Positions 1-64,000 of a DNA stretch of 64,000 nucleotides are shown here, one piece after another (the first letter of the stretch is position 1; each line of letters starts with the position of its first letter). Under the pieces are notes generated by a model, which made no database searches, had not been told where the DNA came from, and was given only the letters and a program-made list of their open reading frames with translations. The stretch is from Cystobasidiomycetes sp. EMM_F5 (Eukaryota): assembly GCA_051047955.1 (NCBI GenBank), contig JBPGPT010000002.1:744001-808000 (forward strand). Reading direction: 5' to 3'. The position numbers were made by a program, and so were the translations under genes.

Positions 1-272
1 ACCGAGACAGAGTGGGCGGTTGAGAGGCAGCACAGCAATACAACACCACTCTGCACTCTGCACTCCCTCACTCACTCACTGCCTCCCCTCTCCCACTCCC
101 CACTCTCACATTCCCCCTCCTCTCGGCTCCCTTGTTGTTTGATCGAGCATTTCCAGGTTTACAAGTCGAGTATTAACTTACTTATCGTGCAGCACTCTCA
201 CACCGCACACTGCACAACACATATACCCCCCGTCCGCCTGTCGGTCGATAGTATACCCTCCCAGCTCGATAC

Positions 273-2711
273 ATGGCAGCCTCCCAAGCCGCTGCAAAGG
301 TGGGCAAATGGAATGACAGCCAGTTTACTGTACACCCCGCTGACACACCTCTTCTTGTTCTTGTACAAAACAGCCCCGCGCACGCAGAGCCTCACGCGCA
401 CCCATGAGCAAATCACTCAGCGTAGACGAGGGCGTCTTGGCGGCAAGCAACAGCACCACCTACAACTACCCTCAGCAGGCAGCCTCGGTAGCGTCGTCGA
501 TGGTAAACAATGCCACTTCGTTCTTTGGACGACCGAGCAGCATGATGGCAAGGACATCTTCGTCGACTGCCGCTCTGAACCCCACAAACGCAACAGCAGT
601 AGGCCTCGCACATCGTATGAAGAGTGCTTCCATTTCGACGGGAAACAAGCTGGCAACGTCCAATGCGACCGCTCCGTACAAGGACATAGATGCAAAGCCA
701 AGTGTCAACAACGCAGGTCCACGGAGAGTGCTGGGTGACTTGTCCAATGCAAACAAGGTGGGTCCTGAATCATCCCCACGTACTCGCCTAACGCATCCGA
801 CAGCAAAACAATGACATACGCGGAAAGGATGGTGCCAAGGATGGGGCAGTCAAGCCAGTAGCTACGCGCGTAAGATCGACATCAAGTCTGTCTTCAAAGC
901 CCCTCGCTCCAAAATCATCGACAGCCGTATCCTCAAACAGTCTGGCTTCTGTCAGTGCCGCTTCGACTGGCTTTGTCAGTGCCCCCACCGCGCACTCGCG
1001 TACCACTTCTGCCGCTTCCAGACACTCGCACAAGTCGTCGCAGTCTTCCATTCAAGGTGTCCCGACTGAACGTGTACGCGTAAGGACCGTGTCGTCGGAT
1101 TTACAAGCCGTCTCCAACGTTCCCGGTGCTCCTCGTATCGGATCGGGATCATGGGCCAAACCTGGTCTCCACTCTAGATCGACCTCTGCTACCTCGACCC
1201 ACCAAGTCGCACACGCAAATGCACATGTCAATGTCATTGAAGACGGTCCTGATAATCTCGAAGAAGTCCTCGATACAGTCGACGAGGGTGATTCGTACAG
1301 TGTCGACAATCAGCATGGTCTAGGCATTACGGTTGCGGGACCATCATCTGAGCAAGATCAGCTAAACCATGCTCACGATGAGGAAATGTTGGATAATTCA
1401 GACAGTTCGGGTCTAAGCGTGCGACAGGACGAACAATCCTGGACTGCCGCTTCTGCTGCCGTGTCAAAGCAGGTTACTCGCAGTGGATCGTCAAATGAGA
1501 CGTTTGAGCTCGATCTCGACGCCGCACTGGATGATGTAGCTGCATCCCAGGATATTGAACAGGGTCGTCGAGCTGGACAGGCAGAGTATGACGGAATGGA
1601 AGTGGACAATCGAACAAACAAGAAGCTCAAGCGCGATAATTCCGGATTGAATGTCGTCTCTCAGCGTCCGACGACATCCCATCGCTCATCTGCGTCCAAT
1701 GGTAGATTGGCAATCACACCAGTAGACCCGGAGAATTGGTTGGTCTTGCGTGAAGAAGTACAGCGTGCAGCAGAAGTAAAGATTGCGCAGGTTCAGAGGG
1801 ACTATAAAGAGGACCTTGATGCTTGGGATATGAGCATGGTCGCAGAGTATTCTGATGAAATTTTCGCCTACATGGAAGAGCTAGAGGTGAGACGGGCAGC
1901 CTTTGTGTGTTCTTTATTCTTGCAGAGGGCTGAGGGGTGCCTTTTTCGACAGATTGCTTCGATGCCTAATCCAGTATACATGAAGGAACAAACGGAGATC
2001 GAGTGGCCAATGCGTACCACCCTCATCGACTGGCTCATGCAGGTACACATGCGATATCACATGCTTCCCGAGACGTTGTGGATCACCATCAATATTGTCG
2101 ATCGCTTCCTTTCAAACCGCGTCGTATCCCTCATCAAGCTCCAGCTCGTCGGTATCACTGCCATGTTTGTTGCGGCAAAGTATGAGGAAATCATGGCGCC
2201 CAGCGTGGATGAGTTTGTCTACATGACGGAAAACAACTATGCAAGGGAAGAGATTCTCAAGGGCGAGCGTATCGTGTTGCAGTCGCTCGAGTTTCAGATT
2301 TCGACATACTGCTCCCCATACAGCTGGGTACGGCGAATCAGCAAAGCAGACGACTATGATATCCAGACGCGTACGCTATCCAAATTTCTGATGGAGGTTA
2401 CACTTCTCGACCATCGTTTTCTGCGTGCCAAACCATCCATGGTCGCCGCTGTGGGGATGTATCTCGCTCGGCGCATGCTCGACGGAGAATGGACAGACGC
2501 ATTTATTTACTACTCCAAATATACTGAATCTCAACTCGCGACTCCTACGTCCTTTTTGCTATCGGCAATCTCGGCAGACGACTTTGAGGAACGATTCGTC
2601 TACCAGAAATATGCGAGCAAGAAGTTTTTAAAGGCTTCCATCTTTGCGCGGCAGTGGGCGAAAGCGACCCTAGAGAGCGCGACGCGCGCACACGAGCTCA
2701 GTCAGAAGTGA
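273..2711 (+). CDS. G2/M B-type cyclin; exons 273-299, 374-757, 804-1886, 1953-2711
   Basis: Destruction box RRVLGDLSN. Cyclin box MRTTLIDWL...LPETLWITINIVDRFL...KLQLVGITAMFVAAKYEE. GT..AG introns join the ORFs in frame. Confidence 0.95.
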
Positions 2712-3751
2712 TTACATGGCGCACAAATTCCAGCGGTACTCGTATCACCAAGTGTATTATTCGATTTTCCCGCTTCCTAGATGGTCTGGTATCTTTAGGA
2801 CATGACACGCAAGTCCGATCATCAGCAATCTGGCCAGATACCACTAGACCCAGCCCACCGACAAGGCACTCATGATCAAGCCCTTATGAGTGGTTGTTCA
2901 ACCCCAACAAATTCTTGCTACACATTACCAGCCATAACGACATTAACGAAGCTCGCTCTGTAGGGCGCTGAGTTACGACCTTTCCGATCCCAACCCGTTT
3001 GCAATACTCGCAGTCAGTCTTTACTGCATTCGATGGCATTCCCATCATCCGGCCTAACCTTGCCAACACGATAGTTCATGTATACCCCGAAGAAATTCAG
3101 TTGCAGTCGATGGCGTCTCGTTGCAACCCATCGCACACACGTCATATCGTACACGTCGTTCTTCGTCATTTCCTTCCCCATAGCCTATCCCTCAAGCATC
3201 ACACGCTGAGAGAGTATCTGGCTCTTTCTCAATTTCATCTATATTTGTATGATTCGATACCTTTGACGGTCCACTCGACGTCAGCTACGAGCATGCTCTC
3301 GTTCTAAGCCAGCTCACATCTGTTCTTAGCAAAGCAGGCAGAAAGAGATATACTAGAGACGCAGTGCGGAGTAAAAGGTGGTCGAGACCTTGTTTCACCC
3401 TTACACATGTTGTTTTCCTGTTCCATTGTCTATTGTTCCAAACAATCCTACCATTTCTGTCGTTCGTCTGTCTCCCGACATTGCCAAGTCTGCTTAGTAG
3501 GAGCATGCATCCACGGGCAAGCATTACGACTCGTCAAGTGATTACTTTGATCGTTGGCGCGAAACAATAGCACGCTGACAAAACCACTACTGGCTCTGCG
3601 GAAATCTGTAATCAAGCTCTCTGGAGAAATAGGATAGTGTCCTTCTGCATTGCATCAATAGGTCGTACAAAGCGCGCATGGTCTGAGATACACGATAACG
3701 CGACATAAGGAGGTTGTGTGACGGGTCTGGAAGGTCATGAGACTTGTGCGT

Positions 3752-4317
3752 TCAAGGAGTGACTGCGCAATTGATATGGAGGAGAGGAGCCTGACTCTGG
3801 AAATTGAGGACCGCGCCTTTGTAGTACTGAGTCTCGTTGGTGACGAGGCGATAGTCACCGCATGCGCCGACCGGGGTCTTCAAGAAGGCGTTGATCTTGT
3901 TGGTCTTTGGGTTGACTGCCTCTCCGTTAGTAAGCTGCGGGCAGGATTGGAACGTCAGTACTGTCTCCCAACGGACTTGCTTCGGGAAGAGGAGTACTTA
4001 CCAGGAAGGTCTTCTTGCCGTCGGTGGAGACGAGCTTGGCGGAGATGCCGTAGGTCAGGGCGTAGGTGTTTCCATAGTTGATGTTGACTGGAGTGTAGTC
4101 GACCCAGATGCCTCCGTTGCCAGTGTCGGTTGTCTGAATGGTGGTGCCCCCGGCAGGAGAGTTGTCTATTGGCAACCAGATTCATTAGCATGGTCAAGAC
4201 CGGTCAAGATGCGGGCCTACAGTAACCAGATGGTCCGACATCACGTCGCTCGGATGGTGCGGCGGACACGGCGGCGACGAGTGCGACGGTAGCGGCGGAT
4301 ACAGCGAGGAATTTCAT
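3752..4317 (-). CDS. Small secreted protein (~147 aa, 3 exons), unknown function
   Basis: Signal peptide MKFLAVSAATVALVAAVSAAPSERR. Two GT-AG introns give a continuous frame ending ...LLHINCAVTP*. Confidence 0.75.
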
Positions 4318-5186
4318 CGCGTGCGGAGAAGATTTCCCGAGTATTTCGAATTTGTGATTAAATTAGTTGAACTTTGCCTGGATGATGAGAAGAAGAAAAA
4401 GGACAGGACTGTACCCGCTGTAAGTCTGAACTTATAGCCTGTCCAGCTCCACTGGTTATAGATTGCTGTCCAGGCACTGCCCAGCATTAGCCCTAAACAT
4501 CTCGATCGCTGCCAAAGGCTGTGTCAAGGATGCATCTTCCCTGCAATGGTCAAGCAAGCACAGCGTCCTTAGAATTATTACAGGCTGTACGCGGAACAAG
4601 CGTGAGCACATTCTTGCGGATTTCCATGCAGCCCAGATTCGTATACCTGCCGAATGCTGGCCATCTGACCGCATGACGCCTAGAGGACCCTGCCATCTAC
4701 ATCCCATGGGAGGTTGCGCCGAGCTCTACCCTGCACGGCTCATGCACTGCTCGAATGTGGAAGCAATGCGCGATTATGGACGCATGTTGAATTACGGGTG
4801 GTAGCAGTATCCGTCGGGAGATACCAGTCACGGTGATGCTCGACACACTTTCGGAGGAAGGTGAGACGGAGCTCGTTCAAGAAGGTAGCTCAATCGCGAT
4901 CACGGGAGTTATCCAGCAGCGTGTAGCAGTTGGTCAGTAATAGTCAGCCTTGTAGGATGCGAGCGGTACGAGTTCAGCGGAGAGCAGATTCCCAGCCAGA
5001 ACACATCAGCGCATCGAGACGGGATTAATTTCAGCATAAATTCAGCTGTTGAGGTAGCTTTCAAAGGACAGATGCACAAAGCTTCGAGGTCGCTCAATCC
5101 TCCCAAACCCCGATCGCGTCCATCAGTGAGCGCGACAAGGTTGTGTATGATTGCGCTGTGGCATCTCCTGCGTAAAACTCTGCAAT

Positions 5187-6210
5187 ATGTCGCAAGGCTA
5201 CGCTGCGCCGTCTCACGCTGCCGTCGAGATTGAACCAGACGAAACGGATGATTTGGTCGCAATTTCAGGCGCTCAGCTGGATGGCAAGGGAAAAGGACGG
5301 GCGCAGGATAGCAGGCTGGCACCTCCGACAGCCAATGTACCGCGCAGTGCTTCACCAGCTGGGCGCGTGGGCAGCGTCTCGAATGCGAATGGCCAGAATC
5401 CGAATGACCTCAGTGGAAAGATTGGAACGAGTAGACCTCAGGCCTTGAGAACGCAGATTGGTGGGATAGCGGTGGAGACGCGGTATAGCGGGATCAATAG
5501 CTTAGACGAGAGCGTTGGAGAGAGCTTGGTGGGTAGTCAGACCATCCTTACGTTTCACCATCCGCGACACGCTGATTGGGACCTCTTCGGTACAACAGCT
5601 GCGAGACTTGCGAGCTATAGGCAACAAGCTGCTGCAAGTGTTACACCCAAACTCTGGCAACGCGGTCCTGCGGGACTGGGACCTTTGGGGACCTCTCCTC
5701 TTTACGATTACATTGGCAATCCTGCTGTCAATGGACGCTTCGCCGAAACAATCTCTATCCGTCTTCACTGGCGTGTTTGTCATTGTCAGTGTAGGCAGTG
5801 TGGTCATCACGCTGAATTGCAAGCTATTGGGCGGCAAGGTGTCCGTGTCGTCTGCTTACACTCACCTGAAATGACAACTGAAAGTCCCCCACTTCAGGTC
5901 ATTCTTGCAAAGTCTCTGCGTGTTTGGATACTGTTTATTTCCTTTGGACGTAGCAGCCATCATATCAACCTTTGTTCGCATACTCTGGGTGCGGATACCA
6001 GTATGTATCATATGCTTTGCGTGGAGCGTTTTCGGTGAGTCGCCTAGTTGAGCATGACAAGTGTTGCTCTGACATTACGTTGGAAACGCTCCGCCAGCCA
6101 TCATCAACTTTCTCGGAGGCACAAGATTAGAAAACTCTCGGGCCTTCTTGGCCGTCTACCCTGCCATTCTCCTCTTCTTCCTGCTGGCCTGGATCACTAT
6201 GCTATCGTAA
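5187..6210 (+). CDS. Yip1-domain Golgi membrane protein (Yip4/YIPF6-like), multi-exon
   Basis: SLDESVGESL|LRDLRAIGNKLLQVLHP...LRDWDLWGPLLFTITLAILL...ITLNCKLLGGK...FLQSLCVFGYCLFPL. Confidence 0.9.
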
Positions 6211-6587
6211 CGCATACAAATGAGGCTTGTAATGGCTCCATACATTCAATTGAGGCGCGCATGCCAGACTATGGATGGCGTCCGCGACTCTGACATCAAG
6301 ACTTGACTGGACCTATTGGACATGGTTCAATAGCTTCTTTTACAGCGTGCGAGGCTAGATAGTATCGCAGCAAAGGCGTGATTGAGTAGTGCGAGTCTTA
6401 CACGTCGATGTCGCAGTACGTCAATGAAAAAATGCCGCATTGTGTCACGACCAAACATTAGTGCTAGTGTGGGCGTAGAGATGTGATAGAAAGCGAGCAG
6501 GCTGCTAGACGCACAGAGGTTTCGATGCTTTTGTATGTTGTAGCGGGATTTCCTGTGTACAAGATCATCGAATTTATGCACCTACAG

Positions 6588-7370
6588 ATGTCAGAAGGGC
6601 AGTTCCAGCTTGAGCTCAGACATCTCATGTAGAGCAAGGCTGACAAGATCAAATGGCCAGCATCCGTGAAGCAGTGGAAGCCATGAGAGGTCAGTCATTG
6701 AGAGTCGACTAAAGCTTTCCCAAGCCTGATGTACGGAGTACGTGCAAGCAGGACTGGAGACGGACACCGCGTTTATCAAGACGACCTTGAGGGAGGTTCG
6801 AGCCGGACTCGCAGCTCAGAAGCAGCGGCTTGCAGATATCGCGTCGTTGAAGGAACAAGCACAAAAGAGCAATGTAGACAAGGCCACGGTGGAGAGGCTC
6901 CGCCGAGAAGCAGGGATCCTGATGAACGACTACAAGGCTTACGAAATTGTGCTCAAGAAGGAGCACGAATCTCAGCAGGCTGCCGAGTGAGCAGTAGCGT
7001 AGCGAAAGGCGCGACCGAGTGAGATCCGGCTAGTCTGACATGCTGTCAATTTTGCGACTCTTCCAGGCGTATTCGACGCAGCAGCTCTGTCGAGACCGCC
7101 GCCACTCCACCCAGAGTTGAAGATGACATCCCATTCGAGACCGAGCATGTATCAGAATTCGCAGTCGACCTAGATCGCCTCCATCAAGCAGTCATGCAGA
7201 ACATTACAGCCGGATACGAGCCTCTCATGTCCGAGGCTGAAACCCAGGAATGGCTCGACATGGTTAGAAGCCGTTATTCGCAGGCTGCAACGCCGAAAGG
7301 CGGCTCGTATGGTCGGATCTCCATTTACAGGTTTGGCTGTACCAGTAGTGGATGTCAGCCGGAATCCTGA
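6588..7370 (+). CDS. Hypothetical coiled-coil protein; exon structure uncertain
   Basis: Helical ORF 6742-6990 ends at a GTGAGC donor. Acceptor near 7066 continues in frame. No family recognised. Confidence 0.35.
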
Positions 7371-7902
7371 CGTTTGCTTCGTTCCAGATGAAAGCCGAGA
7401 GGGAGTCGCAAAGGGTGTCAGAAGAAATCGGAACGGATTTAGAGGATGAGTGGAGTCCGAGACAATCATGAACAATTAGCAGTCGCAGCCCTTCGCTTAG
7501 TAGTCTCAGTGCGTAAATTTAGCTAGGGCAGATTCGAGCTTCACTGGGTCGGCTTGTTGGATACACTGGCATTACCGAAGCCAAATTGTACCATTACTGC
7601 CGCTGTAAAAGTCCATTAAAGCCCACCACATCCATGAATAGACAGCAGACTTCCAAGACTATGTTTTCTGAACAGCTCGAAACAGCAGGCTTCCACTGTC
7701 CAAGTATGAATAACATCATAAGGCAGGGCAAACGACATTGATTTATTCCTTCGATGCATATCCAAGCAACCTGAATCTACATGAGAGGCTTAGGAGCTAG
7801 TTGTAAATTAGTTTGGTAGTTTACAGAGAGCTTGACTCGGTCCGCCCGCATATTTGGATTTATGATTGAACGATCTTTCTGGCGTTGCAAAAATAGATCA
7901 AA

Positions 7903-9974
7903 TCACTTGCTTTCGTCCTGAGGGTAATAGACAGCGCTATGAGCAGTGGTACACTGTACTTGTAGCGTGTGACGTACCTTATCATCGTATTCGCTGGAGA
8001 TGCCACTGATTCACGTGAAACATGGCCAAAGTCAGTCTAAAGGTCCAGCGAACAAGCCAGTGAAGTCGGAACAGGCTCCTAATGCTTACCCGAGCAGCAT
8101 TTTGACGATCCACAAATCTGGGCTGAGCGACTGCCCGCTCTTTCGCAGCATCTCGGCTTCCTCGGCTTCGTAGTTTGACGTGCAATCTATCAGACCACCG
8201 ATCTCGGGATGGTTATCCAGCTCCTCCAGGAACTTCTGCGCCTTCATGTCGTTACCTAGCACGGTAGATTAAGGTAATAGTTCAGATTGTTGAGTTATCA
8301 TCTAGATACAGCAAAGGACCTTGAAGACTCTGCTGAACTCACCAACTTGTGCAAATTGGAAGGAAATGGAGTCCGGTCCATAGCGAGTGCGCGCTAATTC
8401 CCGGTTTGCATTTGAGATGACCTTCACAATGGTGTATCGGTCTTCGCCAGCGGGAGCGCCGTCAGTAATGGTGATGACCTGTTCCCAAAAAAATGTAAGA
8501 CCCGAATACGGCAGTTCAATCTATGACTAGAAGACGAATGCACTGACTAGAACCGGCTTCTGTAGCCTGTTAGCACGAGCGGGTCCCAGGACGAGCGGCT
8601 GAAGGATCTTCTGATCCATTGCTGTTCCGAGTGGCGTCTATAATTGCGAGACACTTTAGGGAATAGAAGGGGCAAATGGGAGCAAGACTGACCAAGCCGC
8701 TGAAGCGGACTCGCTGCACAAGCTGTTCAGCCTGCTGCTGACTAGTAACGTTGTCTCCGTTGACTTGTGAATTCATGAAACGGACTGGGGAAGAACGCCG
8801 TCTCTTGAGCATGTGTGTAGTCCTACGTACTTTGTACTGACCTTGTATGCCATCCTGATCGAAAAGTGAGGTAGCAAAGGCAACCCGGTTGAGAATGAGT
8901 TTGAGATCATCAATACGCTCTCCGTCCTGCTCGAAAGCCATGGAACCGCTGTCGTCAACGTAAAGGATAGTATCGAACAGAGCGAGTAATGCAAGATCGC
9001 TGGCAATTTCCATCGGCATCTACAATGCATACTAATCAGCTTTCAGTTTCGAGAGGCTAGTGTGACACACCTTCCACTCTTGTGCAAGACGTGCAAGAGC
9101 ACCACTCTGCGCTACACGCTGAGCGATTGGCTCAAGCGAGCCTGGCGGGTAGAATGCCTGCAGTTTCTGATCCATGACACCGGTCTGCAGAATCTGCAGT
9201 ACGGCTTGCATATTCGGACCACCGGCCGGGGCGGGACCTGCATGCCCGCCTGGAGGACCCTGTTGCTGTTGGGCTGGAGGTTGGCCATATCCACCCTGTT
9301 GGCCATACTGCTGGGCTGGCGGCTGACCATACTGCTGTGACGGTGGCTGCTGGCCGTATTGAGACGGCGGCTGACCGTACTGTCCTGGCTGCTGGCCATA
9401 CTGCGATGGAGGTTGTCCGTATTGCTGCTGTTGCGGGGGTTGACCGTATCCACCCTGTCCTCCCTGTTGAGGCGGCTGACCGTACTGGCCTTGTCCACCA
9501 GGTGGAGCACCGGTAGGAGGTGCGTACTGGCCAGGCTGACCAGGCTTTGGCGGCTGGCCATACTATGAACAGCCGAACGTGGTCAGTCATGCGTTTCGTC
9601 GGACGTAAGGAGATTGGCGGGAAGGCAGGTCGACCATTAATTAGAATGCATACTTTTGATGCTTGTGAATGATCGTACCTGTTGCTGTTGCTGGGGCGGC
9701 TGCCCGTATTGACCGGGAGCCTGCTGGCCAGGGTATGACGATTGCTGGGCACCGCCATATTGACCAGAAGTTGGACGACCTTGCTGAGGAGGAGCTGCAG
9801 ACTGCTGCTGCTGACCAGGATAGGTAGACTGTGGTGGTGCTGCTCCAGCCGGTGGTGCTCCAGGTGCTCCTCCGCCTGCGTTTGCTGCAGCGAGCTGCAT
9901 GAAGCCACACCATGTCAGCCGTGATATCCGCCAATCTTCCAGACTTGAATGTGCACCTTTGATGCTAATCCCAT
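7903..9974 (-). CDS. Fungal VWA-domain protein with N-terminal Q/G/P/Y-rich repeats (RfeF-like), multi-exon
   Basis: Starts MGLASK|LAAANAGGG. VWA core LFDTILYVDDSGSM...TPLGTAMDQKIL...VITITDGAP...FQFAQVG. Confidence 0.85.
9285..9565 (-). repeat. Coding tandem repeat encoding (Q)YGQ(Q/P)P units
   Basis: Recurrent ctggccatactg / ctgaccgtactg / tgaccgtatcc units on the + strand. Confidence 0.75.
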
Positions 9975-10193
9975 TGTGCTTGTTTGAATTACTTTGTCGA
10001 GATTTGTATTGCTCGCTGTTGGTTTGAAGCTGGCCTCGAGTTTGAACTTTGATGATGATGCTGCCAAGCCCCTCGATTCGGCATATGAATGCGGTGCAGA
10101 CCGACGAATTGCAGAAGATGCTAGAGAGAGGCTTACGAGGATATATACAACGACAGTAGACTGATCGTATTACTGACTGACAGCCCACCTTCC

Positions 10194-11912
10194 CTACTGC
10201 TGATGACACTGCGGATGACCGCTAGAAGATTCATCGTAATCTCCCCCTTCGTCACTTCCGTCTTCGTCGTCCTCCTCGTCGTCCTCATCTACGTAGGACG
10301 CGTTACGCTGCCTGCCCCTGTTGTTATGCCCAGTGCTGGCCACGAGCCTAACTTCGTCAGTCAAAGCAGGGTGAGGTACCGCAGGTCGCTTGGGTGGTAA
10401 TGCTTGCTGTAAGTGCTGTGTACGCGCAGAACGACTCAGCTTGCAGCAACAGTGAGACGACGTTTGTACTGACACGTAGATGCTTGCTGCTCAATTCCGC
10501 CATCTCCCGTTCGGTCGGCATTTCCACCACAATGTCAACAATTAAATCTCCCTTGGTATCCGATTTACGCTTCGTGAAGCCTTCGTTGGCAATCTTGAGT
10601 ACGTCGCCCGTCTGGAAAACTCGATGTCCCGCTTCACCAGGAGCAGGCTGACTGACCAATAAACCACGCCCATCGAGGTGGATAAGCAGAAGGCGGTCAA
10701 AGCCAAGTAGAGCTTCGCTAAGAGGTAGAGTTACGGTAGTACGAAGATCGCATGATTTGGCACCATTGACAAGCCGAAATGTGTCGTGTGGTAGGATGGA
10801 GATGTCCAGTATGACATCTCCGGGAGTTTGATTTGGCTAGTCATGGCACGTCAGCTCCGTTGCATCGTGCTGAGCCAGAACACACTCACCGCCTGATCAC
10901 TCTCTCCTCGCAGTACAATTCTATCGCCATTTCGAGCACCACGCTCGAGGTATACGGACACGCTTGACTTCTGTCCCACCTTCCGCTTGCCTTTACACTT
11001 CTTGCACGCATCCTGCGGTCGGATAGTCTCACCAAGACCTTCGCAATCCGGGCATTCTTCTTCTCGCCGCATGATCATGGGCCCCATCGCTCGGTCCACC
11101 ATGACGGTACCCTGTCGTTCACTGACGCATTAAGCTTGGATTCAATTTCGGAGAGAACGCATACTTACTTGACCTTTGCAATACGTGCATTTTCTAGGCT
11201 TCGTCTTACTTTTGCAACCAGTACTATGGGATAGCCATCGTCAGCTAACGATTCTGACACCTTGGAAGCCAACCGAAACCTACCCCTTGCATGTTGTGCA
11301 TATGACCTGCTTTTCGAGCTCTATCTGAGACTCTTTGCCGGTATAAGCGTCTTCCAATGTAACGTCGTAGGGAATGATCTGGTCGCCTCCTCTGCTTTTC
11401 TTGCCAGCGGTCTTCGATTTCGAGCCTGAGCCAGATGCACCTCTCGGCGGCGCGCCTCCAAAGATGTGCGCAAAGAAGTCATCCATGTCGTGCATCCCTC
11501 CAAAATGTCCGCCATCTTCGTCATCCCAGCCAGCATTGCCAGCAAGACCGTTTAATCCCCTGGCATCGTAAATCTCTCGCTGTTCGGCATCTATAAGAAC
11601 CTCGTAGGCGCCTTGGATCTTCTGAAATAATTCATGAGAGGCGTCCGGGTTCTTATCAGGACTAATTAACAGTAATCGTTTTGCAATAATTGACCAAATT
11701 TCGTCATTTGACGCAACTCGGCAGGTCAAGAATGTAACTTACTGATACTTTTTCGCCAGACGGTGATAGGCCTTTTTGATGTCGGATTGAGTGCATGTAG
11801 CCTCTACTTCGCTAGATCAGCAATGACATGCATGTCTGTCAGTAATTTGCCTGCTGCCAGTCAGCTCCGATTGCGCGTACAGGATGTCGTAGAGCTCCCG
11901 ATGTTTTGCCAT
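10194..11912 (-). CDS. Type I DnaJ co-chaperone (Ydj1/Xdj1-like), multi-exon
   Basis: J domain (MAKHRELYDIL...PDKNP), G/F region, CxxCxGxG zinc repeats (CTTCKG, CPDCEGLG, CKKCKG), C-terminal CaaX CHQQ*. Confidence 0.92.
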
Positions 11913-12136
11913 GACGGTAATGGCTTGGTGATGGATTGTTCATATAAGCCTCAGGAGGCACATCATTATCGTCTAAGTCGCAGTTGTAACATTTTGCGTG
12001 TTGTCCGACGGAAAGAACGACACGGAACCAAGGGTTGCAACGGTGAAACGGTGTCTCACCTAAAAATTACAGCAGTTGCCAGACAGACCTTTTGCACTTT
12101 ACAACGAAGCAACTAAAAGCATTCCGTGTCCAAAAT

Positions 12137-13475
12137 CTACAGCTTGGCCTTCTTCTGACGTTCGGCTATCCTCTGCAAGTTCTTTACCACATCTGGGCCT
12201 GAGCCGTCTCCACCTTTATCGATAGCAAGATCCTTGAGCGCTTCTTGATATATGCCGTGCTTGATAACACCCCAAGCACCCGGTGCAGCTTTCGGCGCTA
12301 GTTGCAGTGCAAGCTTATTCGCAGCGTCGACCACCGCTTGTCCATCATCGGCTAGCTGGTCGACGAGTTGCGCAGATAGCGCTTGTGGACCATTGAAACG
12401 CTTGCCTTCCAGAAGGACTGAACGAAGTGTGTTGATTGACGGAATCTTGGCTCGGAGAACAGCCATCATGCCCAGCGGGATCTGTCAAGATCAGCGTTAG
12501 AAAGGGTCATGCCAGGCGCTGTAGCTCCCTGTAGCTTCAACCTACAGCTGCACCAAACTCTATTTCGTTCATGGCCCTGTGCGGGACAGCGGCCAAGTGC
12601 AGTGTAGAGGTAGCGGAGACAGAAGCGTGCGGATACAATTCAAGGTTCGATAGGCAGAGGTTCAGGACATCGTCTCTATTGATTCATGAGACACTCACAT
12701 TTCGCAAGCCTTCTTCCTATCTGGTCCCTCGTATCCCTTCATGACGCGATAGTCGTGCGCTAGAGCCAGGCACATCCCGCCCGCAAAGGCGTGTCCATTG
12801 ATGGCAGCTACTGTCGGTATAGGGAATGTCAAGAGACGAGCAAAGACAGGGTTCAAGAGGCGTGGCCAGAATGCTGGCGTTGTCATTGACAAGCCTAGAT
12901 CCAGACCTGTTTATTGTGGGCCATCAGCGGAGTTGAGATGATGGTCGCCTGCCTTGCTCACCGTTCGAGTAGAATCGATCAGCATCACGAGGACCGTAGG
13001 TAATGAGTGCAGCTTCTGTCAGTATTGACGTGGGTCAGCCTAGATCTCGCTGTGTGTGTATTGGTATATCTGTTCGAACCTCCGCCTTTTGTAAAAAGCC
13101 AAGAGTGTGAGTATTTCCAAATGCCTAAATGACTGAGGTGATTTCTCACCTCCATTAGCTCTGTCTGCGCGCCAGTCAGCTTCGATGTCCTCGAGTGCCG
13201 GCAGCAACTGAAAATTAAACGTCAGCGGGATGCAACAGGAAAGCGGCTAGGGAGCGCACTGTCTTGCGAATCAGATCTGGCGTCAGACGGTTGTCGGGTC
13301 TGCCTTTGCCTTGGAATCAGTAAATATCTTTATCGACCGGCTACTACGATATGCGCCCCGACCTGTTGGTAATCTCGAGTTCATAAATTGTAGCGGCACT
13401 GCCAGTTGAGCTGCCTGCTGCGCTGCGCTTTACAAGTGTAGCGTGTGGGTACTGCGTGCGATTTCCGAGGCTCAT
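12137..13475 (-). CDS. Crotonase-family enoyl-CoA hydratase/isomerase, peroxisomal, multi-exon
   Basis: PDNRLTPDL, FYSNGLDL, PTVAAINGHAFAGGMCLALAHDYRVM, MNEIEFGA. C-terminal PTS1 AKL*. Confidence 0.88.
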
Positions 13476-13747
13476 ACTGACCAGCTCGGATATTGCCGAG
13501 TGGACAAGGTACAGCGAGGTCAATGAATATAAAGAATATCAATCTATTGCACGACTTTAACTTGGAAGCTCTGCGTCCTGCTTGAAGACTGCAGCATAGC
13601 ACAGCATATTTACATTCCTGCTGGCCCTTTGTCGTCTCGTTTGCACAGCTGCATCGCTACAACGAGTATTGTAAATTGCTGGTCTCGCAGTCTGGCTTTC
13701 GACCTTTAACAACAAGTTACTATCCTGCACGCTCCTACCACGCTGCC

Positions 13748-14609
13748 ATGGCCCCCGTCACAGCTATATCCGCAGCACCAGTCGTGTGGTCTCGCGCAGA
13801 GCTCGAAGAATTTCAAGCGACCACTCCAGCGACGGGGCATTTCGACCATCCTCCAGTCCTGCACCACCTCGAGCGAGGCGCCCGTATATCGTTGCTGCCC
13901 AATGCAGTCGCAGACTTTGACGCCGACAAGGCTCCGGTCGGTGACATCTATGTGACTGAAGGGTAGGCGGGCTTCTGAGTGATGCAATTGTGTAATTCTA
14001 CGACTGACGATGGAGTATGTCGCACGATGAAGCTCACTGTGCTTCTTTGATCCATCAACGTCGACCGGATTCAGCGTGCCGTATCCCACCATCTCTCTAC
14101 ACGCCATTTCCAGACAGCCAGTGACTGCCTCTTCATCGGTCTCTGCTGCACATCCCGTCCCGACTCCAGTCGCAATATCGCAGACAAACGGAGACGGCAC
14201 GACAAACGGTCACGAGAGCGCTCCCTCATTTACCGAACAAGTCTGCGTATACTGCCAACTCGACGAAAATGAGGGAGCAGACTATGACGAAATGGCAGAG
14301 GATGACCTGATAGAGACAAAGGAGTTATCCATCTTTCCGTCAACTCCAGAAGCAGCTCAGGCAATCTACTCTGCGCTCTCAAAATGTGCTGCTCTGCACC
14401 CCTCGACCGATAGCGGACCAAATCCGTCTGGACTAGGTGCATTTGCAGACTCTATGGACGACGATGAAGATGACGAAGACTTTGCGGATCTGTTAAGACA
14501 GAGTGATGAACAAGACGGCCAAGAAGACAGGATGGATCCCAACTTCACCCCGGCAGGAAGGGTAAGGCCAGACTTCCAGACTCCCAACTCGCGTTTCAAT
14601 CCATACTAG
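13748..14609 (+). CDS. pICln/Lot5-like (Voldacs domain) protein; intron 13963-14032
   Basis: GDIYVTEG|SLCFFD..TGFSVPYPTISLHAISR, CVYCQL, AIYSALSKCAALHP, acidic tail. Confidence 0.85.
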
Positions 14610-15032
14610 TCAGCACTAGCAGTCATAGTGCATTTGTTGATTCCGAGCAGCATCTCACGTCCTCATGAATGCATGCACTCTCATACTCTTGAGAATGTCA
14701 AGAACGCAAAGATCCATCTTGCAGAGCATCCGTATATGGTCTCATTAGTGTGCTCTGCGCAGCCTTGGCTAACGCAGCTCATTCTTTCTTGTCTTTGGCA
14801 GGCTCAGCTGGCTCGCCTGGAAAGCCTCATTACATACAGTCAGCCCCAGAATGGACGAACCATCCGCGAACAGACGGCAGATGCAGATGAAACGAATGAG
14901 CAGCCGGACATATCCAGTAGCAAGCGCAAAAGATAAATGAACAAGCTAAATAGCGTGATATTATGAGACGCGCATATCTAAATACGCTCAAGCTCTGCTT
15001 CCAGGGCAGGACATCCTGCGACAATGTAGAAA

Positions 15033-18000
15033 CTAGCCTTTACTCATAGATGCGGCCGCAAACAGCTTCAATAGATCAGATTGTTGTTGGCTCACGCCTG
15101 CGCTACTTGGTTGAGGCGGAGTCGGCTGTACCGGCAACGCAGCATGTTGCGAGGCCGGTGGAACGCCATTACCGCGCAGTATGTCATTTAAGGATTGGAT
15201 ATGCCGCTGCTTGTCCACTCCAGGTAGTTGCGCTGCTGTCATACTGTCTTGCTGGACCAGACTGTCAAATTCGCGCCGCCGTGATCCGTCTGCAAAGTCA
15301 GGCGGGTGTATTGACTCTGATGCTTGTTGCCTAATTTGAGCAGGAATGTGTTCTCGTGTATCTTGAGTACGAGAGGAGCCAATTGTGGCGGCATTGAAAA
15401 GAGATAGCAACGCCGCCTTTTCATCGCTGAGGGGTGGCGATTGTACGCCAGGTGCTTGCGGTACATAGGTAGCACGCGAGGGCGAGGCGTAGGACGCGGG
15501 AGGAGACTTTACCGATTGCTGGGGCATTTGCGTATGCAGCGGATGCGTTTGTGAGGGAGGATTGGCTGGTTTTGTGGTCAGAAGGCCGAGAAGCTGCTGA
15601 GCGTGCTGGTTTGGAGCGGGAGGTAGGATATGGGGATGCCTTGAAGATTCTGCTTCATTAATATTGGCAATTTGTCTATCTTGCGCATGCGGAGCGTATG
15701 GCGAGCTGAAAGCTGCAGGATGGCCATTGGCGGCGTGTCCGTGATCGTCTCGCGTCTCAGTCTGTCGAGGAGGACCTGCGTTAAGTAGCTGCCGTATTTG
15801 CTCTCGAGATTGTGGATGCATAGAAGGTTGACGAGAGTCGGTGGACGAGTCCGGCGTGTTTTGAAGTAAGCTATTTTGTAACATCGCTTGTTGGGCTAGC
15901 TTTACAGCGTGCTTTTGTGCCAGTTGCTGTACGACAGCGTTTGTCATTGAAAGCTCTTCGAATTGACGACCTGAGCCGCCCGCTTGCTGCTCGAGCTTAA
16001 AGATATCCACCAGCTCCTGCACATTGGTCGCGCCTCTCTCGAAATGAGCTGCGGAATCTTCGTCTTCCGTATTTACAAAGTCTTCCTCATCACTTCCTTC
16101 AGGCGATGGAGGCGTGGGTCCTGTTCCTAATTGCGATGCAAGATTCGCCAGAATATCTCGTCTGGCTTCCTCCCGTTCATCTTCGGTAAATGGTTCAATG
16201 ACGGGTTGAGATACGGGTTGGAAAATTGGCACAGAGCTCTGCGAAGATCCCCCATGACTATACTGGAGTGAGGAATACGGCATTGGTGACACATTTTCCG
16301 ACAGCATACCAAAGCGAGGTGTTTGGTCCAAGACAGTTGACGATGCCATCGTAGTCGTGCCGTTGGACAGAGGTAGATGGGTGGCAGCGGCTGTATTTGT
16401 ATGCTGCTGTAGTTGCGGCTGTTGTACCTGATGCAGCAGGGTGGTTTGGAGTGCACTCTGCTGGAGCATGCGAAGTAAGGAATCCCTTTCAGAGGGAGGA
16501 TACGACGGCTTGGGCGATGCGAGGGGCAACTGATTTTGGCTCGGCGGGGACACTGGTATTTCGGGAGGTGTAAATCTGTCATGTTGTTTGGCCTTTGGCG
16601 ATTTGACAGCCGCGGTCGTCGTAGGCTCGAACGTCGAGGATCGCGCTTTTGATTTGGGTGATGAAGCAGCACCAAAGAAAAGGGCTTGTAGCGCTTCTGA
16701 TTGTCGTTCAAGGTGTTGCGCTTCTTCTACCTGAGCTTGTAGCTCTTCTTGCGGATGCTCGGCCAGCTCATCTTCGTATGCTTCGTTATACGTTCCAAGC
16801 GGCTCATCTGGCTCATCGGGTTGCCATGGCTGTAGCATTCTCATTCCAGAGGATGGACCTGGCTGGTCTTGTGCTGCCTGCTGCTTGCCATTCTTCCGCG
16901 CGGCTTTTTGCACACCGCGACCGGGTTTGCGCGAATTATACCAGGATTTTAATTGCCTAAATAAATAAATCATCAGCACATGCGCCAAGGTAGGTGAAGG
17001 TGACTCACGGCACAAAACTAGCAACCAAATAGCCCTTCAGTTCGTCTTTGGCTTTACTTTTCTTGTTCCATGTTGGCAATGTAGTCAAGTCAGCCCATGT
17101 TATTTTCTGCGGCCTCTTCGTCAGCATTTGTGAGTGAGATACGGTGGTCTAAGCTCATACGGCAATTTCTCCCCTCGTTTTGGTTTCAAAGGCCGTAGAT
17201 ACCGGGACGCCAGGAATGATGTACAGCCGTATTCGCTTGCTTGAAACTTCTCTCTCGATAAATTGCACATGCGGATATACTTGCTCGACCAATGGCGGCG
17301 GCGGCGCGTGCGAGTTGAAGGGCTGATGCGCTCGTGAAGGATCGAAGTATGGCGAAATATCGTATCCAACCTCCTCCCACACCTAATTTCAGTAAAGACA
17401 GATACGTTAGACGACATGAGAATTTTCGTCTAGCATAAGGCGATGTCGACGCACTTCTCGAATAGCGCAATCCATCTCTGTTTCTGCCTGATTAATCTTT
17501 CCTTGCGGAAATCCCCAATTACTACTCTTCATCCCCTTGACGACTAGGCAGCTTTTCCAATCTTCCGATACGAGTATGGCACCGCACACTGGTACCGAAA
17601 GCTTGTACTTCAAGAAGCTGTCATACGCTTGCCTTTTGGCAAAGTGTCTGGAGTGGGTGGCCGATAGGCAAATAGACGACGTTGACATTGTCAACCAGGA
17701 GGTGATGCCAGCGCACAAGGAGTTAGTGTGAGGATCTTCGATGGAAGAGGGTCTACATACGCTAGTAAGGGTACCGAATTGAAGACGAGTTCTGAGAATG
17801 CGCGCATGTGGAAAGTTGGTAGATGAGCATTGTGCGGGCGTATAAAGTCTTCGTAAAACCAATGCGCTGCTTCGATTTGGAAGCAGACCCGCTGGACTTC
17901 TGTCAGTTCCTCTGGCGGCATGTTGACGATGAACCGGCTGCACGAAGGCACAAGCGCAATAGTGGACGCAAACATGCATCAGATTCAGCAAGAGCACTGC

Positions 18001-18087
18001 AACACTCGATGCTCCATCGATATACCTGGACAGATCTTCCAGGACTTGCTCCAAAGTGAGGCTTCCGAAACTTGAATCGGTTGCCAT
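15033..18087 (-). CDS. DCP2: mRNA decapping enzyme catalytic subunit Dcp2, multi-exon
   Basis: Box A LEDLS|SRFIVNMPPEEL...RVCFQIEAAHWFYEDF. Nudix box GKINQAETEMDCAIRE|VWEEVG. FETKTRGEI. Long disordered C-terminus. Confidence 0.95.
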
Positions 18088-18636
18088 CGTTGGCCTCCCA
18101 GCTTGGGCGCTGCCTGCACGTTGTATTCCGACCAAGCGATCCGCACTATCAAAGATGCAAGCGTATCGAGCAGCGTTTCAGACTATGATGGCCAGGTTTG
18201 CCAGCGGCAGTATCAGAATTTGGTTGGCCTGCAGTTCCCGGTCAGACAGTTGTCTAGAATGGCCTGCCAAGGTGTCGAAATACGTTGATCGAGAGGTGTT
18301 CAAGAGCAGCGCGATAGCTTCGACAATACCGTAGCAAGGCTTTTGGAAAGCGAACAACGGTGCATCTCGCAAGACAATCCTGGCCGAAACCGTCAGACGC
18401 GTCCGTTTCAAGTCCGTCAGACATTTCTCCGCAGAAATAAACGGAACGGCTTGAGAGGCATCGCCGCATATTCCGAATATTTGTTACAACGTTGCGCGGA
18501 CGTTCATGACACTGTGCACTGTCTCGCGAGGGGCCCCAAGCGATCGTGTACTTGAAAGCGGCATTAGACTTATGCCTCATCGTCATCCCGCATCTGTGCT
18601 GCCTCCGCTTGGATTTTGGGATTCTGCTCTTGGTTG

Positions 18637-21007
18637 TCACTCCCCTTCGACTTTGACGCCTTTGCCTTACTCTGCGGACCCCAATTGGCCGTCGGATTAG
18701 TCTGATATTTCACAATCTTTATATTCATGAGCATCTTTTTTTCTACGTCTGGATGATGACTGAGATCGACTTCGTGACTGTGCTCAACAACCGATAAACA
18801 TGTTAGCGCTCAATGCGACAAACAGGAATTTTGAACAGCTACCCACGTCTGCGATCTGTCGAGAAGCGCCTTTGCGGGACTTCCATCCTTGACGTTGCCC
18901 ATTTTTATGGGGTTCGCCTTAATCCATTCCCTTATAATGTCGTACACGAACGAGGTAGGCGCGCTCGTTTTGATTGTGCCTGGCTGAGCGTGAGAGCGCG
19001 AGACTGCATGTCCAGCGTTAAGGAGGGCGGAAGCGACAGTGAGTAATGGCGGGCAGGTAGCGTGGAAGAGCGATGCAGTCTTGGATGGGTTGTAGTAGAA
19101 TAGATCGGTGAGTTCCTGACAACAAGTAAATAAGCAAAAGTCAATCCGCCAAAGTCCCAATTGCCGGCAGCAAAGGATCACGCACATTCCGAGCCAACGT
19201 GAGCATGCCCCTCATACGTGTACTAGTACCGTACGCGTCCTCGTCGGAGTCGACGTGCTGCAGGATACGATCAACGTACGCTTCGTCGTGTAATTTGCCA
19301 ATCCACATTGGGCCGCCAAGATGGAGTGTCCCTCCGCAGTGATCACAGTGTTGTCCAACAGGCGGACCAGCTGCAAGTCCATAATTTGTATGCGACTTGC
19401 CAGTACTCTGATTGATCTTCTCCGTTATCCTACCCAGAGGCTGGACATACGTCGCTTTGCAGCCATGACAGACAAAGACATGGCCAGTCTGCGACGCGAG
19501 ACGCTTGACCTGCTCTGGCCGCGTCTGAATACGCACAAACACACGAAGATAGTAGTCGATGGAGAGAGAAAGTAGTGGCTCGATGTATCGTCCATACCGA
19601 GCGGCACTTGTAGCGATGGTATGCAAAACGAGCCGAAGAGCCACTTCGTGCGTAAACTCTGCTTTGACAGGCAGGCCGCCGTAGTTTGAGAAGCTATTGT
19701 GTGATAAAATCAGTCCTATTCGTCGATAAACGAAGGTGAAGCCGACAGACCACTTTTCCGGGTAATTTGTACCAGCTAAGACTGCCAAATCAGTACACGT
19801 AACGCAGAGCAGGCCTGCACGAGAAAAGAAACTCTTCAGAATAAGACACTTAAGGGCGACTTAGACATGACCGTACCACCATCAGTGACAGCTTGAACAG
19901 CACCATCGATGAACGGCGCAGCAGTACCGTATGGATCCAGATCGACGACATCGAATCGCTCCTTTTCGGAACGGTGCGAGTAGAGTACAGCCATACAGTC
20001 TCCTCGACTGACGCGGACTTTACTATCGGTGGATGGAGAGATACGCTGTTTGCCTTTTCCGTTTGCAGATTGAATCGGTGCTTTATCGGTGGATGAGGCA
20101 ATGTCTTCCGTGTTGGCACTCGTCGACGCACCAGAGGATTTGTGCGACACAGCGTCGCGAGTCGCGCTGCCTCCTAGACCATTGAACTCTACATTCAATG
20201 CAATATTGTCTGCTGCTGCTGAGGACAGGTCGTTTGCCTGTACCCATCTGATGTAAATATTTGGATGAGATGGAGTGGAATACTGAATCTGATGCGCCCG
20301 TCACTCACTTTAGCAGAGGGATCTCCTTTGCATACCGGATCGAGCGTAGCCCAGTTGCAGACAAGCCTTCAAAGAGGGTAAACTTGTGGGATCTGTAGGC
20401 GGAAGTGGATGAGAAGACTGGTGCAGTGTCTGCGGACCGTTTGGATGAGGGTTCATTATCATCCGCAATGACCGTGTCTGCTAGAGAATCCTGAGACATG
20501 GATATATCCAAATTTCACGTCAGACGTCAATATCAGCGAGGATGTCTAAACTAGACGCACTTGACTGGCAGACTCTGCCGTACTAACACTTCCACTCGGA
20601 TCCTGCTCCAGTCTCCGCTTCTTGCTCGGCTTCGACGACGCATGCTCACTGTCCGGCCTGCTCTTCCTCGCAGCCTGCTTCTGCTCCCACTGCTCCCGCT
20701 TCACGGCGTCGACCATCTCTGACCACGCGCGTATCGCTGCAATAGACACGTCTCTGTTGAACTCCTGGATTGGATTCACAAACACATTCTGATGCTTGTC
20801 CTTGTCTGGGATGCTCGTCGATGACCCGTCTGGCACCAGGATTCCAGCCCGTCCTTCTACATGCACCCTGTAGCCCGCTGGAGCTGGCGGAAATGATTGC
20901 TCGTCCATACTGACTGGCATGGATGAGTGCTGCTGCTGCTGCTGCATCGTCGTGAGCAGTCGCAGGCTTCGAACGATGGTGACCTTGCAGCGGGAGCTTT
21001 GGAGCAT
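18637..21007 (-). CDS. TRM1: tRNA (guanine26-N2,N2)-dimethyltransferase, multi-exon
   Basis: VFVNPIQEFNRDVSI, EGLSATGLRSIRYAKE, FDVVDLDPYGTAAPFIDGAVQ, HEVALRLVL, CDHCGG..LGGPMWIG. Confidence 0.95.
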
Positions 21008-21276
21008 CCGCTGGTCCTCAAGCCAGCTGCAGCGCCATCAAGGCTGCGTTGTTGCCGTAGACTAGCTCGTTGTATAATGCTCGCAAGCAAGAGTCAAATA
21101 CTCAAATGATTATTATTCTTTTTCTCCGCCTGCGACTCCGAGAATTTATCGCCAATCTTTTGAGCCTTGCCCGCTCGTCAACTCTGCCAAAGGTGCTCAG
21201 CGGTTACTCTGCAGATTGACATTACAATCCGACACTCGTTGACCAGCCCAACACCTGCCAGACTATTACAACAACC

Positions 21277-23388
21277 ATGTTTTCCCTGTCGGCTGGCCGG
21301 ATTGCCGTGAGTGGGAATTTGGGCAGCAGTCTGGTTGAGCGACAGAGTGGTCGCAGTTGGAAAGCTTCAGAAGCTGATACGCTCGCTTTATCGACCACGC
21401 AGACCCGCTCATTCGCGAGAAGCAGCGCACCCGCCGTCGTCGGTGCCCGCTATGCTTCAAACAAGGTCAGCCAAGTTTGCGAGATGGATTGCACAGTTGC
21501 CAGCTCGGCTGACGATGACGATTATTGACCGCGCTGATTCACTTAATGGCGTAAACTACTTCCCCACCCAGTCCGTCATGGACGTGCTGGCCGAGATTAT
21601 CCCAGAGCGACAGGAGATGGCAAAGAAGCTGAGGTCTGAGCACGGCAACAAGGTCATTGGCGACATCAAGATTGACAATGTCTTTGGAGGAATGCGAGGT
21701 CTCAAAGTCATGCTGTGGGACAACTCGGTCCTCGACTCGGAAGAGGGTATCCGCTTCTGGGGAAGAAGTATCCCAGAGTGCCAGGAGGTCCTCCCCAAAG
21801 CTCCCGGCGGAAAGCAGATGCTTCCAGAGTCTATGCTCTTCTACTTGCGTACGTTTGCAGTCTAGGGGTCAATCAGCACGAATGTGGTCATTTGACTTTG
21901 TATTCTCCAGTCACCGGCAAAGTCCCATCCCAACAGCAGGCAGACGACCTCGTCAAGGACATGGCTCAGCGTGCAAAGATTCCCGCTTCCCTCGAAAAGG
22001 TCATCGATTCCTTCCGTAGGTCAAGCATCGGCTGTTCATACTCTGCTCGAGCCTAACATCGTGCTGCCTCTAGCAAAGAGCCTTCACCCAATGACCCAAT
22101 TCGTTGCCGCAGTAGCATGCTTGAAGTGAGTTTATCCACATTGTGACTTGAGGACATTCTCTGACATCGCTCCGGCGTCACGTCGACAGCGAAAACTCGA
22201 AATTCGCAGCCGCCTACACTGCCGGCATGAAGAAGTCTGAGTACTGGAAGCCGACCGCCGAAGATGTGCTGAACCTATCTGCCCAAGTCGTGCCTATCGC
22301 TGCTCGTATCTACCGCAACAAGTACAAGGGCGGTGCTGCCGATATGCCAGCATGGGACGAGTCGAAGGACCTTTCGGCAAATTACGCAAACCAGATTGGT
22401 CTTGGCGATAACCAGGGTTTCATTGAGGTTATCCGTCTCTACAATGCTCTGCACAGTAGGTTGCAATGCTAGCCAATCTTTGACCATTCAGTCTGTGCAT
22501 GTCTGATGTGCTTGATCGCCCCTGCCTTCACAGCCGATCACGAAGGAGGCAATGTATCCGCCCACACAACTCACCTTGTCGGCTCTGCCCTCTCTGATCC
22601 ATTCCTGGCGTACTCTGCCGGTCTAGCCGGTCTTGCGGGCCCTCTGCACGGCCTCGCAAACCAGGAAGTGCTCCGCTTCATCCTCGACATGCAAAAGCAG
22701 GTCGGCGACAACCCTACCAAGGACCAAGTCAAAGACTACACGTGGTCGGTCCTCAAGTCTGGTCGTGTCGTGCCAGGATACGGACACGCTGTACTCCGTA
22801 AACCAGACCCGAGATTCATGGCCCTCCAGCAGTTTGCTGCAAATGACCCAGAGGTCTCGCAGAGCCCCGTCTTCAAGCTCGTCAATGCAGTCAGTAGAGC
22901 AACGCAGTGTCGCTGCTGGAGATCCAGACTGACCGTGCTTGCGATTCGATAGCTGTACGAGGTTGCTCCAGGTGTCCTGACTGAGCACGGCAAGACCAAG
23001 AATCCCGTGAGTCTACCCTGAGTTAGGATTTGAGGCAGTCTGACATAACATTCATTCTTGCAGTTCCCGAATGTCGATGCCGCCTCTGGTATGCTTCTAT
23101 ACCACTACGGTCTGAAGGAGTTTGAATACTACAGTGGGTAACAGAACAGTATCATGGCACAACGTGGGCTGAGCACTAACTCTACTCCCTCAGCTGTCAT
23201 CTTCGGCATTTCGCGGGCCATGTGTGCCGCCTCGATGGTCCACAGCCGTGCTCTCGGCCTGCCAATTGAGGTGGGTGGCGTTGACACAAGTCATTTGTTA
23301 CAAAGTCACTAATGTTATGTCTCAAAATCTAAAGCGACCAAAGTCCATGTCGATGGAGGGACTGCTCAAGCTCGTTGGCGGCAAGTAG
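21277..23388 (+). CDS. Mitochondrial citrate synthase family enzyme, methylcitrate-synthase-like, multi-exon
   Basis: [74 protein letters not shown]. Arg/Ser-rich presequence. Confidence 0.93.
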
Positions 23389-23671
23389 AGTAGGTTTGAA
23401 TCGTAGAAAACTGGCTGTTTCGTGCATAGAAACCGAGTCGTGGCAATGAGTTTTGATTACATGACGTATCCAATGCAAGTAATGCAATCAATCAGTCTCT
23501 GCGTTTGCCTTTGCAATTCTCCGCATTCTCCCCTTCCAGGTACCGCTCGAATCCGCGAGAATGTTGTCACGTGTTCTGGAAAGTTCCCCTTTGCGGCCTG
23601 TCTTGAAGGATGTACAGAGGAGGACTGGCTGCTCGCTCCCAGTTTGCAGACCAACACAGCGATAAAGCACA

Positions 23672-25093
23672 ATGGGCAAGGACTACTAGTGGGCACTCTG
23701 CATTTTATATGCAGGCTGGGTATCGCTGACGTCGGTGTTGGACATCTTGCAGCTCTATCCTAGGCGTAGACAAGTCGGCAACAGAGGATGCTATAAAGAA
23801 GGCATACAAGAAGCTCGCGTTAAAGGTGGGTGTCGTGGTTGTGAGGGTTGCAAGACATTGGCTGATTTGGGCTGGCTCAATAGCATCATCCTGACAGAAA
23901 TCCAGACAATCAGGAAGCAGCGAGCAAGAAGTTCAAGGAAGTCAGCGAAGGTGAGTACTTGTACTATCATTGAATGCACTCCCTAAGACGTCTCGTCTAC
24001 AGCCGTCGAGGTTCTGACCGACAAGAACAAGCGAGCTATATACGACCAATATGGCGAAGAAGGGCTAAAGGGCGGTCCACCTCCGGGTCCTGGAGGAGCT
24101 GGAGGCAATCCGTTTGCGGGCTTCACTTCAGGAGGTGGAGGTGGGGGGATGCCAGCTGGGTTCAGCAGCTTCAGCTTTGGCGGACCCGGTGGAGCAGGAG
24201 GGTTCACAGCGTCAGATCCCAACGACATCTTTGCGAGCATCTTCCAGTCAATGGGCGGGATGGGCGGGATGGGCGTAATGGGAGGTATGGGAGGTATGGG
24301 CGGTATGGGCGGTAGTGCTCGACCAGGAGGAGCGAGATCTGCATTCACTTCTTCAGGAGGGATGCCAGGCGGAATGGGAGGAATGGGAATGGACATGGAT
24401 GACGATGATGGATTCGCTGGCTTTACGTCTGGCATGCGAGGCCAGAACGGAGCAGGCAGACCAGGCCCATCTCGCCGGGGTCAGTCTCAGCGACAAGCTG
24501 GCCCACCTCCTCCGCCAACAGAACTCGTCAAACCTCTGCCCCTCACACTTGAAGATTTGTACACCGGAACGACAAAGAAGCTAAAATTGACACGCAAACT
24601 TGTCGACGGCGGATCGGACGAGAAGGTAGTGACAATCAACGTCAAGCCGGGCTGGAAAGCGGGGACAAAAATCCGGTTTGCCGAATCTGGCAATGAAGAG
24701 TACAAGGACGGCCATGTCGTTTCCCAGACAATTGTCTTTGTCGTGGAAGAAAAGCCGCATACCCATTTCAAGAGGGAAGGGGATAACCTCGTTTATACGC
24801 AAAAAGTCTCGCTGGCAGACGCACTCACGGGCCCAGCAGAAAACTCTGCATCATCTATCCTTCCCAACAAATCAGTCAAATCGCTAGATGGACGGCTCGT
24901 CAATTTCAAATTACCATATCCTAGTCCGACCTCCGGCGGGAAACCGCTCAGCCCGGGACAGGAGATTGTGGTACCAAACGAAGGAATGCCATCGAAAACG
25001 GGCAAGGGAAACCTCATCGTGCGACTCGAAATCATTTTCCCAGATCGGATACAAGCAAATAAGGTGACGGCGCTGCGGGCGGCGTTGACATGA
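23672..25093 (+). CDS. SIS1: Type II DnaJ co-chaperone Sis1-like, multi-exon
   Basis: MGKDYY..KKAYKKLALK|HHPDRNPD, G/F and GGM-rich regions, LPLTLEDLYTG, VKPGWKAGTKIRF. No zinc finger. Confidence 0.88.
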
Positions 25094-25360
25094 AAGTATT
25101 TGCAGTATTAAGTCGTATACGGGTAACACTCGTGCACTCTTATCAGTATCATGAGTATAGTGTAGTATTGTAGCATTAGATACCTGGACACTTGTGCAGG
25201 ACGCTGCCCCTGTTGTAGAAAACAAAGATGCCTGCTTTTCTTGCTTGATGCGTAATTTTGAGCCGTTATCTCAGAAGCAGCCGTCATGACCATTCTTGTC
25301 ACCAATCTACAGCTTTCTCTCACAACATTTTGGCTTGTTTTAGCCCACTACTACTCTCCA

Positions 25361-26195
25361 CTAGAACTCCTCTTTGCGGTACAACAGGTTTGCTCGCTCT
25401 GCCGCTTCGATAGATGCTTTATCTGTGCTAGGACTAGTGCCTGCCATGAATCCACCAGTCTTGAATGGTCTTTTCAGGTCTTCCGCACCTTCTTGACCCC
25501 GCAAATGCAGTCGAACAATCTGCGTGCCGGACAGATTTAGCCTACTGAGACTCAGTGTGAAAAACGACTGTGTGAAGTACTGACGTTTGCGCGGATAAGC
25601 GAGAACCATACTGTCAAGCTTGAGACAAGAAGAGGTTGTGTAAACTTCAGGTATCTACATTTCTGCCAGTCAGCGATGTTGCTTATACGCTGCATTCAAA
25701 CGTAGACGAAGAGGCATACAGATGCATAAATCCAGTGATGGCAATTCCGGTAAATACGCCTCGCAGGGCTTTCGACACCTCGAGCAGGTCATAGTTGCGG
25801 ACGGTTGTTGTATATACTGCCGGTGGCTCCCCCGTCTGGCCCTAGACACAATTACCAGCATCAGGCTGAATACTCTGTGAATTTGCATTGCAGAAAGCTG
25901 AAGAACCTACTCCGAAAGGCTTGGGCTCTACGTACTTGAGCAGAGTCGTATCGTTCTTTCTCCGAACCTGTTCAATTGGCAAGCCGTCAGGGCGCAGTTC
26001 ACTTTTAATTTGGAAAGTTCAACGCGATACCTTTGCGGCAATGTACATGTACAAGCCGATGATGAAGAGTTGCACTGCTACGTAGAGTATCCGAATAGGC
26101 CAGAGTACGGAAGGCCTGTCGAGGTCTAGAAACTTGGAAGCCTGGCTCAGCCCTACGCCGAGACCGAGCGTGAGCAGCTGCGCATTCATAGCCAT
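25361..26195 (-). CDS. PHO88: Pho88/Snd3-family ER membrane protein, multi-exon
   Basis: IRILYVAVQL...RKNDTTLLKYVEP...TTVRNYD...GFMHL...DLKRPFK. Confidence 0.85.
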
Positions 26196-26397
26196 GTTTG
26201 CAGTATATGAGAGCTATGGCAGACTTGTCGGATATGGAGAAAAGCAAGCCTTACAGGTTAGCATGGCTGGAACCAGTTACCGCTATGATCGGGTAACGCG
26301 GACTCCGACTAACTGCGAGCATACGACAGGCTAGCGGGATAGCTTTACACCAGTTGCTATTCCCGCGTTCTGCACGACATTTGACCTCTCGCACAAC

Positions 26398-27094
26398 ATG
26401 TCGACAGCTGAATCACCAGTCCTGTGTTGCCGGTCATCCGAGTTGCAAGACAACACCGGTCAGACGGGCGGCATGAAGCGGATGGCAGCTTTCTCTGGTG
26501 TTAATGACAAGATATGTGCAAGCGGTAGATAGGAAATGCCTTCTTATTACAGCCAACTTGCTACTGACTTAGCTACTTCTGGCCTCCGTTAGTGATGACG
26601 GCAGCCCCGCATACGTCTTCAGATATACATCATCATGGCAAGCCTACCCTCATCTGAAATTAGTGGCTAAGATATCGCTTACCAGTCCTTTTCGCTCCAG
26701 GATCCTGCGAAACGGTAATCTATCACACAATAGTGTTCAAACGTCTCGCTCATCTTAAGCCTGCCAGGTAGTATATGCAGCTTCTGGCAAAGGATCCATC
26801 ACCTTTGGCCCGGACGGTTCAAAGCGTGTCGACCTGAACCCTGGAGACTTTGCGCTTATTCCGAGTTACACGCTTCAACAGGAAGTGAATGATGGGGACG
26901 AAGAGTAAGTGTTCAATGGATCTGACTGTCAGAACATAGCTTCAGTGGTTCTTACGCCTCGCAGGGTGACATGGATTATCACGCGAACAGGCAGCAAGCC
27001 AATTGTGGAGAATGTGTCATCGTGGGCAGACACGGTACAGAAACCGCAAGGGCAAGAGACAATCGAGGAGGAAAAGTTAGTGGACGACTTGTAG
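26398..27094 (+). CDS. Small RmlC-like cupin protein, multi-exon (one GC-AG intron, 14-nt microexon)
   Basis: GQTGGMKRMAA...APHTSSDIHHHG|SCET|VVYAASGKG...DLNPGDFALIPSY..QEVNDGDE|VTWIITRTGSKPIVENV. Confidence 0.82.
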
Positions 27095-27241
27095 GAAGCA
27101 TAGAAGTGGGCATCAGCAAGCATACGCGGCCATCAGGGCAGAAAGGCGGAGTATTGGAGACGACAAGTGACAAATTGCAGCAGGCTTGCTTTCGAATCCC
27201 AAGCATGGTTCCACAAACGGCATTGATAGCGTGACAAGCAT

Positions 27242-28134
27242 TTAAAGAGAGTCGAGCTGACAAGGTAGCAAAAGACTGAATTAGAATGTAACGTTTGCGT
27301 CGGGAATCCTTCGAGCTTACCTGACCAGCCAATTCGTCGAGTTCCTTCTTGCTCGCCAAGAATTTCGCTTGCGCTTCCTCAAACTTGTGCTCCCATTGGT
27401 CACGCTCCTGCTCTGCACGCGTGACTTGTCTCTCAAAGTGCTCTGCTTTGACATCGACCTGTCGCAATCTGCGAATTATAGACGTGTCAGACTGACGCCA
27501 TCGGTGTCTATAACGTAGACTGTAAGCCCACTTGTCTGTCGTCTCTCGCAGGTTCTTCTCTGCAGTGTCGAGTTCCTCCTCGAGCAACGAAATCTTTCGC
27601 GTCAGGGACTCATTCGTGTCGCGATGTTGACCTGCTTCCTCCTTTGCAGACTTGTGTTCCTTTAGCGACGACTCGAGCTTCTCCAAGTCTGCTTCCGCTA
27701 CGCTGAGCTTGTGCTGTAGTGACTGAATCTCCTGGTCCTTTGTCAGAATGTCGTGGTCGAGCTTCTTGACCTTTGCCTCGGCTTCCTCTGCCCGTGTCGC
27801 ATTTGTGTCGGCCTCTACGCGCAATGCAGCAAGTCTCTGCGGATTTGATTGAGTTTGTCAGGCATTCAGCATCGTCCCATCCCGTGTTTCAGTAATTGTA
27901 GCTCCAACACGTACCTCGCGAATACGATCCTACATTGTACGCGGCGAAGCGGCGCGGCAGAACGATGAGAGATTCAAAGTCAGCACATCTGAACGAACGA
28001 CACAACTGCGAAATGGCTAGTAATGCGCCAGCCAGCGTCGCCGAGGTCCAGGATATTGCACCGCACCAGCGCGTTGGCATCAGGCACGAAACGGGCCAGT
28101 GACCCAACAGTGGGTCAGCCATTAGACTCACCAT
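27242..28134 (-). CDS. TPM1: Tropomyosin (Tpm/Cdc8), 5 coding exons
   Basis: M|DRIRE|RLAALRVEAD...EIQSLQHKLS...RKISLLEEELD..EKNLRETTD|.LRQVDVKAEHFERQV...ELDEL..Q|LDSL*. Confidence 0.95.
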
Positions 28135-28636
28135 GGCAGGGTATTATGAAAGCAGATGTGATGCTGTTGTCGGGAATCGCTGTGGTCTAGTCGGAGTCGG
28201 GCAAAGGGCTGACTGCGAGCTGGATGGGGGTCAAGCAAAGAGCCGCCACGAGAGCGCGACTGGGAAAGAAATTAAGGCTTGCTCTTGTACGAATTGGACT
28301 GATGTTACGATTGTAGCTAACGATGCATGTGAAAGCCATGTTGAGGTCTACTGAATACAAAAGCTGACATTCGCACATCTTCGTTGAACGGCAGACCCGT
28401 CAGGTATTTCATGTTCACACACGCTCGCTTGCACTCTGCTTCCTGCCAATTGACGAAGACTGTAGTAGCTGACATCTAACCTTCTGGGCTCTGCCTTTTA
28501 CTGCTTGCATTGACTGATTCTCCGAGCGGGCGAAGCACTAGGTACTTTCGATAGAGATACACCCAACTGCTCCCCACTGTGAAAGAGTTAGGCTGAACTG
28601 GATTCTTTGCAGTTTCACTTCCTGATTGTGAGAACT

Positions 28637-29321
28637 ATGCCGAATATGTCAGATTCGGCGCCGTCCCATCAATTCGACACAGCCCCACCTGAAGGGTGAA
28701 TCTTAATCGTAACGCTGCTACCGACCTGCTGACGACGATTTTGTGCTCCCAATCCGTCACTTTGACGTTTACTTCGAACTGCTCATTCGAATACTGCGCG
28801 CTAGTTTGGCGAGTGACTGAGCTGCACAGACCGCAATGACCCTACCATTCTTACACTCGGTGAATAACGAACGAGGCGTAGTTAGACTCGGTCAGTCAGT
28901 TTGCTGACGTGAATACTCATTTCTCGTAGCACTTGGTCGTCGAGATTAACCATGCCATGGTGGATTGCCTAGTACTCGCTTATCTTGCTGGGTAAGTCCC
29001 CTGCTGCTCATGCAACGGCTGCGACACAAGCACGCCTACAGACGCTGAACGTAAGCACGTTCTGACTGCAGCAGAAAGACGCTGCCCGGTCCAGACTTTC
29101 AAGCGGCTGACAAGGTGAATCTCCGCTTATTCGGTTTGCCTATTGGCAACCGTCTGATTGACAGCGAGACAACTATTGATATCAAGTACTTTCGAGATAT
29201 CGTCAGAAGAGACAAGCAGGCTGTCAGGGCTGCGAAAACGCAATCTGAAGCGCAGCAAGAGACTGAAGTGCATGAAGCCGATGCTGCTGAAGTCAACGGG
29301 AGTGTACCCGTAGACGCTTGA
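28637..29321 (+). CDS. Hypothetical protein; 5' exons uncertain
   Basis: Spliceable exons give ...LPFLHS|HLVVEINHAMVDCLVLAYLA|GKTLPGPDFQAADKVNLRLFGLPIGNRL...*. Clear GTAAGT donor at ~28992. Confidence 0.5.
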
Positions 29322-29473
29322 TAGCTGGATTGCAAATTAGATCTATTTGTAGGAACCGCCATCGTGCACATATGTTAGCCAGCTAGCTACATATTGCGTT
29401 TCGATTATATGGTCTTCTACATATCTATACCGGCCAAGCTTCGTCACAGCCTGACTCCGAACGACAAACATCA

Positions 29474-31639
29474 ATGCGTTACTTTTATGACCCGTCTTCG
29501 TCGTCGTCAGAAGATGAGAGGCCTGAAGCTCCACGGAAGCTGAGCAGTAAAGCCAGAGGAAAGCAACGCGCGATTCAAAGTGACCAGCCCAAACGGCGCG
29601 CAGATTCAACAAATGGAACGAACGAGTAAGCTACAAACGGGGACAACTTCGTCTCAAAGGTAGTTGACATTAATGGAACAGCCGCAATAACTTCCAGACC
29701 GCAAGAAACAGGTTTGCATTCAGTTCAGACTCGTCAAGCGATGATGGCGGAAGCAGTAGTTCCAGCAGTATCAGCTCCGTCAACGACAACGATACACGAC
29801 GAAATGGCAAAGACGACGAACTGCAAGTCTTGAGCGAAACGGATAGCGAAGAAGAAGAGTTTCCTGTAGGGCCATCAGTGCGAAAGGGTGGCCGGCAGCT
29901 GGGGCTATATGCAGGCTACGATGATCCAATCGAGGAGTATACAACGAGGGAACAGAAGAAGGCCAGAGTAAGCATAGAAGATGTTTGCGAGGTTGGAGTT
30001 GTCAGCCATCTGATACGCTTACCCTACTCGAAGCTACGTGCCCAAGAGGCCCACAACAGAGATCTCAATGCTCTACGCGCAATAAGACTGAATGCCTTTG
30101 CGAGAGCCGAGCGGGAGAAGCAGAAGGTACTTGACGACGAAGTTGAATTGGTACGATACATATTTCGGGACCTACCGCCGTCCAAGCTAATATGTGCTAC
30201 AGGTTCGCGTGGTTCTGCAAGACTTTGCAATACGAAGGGCAGCAGATGAGGAACGTGTTGATAGAGAGTTTCGCGAGCGAAATGACCAGCGCTGGAAAGA
30301 GATTAATTCCGCCATTCAGCAGCTAGAGAAGGAAGCGACGGCTGCCGAGAATGCCCGGCAGAAGCAGCTGGAAGCTATATCGAGAGCACAAGCTTTGCGG
30401 GAGGCTGAAGAACGCAAAATCGCCGAGGAAAAACAGGCTTTGGATCGTCAAGCCAAAGAAGCGGCGCAAAGGAAGGAGAAAGCAGAAGCGGACCGTAAGG
30501 AGAATGAACTCAAGCAAGCACAAGAAAAGGAGCGTATTGCAAAGGAAGCCACAGCTACACCGTCACAGCAGTCTCAAGTTACCGCCAGCACTCCTCCTTC
30601 AGGATCTGGTAATAGCCTGTTGGCCGGCAAAGCGCAGTACGAGCGCTGGCTAGCCATAATCAAGGTTGGAAAGCCACCTTCTTACAAATGCATTGTACTG
30701 ACGTACGCCTGCAGACCATGAAAGCGGATGTGCTACCCGCTGTATCGTCCAATCCAAATTGGAGTCGAGCGTGTCGCACGTTGAAACGCAACATCTCCAC
30801 AAGAATCAGTAACATATCTGCGTCATCGTCTGATGTTCGAGCCAAGGTCACGGAAATAAACGCGCTTTTAAATGATAGTAAAAGCACCCCCGAAACTTAT
30901 CAGTGGAGTCTAAATTTGCTCAGCAAGCGCATAATTGGTATGGCGAATATGAACAGCGAGGCCGATCTATCTCCTGTGACTTTTGCGCTGGCGCAAGTGG
31001 TGGTCGCACTCCTCATTGCGGATCATGCTGGCCTGGCAGATATTTTCATGGCACGATTGGTCAAACGCTGTCCGTATATTGTCCCATATTACCCTTTACG
31101 CGGTTCGGTAAGATGCTCTCTCTGTATTGCGCTAAATCACCGCTGAGGAATACTTCGCCGAGTAGATGCCTCTCGAAGATTACAACAAGTTGGTGGGTCG
31201 AAAAGCATCAGAACAGACTGTCAATTACAATCAGCGCATGAGCGGCATTGTCTCGCTGTATGCGGCAATCTGTCAGACCTCACCAGCAGAAGTTCCGCAG
31301 CTACTCGGACAGCCAACGTTTCAGCACGTCTCGCCGTGTCTTCGCCCCGAGGGTGGATGGCGATGGCTTGCGCTTGTACTACGTCCGCCGCTACCTTTGT
31401 TAGATGTCACGCCGCTCTTGCTCTATAATTTCCTTCGAATGTCTGGCGAACGTTTTCATCAGCTGTTTGGTCGACAATTTCTCAAGCTTGTGCAAGCTAT
31501 TGCTATTCAGGGCATAGACAACAAAGCCATTAAATGGAACGATGGTGTCATGGGGGATCTAAGCAAAATTCGAATCATGCTTGGCGAATGGCTGGAAGGG
31601 GGCAAAGTAAGAGGCGCCAACCGAAGTCTATCGGCTTGA
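29474..31639 (+). CDS. GLE1: mRNA export factor Gle1, multi-exon
   Basis: Long coiled coil, then FMARLVKRCPYIVPYYP...YNQRMSGIVSLYAAI...GWRWLALVL..FGRQFLKL. Confidence 0.88.
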
Positions 31640-31758
31640 TGCATTCCCAACAAGACGCTGTTTCATATGCTACATATAATGATCGAAGATACGGTTGATC
31701 CCGTTACCCTATTACTGTTCTCGTGCGCGACCAGTCTGATTATGTTTACCACCATCAT

Positions 31759-34700
31759 TCATTCGTCTTCGGGAGTTGACATTTGCAACACCGTGCATCT
31801 AATGTTTCTGGGTTAATTCGAGTTCGGAAGACAATACAATGATACAACCTACACGCAACCGCAGGCAGCCGGGCACGCCTCCTCGTACTGTCGCCAACCC
31901 TGAAGGCAATCTAGATGATAAGTATGCAGGCATCGCAAGCACGTCTCGGTTAAACCTAAACCGAGATTTAGTTCCAGTAAATACTGCGACACAAAGCAAC
32001 TGACTGTTCAGGGGTAAATGGCAGATGGCGCATGGCTGAGCTTGCCCGCCCGCGCGGCAACGATAGCACACGGCGTACCGTGAGTTGCTGAGAGCTCCAC
32101 CGCAATAAGAGCATGCTCGCTCCAAGGCCAGCGGTAGCGACACGGTGAAGCTGTTATTGAGACCGGCTTCTATCGGCAACCGTCGGGACCAAGGCTGCGA
32201 GGTTGCTGCAGTTGTAAGCTGAAGAACTTGCGTGCGCTGCAGAGGTAAGTGTAGACGCTCCAGAACATTGGCGAGTAGCAGCCGATAGGTCTCTAATTGA
32301 GCTTGCAATCCTCGGCTTGCCAAACTGCTAGTTTGCTGTTGATGTTCGCTAGAGGCGCCACGACCCATTTTCACTACGATCCTCACTGACTGCGCGACCT
32401 TGCGATTTGGCTCCCGAATATTGTCCGCGTTCAGTACGGGAGAATGCGTATCCTCTGCAGCAAAACTGACATGACTATGCATACGGTGACGTCCTACAGT
32501 AGCGTTAGGTCGTGCAGATGCAATGCCTCCAACCTTGCGACTGTCTGTTAGTGGAGCGATAGCAGATCGCTTCGCAAAGGCTGGAGACAGCCCAACCGGA
32601 GATGTTTGCTCAGACAAAGTGCCCGCTGGGGGCGTTTGCTTGCCGCTCTCCGAGCGAGCAGGACCGCCGGTCTGTGAAGTTGCGGACTTGAAGAAATTTG
32701 CGAGAGCCCACGAGGAGCCTCTTCCCCCGGACGAACCTTGCGAGCTATGCTGAGTTCCGTAAGAAGAGGCATTGATGAGTAGATTCTGCGGCGACTTCAA
32801 TGGGATAGCCAATCCGGTAATTGAGGGCGTTTGTACGTTCTCTCCACGATGAGAACCCTGATGAGGTGATGCGTTGCTTCTAGATGACCTAATGCTCTTG
32901 GAGGAGAAGTAGTCTAATTGTCCAAGACTAGTCTGCGGAGATCGGTGGGCACGTCGCAGGACAGGTGTACGAGCTTTGCCGAAAGCTTCAAGAGTGGTCA
33001 AAACATACGTCGACCGCGTGATCACTGCTCCTCACCTCTGCGATCTAGCTCCAATAGGCAAGCTAGCATACCCAGGTTGAGAATATCGCCGTTCAGGTAC
33101 AGTATTTCAAGCATGTCCAGAATGCGTTTCTCAGCCAGCCTGACTCCGTAGATAAGCGATGGAATATCGTCCTCCCGGTGGGGACCAGATTGTGTGAGAT
33201 TGAAGAGAGAGCGCCACATCTCCTTAACGAGCCAGGGAGACTTCGATTGCTCGACGGTTTTGTGGTTCTCCGCAATCATCGAGTGTACACTTCCTCTGAT
33301 AACGTATTTGGCAGCCAGCGCTGCGTCCACTCCCGCTATTGTGCCACAGTGATATGTATATATGCGACCATTGTATGCACGACTGACGCCTGCGTGCAAG
33401 GCAGGGTATCGTAGAGAGCCCATTGACTCGCTTGGAGCGGCCGCAGACTGTTTGTTCTATCGGAGTGTTAGTACTGGAGTGCTGGAGTAAAGGAGCGAAC
33501 CCAATGGACCTACCCGTCGCGCCATCAGCAGAGATGGAATGTTCAACACCTCATCGCTATCATCCTCGTATTCCGCGGCTGCTGTCTCGCCACGATGCCC
33601 ATCGTGTGGCTGCATCTGTAGTGAAGGAATTACTCCAAACGAGTCAAAAAGTCTCCGCCTTCTCTGGCGCTTTCTTTCCCTAATTGATGGTGACGGCGAT
33701 TTCTGTCGCTTGTCGGCTGCAGATGTCAAGCTATCAACAGGATAGTATATAAACAATTGTCCTTTTGGGTCATCAGCGCACAGATCACCTCCTAGATATC
33801 GTACGGCAGTAAACTTACCAGTGACGCTGAAGGTAGCACCGCAGCGCCGAGGAGTCGGACAATTGCGATTCGCAAGCAGCTTGTCTCGCTCAAGTTGCTG
33901 CTGATTTGAGTCGTCATCGTCTTCATCCTCATCGGCACTCAGCTGGCCTATCAGGAGATGGGTGCCGCGAATACTGGTAGCATCGCTTTCATTCAGATCT
34001 TCTGGCTCAATCACTTTGCCGCCCAATAGAGACGTCAGGCACGCTTCGACCGAGTTCAGATGTTTTGCGGCGTAGCGGCTTGCTACGCTGCGCACGGCCG
34101 CTAGAAGTTTAGCGCGAACTTTGTTGCTCGTGCCGGATGTTCGTTCGATGTCAATAGTAAGTGGTACATCTGGGTACTCTTTGGCGAAGGACATAGACAC
34201 GTGTAGTAATATGTGCACCCCGGAAACTCCCCATGGACCCGATAGCGTAGCCTTTACCATTCGCGCCGGTATTGATATCTGGAGACACTGGTCAAGCGGT
34301 ATCCCAGATCGGTGTAATGGCGTACTTACTTTTTCAAAACGAACGTTGCCTTGGAAGGCTCTGACGATTGCTGTCAATTCTTCATGTAGAGGAGTAACGT
34401 CCCTGACGTCTGAAGTTGTAGCCGTATCTCGGTACGGCATGCCATCCAGAGCGTTTTCTTCGCCGCTGGGCTCATCCGTGTGATCTTGATGTGCATCGCT
34501 GACAATCCGTACGCCTTCCATCCAAGTTGCAGTGTCTTCGCCGCCAGGTCGGCGGGTCGCCCCTCGGGTCATGAAGGCTTTGACTTGTGGACGCGGCAGA
34601 TTTTCGGACGACCGAGCCACGATTTTCGACCTGCGATCCGGAAAATACACTCCTTTCGGGTCTGCAGGTGAAGTGCCTAGACTACTGCCCGAAGCACTAC

Positions 34701-36091
34701 CTCCATGCGGGCCCGAGTTGGCAGATCGACTATACCTAGACGGAGCCGCTGCCAGAGGAAGCCTGGCGTGATTGGTAAGCGTCATTGGGGACGTCAGCTT
34801 GTGGGACAAGTCGAATGTCGCCGCAGCTGGGGAAGCGTTGCTGATAGCATTGTGAGATCCTGACGTCGATAGATATTGTCCATGAGTTGCCGAGCCGTGT
34901 AGCGATGGGCTTGTACTAACATCGCGATACGTACGATTCTCAGCATTCCGGCGAAGGTGACGGACTTCAATTGGACTGTGCGGAACGTGTCCGACAAGAC
35001 CTGTAATGGAGTGGGGTATGGGCGTCAAAAGCAGCTGCCTATCGCTACCCCATGTGATGAGTTGAAACTCCCTATCGTCGTTGCTAGCATCATTACCACC
35101 CTGCGCACGCCATAGAAACTCTCGCACTCCGTCTGTGTGCCCAGTAACTTTGTATACCTCCTTCTCCGGATTGGCGCGTGCCCAGAGCTTGACGTCATAC
35201 TCTGAGCGCTGTGGTAGCGTGACAAGTCCATCCCCAAAGGGCGTGTGTCTAGCCCGCCATACTGGAGATGAGGTCGTTATCGTTTGCGTAGGCGTTTCGA
35301 TTTCTTGAGAGCCATCAAAGGTCCAATACTGAAGTAGAGTGTGAGCGTGGCTTCAATTAGAAGAACGAACCGTTTCACACCTTGACTGTGCGATCGAGGG
35401 AGCACGTTACTATCTTATTCTTCTCTCGGCGATTCCAGTCCAAGCCATATATCTTCTGATCATGGGCCTTGATCGTTGTTACGGGGGTGCTGCCCTTTCG
35501 GTCATCCCACAAATACACATACTCATTGTGGCTGCTGGCAATCTCGTTTGGATTCTGACGATTGTACTTGACTTGCGTTGCACCGAAGCGCCAGCCGCAG
35601 AAACGTACCGTTGGGCGCTTACCGCCTTGTCGTAAATCATAGCACAGGACGTTACCATCTATACCGCAGGTTGCGAGGCTGTCGCACTGGAATACCGCCC
35701 AGTTGATATCGGTAATGCTTCGTTCGTGGCCCAAGCAGGTGTGCTCAATTGGACTGCCTTGGACTCCGCCAAGATTGAAGACCAGCGCTTTGGTGCCGCT
35801 CGTACTGATGACCCAGTGTGCGCGACTTGGATGTGGAGACCATTGCACGTCTGCCACAATTGTGCTGTAATGAGGGAGAAATCTTGGTGTTGCCCACGGG
35901 TCATCCAGGTCAACGATATGCAAGCCCAGCGTAGATGCGAGGCAGACATCGCGCCCAGATGGGGATATGGAAGCACTCCCGACAGCCTCGTTGAGATTGA
36001 TGCTAATAGTCTTGTGGAACGTCGGATGCTCCGCAGTCTCTGCATCAGTCCGGTCATCTTGGGCAGCAACTGCAGCTGACGGCGCCGACAT
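31759..36091 (-). CDS. MTC5: SEA/GATOR2 subunit Mtc5/Sea3/WDR59 (WD40 + RWD + C-terminal RING), multi-exon
   Basis: SISPSGRDVCLAS..GLHIVDLDDP, VADVQWSPH, GATQVKYNR, WRARHTPFG, RWD-like GPWG..F..EYP, CAICH..C..H.YH.DC...CPAACGC. Confidence 0.9.
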
Positions 36092-36179
36092 GGCAGCAAT
36101 ACGCAAGGACGTGTGTCATGATTTCATGTTTCTCGCGTCTGTGTGTACGACTGCCGTCATGATATTTCCAACACTGGTG

Positions 36180-37387
36180 TCAAGCCAAATGGGGAGACAA
36201 CAACGAGAAGCAACTCGGATGCTGTACCTTTTCCTGCCGCGCGACTTCTACCAAACTTCCATCGTCCTTTCTCTCATATATCACTGCTCCAGTCTGCGTC
36301 TTTGACCCGGCTATTAAGTAGTTTTTCTGCTCGGCGGAGAACAAATACGCGCAACGAGGATGATCCAAGCCAGATCTGATCTCGCCGAGCCTCTGTATCG
36401 TGTCGCCATTTCCTGAAACAGAAAACCATACGATAGCATCCCCATCCGGGTGCTGCTCTAGGCGATTAGTTGCGTAGAGGAACCGTCCATCCTCGGTCAG
36501 CAGGATGGCAGCTCCGTTCATGACTAGACCTTTCTCAACGTCGGAGGGTAGAATGGACAGCCGGTGCTTATCGCTTGGCACGCTACGACTTTTCAGAGAG
36601 TGAACGGTCACCGTGTTGTCCAATTCATTGACTGCATATACATGCTCGCCTGAAGAAACAGCTGTCAATGATACGCACCGCAATCTGGTTCGCGCAACTC
36701 ACCGTCCGGAGGAAGGGCTACATGTCTGGGACCTGCTCCCGGCCGGCACGGCAAAAATCCGCCGTCGCGAAGCAGTCTCAACTTGTCTGAACCGAGATCC
36801 GGAATAATCCAGTCGTTCAGAGTCTGGCTGTAGAAGCAGCCATGGGGGTGAGGCGCTTCTTGCCTGCCATTAACATCAGGCCCAGTCTTGAAGGACGTCT
36901 CTGCTTGCTTGAAATTGTGCCTCTCCAGAGAGGTCTCCACTATTGTTCCGTCCACGTTCAGCTTGTAGACAGACACCAAATTCGAGTCGTACTGGATGAT
37001 GCACGCCAATTAGCACAATAACAGCAGTGCAAACACCTAAACACGCACGTTTGCCATGACAATCTCGTCTGCTTTAGGCGACACCGCGGCATGACATGGG
37101 TCTCTCCCAGCCGAGGTGATGTTCTGGACAACCTCAACATCCAGTCCCGCATCATCAGATCTCGAGCCGCGTTTGAGCTTGAAGACCGTCAGCGTCCCTT
37201 CGTTTGTAGGCGCAGCTTTGACGCCGTAGAACAGGTCATCGTGCACTGGGTGTGGCGATATCCAAGTGTAGCTCGCCAGCGGGGTCGCCCGCAGAGTCGT
37301 GCAATCCAATGAGCCAGCCTCTGCGTCAAAGTCGAGCACTTCGAGGTGTCCGGCAAAGTTGCCAACGAGCAGGCGCGCAGTACGCAT
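36180..37387 (-). CDS. 7-bladed beta-propeller lactonase (6-phosphogluconolactonase/muconate cyclase family), 3 exons
   Basis: GRDPCHAAV..ANY, RQEAPHPH, IPDLGSD, GAGPRH, YAVNELDN, GRFLYATNR, HPR. Confidence 0.88.
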
Positions 37388-37632
37388 CGCTTGGGGCGAA
37401 TATTTGCAGGTGAGACAAGCCGGAAGGACCTCTTTAACGATGTACAAAGCGAAAGTCCATCACGACAAAGAGAGTACATATTCGTGCCTGGGCTTTGTTC
37501 GAAACATGACTATGGCTACAGTTGTACGAAGGAACTACTGCACATAACTGCTTACGTTGAATTACGCAATTCGATGGCGCATACTGCGTACTTCTGAAAT
37601 CTGCGCATGTAGCCGAGTACTTTATCATTACT

Positions 37633-39215
37633 TCAAGCGGCTTGCGGCCGTTCCGTTTGATCAGGAGTCGTGCCAGCGATACGATGAGCTTGGTTACTGA
37701 TATCCGCTTTCGCCTTTTCATTATCAACGGCGGACAAGGCCGCTTCTTTGGCCGACCTCCTTCGTTCCCTTTCAACCTGTACGCTCTTTCTTCGCTCGTC
37801 GTACGCGCCTTCGCGTGTTAGCCAGCGGGCAACTTCAGGGTCTTTACGGCGTACTTCTAGCCACCTGTCTTCCTTACGGTGAAAGTACTCTGCCAGAATG
37901 ACCGAAAGGACTGCCCATAGGAGCATCCAGATGAAGAGGAAACCCAAGATGAAGCCAAATGCGAAATCAAAAGGCGTCGTCCAGCATACAGCGGCTGATG
38001 CACCGAAGTACAGAGCACATCCATATGCCCAGAATAACGTCTCGTACCACATCAAATCCCGGTAGACAGGTGATGCGTTGTACCTGTGTATACCACGACA
38101 ATCAGCTGTCAGTCACTGAGCAGAGTATAGCATGCTCGGTATACATACCTCTCATTCAGCGCTCGACGATATGGCTTGCCGTGTCTGAAGTCTACAGCGC
38201 CAATATCTTCAAACAAGTAGAATACACCTGGCTTGATGGGTGTTCCTTTGACGTCCGAAGACATCTGAAATGGCAATCGGAAGCCAAAGAGAGTGACGAA
38301 GAAGTAGATGCCTGGGCACGCGACTAGCATTGGCGCAGACATGAGAAAGAAGTTGCTACGGCAAGAAAATCAGTCAGCTCAATATACACGAAGAAGGTAT
38401 GGGTATACTGACTAGAGTATAGGCTTGACAGTCGGTCCAATAGCCAACGGCCATGCGAATATGAGTAAAGATACACTGTAGAGATGCATCGTCCAATCAA
38501 AGTGCCACCATGGTCCATTGTCATTCAGAGGCCCGTATAAATCTCTGTGCTTGTACACTACCCAAAATATGAGTAATTGGCTCGGCGCCTAGAGTGTCCC
38601 CGCTTACATTTCCACATCCTGAAAGGGTTATCGAAAGAACTGCTGACGCCGAGTGTCGCGGATGCAATGCCTGAGATTACACATTGAATTGGGTCAGCGG
38701 TGGCGTCTTGAGAAAGTGCAGCACATACCCAACAGTGCATGCTCTGACAAAGACGTCTTATCTTTCAGTATGTAGTACAGAACGCATGGAAGTGCGACGT
38801 TGCACATGAGGATGAATATGGCGTAGGCTAGATTTGACCATTTCCTGCGTACACACACGGCTTGTTGGGACTTGCATTCAACTGAGAGCTCATGACGGAC
38901 GTACCTGTGCCATAATCCAAAGCCTTTGAGTCGGGGCAAGTCATGATAGCCTTCCATTTCGCAAGGTCGTCGTTGCAAGTCACCGCCTCTCGTCGGCGTC
39001 TCGACCAGCGTCAGGTCGTCCGGGTTGCCCACAATGGTCTTCTTGAGACTCGCGCTCGTATTCAACGTTGAGCTACTTGTGACTGTGTCATTGTGCACTG
39101 GGAACATGACTGCGACATCCGCGTTGTCCTTTGATTGCTGTATCTTTGCTGTTGGTCCTGCTGCACCAGCCGGCGTAAATGACGTCGCAGCTGAGCCATC
39201 GCCCTGGCTGGCCAT
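37633..39215 (-). CDS. Multi-pass membrane protein of unknown function, multi-exon
   Basis: Several hydrophobic segments across spliced ORFs (NVALPCVLYYIL; GISSATLGVSSSFDNPFRMW; AFGFILGFLFIWMLL). Confidence 0.7.
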
Positions 39216-39396
39216 TCTGAGCAGCCAAAGATGCTACAAATCTCAGGTTTGTAGGCCAATCAGATTGCAGTGTGCTACACTTTCTGGCAGCTTCATAGTC
39301 TGGTTGGTCGTCGAATGAGCCTGCGTTTGGCACAAATATTCAGAATAATTAGAGCTTGATGAGCTGCCTGGCTCTGCACCAAGTACTACATGCTGG

Positions 39397-41994
39397 ATGC
39401 CGCTAGATGTGACCGCGGAAGAGCCCTTCGATGCTGACCTTAGAGAAACGCTGCCCCATTTGGCTTGGGTGGCAGTTTGGAACCGCGATATCATCGTAGC
39501 AACCGGAAAGCGTGTCGAGAGCGATTCAAACAATGAGCAAGAGTCGAGCAAACAAGGAGACAGTCAAGAAAATAACCGCGACGAAGATGAAGCTGCGGGC
39601 ATTCTTTGCGCTTTGCCTGGACCGGCTTTCGGCTCGTTGCCTGTTGATAAAGAGGTGCTAGCACGCCGGATTGGTCTTGCTCAAGGGCTTCTAGACTTCA
39701 CAAGGTGTGATACGACAGAAATACATGGCAGGGAATCGTTATGCTAATGCCGGAAATGCAGGTCATTATCGCACAATGCGGGCGTGGGCGTTAATGTGGT
39801 ATACTCGCAGAATCAGAGACTAGTCTTCATTGAGCCCGAGGACCATTTCCTTTTCGTGGCTGTCAGTGTTTCTCGTAGTACTCAGCAGATTAATTCAGCT
39901 GAACCACCACCTAGGCATTTCGACACGATGCGATCCAGCCGGTCCATTCGACAGCTGCTCGCACTCGCTTGGCAAGTGCAGAATCCGCCAAGACAGCAAA
40001 TTCATCAGATTACGGGCATACTCCTTCTGCTCACAAACAAGCTGTGCCGACTTCCGATCTCATTGACGGACTATGGCGGATGTACTGGCAATTCAGAGTA
40101 AGGGGTGATATCGCTTTATACCAGCTATCAATCCTCATTGACAATCGATTGAAGCTACTCCATGGAGATTTGCTGACCTGTCTCACGCGCGACGGTGCTG
40201 TTGCACTCAAAAAGGCTCTCCGCTCTTTCGTTAGCGACCCACTTGGTCAAGCAAGCATTGGCACACCATCAGGTCAGGGTCAGGATACCGCTCACGTCGT
40301 CGTTCAGGATTGCTAAGCATCCTCAAATAATAGTCTTATTGCAGTCGCCTCTGGTTGCTTCTTTGAAAGTGCCTGTGATTGATACCCTTCGCCGTTACGG
40401 TCTGGACAGCGTGGCGATGATCCATCAATCTGGCATTCTCCAGCTTGATGATTCGAGTTATGCTCATTCCGACTCTCTAGCCGTTGCACAGTATCTGCAA
40501 GCGCTGTTACCCTCAAAGAGCATTGCTCCCGTAGAGAACGCAGAGGAGAAATATTCAGAACGCAAGGCTCGCTTAAAGCCCACTGCCAAAAGAAACGACG
40601 ATCATTCTCGCAAGACATCTGCGTCATGGAAGAACTTGGGTCTCGGCGGTATCGGCAATTATATCAGTATGCCCGCGATGCCGAATGTCAACATGACGAT
40701 ACCTGGTATAGGTATGGGTCACTCTGTAAAAAGCGAAGAGAAGAGTACTGCGCCAATTCCTCATGAAAGTTCAGCTGCTGCTCAAGATGGTGGAGCACTG
40801 GCTGACTCGCCGAGCAGTAATGCCAGTGCGACTCTTCGGCCACCACGCATACGAGAGACAAGCGCTGGCTGGATGCCGGCATTCAATCTGTTCAGTAAAC
40901 CAAAAGTAGCAGAGACGACAGTCTCGACGTTGGTAACGGCAACTCCGCCGAGTCATTACAAGGCTCACGAAACGGCAGCACCCCATCAGGTATACAATGA
41001 TGTCGCTGCCGAAGCAACCGCCTTTTCGACACGTAGCCGCCTTACAACTCCGGAGCCGCCAGAGCACAGCCTCGGGGTCGCGGAAAACTCGCCGAAAGAC
41101 CAGAATGTTATGTCTGACAGCATAAACGATGCGATGTGCAATCAGCAACCTGTGGTTTCTTCGTCAAGTGAAACACCCGCACCGTCTTTACCTAGGCTTG
41201 AAGCGATGTCGACACAACGATTGTTCCTAGGCAGTCCCGGCAGGTGGAACAAGGTGAAAATCTTCAGGGTTAGCCTGGTCTCATCGCATAGTTTTCCATG
41301 ACGCTAACATACATAGTGATATGTGCAGATGGAGACTTTGGCATGTGCTCTGAGTTGTGGAGACGACGTAGATGGCACTCGTGCGATACCGTCAGCCGCA
41401 CTCGTAGAAGCATGCCTGCGCGACATCATCCGTGATCTCAGTGTCGCAGAGACCACCCAGCCGCCGGCGGAAGCACATAAGAGCCCCATAATATATTGTC
41501 AGCCTCGATACGTCTCTGATACTGCACAATCCGAGAGGCCAAAGCTGGTCCAGGTCAATAATTCAGCCTCGTCGAGCACATCTCGGCACGCGGATCGTCT
41601 CGGGAGCGATCTCGCCGCTGTGGAGCAGCTGAGGGCGTTTTCTACTACGTAAGGTTACATATGGGCATCGAATGGTACGCAGAAGCTGATTTGTTGCGTG
41701 AAGAACCTACCAGGAATTGTTCCTTCGAACATCTGGGATGCAATGGCTGTCTGCTCGTCTGCGTAAAAAGCTACGTGAAGATGCAGGTAACAACGAAGAC
41801 GTCAGTGAGAACGGGTATAAATACAGTCAAGTGCTGGATATCAGGATGCTGCCCAAAAGTACTGGCAAAGAGGGAAGTCTTGTTGACGTCGACCGTAGGT
41901 CCTCTGCCTACAATGCTGAATAAACTTGAGCTCACTTCTTTACGGGTGTTTAGTCGAAGTATCTCGACAAGTTTCCGAGCAATTGCCTAGATGA
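39397..41994 (+). CDS. CCZ1: Ccz1-like longin-domain vacuolar fusion protein, multi-exon
   Basis: HLAWVAVWN...LARRIGLAQGLLDFTR...VYSQNQRLVFIEPEDHF, matching the Ccz1/Intu longin N-terminus. 3' end approximate. Confidence 0.7.
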
Positions 41995-42085
41995 TCAGAT
42001 AGTCTTGTGCTTTCCGGCGTTGTAACATTGTCTCCACTCTTCCAACCCAATGTCGCTACTGTAGAATGCCCTGGAATAAATCGCT

Positions 42086-42958
42086 ATGGTTGCACACGAC
42101 AGCAAGACACTGCCGGTCGTCTCGGTGCTATCGGGAGGCATCGCTGGCAGTATAGAAGCCTTTGCGACGTACCCTTTCGAAAACGTAAAGAGCCGCGTCC
42201 AGCTTCGTCAAGAGAAGGGTTTCGTCATACCTCGCAATCCATACAGACTCGTATACCAGATATACCAAACGGAAGGACTGCGTTCACTGTACAAGGGATG
42301 CCCACCTCTGGTCGTTGGCTCCTTCGCCAAAGACGCCGTACGCTTCCTGACCTTTGACAGCGTCAAGAATGCTTTCAAGGACCCGCATACCGGAACGCTT
42401 ACGCCAGCGAGAAATCTATTGGCTGGAATGTGTGCTGGCGTTATCGCAAGCATATTTGCCGTTACTCCAAGCGAGCGCATAAAGACTGCCCTCATCGATG
42501 ACGCCCGTGTCACGAAAAGGTTCACAGGCAGCTTGCATGCCATCCGCACCATATTTGCAGAGGACGGCTTCGTCGGCTTCTACAGAGGCTTCGCAGGGAC
42601 CACATTGAAGCAAGCTGGAGCGACCGCCTTCAGAATGGGCAGCTACAACATCCTAAAAGACTATCAGGCCAAACACAACATCAAGCAGAGTACGGTCATC
42701 AATTTCGCAAACGGAGCTCTTGCTGGCATCATAACCACTGTCATGACACAACCCTTCGACACAGTCAAGACTCGCTCGCAGTCTGCGACCCGCACAACCA
42801 CGATGGAAGCGATACGAAGCATCTATGAAGACAATGGAGTTCGGGCATTCTGGCGAGGCACAGTAATGAGATTGAGTAGGACGGTCTTATCTGGTGGAAT
42901 CCTCTTTACTGCAGCAGAGGCCGTCGGCGGAATACTAGACCCAATGTTCAGAAGATAA
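42086..42958 (+). CDS. Mitochondrial carrier, tricarboxylate (Ctp1-like) subfamily; intronless
   Basis: Three PX[DE]XX[KR] motifs (PFENVKSR, PSERIKT, PFDTVKTR), IEAFATYPFE, KDAVRF, MRLSR. Single 290-aa ORF. Confidence 0.92.
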   Translation: MVAHDSKTLPVVSVLSGGIAGSIEAFATYPFENVKSRVQLRQEKGFVIPRNPYRLVYQIYQTEGLRSLYKGCPPLVVGSFAKDAVRFLTFDSVKNAFKDPHTGTLTPARNLLAGMCAGVIASIFAVTPSERIKTALIDDARVTKRFTGSLHAIRTIFAEDGFVGFYRGFAGTTLKQAGATAFRMGSYNILKDYQAKHNIKQSTVINFANGALAGIITTVMTQPFDTVKTRSQSATRTTTMEAIRSIYEDNGVRAFWRGTVMRLSRTVLSGGILFTAAEAVGGILDPMFRR

Positions 42959-43123
42959 CCAACTTATCGGCACTGGGCCCCTGGTCAAAGGAAGACACAC
43001 GCATCGGGCATAAACTGACTGAGCCTCGCGTAATTTCGTTGTACCTCCACCACACCCCACACAAAGCGTCGCCCGTGCTTTGATAGCCCACCAAATTCGG
43101 TGACGAAAGTGTCAGACAAGACA

Positions 43124-45034
43124 ATGTCAGACAATGTGCCCAGACTGGGCTCGCTTGCACAGGTTGCCTTCTGACCTATCAAAGCTGAGGCCTGTGGGAA
43201 TTAACAACGTGCACGGCTGATGTCGGTAGCAGCATCTACTGACCACGTTGTCAAGCTGATGTCGCGCAGGCCTCAGCTTTGGTGGCCGGTGTGTTGCTGC
43301 CTTGCAGCATACCACGGGAAGCACTGACCTGTTTGCACAGCTAATGATGCAGCAGCTTGTTGAATCTACCTATGACAATACTCACGATTGTCACACGTTG
43401 TGCCAGATTTGCGGAGGTCATGCTACATATCCCGGGCAAAGGGAAGAAAGTACCGGCAAGCTGGTCTGACTTGGACGGCCGATGGGAGACCCAACCGGCT
43501 GGCTGGGCTGCTTGCTCGTAGGGTTCCGTCGTCGGCTGGCAAAGCGGAACGCACGAGGAATGGTCTACCGATGTCAATCAAGCAGCTGAATAGTGAAGAC
43601 AACCTCGAGGCTATCAGATCTGCGCTGGGCGAGCTCTTCATTTGCGGTGACGATGTAGGCGAGGCGTTCTTCCACGCATTTGCCATACATAAGGCGTCTG
43701 GGGGAAAGTCGCGTGAGCGGCCATGTCGCCGCACGGGTTGCAATCCATAACACAGCGGACGCAACAAGATCTAGCTGCTCAACGTCAAAGTTGGTGCTGG
43801 CAGAGTAGGCTGTGTGAGAGTCAGCCAATTCGGGTCGGAGAAGAGTATCAGCGAGTTGCATTTGGGATAATCTTGAAAGGTTCGGCTGCGTATCGCCGTA
43901 TCAGTTTGTCATGCCAGGGGCTGGGATCCTTGGATCGACAGAGCAGCGGATCAATTGCTCTGGGAGAGCGCGGCGGCTGCGGGGCGCAGAGTCATGTTAG
44001 CGGTCGGAAACGTGACGGTATAGCAAAATGAACTCAGATTCCGCAGCGACATCTGCGAATCGTTGGCTTCGTTCACTGGCCTGAGTTCACAAGAGGCCGC
44101 TGTAAGCGAGCATCTTTCCGCTTCGAGCCGATGCTAACGGACGAACCTGCAGGTCAAGGTAGCTTCATGGACGGGCAATGTCCACCTTGCCCAAGTAACT
44201 TGTCTTGATGGAGTGCTTGCCATCGAAAATGCTCGGGAGGTTCTTACGGATCAGGTTTTGGACGGTCTCAGCGCTGCTCACCATCGAAGAGTGGCACGGA
44301 GCCAGCTACAAACAACATCGAATATGGCCATGGACAGCGAAATTGTCCGACGCGAAGCGGGGTGAAGAGAGGCACGGCTTTCTCTGGAAACAAACTCGTC
44401 GCTCATATCGATGCGAGGGCCAAAAGACGCAAACTAGATGGTTTCAAAGAAAGTCTGCAAAGTGAGCGGGGGTGTAGTAGCATAGTCAATACTACTCACA
44501 AGCTGGCATCAGCTGTTTACGATGACCGAGCTGGAGGCCTGGTGCAATGGTAGTCCCATCCACATCACCACAATGTCTGCAAGCCCTTCGCAAAAGAAGC
44601 GTGAGTCATTGATCACACAGTGTTAGATATGCTACATTAATGACTATCCCCCTGCAGAATGTCTTGCCGAGTGGATGATCCACCCGGACAACAAGTTAAG
44701 ACTTGTGAGGCCGCTCGAGCCAGAAGTGACAAAGCGATGGGAGGCCAAGGTCGCAGAAGACCTAGCCAGAAAGCAAAAGAAGGATGAAGAGACAGAAAAA
44801 GTAAAAGCGGAGAAGGCGGAGAAAAAGCGCAAGGCCAGAGAAGAGGCCAAAGCGGGAGGCACTCAGTCTACAATCGATGGACATCAGCCAGCTCCGAAAG
44901 TCAGTGATTAGCTGACAGAGTTAGCGCGTGCTGATGATCTTTCCGCCTCAGGATCTCCAGCTGTCCAAGCGTGTCAACAAGTCCGTCAAGCCCGTCAAGC
45001 CGGCTACAGCGAATAGTATTCGCGCTCAAGCGTA
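43124..45034 (+). CDS. Hypothetical multi-exon protein with Lys/Glu-rich C-terminus; boundaries uncertain, may be more than one gene
   Basis: Repeated GT..CTGAC..AG patterns. Coding-like 3' segment ECLAEWMIHPDNKL...AEKKRKAREEAKA. Confidence 0.35.
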
Positions 45035-45231
45035 GAGGCACTTGTCTCCGCTCGGCAGGTCTGCGCAGCTTTCCGTTATGAGCGGAGAGTGAGCAGCAGA
45101 ATTATCAGTCGAGGCATTCTCCTGATACCTAAAGCATTAGACGAAATGTCTTGTAAGATAGTTTAAACATTTCTTGTGGTTGTAGGTGGCGGTTGCCCTT
45201 GCAATGACCCAATCCATGCACAACCCTGATA

Positions 45232-48026
45232 ATGGCGGAAGGTAGCAGCAGTTCGTCCAAGCAGGCCAGCAGAGCGAGAGATAAGGGAAAGGGCAAAGCA
45301 GTGCACGGCAGAGGAGCGCAGGCTCGTCATGTCCGGCGTGAAGGGTATGAAGCTGAGCTGCGACGGCTGGAAGCTGATTTGACGAGATTGGTGAGCTAGC
45401 ATTGAAGAGCGACATGGGATCATACATCCGGCCAAGCTCTGTACTTTCAATGGCACACACGCTGACGCTTACACGTCCAGGACTCGCAAACGTCAACACC
45501 GTATACCAAATTTTCAGACCTACCCCTCTCTTCGGCAACGCTGCAAGGACTGCAGTCCAGCTACTTTACAAACCTCACGCCAGTACAGGCCCGCTCACTG
45601 CCTCATGCGCTGAAAGGCCAGGATGTTCTGGCTTCAGCGAGGACGGGGTCAGGCAAGACTTTGGCATTCTTGGTTCCGTTGCTCGAAAAGCTCCATCGTG
45701 CCAAATGGGGGCCGAACGACGGGTTGGGAGCGTTGGTCATATCGCCCACTCGCGAGCTTGCGGTGCAGATATTCGAAGTACTGCGCAAGATCGGAGCACA
45801 TCATTCATTTTCGGCTGGTCTGGTCATTGGTGGCAAGAATCTGCGAGACGAGCAGGTATGCTATACTCGAGACGTGTGAATATGGGACTTTGGCGAATGC
45901 TAATGAGCACTCCTTCTCTGCAGGAACGGCTGTCTCGCATGAATATCCTGATCAGTACGCCTGGGCGGCTTTTACAGCACATGGATCAAACTATCGCTTT
46001 CGACACAAGCAATGTGCAGATGCTCGTTCTGGACGAAGCAGACCGGTGTCTAGACTTGGGTTTCGCAAAGACCCTAGACGCTATTGTTGCAAATCTGCCA
46101 CCTACTGGACCGGGTGGAAGACAGACATTACTGTTCAGCGCAACTCAGAGCGGTTCTATCGCTTCATTGGCTCGACTTAGCTTGAGAGATCCTGTCTACG
46201 TCAGTGTTAGAGACAAGGAAGCGGGGTCCGAAGTCACAGATGGAGAGGCGTCAACGAGCCAGAGGAGAATAGGTGATTTGGAAACGCCCAAAGGACTAGA
46301 ACAACACTACATGGTAGTCGATCTCGACCGGAAATTGGATATTCTCTGGGGCTTCATCAAATCACATCTCGCCTGCAAGACGCTTGTGTTTATGAGTTCA
46401 TGCAAGCAAGTCCGCTTTGTATACGAGACATTTCGACATCTTCGACCGGGCACGTCTCTGTTGCACATTCACGGCAAGCAGAAGCAGACCAAGCGGCTAG
46501 ACATCTTCCAAAAATTTACCTCGACATCGCACGCTGTCCTTTTCGCTACAGATATCGCTGCCCGTGGGCTAGACTTTCCATCGGTCAACTGGGTGGTCCA
46601 GCTGGATTGTCCGGAAGATGTTGATACCTATGTCCATCGGGTCGGTCGCACAGCACGATACAATAGTAAAGGGAAATCACTGCTCTTCCTGCTACCGAGC
46701 GAACAGGATGGGTTTTTACAGAGGTTGAAAGACAAGAAGCTAGATGAGCTTGTACGACCAATCAAGATCAATCCCAGCAAATCGAGCGTGTCTATCCAAA
46801 AGCAGTTTCAGAGTCTGGCATTCAGGTTCCCGGAAATCAAATTCCTGGCGCAGAGAGCATTCATCTCGTATACGCGATCTGTGCATCTGCAAAAGGACAA
46901 AAAGACATTCAAGTTGGATCAGCTCCCGCTAGACAAGTTTGCTGCAGCTCTCGGATTGCCAGGCGCCCCCAAGATCAAATTTGTCAGCAAACAACAAGCA
47001 GCGGCCAAGAAGAATAAGGAGCGTGATGTCGAGAAGTTGAAAGCCACGCTACGGCAAGACTCTGCCTCTCAGAGTGAAGAATCTGATGGACCTGACGACA
47101 AATATCCAAACGACGATAGCGTGGACGAAGTCGACGAGATAGAGTCAATAGACAGCAATGACGAAGCGGCAGAGACAGAGACTCGACAGCTGGATGGAGC
47201 ACCTACGGAAGACCCTTCAGCTGTTTCTATCAACAAGCCTTTAAAAACTACGAAATACGATAAAATGTATAGGCGGCAGAACCAGGGAGTACTATCTGAG
47301 CACTACAACAAAGTCGTCGAGCATGACGAGGAAGCAAATGGATCGTCACTGCTTCTCGGAGCAGACGATGATCAGGAAGACTTTATTACCCTGGCTCGGC
47401 GACAGCACGATCTTCCCTTAGATCACGATGACAGTCAAAGTATGCACAATGGGATGTCGACCGCTATTGGTGGTGATGAGGAGACTGGCATGGAAGACTT
47501 GTCCAAGCGCCGGCTCAAGATGGGCATGACTAAAAAAGGACTTGTCAAATTGCGCGGCAAAGGGGAGAAACTCATCTTTGATGAAGAAGGACAATCGCAT
47601 GCTCTGTACGAGATGACGAGGGAAGACGCAATCGAGGATGTTGAAGCTGAGAGGCGGCAGTTTCTCGAGAATGAAGGCCAGAGAATGCGCTCTATCGATG
47701 TCGCAGACAAGGCTGCGCAGAAGGAAGCACGACGCGACAAGAAGCGTAAGCGCAAGGAACGCGAGCGCGAAGTGGACGGACGAGATGAGGGTGCTGCTCG
47801 TATTGCTGTGCTAGGTGGGGACAGTGGCGGAGAAGACGACAGCGCAGGACGCGAAGACCAGACGCATCAAGACGATACTGAAGAAGTAGACCACGAGCAT
47901 GATTCAAGAAGGAGAAGCAGCCTGAACTTACATGACGTGGAAACTGCGGAACGCGACGAGGAAGACGCGGAGATTGACCTGGAAGCGCTGGCCCTACAGG
48001 CTCTCCGGAAGAAGGTACGGCGGTGA
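45232..48026 (+). CDS. DBP4: DEAD-box RNA helicase Dbp4/DDX10, multi-exon
   Basis: [75 protein letters not shown]. Confidence 0.95.
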
Positions 48027-48338
48027 GACTTGTGTTGCTTGTTGTTGTCAGTACTGCTGTTGATGTGCGAGAATGTTACACCTTGTCTGTTTGTTTGCTT
48101 CAAACGTGCTTGCTGCATTGCCATTTGCCCCTATTTACACCGCGGCCCCAGGAACAGGGCCAGACTCGCTCTGGCGATTTGCAAACGAGGGAGCATTTTT
48201 CGCACGACCGACGACGGCAAAGACGATAACGATATTGCACTCGAGTAGCAGCATATCGGGACATCAGCTGGGACATATCGCAGCTTCCGACAGCAGTCGC
48301 GACCAGGCCAGCCAGCTATCCCGCCAAGTCCGCCGACA

Positions 48339-49963
48339 ATGGCACGACTGGATCCGGCGCATATCGACTTCTCGCTGCTCGCCGGGGCAGAGTCGCTGAG
48401 ACCAGGTGCTCCAAGGAGGATATCGTCCACAGGCTCACTGTCAGACAGCGCTTCTGCAACGTCCGCGTCCAGGTCGGCCGACCTCAGCGCCCAGTCTTCG
48501 TCCGGGAGCGACGATGAAGAGCCAACTTTACAGATTGGGCAGCTGAGAGCGTTGGAGAGCTTCAGGCAGCCTCAGAAGGTCACTCAGGTGCGTATTTGTG
48601 CATACTCGTCATGACGCAACAGACTGACCTCTCGCATATTTACGCGACTACGTTCTGCCGACGCATGTACAGGACGCGAACGACTGGCTGTGGATGCACG
48701 ATGAGGAACCACATCGTTCTAGACGTAAAGCGATACTCCGCGCTCATCCGGAGGTCAGCTCAATCCTGCGGGTGTCTACTTGGCAAAGGGTACCCAATGC
48801 TGAACTCCGCTCCGCCTTCCGTCTTGCTGCAGGTAACAAAATTCATGGGTTACGAGCCATTGACAAAATATATCGTCGCGCTGGTCGTGACAATTCAGTT
48901 CACTGCGGCTTTCCTACTACGCAATACATCTCCGCTAAGCTGGAAATTTATGCTCGTCGCATACGCTGTCGGAGGCACAGCAAATCAAAACCTCTTTCTG
49001 GCAGTCAGTCTGCCCGCCATATGTATCCTGCATACTCTCTGACTGTCTACCCATGTCTTCTATACAGATTCACGAAATAACGCACAATCTGGCATTCAAG
49101 GGAATCAAAGCCAATCGCATATTTGCCATGTTTGCAAACCTGCCCATTGGCATTCCGTATGCAATGATGTTCAAGAAGTATCATATGGAGTGAGCTATGG
49201 TATCTTGGCGACAAAGTTCTCGAGCTGAACGTTACTCAGACACCACCGCGCGCTTGGAGTAGACGGCGTCGATACGGATCTTCCTACTCGAATCGAATTG
49301 CTGTGCTTGAAGAACGTGGCAGGCAAAGCCTTCTTCTGGTGTGTTGCTAGAAACATTATTTGTGCAGTCTCCAGCTGACTTTGACCCCGATTGGCGCGCA
49401 GTACCTTCCAAATCCTGTTCTATGCCTTACGACCAGGCTTTGTCCGGTCGCAAAAGCTTACACGGTGGCACTTTTTCAATCTCGTATGCCAATTTGGCTT
49501 CGATTTCTTGGTATACCGTCTGGCCAAGATGGCCGGCGTCGAATCACCTTCATACATCATCTGGTACTTTATCATGTCTTCGTTCTTTGCTGGGTCCCTC
49601 CACCCTTGTGCAGGTCACTTTATAGCAGAGCACTACCTCTTCGATCAATGGGATCAGGAGACATGGTCTTACTATGGTTGCCTAAATTACTTGACCTACA
49701 ACGTCGGCTACCACAACGAGCATCACGATTTCCCATCCATTCCATGGACCAGACTGCCGAAACTGCACGCCGTGGCCAACGAGTACTATCGCGATCTTCC
49801 GCAACACACCTCTTGGGTGCTCGTGACGTATCGCTTCATCTTTGAAAGCGATGTCGGCCTATTCAGCCGAGTTCGAAGACTGCCGCCAAAAGGAAAAGCC
49901 GAACTAGAGCGTGTCAAGGGTGGAGGTGGCATGGGTCATCTCGGCGGCTTAAAAGATGATTAA
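48339..49963 (+). CDS. DES1: Sphingolipid delta-4 desaturase, multi-exon
   Basis: [21 protein letters not shown], His boxes HEITHN, YHMEHH and YHNEHHDFP, plus [11 protein letters not shown]. Confidence 0.95.
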
Positions 49964-50212
49964 AGCAGTAGACGAACAGAAGTTTCATGGTAGATCAGTT
50001 ATCATTGTCATCATGTACCATAAACGTGCAATACGCGCATCGCATTCGGACTATGCAAATTCATGCTTCGCAGAGGCCGCTATTACCGAAGAAGCTTTGG
50101 AGTCCGTATGCACGTAGTATTCATTCTACTGACATCTAAAGCTACATATTGTATATCGTCTCCTTTCCCAGATACACTGAGTCCAACACAAAGAATTGAC
50201 TGACGACGACGT

Positions 50213-53200
50213 TCAACGTAATTTCGAGACTTGAGGAATCCTTGCCGGCACAGGTTGCCTTGGTGTGTCGTCTATGGGTTGTGATTGTCTGAATGGCGAA
50301 GTTTGAAGATCCGCCTGCTGCCGAGAGCGCGCGGGTGAGGCCCGACCAGCTTCTAAGTCTTCGTCACCAGCATGACCACCATCCGTCTCGCCATCTTCGT
50401 CGTCTGATGAACCCGACCAACTATCGTAAGACTCGTCCGTGTATTGCGTTTCAGTCTGGTCCTGCCCTCTTGACATTCTTATATCCTCCCTTGACGACCT
50501 ATCGATAGTCGCCAAGCTTTCACTGTATATATTTGCAGTCTTGCCAAAGTCGATACCCGTTTCGACTCCGGGAGTAACGACATTCGAGCCAGTCAGCCCA
50601 GCAGTCGGTTTCCCGTCGTGCGGTGTCTGTTTGTTTGTAGGATGCGTATTGTTGGATTTCGGCAAATCCACTTCACGACCAATGGTGTATACCGTGATGC
50701 TCTTGATTGGCCCAGCATAGTGTGCGTTTCCGTAGAGCATCCAGGTTAGAGCCGAAGCCAGAGCAACGAAGACAAGCACAACGGCCGCATACGAGAAGGA
50801 GGCTAATACCATCAGGAAGAGCATCAGTACATTTTCGGCGGAATGCTCTGTGTTACAGACTCACTGGCGGTGACCGGCCAGTCATTCGGACATGACATAA
50901 ATATAATAATAAGCGAGACGTAGGCCGTGCCAACCCATGCCGCTGGCTTGCTCCAGTTTCGCAACGTCCACTCGTTCCGTCCATCCACATCTAGGGCACC
51001 CTTCTCGCATGTAAGGTAGCAGACGACCGGTATGGAGTATGCAAGGATGATGGAGGCTCCGCAACCTTGCAGCATCAGGCTTGTAGCTATAGCCCGATCC
51101 GTTGCAATCAGCATGAGACTGAGGCAGACTACGAGACAGACTGAGTAAGTAGCCCGAACCGGTAAACGAGAAATACTCAGGTGTCGGAAGAAGTGTGAGA
51201 ATGGAAGAGCGGAGTCTCGTGCCAGTGCCCAGATAAAGCGAGTGCTTGCCAGAAGCTGGGCTGTATCCTGCGCCTTCATCAGCAGTACGATAAGCAAGAG
51301 AATGATGAATGCGAGAGGTTGTGGCACAAGCGTGCTCAGCAGTAGAGCGGGAGCGCCATATGCGTGCGCTTTGGGCGGAGCATCATTCACGACCTCCGGA
51401 AATACTGCCATAATTGCGAGCATAACTGCCCATCCGACAAGGTAAGCGCATGCTGTACTCCAGAAAATTGCTTTTGGGACAGTCCGGGTCGGGTATTTGG
51501 CTTCCTCCGCCAAGTGCGCGGCTACATCCTGGCCAGTGGCGATACTCGTGAGCATCCATCCGAGCATGTAAACGAAACCCTTCGAAGTAAATCCAGTCAT
51601 GTTGACGTATGAGCCAAATATCACGGATGCAGGACTGCGGGCGTAACAAGGGAGATAAGCGCAATTCAGGCAGATCAGATTAGTAGCTGCTCACTTTCGG
51701 TAGCTGTTGCAGGCCAGCACAGAGGCTATAATTATGACGGCAGTAGCGCCAAAAAGAACAGCTGTGGAAGAGGTAGGTCTTTGTCAAAGTTGCTCACCTA
51801 GAGCTCCCTAGGCAATATCACTCACAGACCGATTTCCAGAGATAAGGCGAGCGTCCCGCTGTCGATGCTGCGAGAACTGCGGTCGCGAGAGCGCCGGCCC
51901 ACGCTATGAATATTGTCTTCCAAGTGGTGGGCGTATAGTCCGCATACATAATTACGAGGCCTTGCAAGGTGATGGCAAATTGCCACTCGACCAGCATCTA
52001 AAGTTGGGACACGCTTTCAGATCATACAGAAACCCGTGCTTGGGAAGGATTGCGACCCACCTGTGCCAGTATATGACCACATAAAAGGAAGCTTCCAGTG
52101 AACCACGAGAGGAACCTCGCTAGAGGCCGCAATGAGGGGGATAATCGGCACAATCTAAAGGTCCACGTATACCTGGGATCCAAGCCTGTTAGGCCAGAAG
52201 TTGCGACGAGTTTATACATACACCCACATTGCTCCAGCTACTGGGTAGCTCGATGCAAATTCCGCCATGATGGCAGAGAATATGCACATGAAGAGCCCGG
52301 AGATTGGCCAACCGATAGCTAAGACTGCATATCCGCCATACTCCTTAGCCGTGAACACCCCAAAGAGAGCGCCTGCATATATATTGTCAGCAAAGGGTGT
52401 GCACAGTGAAAGAAAGATGCTTACCTTGCAAAGGCCCGATATTGGCCAGACCCAAAGATGTAAGAGCCCAGAGGTCGTACACTCTCCGCAAGACGCCTTC
52501 GTTTCCCTTGCCGTTGCCATAGCTTAGCACATGCTCCGTTGGCGCAGCAGTGGGTGAGGGAAGAGCGGAAGCGTTCGAGATGTCGCTCTTTACTGGCAGC
52601 ATACCTGCATGTATCACTATACTCTCTACGGCTGCTTCTTCATCCTTGACATCTTTTCGGTCATCATGATGCTTCTTGGCGTTTTTGCTCGTCCGAGCAG
52701 TACCCGCAGCGGTGGCGACAGTGGATGATATGGTGGTAACGGGATTGGAGAAGAGTAGACGACGGCGTTTGGCGGGTGCAGCCCTGACAGGATTGAGACT
52801 TGGATGCTTCCTGGGTGGAAAGAGCTGTCGGGATGGACTGCCAGCCTCTTTGGATGCATCACCCGATTCGAAAGCTACAACGACCAGGCTGTCTTGCTCT
52901 GTCGGGGTCGCTAGGGGAGTTGTGAGTCCCGAAGACGGTGTTCCAGATGATGAGGAAGGTGCCAAAGGTGGCATTCGCGGGCCAGCCTCGAGCAAGTCGC
53001 TGCTCCTCCTAGGGTGCTGTTCGGGTAGATGTCGCCCCAACGACGAGGGTGTCGAGCTCGCTGCCGACGTTGACCGCAGCCTGGTCAGAGGAGTCTGGCT
53101 ATTGGCGTAGCTAATGTCGCCCGCTGTAGTATTGCTGTTTGCTGTCGCTTCCATTCGAGCTTCACAGATCGTATCACGCCGAGACGGCATTGACAGGCGG

Positions 53201-53367
53201 TTCGACGAAGATGGACCGGATAGCCGTTGCGGGCTAAGCCCTTCGCCGTGTCCAGTATCCATCGCTCCAGGTGCCCCCACGCTTTCCATTGGCAGCGCTT
53301 CTCCAGCAACAGCTTGCGCACCTTCTCGCCGATGCCTTTCCCGCCGTAACCGTTTCCACAGGTCCAT
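50213..53367 (-). CDS. APC-superfamily amino acid/GABA-type permease with long disordered N-terminus, multi-exon; start uncertain
   Basis: AEFASSYPVAGAM, AAHLAEEAKYPTRTVPKAI, STRFIWALARDSALPFS, multiple transmembrane segments. Confidence 0.88.
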
Positions 53368-53743
53368 TATTGCTTTTCCCAGCACAGCTATGCGGTATTG
53401 CTTCACACCATCATCATCCCAGTCATACTCTGTCTGGCGCTCATCGGTGGGTATTATCTCGGGATGCGCCGTTTGCCTCCCGACTGGCGTGCCCAAGTGA
53501 GCTATAAATTGCGCGGGTACCAAGATCTTGTAAGCGTAAGCGAATAGCGATATGGCGTCCAAGAAGAACAATAAAACGGGCAACAGTATCCAGCAGATGG
53601 CACGACAGAGCAGATGCTGCACACCACAGATGGCTGCACAGCGACTCGAGCAGGAAGAAGGTCGGCAGAGAAAGATGGGCTGTGAATCTCATTCTAATTC
53701 ATTACATATTGTACAAAACGTGAGTTCGCACCTTAATTGATTC

Positions 53744-53887
53744 GCCCCGCTAGCGTAATGGGTTGGTCTTTTTAGAGCTTCACTTTCCTTGAAGCACACC
53801 TAACCCGCCTTCCTTCGTCAGTTAACGCGTCAGACTTCTAAAGCGAGTCTTATCTGAAGATTGCCGGTTCGAGTCCGGCGTGGGGTG
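53744..53887 (+). tRNA. tRNA-Arg(UCU) with two introns; exons 53744-53761, 53822-53840, 53852-53887
   Basis: Joined exons give GCCCCGC TA GCGT AATGGTTA ACGC G TCAGA CTTCTAA TCTGA AGATT GCCGG TTCGAGT CCGGC GTGGGGT G (73 nt). All four stems pair. A box TAGCGTAATGG and B box GGTTCGAGTCC are present. Confidence 0.92.
53762..53821 (+). other. 60-nt spliceosomal-type intron in the tRNA D-loop
   Basis: GTTGGT donor, CTAAC branch site 53800-53804, CCGCCTTCCTTCGT tract, CAG acceptor. Removal restores the D arm. Confidence 0.8.
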
Positions 53888-53954
53888 TCAAAGAATGCGT
53901 GCAGTCTTGACATGAAGGCAATCTCTCTTTTTGTCATCTATTGTCTTGACGACT

Positions 53955-54990
53955 ATGAGACAGGATGGACGTGGGCATGGAGACTTGCGAGAGCTCTCAC
54001 TGACTACAGCTCTGCTCAGCCGGGCTGATGGGTCTGCTAGATTCAGTTGCGGTCAGTTTTTGGATGCATACGTTTGCATGAGACTCAATTTGTACGGCAG
54101 GTCCCATATCAGTGCAAGCCGCTGTCAATGGTCCACTAGAAGTACGCCTGCGCGATGAAATCGTAGATAGGGCTACCTTCGAGATCAATGTCCGTCCAGT
54201 GCGTGGACTGCCAGGTGCGACTTGCTGCAACTTTTGGCTAGCCCTAGCCGAAGTCATAACTGATTACTCTTGTTCCTTACCAGGACCAGCGACAAAGTCA
54301 CTAGCCAGTACCCTCTCGCATATATTTGAGCCGCTTCTCCTGCTCAACCGACATCCCCGCTCTCTTTTACAATTATCCGTCCAGACACTCGCTCTTCCGT
54401 CCACCAAATTCTCCAAACCCTTCAAGACGTTTGATCAGTTCGAGAATGACCTAGGCGAGGGTACTGCTGGTCATTACGACGCAAAAGACTTTGAAGCGGA
54501 GAGCGTGTGCGAGAAAGCGGCAGCGGTGAATGCAGCTTCATGCGCGCTCATGGATTCGGCAATAGGGATGAAGGGCGTAGTCTGCGCCGTAGGAGTAGCC
54601 ATACTCCCCGCTCGAAATACGTCGAGGCAGGATGATGAGGACGATGAAACAGATACCGGAATGGAGGGTGTGAACGATACTACCGCACATATCGTTCTCG
54701 ATCCGTCGCCAGAGGAAGAAAGGGACGCAAGGTGTACAATGTGCATAGCATTCTCTTTCGGTGAGCGCCAAGGTGGACAGGAAGGAGACGTCTGTCTGCT
54801 AGACATGAGCAGTGGGACGTGCCAGGAGGCAGAGGCGAGTTTGCACAACACAGTCGACATCGGAGACACCACGGCTAACGTCTGACTCGCGTTTCAGCTC
54901 GTTGAGGCAATCGAAGTCGCCAGAACAGCTTCACAATCCATCTTGGCATTCGTAAGACAAAGTCAAGAACATCGCTACCTGGATTCATGA
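53955..54990 (+). CDS. RRP46: Exosome core subunit Rrp46/EXOSC5, multi-exon (last intron GC-AG)
   Basis: LSRADGSARF..G..VQAAVNGPLEVRLRDE..DRATFEINVRP, HPRSLLQLSVQ, AAAVNAASCALMDS. Confidence 0.9.
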
Positions 54991-55884
54991 GGCAGGAACT
55001 CTCAGAATTGGGATTAGCAGATGGTCCCGCGAAAGGCACACGACGCTCCTCCTCCTGTCCTGCTCGCACTATCGCTCTCGCGATCGTCGCGTCGCGTGGG
55101 CCATGGTCTTAGCATCATCCGATACCTGTCGTTGCCACTAGTACTGGCTCCACTGCATAGCTTCTGCATGGCACTGCAAGCTGCAATGAGGCGAAGTGCA
55201 TGGCGCCATCCCAGTCTCTGTGATGTAGCAGCATTGGAAATAAATGACATGACATGCAGTACGGAGAACAACATGGATGTATGACAAAAAAGGAGGTGCA
55301 GCGATTTACGAGATTGCTACCGCACTGGTACGACGACCAGCTAGTGTCGTTCGATGTAACTTGTAGTATCTTACGCTGACAAGCATAAAGCGTGGTATAG
55401 AAAGCGAAGAGAGGCAGGGAAATACAAAGTTGCGATAGAGGTAACATGAGGTTCGAATGCGCGTGCGCATGGGCAGAACATGCAGAGCGTGTCTTGCAGT
55501 TGAGGACCCCTCAGCATGATGTGACATGCGTTGGATCGTTCGCGGCGGGAAGAGGGAGTGCGCATTCGCCTGCAAGGCGAGCGTGCTGGGATGTGGAATG
55601 GAGATGTCAAGTTCGGCTCGATGGTAAGGAAGCGGGGAACACAGCCGAGATCTTGCGGGCTCAGGAGGGTTGTGAATTTCGCTCGACAGGTGTCGTGGAG
55701 CCAGCAACGCAAATTGAGCGGCTGGTGAGGGTCTTCATGAGATTCAGTAAACCGTACAGCAATGTACAGCGGATTATGAGTTATGGCGAGAGGTCCAGCA
55801 TGTCCAGCAGCGGACGCGGGTGATGAGTCAATGATGTCGTACAGCCGTTCGTACGACGGTGCCGGGAATGAGCAAAGGGTGCCA

Positions 55885-57907
55885 TCAATCAAAGTCGACT
55901 TCTGGCACATCATGACCTTCCTCTTCCCATTCCTCCAATCTTCCTCCGCCTTCTAGGCCAGGGAACAGCTTGGTAGCACCCGAAGCTATAGCAGGTGCCT
56001 TCTTGGAGAGATACCTCAGCTCCGCCCATTCTCGGACAAGTTCAGCAGCCTTGTAGAACTTCTTTGAAGAGTACTTTTTGTAAAAGTTTGGGTGCTCGAC
56101 TGGTTCGCCCGGCTGCTGAGATCTACGCAAGACATAGTCGAGCATCAACTGTGCGGTAGGCAAGATCTCATCTTGCGAGTAGGTCGAATAGTGGACAAGG
56201 TTGGGGTGCCACTCTCCCCTCTTCAAGATCTTGCGCGCGAGCCACATGCCCGCTGCAGCAATGAGCGAGGGCGGCTTGGATAGGAAACGTCGCTCAACAA
56301 CGCTCATCTCGAGAAAGTACTTTGCGACTGTGCGAGTCTGAATGTCGTAGCCGTCAGCTTTTGAGATGCGGCGGAGGAAGTTGATGGGATTTGGGTATGA
56401 CAGATTGAAGTCGATTTGCTTGAGGACGTACCGCTCAGCAACGAGCATCTCTTCATCAGAGTAGCCACCATCCGTCATGTAGAGAAACGACGAGACCGAA
56501 GGGCACAGGACCTCCTCGTACTTTGAGGCAATGAACAAGCAGACGGTGCCTACCAGCTGAAATTTGAGCAAAGCGACTGTACGTAGCGAGAGCAAGCGAT
56601 CGAGGATGTTGATGGCCAAGAAGATGGTCTCTGGCAGTAGGCGGAATTTACCATGCACCTCAATAAGCCAATCGACCAGGATGCTTCTCATCTTCCACGT
56701 CACTTCGCTTTGACGATTCATGTAATGTGCGTCAGCCATGGTGGTCATCTGCGCAGTGTGTGTCAGACCCAGCTTTACCCATGACTGCGACTTGCGTCAT
56801 ATGTTTGTTGCCTCACCTCCAAATCCTTCATGTAATCATGAATCTCTCTAACATACTCCGAGACCATTAAAGGATCCTCTTCGTCGCCTAGATCGAGGTC
56901 TTCCCATCCGTAATCCTTCGGCAAATCTTCGTCGACATAATCGTCTTCATCCTCATCCTGTTCAATCTTGGCTTGGCTCGTAGTGGCAATGGCAGTAGCG
57001 GTCTTTGACTTTACATCCGAAACAAGTGGATCTTCTGGATCAGATGCTCGAAGCCTCTTGCTTCGTCTCCTCTCAACTCGGGAAACAGCGCCTCCCTCGT
57101 CACCCTGATCGACCCAGTCACCATTGGAGGCAGTAGACGTAGTCTGGCCATCATCTACTTCTGCCAACTCCCGCTTGGCAGCAGCTCGTGCCAGTCCGGC
57201 ATTCTTGCTCGTTCGTCTCCGCAAGACTGGTCCGCTTGTAGACGCAGTCGTCGTCTCGGTAACAGTCAGTGCAGCAGCCGCAACCTTGACAGACTGCTTT
57301 AAACCTGCATTCTTGCTCGAGCCGACGATACCGACATTGCTTGTAGACTGTCGCGGAATATTTGTTGGTCTGCCGGCCAAGACGTTGGATCGGACATTGA
57401 CAGACGACGAAGCTGCTGTAGCTGCTGCAACGACGACTGAAGCGCGCAAAGACTTGATTGGACGCTTATTGTCGCTGGTAGCCACATTTGCAGTATTTGT
57501 ATTCTCATCCATAATCATGTCTCCATCTGCATTCTTGCCAATTGATGATCGGGTTCGGGGACGGCTGGCTGCGACTGGCTTTCCAGCCGTAGAGAGCTGC
57601 GTGGACGCAGCCGTCGACGCGACTTGCTTCTTGTCGTTGATGTTTCCGCCACCCTGTTTACCAACATGTACCTTGTTGGAATGATCGGCCAGAGCCGTTC
57701 TTTTACGTGCCAGCGGCGCAGTGACCGTGGCAGCTGGCTGTGAAGTATACAACGTCAGCAAAGGGGCTGATGTAGTGCGGTACTGCTGCACACCTTTCCC
57801 TTCAGTGCCAGTCCAGCGTTCTTTGTACTTGCTCCTGTTGCCGATACTGTCCTATTTTCATCTCCTAGGGCAGTAACGGCAGCTCTAGTCGTTCTACGAG
57901 TCTGCAT
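55885..57907 (-). CDS. Second G2/M B-type cyclin, 3 exons
   Basis: D-box RTALADHSN, EDPLMVSEYVREI, MRSILVDWLIEVHGKFRLLPET, KFQLVGTVCLFIASKYEE, PNPINFLRRISKAD. Confidence 0.95.
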
Positions 57908-58672
57908 TCGGACAGACGAGGGAAGGACAGCAGGAGATGAGGATGCGATGTGCGTTTTCGCCGGGCGAGGGTGAAGTTTGATTCGTATTTTGAAGTTTGG
58001 ATGGGACACGGGACACGGAACGAGACCAGGAGAAGCGCAAGAGAGGTCGGCAAAGCGATATAACGGAGATGTTGCCATGAGTGAGAGGAGGAGTGAAGAG
58101 AAATCAGACGACATATCGATATTCAGCCATTGCTCGACGGCCACCCATCACCCCAAAACACCGCTCAAACTCACCGCCATCTGAGTGCGTCTCGATTATC
58201 AACAGGCCAGCCTCGAGCACTGGGTATACGTTGATTCAGCAGCTACGTGGCTGGCTGATTTGAAATGGCTGGCGACTGTCGGCGGGTATACTTTGGCACT
58301 TCTGCGAGGACGACGACGACGACGGGAACTGAGTATGCTGGCTGGCAGTAATGACTGTGGTGGGGGGGGGCTGAAACGATGAGAGGGAGGCAGACGGCGA
58401 GTGAGGGTAATTGCAAATTATTTTCTAATGGCAACCCTCGCAATTATAAAATAAATACTAATCCCCTCTGCCGCCCTCGATTTGTTGACTTGTGTTTTTT
58501 GCGAGATCGGCAGGCGCGTGAGGGGGAAAAACACGCAAATAGTAGGCGCGTCGGAGCAAACTGTACAGTTTATAGATAGGGGACAGGACAAGATGCAACA
58601 CGATATTCTAACAAATACCCCTCAGACATAAGACTAGCATGCACCAGGCACTCGCCGCGCTCTATCTATCCC

Positions 58673-61179
58673 TCATCGCCGTACTACTCTGCCCCGCTTG
58701 TCCTCTGGGTACTCATCCTCAGCCTGCTCAAACACGCGATAGTCCAAGCCCGGCGTGGGAAGTGCACGGTCATACTCCCAACGACCGACGTTATGCAGAC
58801 GACCAGATACCGCGCTCAGACTTACTGCTTCGATGCCCACATTGTTGGCAGAGATGGGTCCATACTCGAAGCGAGCACTGTGCGGTGCAAAGCGCGGAGA
58901 CTGACGAGAAGGACGCTGGTAACGATCCCAATGCTGCTGCTGCTGCTGTTCCTTCGCATACACTCCTCCGTAGTGACGTGCAAGAAAAAGCTCCTGGGCG
59001 CGTTGAAGTGGCGAAAAGACCGGATCCGCACTGCGGTGACCTTCGTCGTCTGATATCGCTCGTGGGGTTCGAGGAAGCTGTAGAAACGACAAATCTTCGC
59101 TGGATGGCCCCTCGACGACAATGGCAGGCTCTGCATCATAGTCTTGCGGAGTATGCGTCGTCTGTCGCGATCGAGCGTGCTCGTCTTGCGCCGCATCTTC
59201 GTACTCGATAGCGACAGGTGTCGGGGCAGACTCGAAGGGGCTTCGCAGATTGTGCGTGTCGTGTACGTCTTCCTCGCAATCACTCCTCTGCTTTACGCCG
59301 CCAGCTGCCACGCCGCTTGCGTCGAATGGACCGAGACCAACATTACTATTGAAGCTCGTACCCCTTGACGACATTTCTACAGAGCCCAAGAAACGCCCAG
59401 ACTCGGACGACGGCGATGTCCGAGATACACCAGACGACGAAGACGACTCAGAGACAGCTGAGGATTCGTCTTCACTGCCTATGTGAACCGAAGCTTGCCT
59501 ATCGCCATCATATTCATCATGTTCGTATACGTCATGTGAGTGGTATACCTCGCTTCCATCCGACGAAACAGCGCGTGTGGGACAAACCTCCCTCTGCAAA
59601 CCGCTACGTGTAAACCGGCTGGACCCGTCAACGTCGTGACGATGTGGAGGAAACGCCATCGGGGCCGACAGAGGCAAGTCATTCCGTGCAGATGCAAGTG
59701 GCGGAAATCTGTAATGCGGTGACACGGGTGGATTCAGAGGACGCTTCTCATACCCTCGTGCTGAAGTCTGTCGGCTAATCATGCGAAGGTAGGTCTTGTC
59801 TGCCATTGTTCGGCGAAGCTGACTTCCGAATCCTGGCGATACCGGGGTGCCGGGTGGACCAAATGGAGAACAAGGTGGGACGAGCAGACGCAGTGACGGT
59901 CTTGCAGACTCTTCTGCTTTACCTATTCGGGCAACATCCTTGGCAGAGTCGGCCAGCTTGAGAAACTCAGAGAGGGTTGGCCGTTTTCCAGCACAAGCAA
60001 AGCTGTCTGCAGGGTTTGGCACTACCTCTTCTTCGTCTTGATAGGCTTCATCTCCACTATATGGTCTTTGAGCCGTCTTTGTAGCAGATTCAGTAAAGCA
60101 ATGAATTCGGCTAATGGCGGCTTTGGCTTCGGCGGCAGTGCACCTATCTTTGGGATCCAACGCCAGCATCCACTTTGCCAATTCATGACATTCATCACTG
60201 ATGGCTGGCAGTATTACTTTGAGGCACGTTCGATCCATCGCGTATGCCCTGAAAGCTTCATCTCGCCTTGGGTCGGCACGGTACCATGGATTTTGTTCCG
60301 CAACAAGATTGAGCATTACAATGCCCATTGACCAAATGTCCGAAGCAAATGTGTCAAAAGCCTTCAGGGAAGGATATTCTGATCTAGACCCGTCATAGTA
60401 GAATCCCAGCGACTCCGGGCTGGCGTAGTACGAAGTGCCGACGCCGTACTCGGACGAATATCGCTCCGCAGTGGCTAAACCAAAGTCTCCTATCATCAAC
60501 CTGCCTTCCGGCGTGAAGAGGAGATTCTCTGGCTTGATGTCGCGGTGAGCTATCTTGATTGTATCGTGCAGGTACTCTAGACCTTCAGCTAACTGGAACA
60601 GGAGGCTGCGGAGCGCATCGGGCATTTGATGGATTCTGCAAGAATTGCTGTTGCTACTTGGAAGCGATGCTGACGACGAAGCCTCCGACTCATCGGGCGT
60701 ATGAGGAGATTTCGAGAGGGTGGAGGACGAAGCGGAAAATGTGCGTTCGAGGCCATTCATGATTAGATCAAACAGATCGCCTCCGTCACAGAAAGTCATC
60801 ACCAGGTAGAGGCAGCCCGGCGTATCGACGATATTATGGAGCGCGACAATGTTGGGGTGGTGATCGACCGAGGCTTGCTGGTGCAGCCCTATCTCGTCTT
60901 GTAACTGCAGAATAGCTTCGGCGTCCAGTCCAACCTTGGAGACAATCTTGACTGCCTGTAAGAATCTGCATCAGTCTCGTTGGCGCAGGGCGTACTTCAG
61001 CGCACATATTGCTGATGCTTGTAAAACCATACGGCCGCTACATCCTGGACCGTGCGAGCCAGCACAACGTCTCCTTCGGATCCGTTACCCAAATTTTGGA
61101 TGAGCTCCAGCCGACCTTGATCTATACGACACCCTAGGAAGTGCGTTGCCTCGTACACATGTTTTGGCCTTGAACGCAT
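58673..61179 (-). CDS. Ser/Thr protein kinase, Ran1/Pat1-like, with long disordered C-terminus
   Basis: LGNGSEG, Y|AVKIV, HPNIVAL, HRDIKPENLL, GDFGLAT, GTSYYASPE, DIWSMGIVMLNL..NPWYRA. Confidence 0.88.
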
Positions 61180-61716
61180 TGTTATGAATTGGACTTTGGG
61201 CTGCGGAAGGGAAAGTTGAAACCAGAGCACATGTACGATCAGATCCCACAAGAGGACCGCTCCAAGCCAAATGTAATATGACCAGCAGGGTGGGGATGGA
61301 TGCCGCTCGGAGTCGACGATGAAAAGTGAGGTACAGTTCGCAACCACAAAATTGACGGTGGCCAGTAGACGGCGAAATGTCGTAGGCGAGAGACGTTCAG
61401 GCCTGTGAGCTCGAGTGAAGGATGTCGATGCCGCTTAGCGCGGAGCCCAATGGCCGAACGGCAGACCCCTCGGTGGGCAGAGCGGACAGAATTGGTGTCT
61501 GACAGAGTGGGTCCAGCAGCACTAGTGAGAAGTAGCAGAGCAAGCAGAGTCTTACCATTTCAGTCGGCGCGCTGAATTTCCTAAAGTGAGGAGGCGTCAG
61601 GGGATCAGGGGTCATATTTCACGTGAGAACGTCAAAGGAGTCTGGAAAGAGTCAGGAGATCTGCTTGTCAAAAGTACAACAACAAGGTTTTTTCGCTGTA
61701 GTACGCCGGGTGAACG

Positions 61717-64000
61717 TCACGTCCCGAAATACCGCGATCCGAAATTGCCGACTAAGTAGCGATTCGTACGGTGCAAGAGTGTCAGCTTGTAGCTTTTTGC
61801 GAAAGGTAGCAAGACACACCTCCTGGTAATATGGCCCAGCATCGCTTTGTCATTGTCTCTATCTCCCCACTTTCCTTGTTGACGCTCGTCAAGGGCAACA
61901 ATCGCTCTTGAAGGTCCGGATCGACTGCCGATGTGACAATGCGAACTTGCCTGTACCAAATACGATGCATTAGAAGGTACTTTGGAAATTGTTCCATCAC
62001 TTACGGGAAAGCCCTGTACACGGCATACACTCCGCCGTTTTGAGCAATCGTAAAGCACATGAAAATGATACTGTTTTGTCGCATCACATCAGATAATGGA
62101 AGGTTTCACCGAGATGAGTACTCACTGGTTTTCCTGAACTCCGTGATCGAGCAACACGCGTATAGCCATAATGCAGGCTGCTGCCGTCCCAACCTGGGAA
62201 TCGGACAGCAGTACGAACGTCTCGGCGGCCGACGCACGCTGCTTCAGGCATGAAGGTAACTTCGTGTGATACAGTAAAGGTTCACCAGACTCGTCGTCTT
62301 GCTGAATCAAAAGAGAACCAAGCAAGACATCCTGCACCACTTTACGTAGTCCTCGTTCGAAGCATTGACCTGAGCGTAGTACGGCAACGCCTGCCAGCTA
62401 ATCGAGATGCAAACCATAAGGTGTAAGGCTGCGGTCTCGTCGGGAGAATGGCATCGACTTACAGGAACACTTAGACGATGACCAAGATGATGATACCCTT
62501 GACGAGTCGTGACTTGGTACTCTTCGTATGGAAGCATTTCCAGCGCCCTCTCTATAATGAGAGTGGATAACCTGTTCGAAAAATGGATGAAATCTTCGGC
62601 ACTGCAATCTTTGTCACGTATGGTTGTTTGGATACCCTACAATGTTGATCAGCTTATGAAGTGTCACATTAGGTTGAGCACACTCACAACCAGCTGGCGA
62701 GTCTGGGACAACAATGTCACGGAAGGCGGGAGCCTGTCAGAACCGTTCATCGCATTTAGGATGCCCGGTGTCTGAACAAAAGCTTGCCGGTGGCTCAGGG
62801 AGCGCTCTGCGAGCTGACGCCGCATATGTGTGACGATTAGATCGATTGCTACGACATTGGACAGTCCTGGGACAATCTGTAATCGTGACTCAGAAGAATG
62901 CAGCGACTGTCAGCGAATTAGACTTACGACATCCGCATGTCTGGATGTAGGTTGTATTATTGCATCGAAACCTACGTCCCGTCACGAAGCATACTTGTTC
63001 AGGCGAGAACGTGAAGCCTTTAGGCTATGGCTCACTCGGTTTAACGACTACAGATCATTGCCCGTCAGACAAGAACTTCAATCCAGCCGGCAGATGTTCC
63101 ACTCACATTTAAGATATTGATCAATTATACCTTGTACATCTCTTCCGCGCTCTACTGTGTCTCGCCGAATTCTCCGCGCTAGCATCAGGTCAGAATCGCA
63201 TTGCACTACACGAAATATGTCAGATAACTTGCGTTCAAACGCGTTAGAATACAGGTATACCGAATATCTTCATGTCCATCAGGTTCCGTAAGTCTGGGTC
63301 GGACAGTACGAACAACCCTTCCAAGATGACCACCGACGCTCCATACAGGTATTGAGTGTCGGCAGTGCGCTGGTGCTCCACAAATGAGTAGACCGGTATC
63401 TCGACAGACCTGTTGGCTTTCAGATTAGCTACGCAGTCTCGTAGCGTCTCCCAGTCAAAAGCTGCGGGGCAGTCGAAATCGTATTCATTGTCAAAAGCCT
63501 GCCGGAGCGAAATGAGCGATCTCCTAAGTCCATGTATATGTGTATATGCAACTCACCAGCTTCCTTTGCACTTGCGATAGCGATTTGTAGAAACTATCTT
63601 GAGAGACTACGAGCACAGACGGTGCATTCAAGGCCCTCAGGATCTCTCTGTCATGCCATTGCATGGGAAGCGTTAGCGGATTTGACGAGCACTAAGAGGC
63701 GTAAGAGATCGCACTGTGCGACCCTTGTCTTGATGTGTCGATGCCGTCAACAGAAGCCAGCGCATAAGAGACATTCAGAGCGGATGTCCGATAAGCGATG
63801 GCTGACCTTGCCAGAAGCACTTCCGCCAGCAATTCCAATCACGTACGCTCCGAGAGGCTTCCCAGCTGCAGTATACCATGGTGCGCGACTGTGCATACTT
63901 CTATCAGCACAATTCCAGCTGGACGCATTTCTTCGATACCCACCCGGGCTGCGCGAGCTCGCGAGTCTTGTACTGCGTAGTCCTAGATCTAACACCTTGT
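61717..64000 (-). CDS. URK1: Uridine kinase with C-terminal UPRTase-like domain, multi-exon; 5' end may lie outside the window
   Basis: PWYT...VIGIAGGSASGK, SQDSFYK, YDFDCPAAFD, LARRIRRD..ERGRD, FIHFSNRLST, LRSG, GSLLIQ, GNFGSRYFGT*. Confidence 0.92.

Follow-up and report, generated by a model that had tools for sequence, protein, structure and literature searches.

We found that a complete tRNA-Arg(UCU) gene on the plus strand of the 64-kb window (the whole stretch of DNA that was analysed) is divided into three exons by two inserts, one of which has the sequence hallmarks of a spliceosomal intron. The downstream insert is an ordinary short intron of the type removed by the tRNA splicing endonuclease. 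The upstream insert is 60 nt long, lies in the D-loop between G19 and U20, and is bounded by the signals of an mRNA-type intron. The observation that the tRNA gene is split, made earlier in a sequence-only reading of this locus, is confirmed, and the spliceosomal interpretation put on it is partly supported by the features described below. To judge by its sequence, the insert is very probably a spliceosomal-type intron. The reading that we prefer goes one step further, and we give it a probability of about 0.45: this would be a real tRNA-Arg(UCU) gene that acquired a U2-dependent GT–AG intron in its D-loop and is spliced to a working tRNA.

The layout of the gene, as read from the sequence, is given in Table 1 together with the neighboring elements that bear on its expression. 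The claim that the first 18 nt of a tRNA are separated from the rest by 60 nt (53762–53821) is borne out by the sequence. Downstream of the D-loop insert, positions 53822–53887 read TTA ACGC G TCAGA CTTCTA..TCTGA AGATT GCCGG TTCGAGT CCGGC GTGGGGT G, where the dots mark the 11-nt intron. When both inserts are removed in silico, ARAGORN calls a tRNA-Arg(tct), and the cloverleaf is the minimum free energy (MFE) structure of the resulting 73-mer, at −29.5 kcal/mol. The spliced cloverleaf carries U8, A14, G18 and G19, A21, U33, the G53–C61 pair, and TTCGA, and all of its conserved tRNA positions and stem pairs are intact. It had been stated that removal of the D-loop insert restores a 73-nt cloverleaf. 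The D stem is indeed restored, but this removal by itself leaves 84 nt; the length of 73 nt is reached only when the 11-nt intron, which the sequence-only reading did not mention, is taken out too.

Table 1. Elements of the tRNA-Arg(UCU) locus and two protein genes of the window used to place the host (window coordinates).
Feature	Position	Strand	Description
Dbp4/Hca4-like DEAD-box helicase gene	45378–48023	+	
Consensus donor GTGAGT	53720–53725	+	24 nt upstream of the tRNA; from the list of composite signals
tRNA-Arg(UCU) gene	53744–53887	+	complete; three exons and two inserts
Exon 1	53744–53761	+	GCCCCGC TA GCGT AATGG, tRNA positions 1–19: acceptor 5′ strand GCCCCGC; U8 A9; D-stem 5′ strand GCGT; D-loop AATGG (A14, G18, G19)
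A-box-like sequence TAGCGTAATGG	53751–53761	+	within exon 1
D-loop insert, spliceosomal-type	53762–53821	+	60 nt, between G19 and U20
5′ splice site GTTGGT	53762–53767	+	insert start
T5 run	53769–53773	+	inside the insert
Branch site CTAAC	53800–53804	+	A53803 lies 18 nt from the insert end
Pyrimidine tract	53805–53816	+	CTAAC is followed by CCGCCTTCCTTC
3′ splice site CAG	53819–53821	+	insert end
Exon 2	53822–53840	+	D-loop TTA; D-stem 3′ strand ACGC; G26; anticodon-stem 5′ strand TCAGA; anticodon loop C32 U33, anticodon TCT, A37
11-nt intron AAGCGAGTCTT	53841–53851	+	canonical 37/38 position; tRNA splicing endonuclease type
Exon 3	53852–53887	+	A38; anticodon-stem 3′ strand; variable loop AGATT; T arm; acceptor 3′ strand GTGGGGT; discriminator G73
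B-box GGTTCGAGTCC	53866–53876	+	T arm of exon 3; sole B-box match in the window
First downstream T run (T5)	53928–53932	+	41 nt after the tRNA 3′ end (by eye)
RNase PH-like (exosome-subunit-like) gene	53955–54882	+	ATG at 53955, 68 nt after the tRNA end, same strand
B-type cyclin gene	55888–57851	−	

ARAGORN, a B-box search, and Rfam agree that this gene is the sole tRNA-like element in the 64-kb window. An Rfam scan by E-value over the whole window returned no other structured RNA; a SNORD49 match on the minus strand (E 0.54) was set aside as noise. AGA accounts for 45 of the 392 arginine codons in the ten longest open reading frames (ORFs) of the window. The genome must therefore encode a working tRNA-Arg(UCU), at this locus or another.

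The splice signals of the insert had been described as a start at GTTGGT, a CTAAC that places its A 18 nt before the end, a tract of pyrimidines, and CAG as the last bases, and all of them are present. The composite GTNNGT..CTAAC..YAG is by itself not rare, as it occurs 15 times anywhere in the window against a mean of 10.2 in 30 shuffles, and the significance of the insert thus rests on its fixed borders. These borders are set by the tRNA fold, with a one-base shift that gives the same product as the sole leeway, and the splice signals fall exactly on them. We found that only two of the 127,880 60-mers of the window carry the strict set of signals (GTNNGT, CTAAC, YAG), the insert being one of the two, and that 19 of the 127,880 carry a relaxed set (GT, G at +5, CTRAY 8–30 nt from the end, and a terminal AG). 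On the exon side, 11 of the 127,964 18-mers on both strands of the window are able to pair with the 3′ strands of both the acceptor and the D stem (7 + 4 bp). The real exon 1 is the single one of the 127,964 that combines both pairings with U8, A14, and GG. The split-tRNA pattern is thus above chance. The insert is predicted to form an internal 6-bp hairpin. A search of the 64-kb window for copies of it, as an introner-like element would leave, gave no match longer than 13 nt besides the insert itself.

Given that the insert had been said to match the introns of the window's protein genes in size and signals, we compiled a local intron set. Coding-like frames were picked by a score for codon usage, with the ten longest ORFs as the training set, neighboring frames were joined, and an EM procedure chose one GT/GC–AG candidate per frame junction, which yielded 43 candidates. 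Fifteen of the 43 were retained, namely those that start with GT, are no longer than 100 nt, and have a CTRAY 7–40 nt from the end. An earlier inference, in which all ORFs of at least 70 or at least 110 amino acids were joined before the EM step, was overrun by spurious frames and was discarded. Compared with the 15 inferred introns, the insert is of typical length (60 nt; 46–78 nt with a median of 57 nt in the set) and has the G at +5 that is found in 14 of the 15, the T at +6 found in nine, and the terminal CAG found in 12. The T at +3 is shared by only two of the 15, which makes GTTGGT a sub-optimal donor. The distance from the branch A to the 3′ end is 18 nt in the insert, with its CTAAC, and 8–30 nt in the set; this branch-site comparison is partly circular, as the 15 introns were selected for CTRAY, whereas the length and donor comparisons are not. 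The claimed match in size and signals holds up in the comparison with this set. The GTTGG donor noted earlier at 30665 was also recovered, as the start of a 50-nt intron (30665–30714) joining two coding-like frames. GC donors appear to be in use in the window as well: the last intron of the RNase PH-like gene (54838–54897) seems, by eye, to start at a GC donor, GCGAGT, and to have CTAAC as its branch site and TTTCAG at its end, and the EM procedure also picked a GC donor in the cyclin gene, at 56749–56795.

In the reading that we prefer, the intron would have been inserted into the variable part of the D-loop, and the ordinary 11-nt endonuclease-type intron at 37/38 would have been retained. 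The gene could be transcribed by Pol III via its A and B boxes, with read-through of the T5 run in the insert, or by Pol II, either from a shared divergent promoter or within the 5′ leader of the RNase PH gene, whose ATG follows after 68 nt. We slightly prefer Pol II because of the T5 run in the insert and the lack of a strong terminator nearby. The spliceosome would then release the 60-nt insert as a lariat with its branch at A53803 and join G19 with U20, after which RNase P and RNase Z would trim the ends and the Sen endonuclease and tRNA ligase would remove the 11-nt intron. A single 144-nt precursor would require both nuclear splicing systems. We infer these four steps from the sequence anatomy, which is what we observe. 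That the maturation of this nuclear tRNA actually needs the spliceosome, by way of a 144-nt precursor handled by both systems and possibly of a Pol II transcript shared with the exosome-subunit gene, is a tentative proposal to which we give somewhat less than an even chance. The intron itself would most likely have originated by reverse splicing into the pre-tRNA, followed by reverse transcription and recombination. The same origin has been proposed for the introns of U6 and other small nuclear RNA (snRNA) genes, among them those of Rhodotorula hasegawae, a member of Pucciniomycotina.

Several observations speak for a working tRNA. The exons are flawless, the splice signals sit at the exact borders, the insert matches the local introns and occupies a tolerant D-loop site, AGA codons are used, the G1·U72 wobble recurs in a Saccharomyces-type tRNA-Arg(UCU), spliceosomal processing of Pol III transcripts has precedents, as do mRNA-type introns in non-coding RNA genes, and the host is Pucciniomycotina-like. 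Other observations speak against it: the T5 run in the insert, the sub-optimal GTTGGT donor, the pairing of the donor in the MFE fold of the precursor, and the competing GTGAGT at 53720. Any newly inserted intron is precisely removable, so that the exact restoration of the tRNA is no proof of function.

The surroundings of the gene are important to this question. The tRNA gene sits in about 270 bp between an ORF on the minus strand (52390–53688) and the RNase PH-like gene on the plus strand. The protein predicted from the latter matches Pfam RNase_PH with 22.1 bits (E 2.2e-4), under the cut-off of 25.5 bits, and its gene has introns, placed by eye, at about 54052–54100 and about 54217–54286. 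The minus-strand ORF has 433 codons and is coding-like, with no Pfam match, and no ATG occurs within about 105 codons of its beginning; the actual start codon, or a first exon, may be close to the tRNA locus.

Runs of at least five T residues terminate Pol III, with an efficiency that depends on the species. The A-box-like and B-box sequences of the tRNA gene are intact and 104 nt apart, and the T5 run inside the insert equals in length the T5 run downstream of the gene. Up to the next gene, the latter is the sole T run that could serve as a Pol III terminator, and no run of more than five T residues lies downstream of the tRNA gene. The T5 run in the insert could stop Pol III, in which case few Pol III transcripts would extend beyond about 30 nt. 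The layout is an unusual one for Pol III and suits either a locus crossed by Pol II or a copy that no longer works. In addition, the consensus donor GTGAGT upstream of the tRNA, combined with the branch site and acceptor of the insert, defines an alternative 102-nt intron (53720–53821) whose removal discards exon 1. To judge by sequence, this stronger donor could compete with GTTGGT, and its use would destroy the tRNA. An ORF on the plus strand (53552–53719, ATG at 53552) stops exactly at this donor. We rejected it as a gene, as it has no Pfam match and would gain only 11 further codons if spliced to 53822.

These features lead to the principal alternative, which we regard as possible, at distinctly less than even odds. 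The locus may be a dead or dying tRNA copy that recently gained a spliceosomal-type intron in DNA crossed by Pol II, for instance in the leader of the RNase PH gene or in a promoter-associated RNA. Other intact Arg(UCU) genes would serve the cell, and the exons would be perfect only because the event is recent. The poor layout for Pol III (a T5 run within the insert and a lone T5 run 41 nt past the 3′ end), the protein gene that begins on the same strand 68 nt downstream, and an upstream GTGAGT able to use the acceptor of the insert all suit a dead copy. Insertions in the D or T arm of eukaryotic tRNA genes are, moreover, usually taken for pseudogenes, according to the Yoshihisa review, which makes an exception for the BHB-type (bulge-helix-bulge) introns of nucleomorphs and C. 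merolae (PMC4090602). Against a dead copy, we note that no conserved position or stem pair has been damaged and that the canonical 11-nt intron is still present and well formed. The 64 kb show no back-up copy of the kind that this alternative presupposes, the split gene being their only tRNA-like gene, and the AGA codons are in use.

We predicted the structure of the 144-nt precursor. The MFE fold keeps the acceptor and T arms and pairs the donor region with the branch region. When all four stems of the cloverleaf are forced, the predicted energy is −41.9 compared with −44.6 for the MFE fold, a cost of 2.7 kcal/mol. The insert site is the structurally tolerant 19/20 region of the D-loop, and by these predictions the insert could protrude from the D-loop of an otherwise folded pre-tRNA.

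A second alternative, which we consider improbable, is that the tRNA splicing endonuclease removes the insert as a non-canonical intron, guided by a relaxed bulge-helix-bulge (BHB) motif as in Cyanidioschyzon, nucleomorphs, and archaea, and that the GT..CTAAC..AG signals of the insert are coincidental. A BHB-like arrangement does exist at the insert, in which UAA and UUA form the exon helix, UGG and CAG the bulges, and GUUG and UCGU the central helix, and cuts after the second base of each bulge would give the same mature sequence. BHB substrates can be cleaved by eukaryotic endonucleases (PMC4090602). However, the arrangement is the best found with all cut offsets tried and reaches six of seven pairs, a level of at least six of seven that was also attained at 1,006 of 20,000 random site pairs (5%), and its central helix consists of three G·U pairs and one mismatch. 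The motif is absent from both the MFE and the centroid folds of the precursor. The earlier statement that no BHB motif is visible thus largely holds, given a best arrangement that 5% of random site pairs equal or better, and a BHB motif at the insert is not supported by the modelling. This alternative also leaves unexplained the full set of splice signals at the exact borders (2 of 127,880), and the fungal Sen enzyme is described in that review as measuring, like a ruler, from the mature domain to the 37/38 site (PMC4090602).

Standard tRNA finders had been expected to miss or truncate a gene of this kind, and they did. On the genomic sequence, ARAGORN reports a bogus tRNA-Phe(aaa) at 53806–53889, and the Rfam model RF00005 scores 21.8 bits, with nothing at the gathering score of 29. 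Such a sub-threshold Rfam score is to be expected if the gene is split. The Rfam alignment runs end to end over 53807–53887 and borrows a poor substitute for the 5′ half from the last part of the insert. This 3′ end (53806–53821, GCCTTCCTTCGTCAG) loosely resembles the 5′ half of a tRNA, a likeness that is probably a by-product of the pyrimidine tract. This is why both programs align a contiguous, defective tRNA. When the D-loop insert alone is removed, ARAGORN still miscalls a Phe(aaa), as it takes the 11-nt intron for an extra arm; it gives Arg(tct) only with the 11-nt intron removed. The contiguous alignments, together with an Arg(tct) call that uses this contiguous 5′ half when only the 11-nt intron is removed, could be taken to mean that there is no split and that the tRNA is a contiguous element (53806/7–53887/9) preceded by a chance 18-mer, but we consider this highly improbable, as that element falls short of the Rfam threshold by the score given above, has an acceptor stem with one mismatch and several wobbles, a 3-bp D stem, and neither G18G19 nor A14, and leaves an upstream 18-mer that is unique among 127,964.

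We found no description of a spliceosomal intron in a tRNA gene in the full-text literature outside the subscription journals. This agrees with the statement of the sequence-only reading that no case was known, and with a 2018 review of U6, which gives U6, U2, U5, U1, and rRNA as the non-coding genes with spliceosomal introns (PMC5855946). According to that review, mRNA-type introns interrupt the U6 genes of many fungi, among them S. pombe and Rhodotorula hasegawae, and in the latter also the genes for U1, U2, and U5, for which it cites Tani & Ohshima 1989/1991, Takahashi 1993/1996, and Canzler 2016 (PMC5855946). These genes provide the precedent both for mRNA-type introns in non-coding RNA genes and for Pol III transcripts that are spliced by the spliceosome (PMC5855946). 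Like them, the tRNA-Arg gene combines a small structured RNA with a short intron that has canonical splice sites at both ends and a canonical branch site. U6 offers a parallel in expression, as its Pol III transcript is processed by the spliceosome, and its intron is presumed to have originated by reverse splicing. The tRNA is not part of the spliceosome, so that nearness to the catalytic center cannot explain the insertion, and, unlike the snRNA genes, the tRNA-Arg gene also bears an endonuclease-type intron. The splicing of S. pombe U6 has been demonstrated, whereas the tRNA-Arg insert is known from its sequence.

Spliceosomal introns occur in nuclear rRNA genes of lichen-forming ascomycetes (Bhattacharya et al. 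2000, as cited in PMC5855946). As in the tRNA-Arg gene, a spliceosomal-type intron there interrupts a gene for which Pol II is not the usual polymerase; in contrast, those introns are in rRNA, in Pol I transcripts, and in Ascomycota, and here the gene is a tRNA gene in another fungal phylum. Non-canonical introns of the BHB-dependent type are found in the D and T arms of tRNAs in archaea, Cyanidioschyzon merolae, and nucleomorphs (PMC4090602; PMC3978253). The tRNA-Arg insert resembles them in lying outside 37/38 in the D region, in coexisting with a canonical intron, and in being overlooked by standard finders. Those introns are cut by the endonuclease, whereas the insert described here has no convincing BHB and has the borders GT..CTAAC..CAG. 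No fungal intron of the non-canonical BHB type was found in the full-text literature outside the subscription journals, and the report of Soma 2014 mentions spliceosomal introns for protein genes only (PMC3978253). For the Pol II route, one of the two considered above, the tRNA-Sec of Trypanosoma brucei, which is transcribed by Pol II (PMC2943599), sets a precedent for a functional nuclear tRNA made in this way. The T. brucei transcript is polycistronic and tRNA-Sec has no intron, in contrast to tRNA-Arg, and Pol II transcription of the tRNA-Arg locus is our proposal.

In a 2025 paper, the spliceosomal, tRNA, and XBP1/HAC1 introns are called completely unrelated, and the spliceosomal introns are assigned to mRNAs and other Pol II transcripts (PMC12530127). 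If the preferred reading is true, no earlier tRNA would be known to require the spliceosome, and the boundary between the nuclear intron types would be crossed. The range of mRNA-type introns in non-coding RNA genes would extend beyond snRNA and rRNA, the locus would make it possible to examine how reverse splicing adds an intron to an abundant RNA from outside the spliceosome, and the question would be raised of which polymerase makes the precursor. It would also reveal a blind spot in tRNA annotation, with ARAGORN and Rfam both failing here. As split tRNA genes would escape finders of the tRNAscan type, they may be commoner than is apparent in Pucciniomycotina and in other lineages that gain introns.

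The proteins encoded in the window bear on the identity of the host. The best named relatives of the B-type cyclin are from Rhodotorula graminis (68% identity), Cronartium (62%), and Melampsora (56%), and those of the Dbp4/Hca4-like helicase are from Sporobolomyces, Rhodosporidiobolus, and Rhodotorula (about 50%). In public assemblies, identities of 60–77% are reached for the window's proteins. A look-up by sequence features pointed to fungal cyclins only. As the best named relatives of these two proteins, among Microbotryomycetes and rust fungi, are only 50–68% identical, the lineage seems poorly sampled, and the host seems, by its protein sequences, to be a basidiomycete of a Pucciniomycotina-like lineage. 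Rhodotorula (Erythrobasidium) hasegawae, the classic case of mRNA-type introns in the U6, U2, U1, and U5 genes, is also a member of Pucciniomycotina.

We also looked for relatives of the gene in metagenome, prokaryote-genome, and viral contigs, which are collections with few fungal genomes and silent on conservation. The pattern of the split gene gave no match in any of the three, and a pattern for the T arm gave none in the prokaryote-genome and viral contigs, where fungal genomes are likewise few. A pattern for the anticodon arm gave 61 matches in 60 metagenome loci; none of the 61 is a relative of the split tRNA-Arg gene, a result that, given the few fungal genomes covered, says nothing on conservation. 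Eleven of the 61 were dismissed as chance matches. The other 50 are tRNA-Arg genes that have no intron and that, by eye, are mostly of Saccharomyces or of phage or virus type, and their D arm is uninterrupted in 48 and cut by the contig end in two. The G1·U72 wobble of the tRNA-Arg(UCU) described here is shared by the aligned Saccharomyces-type tRNA-Arg(UCU) from these metagenome matches.
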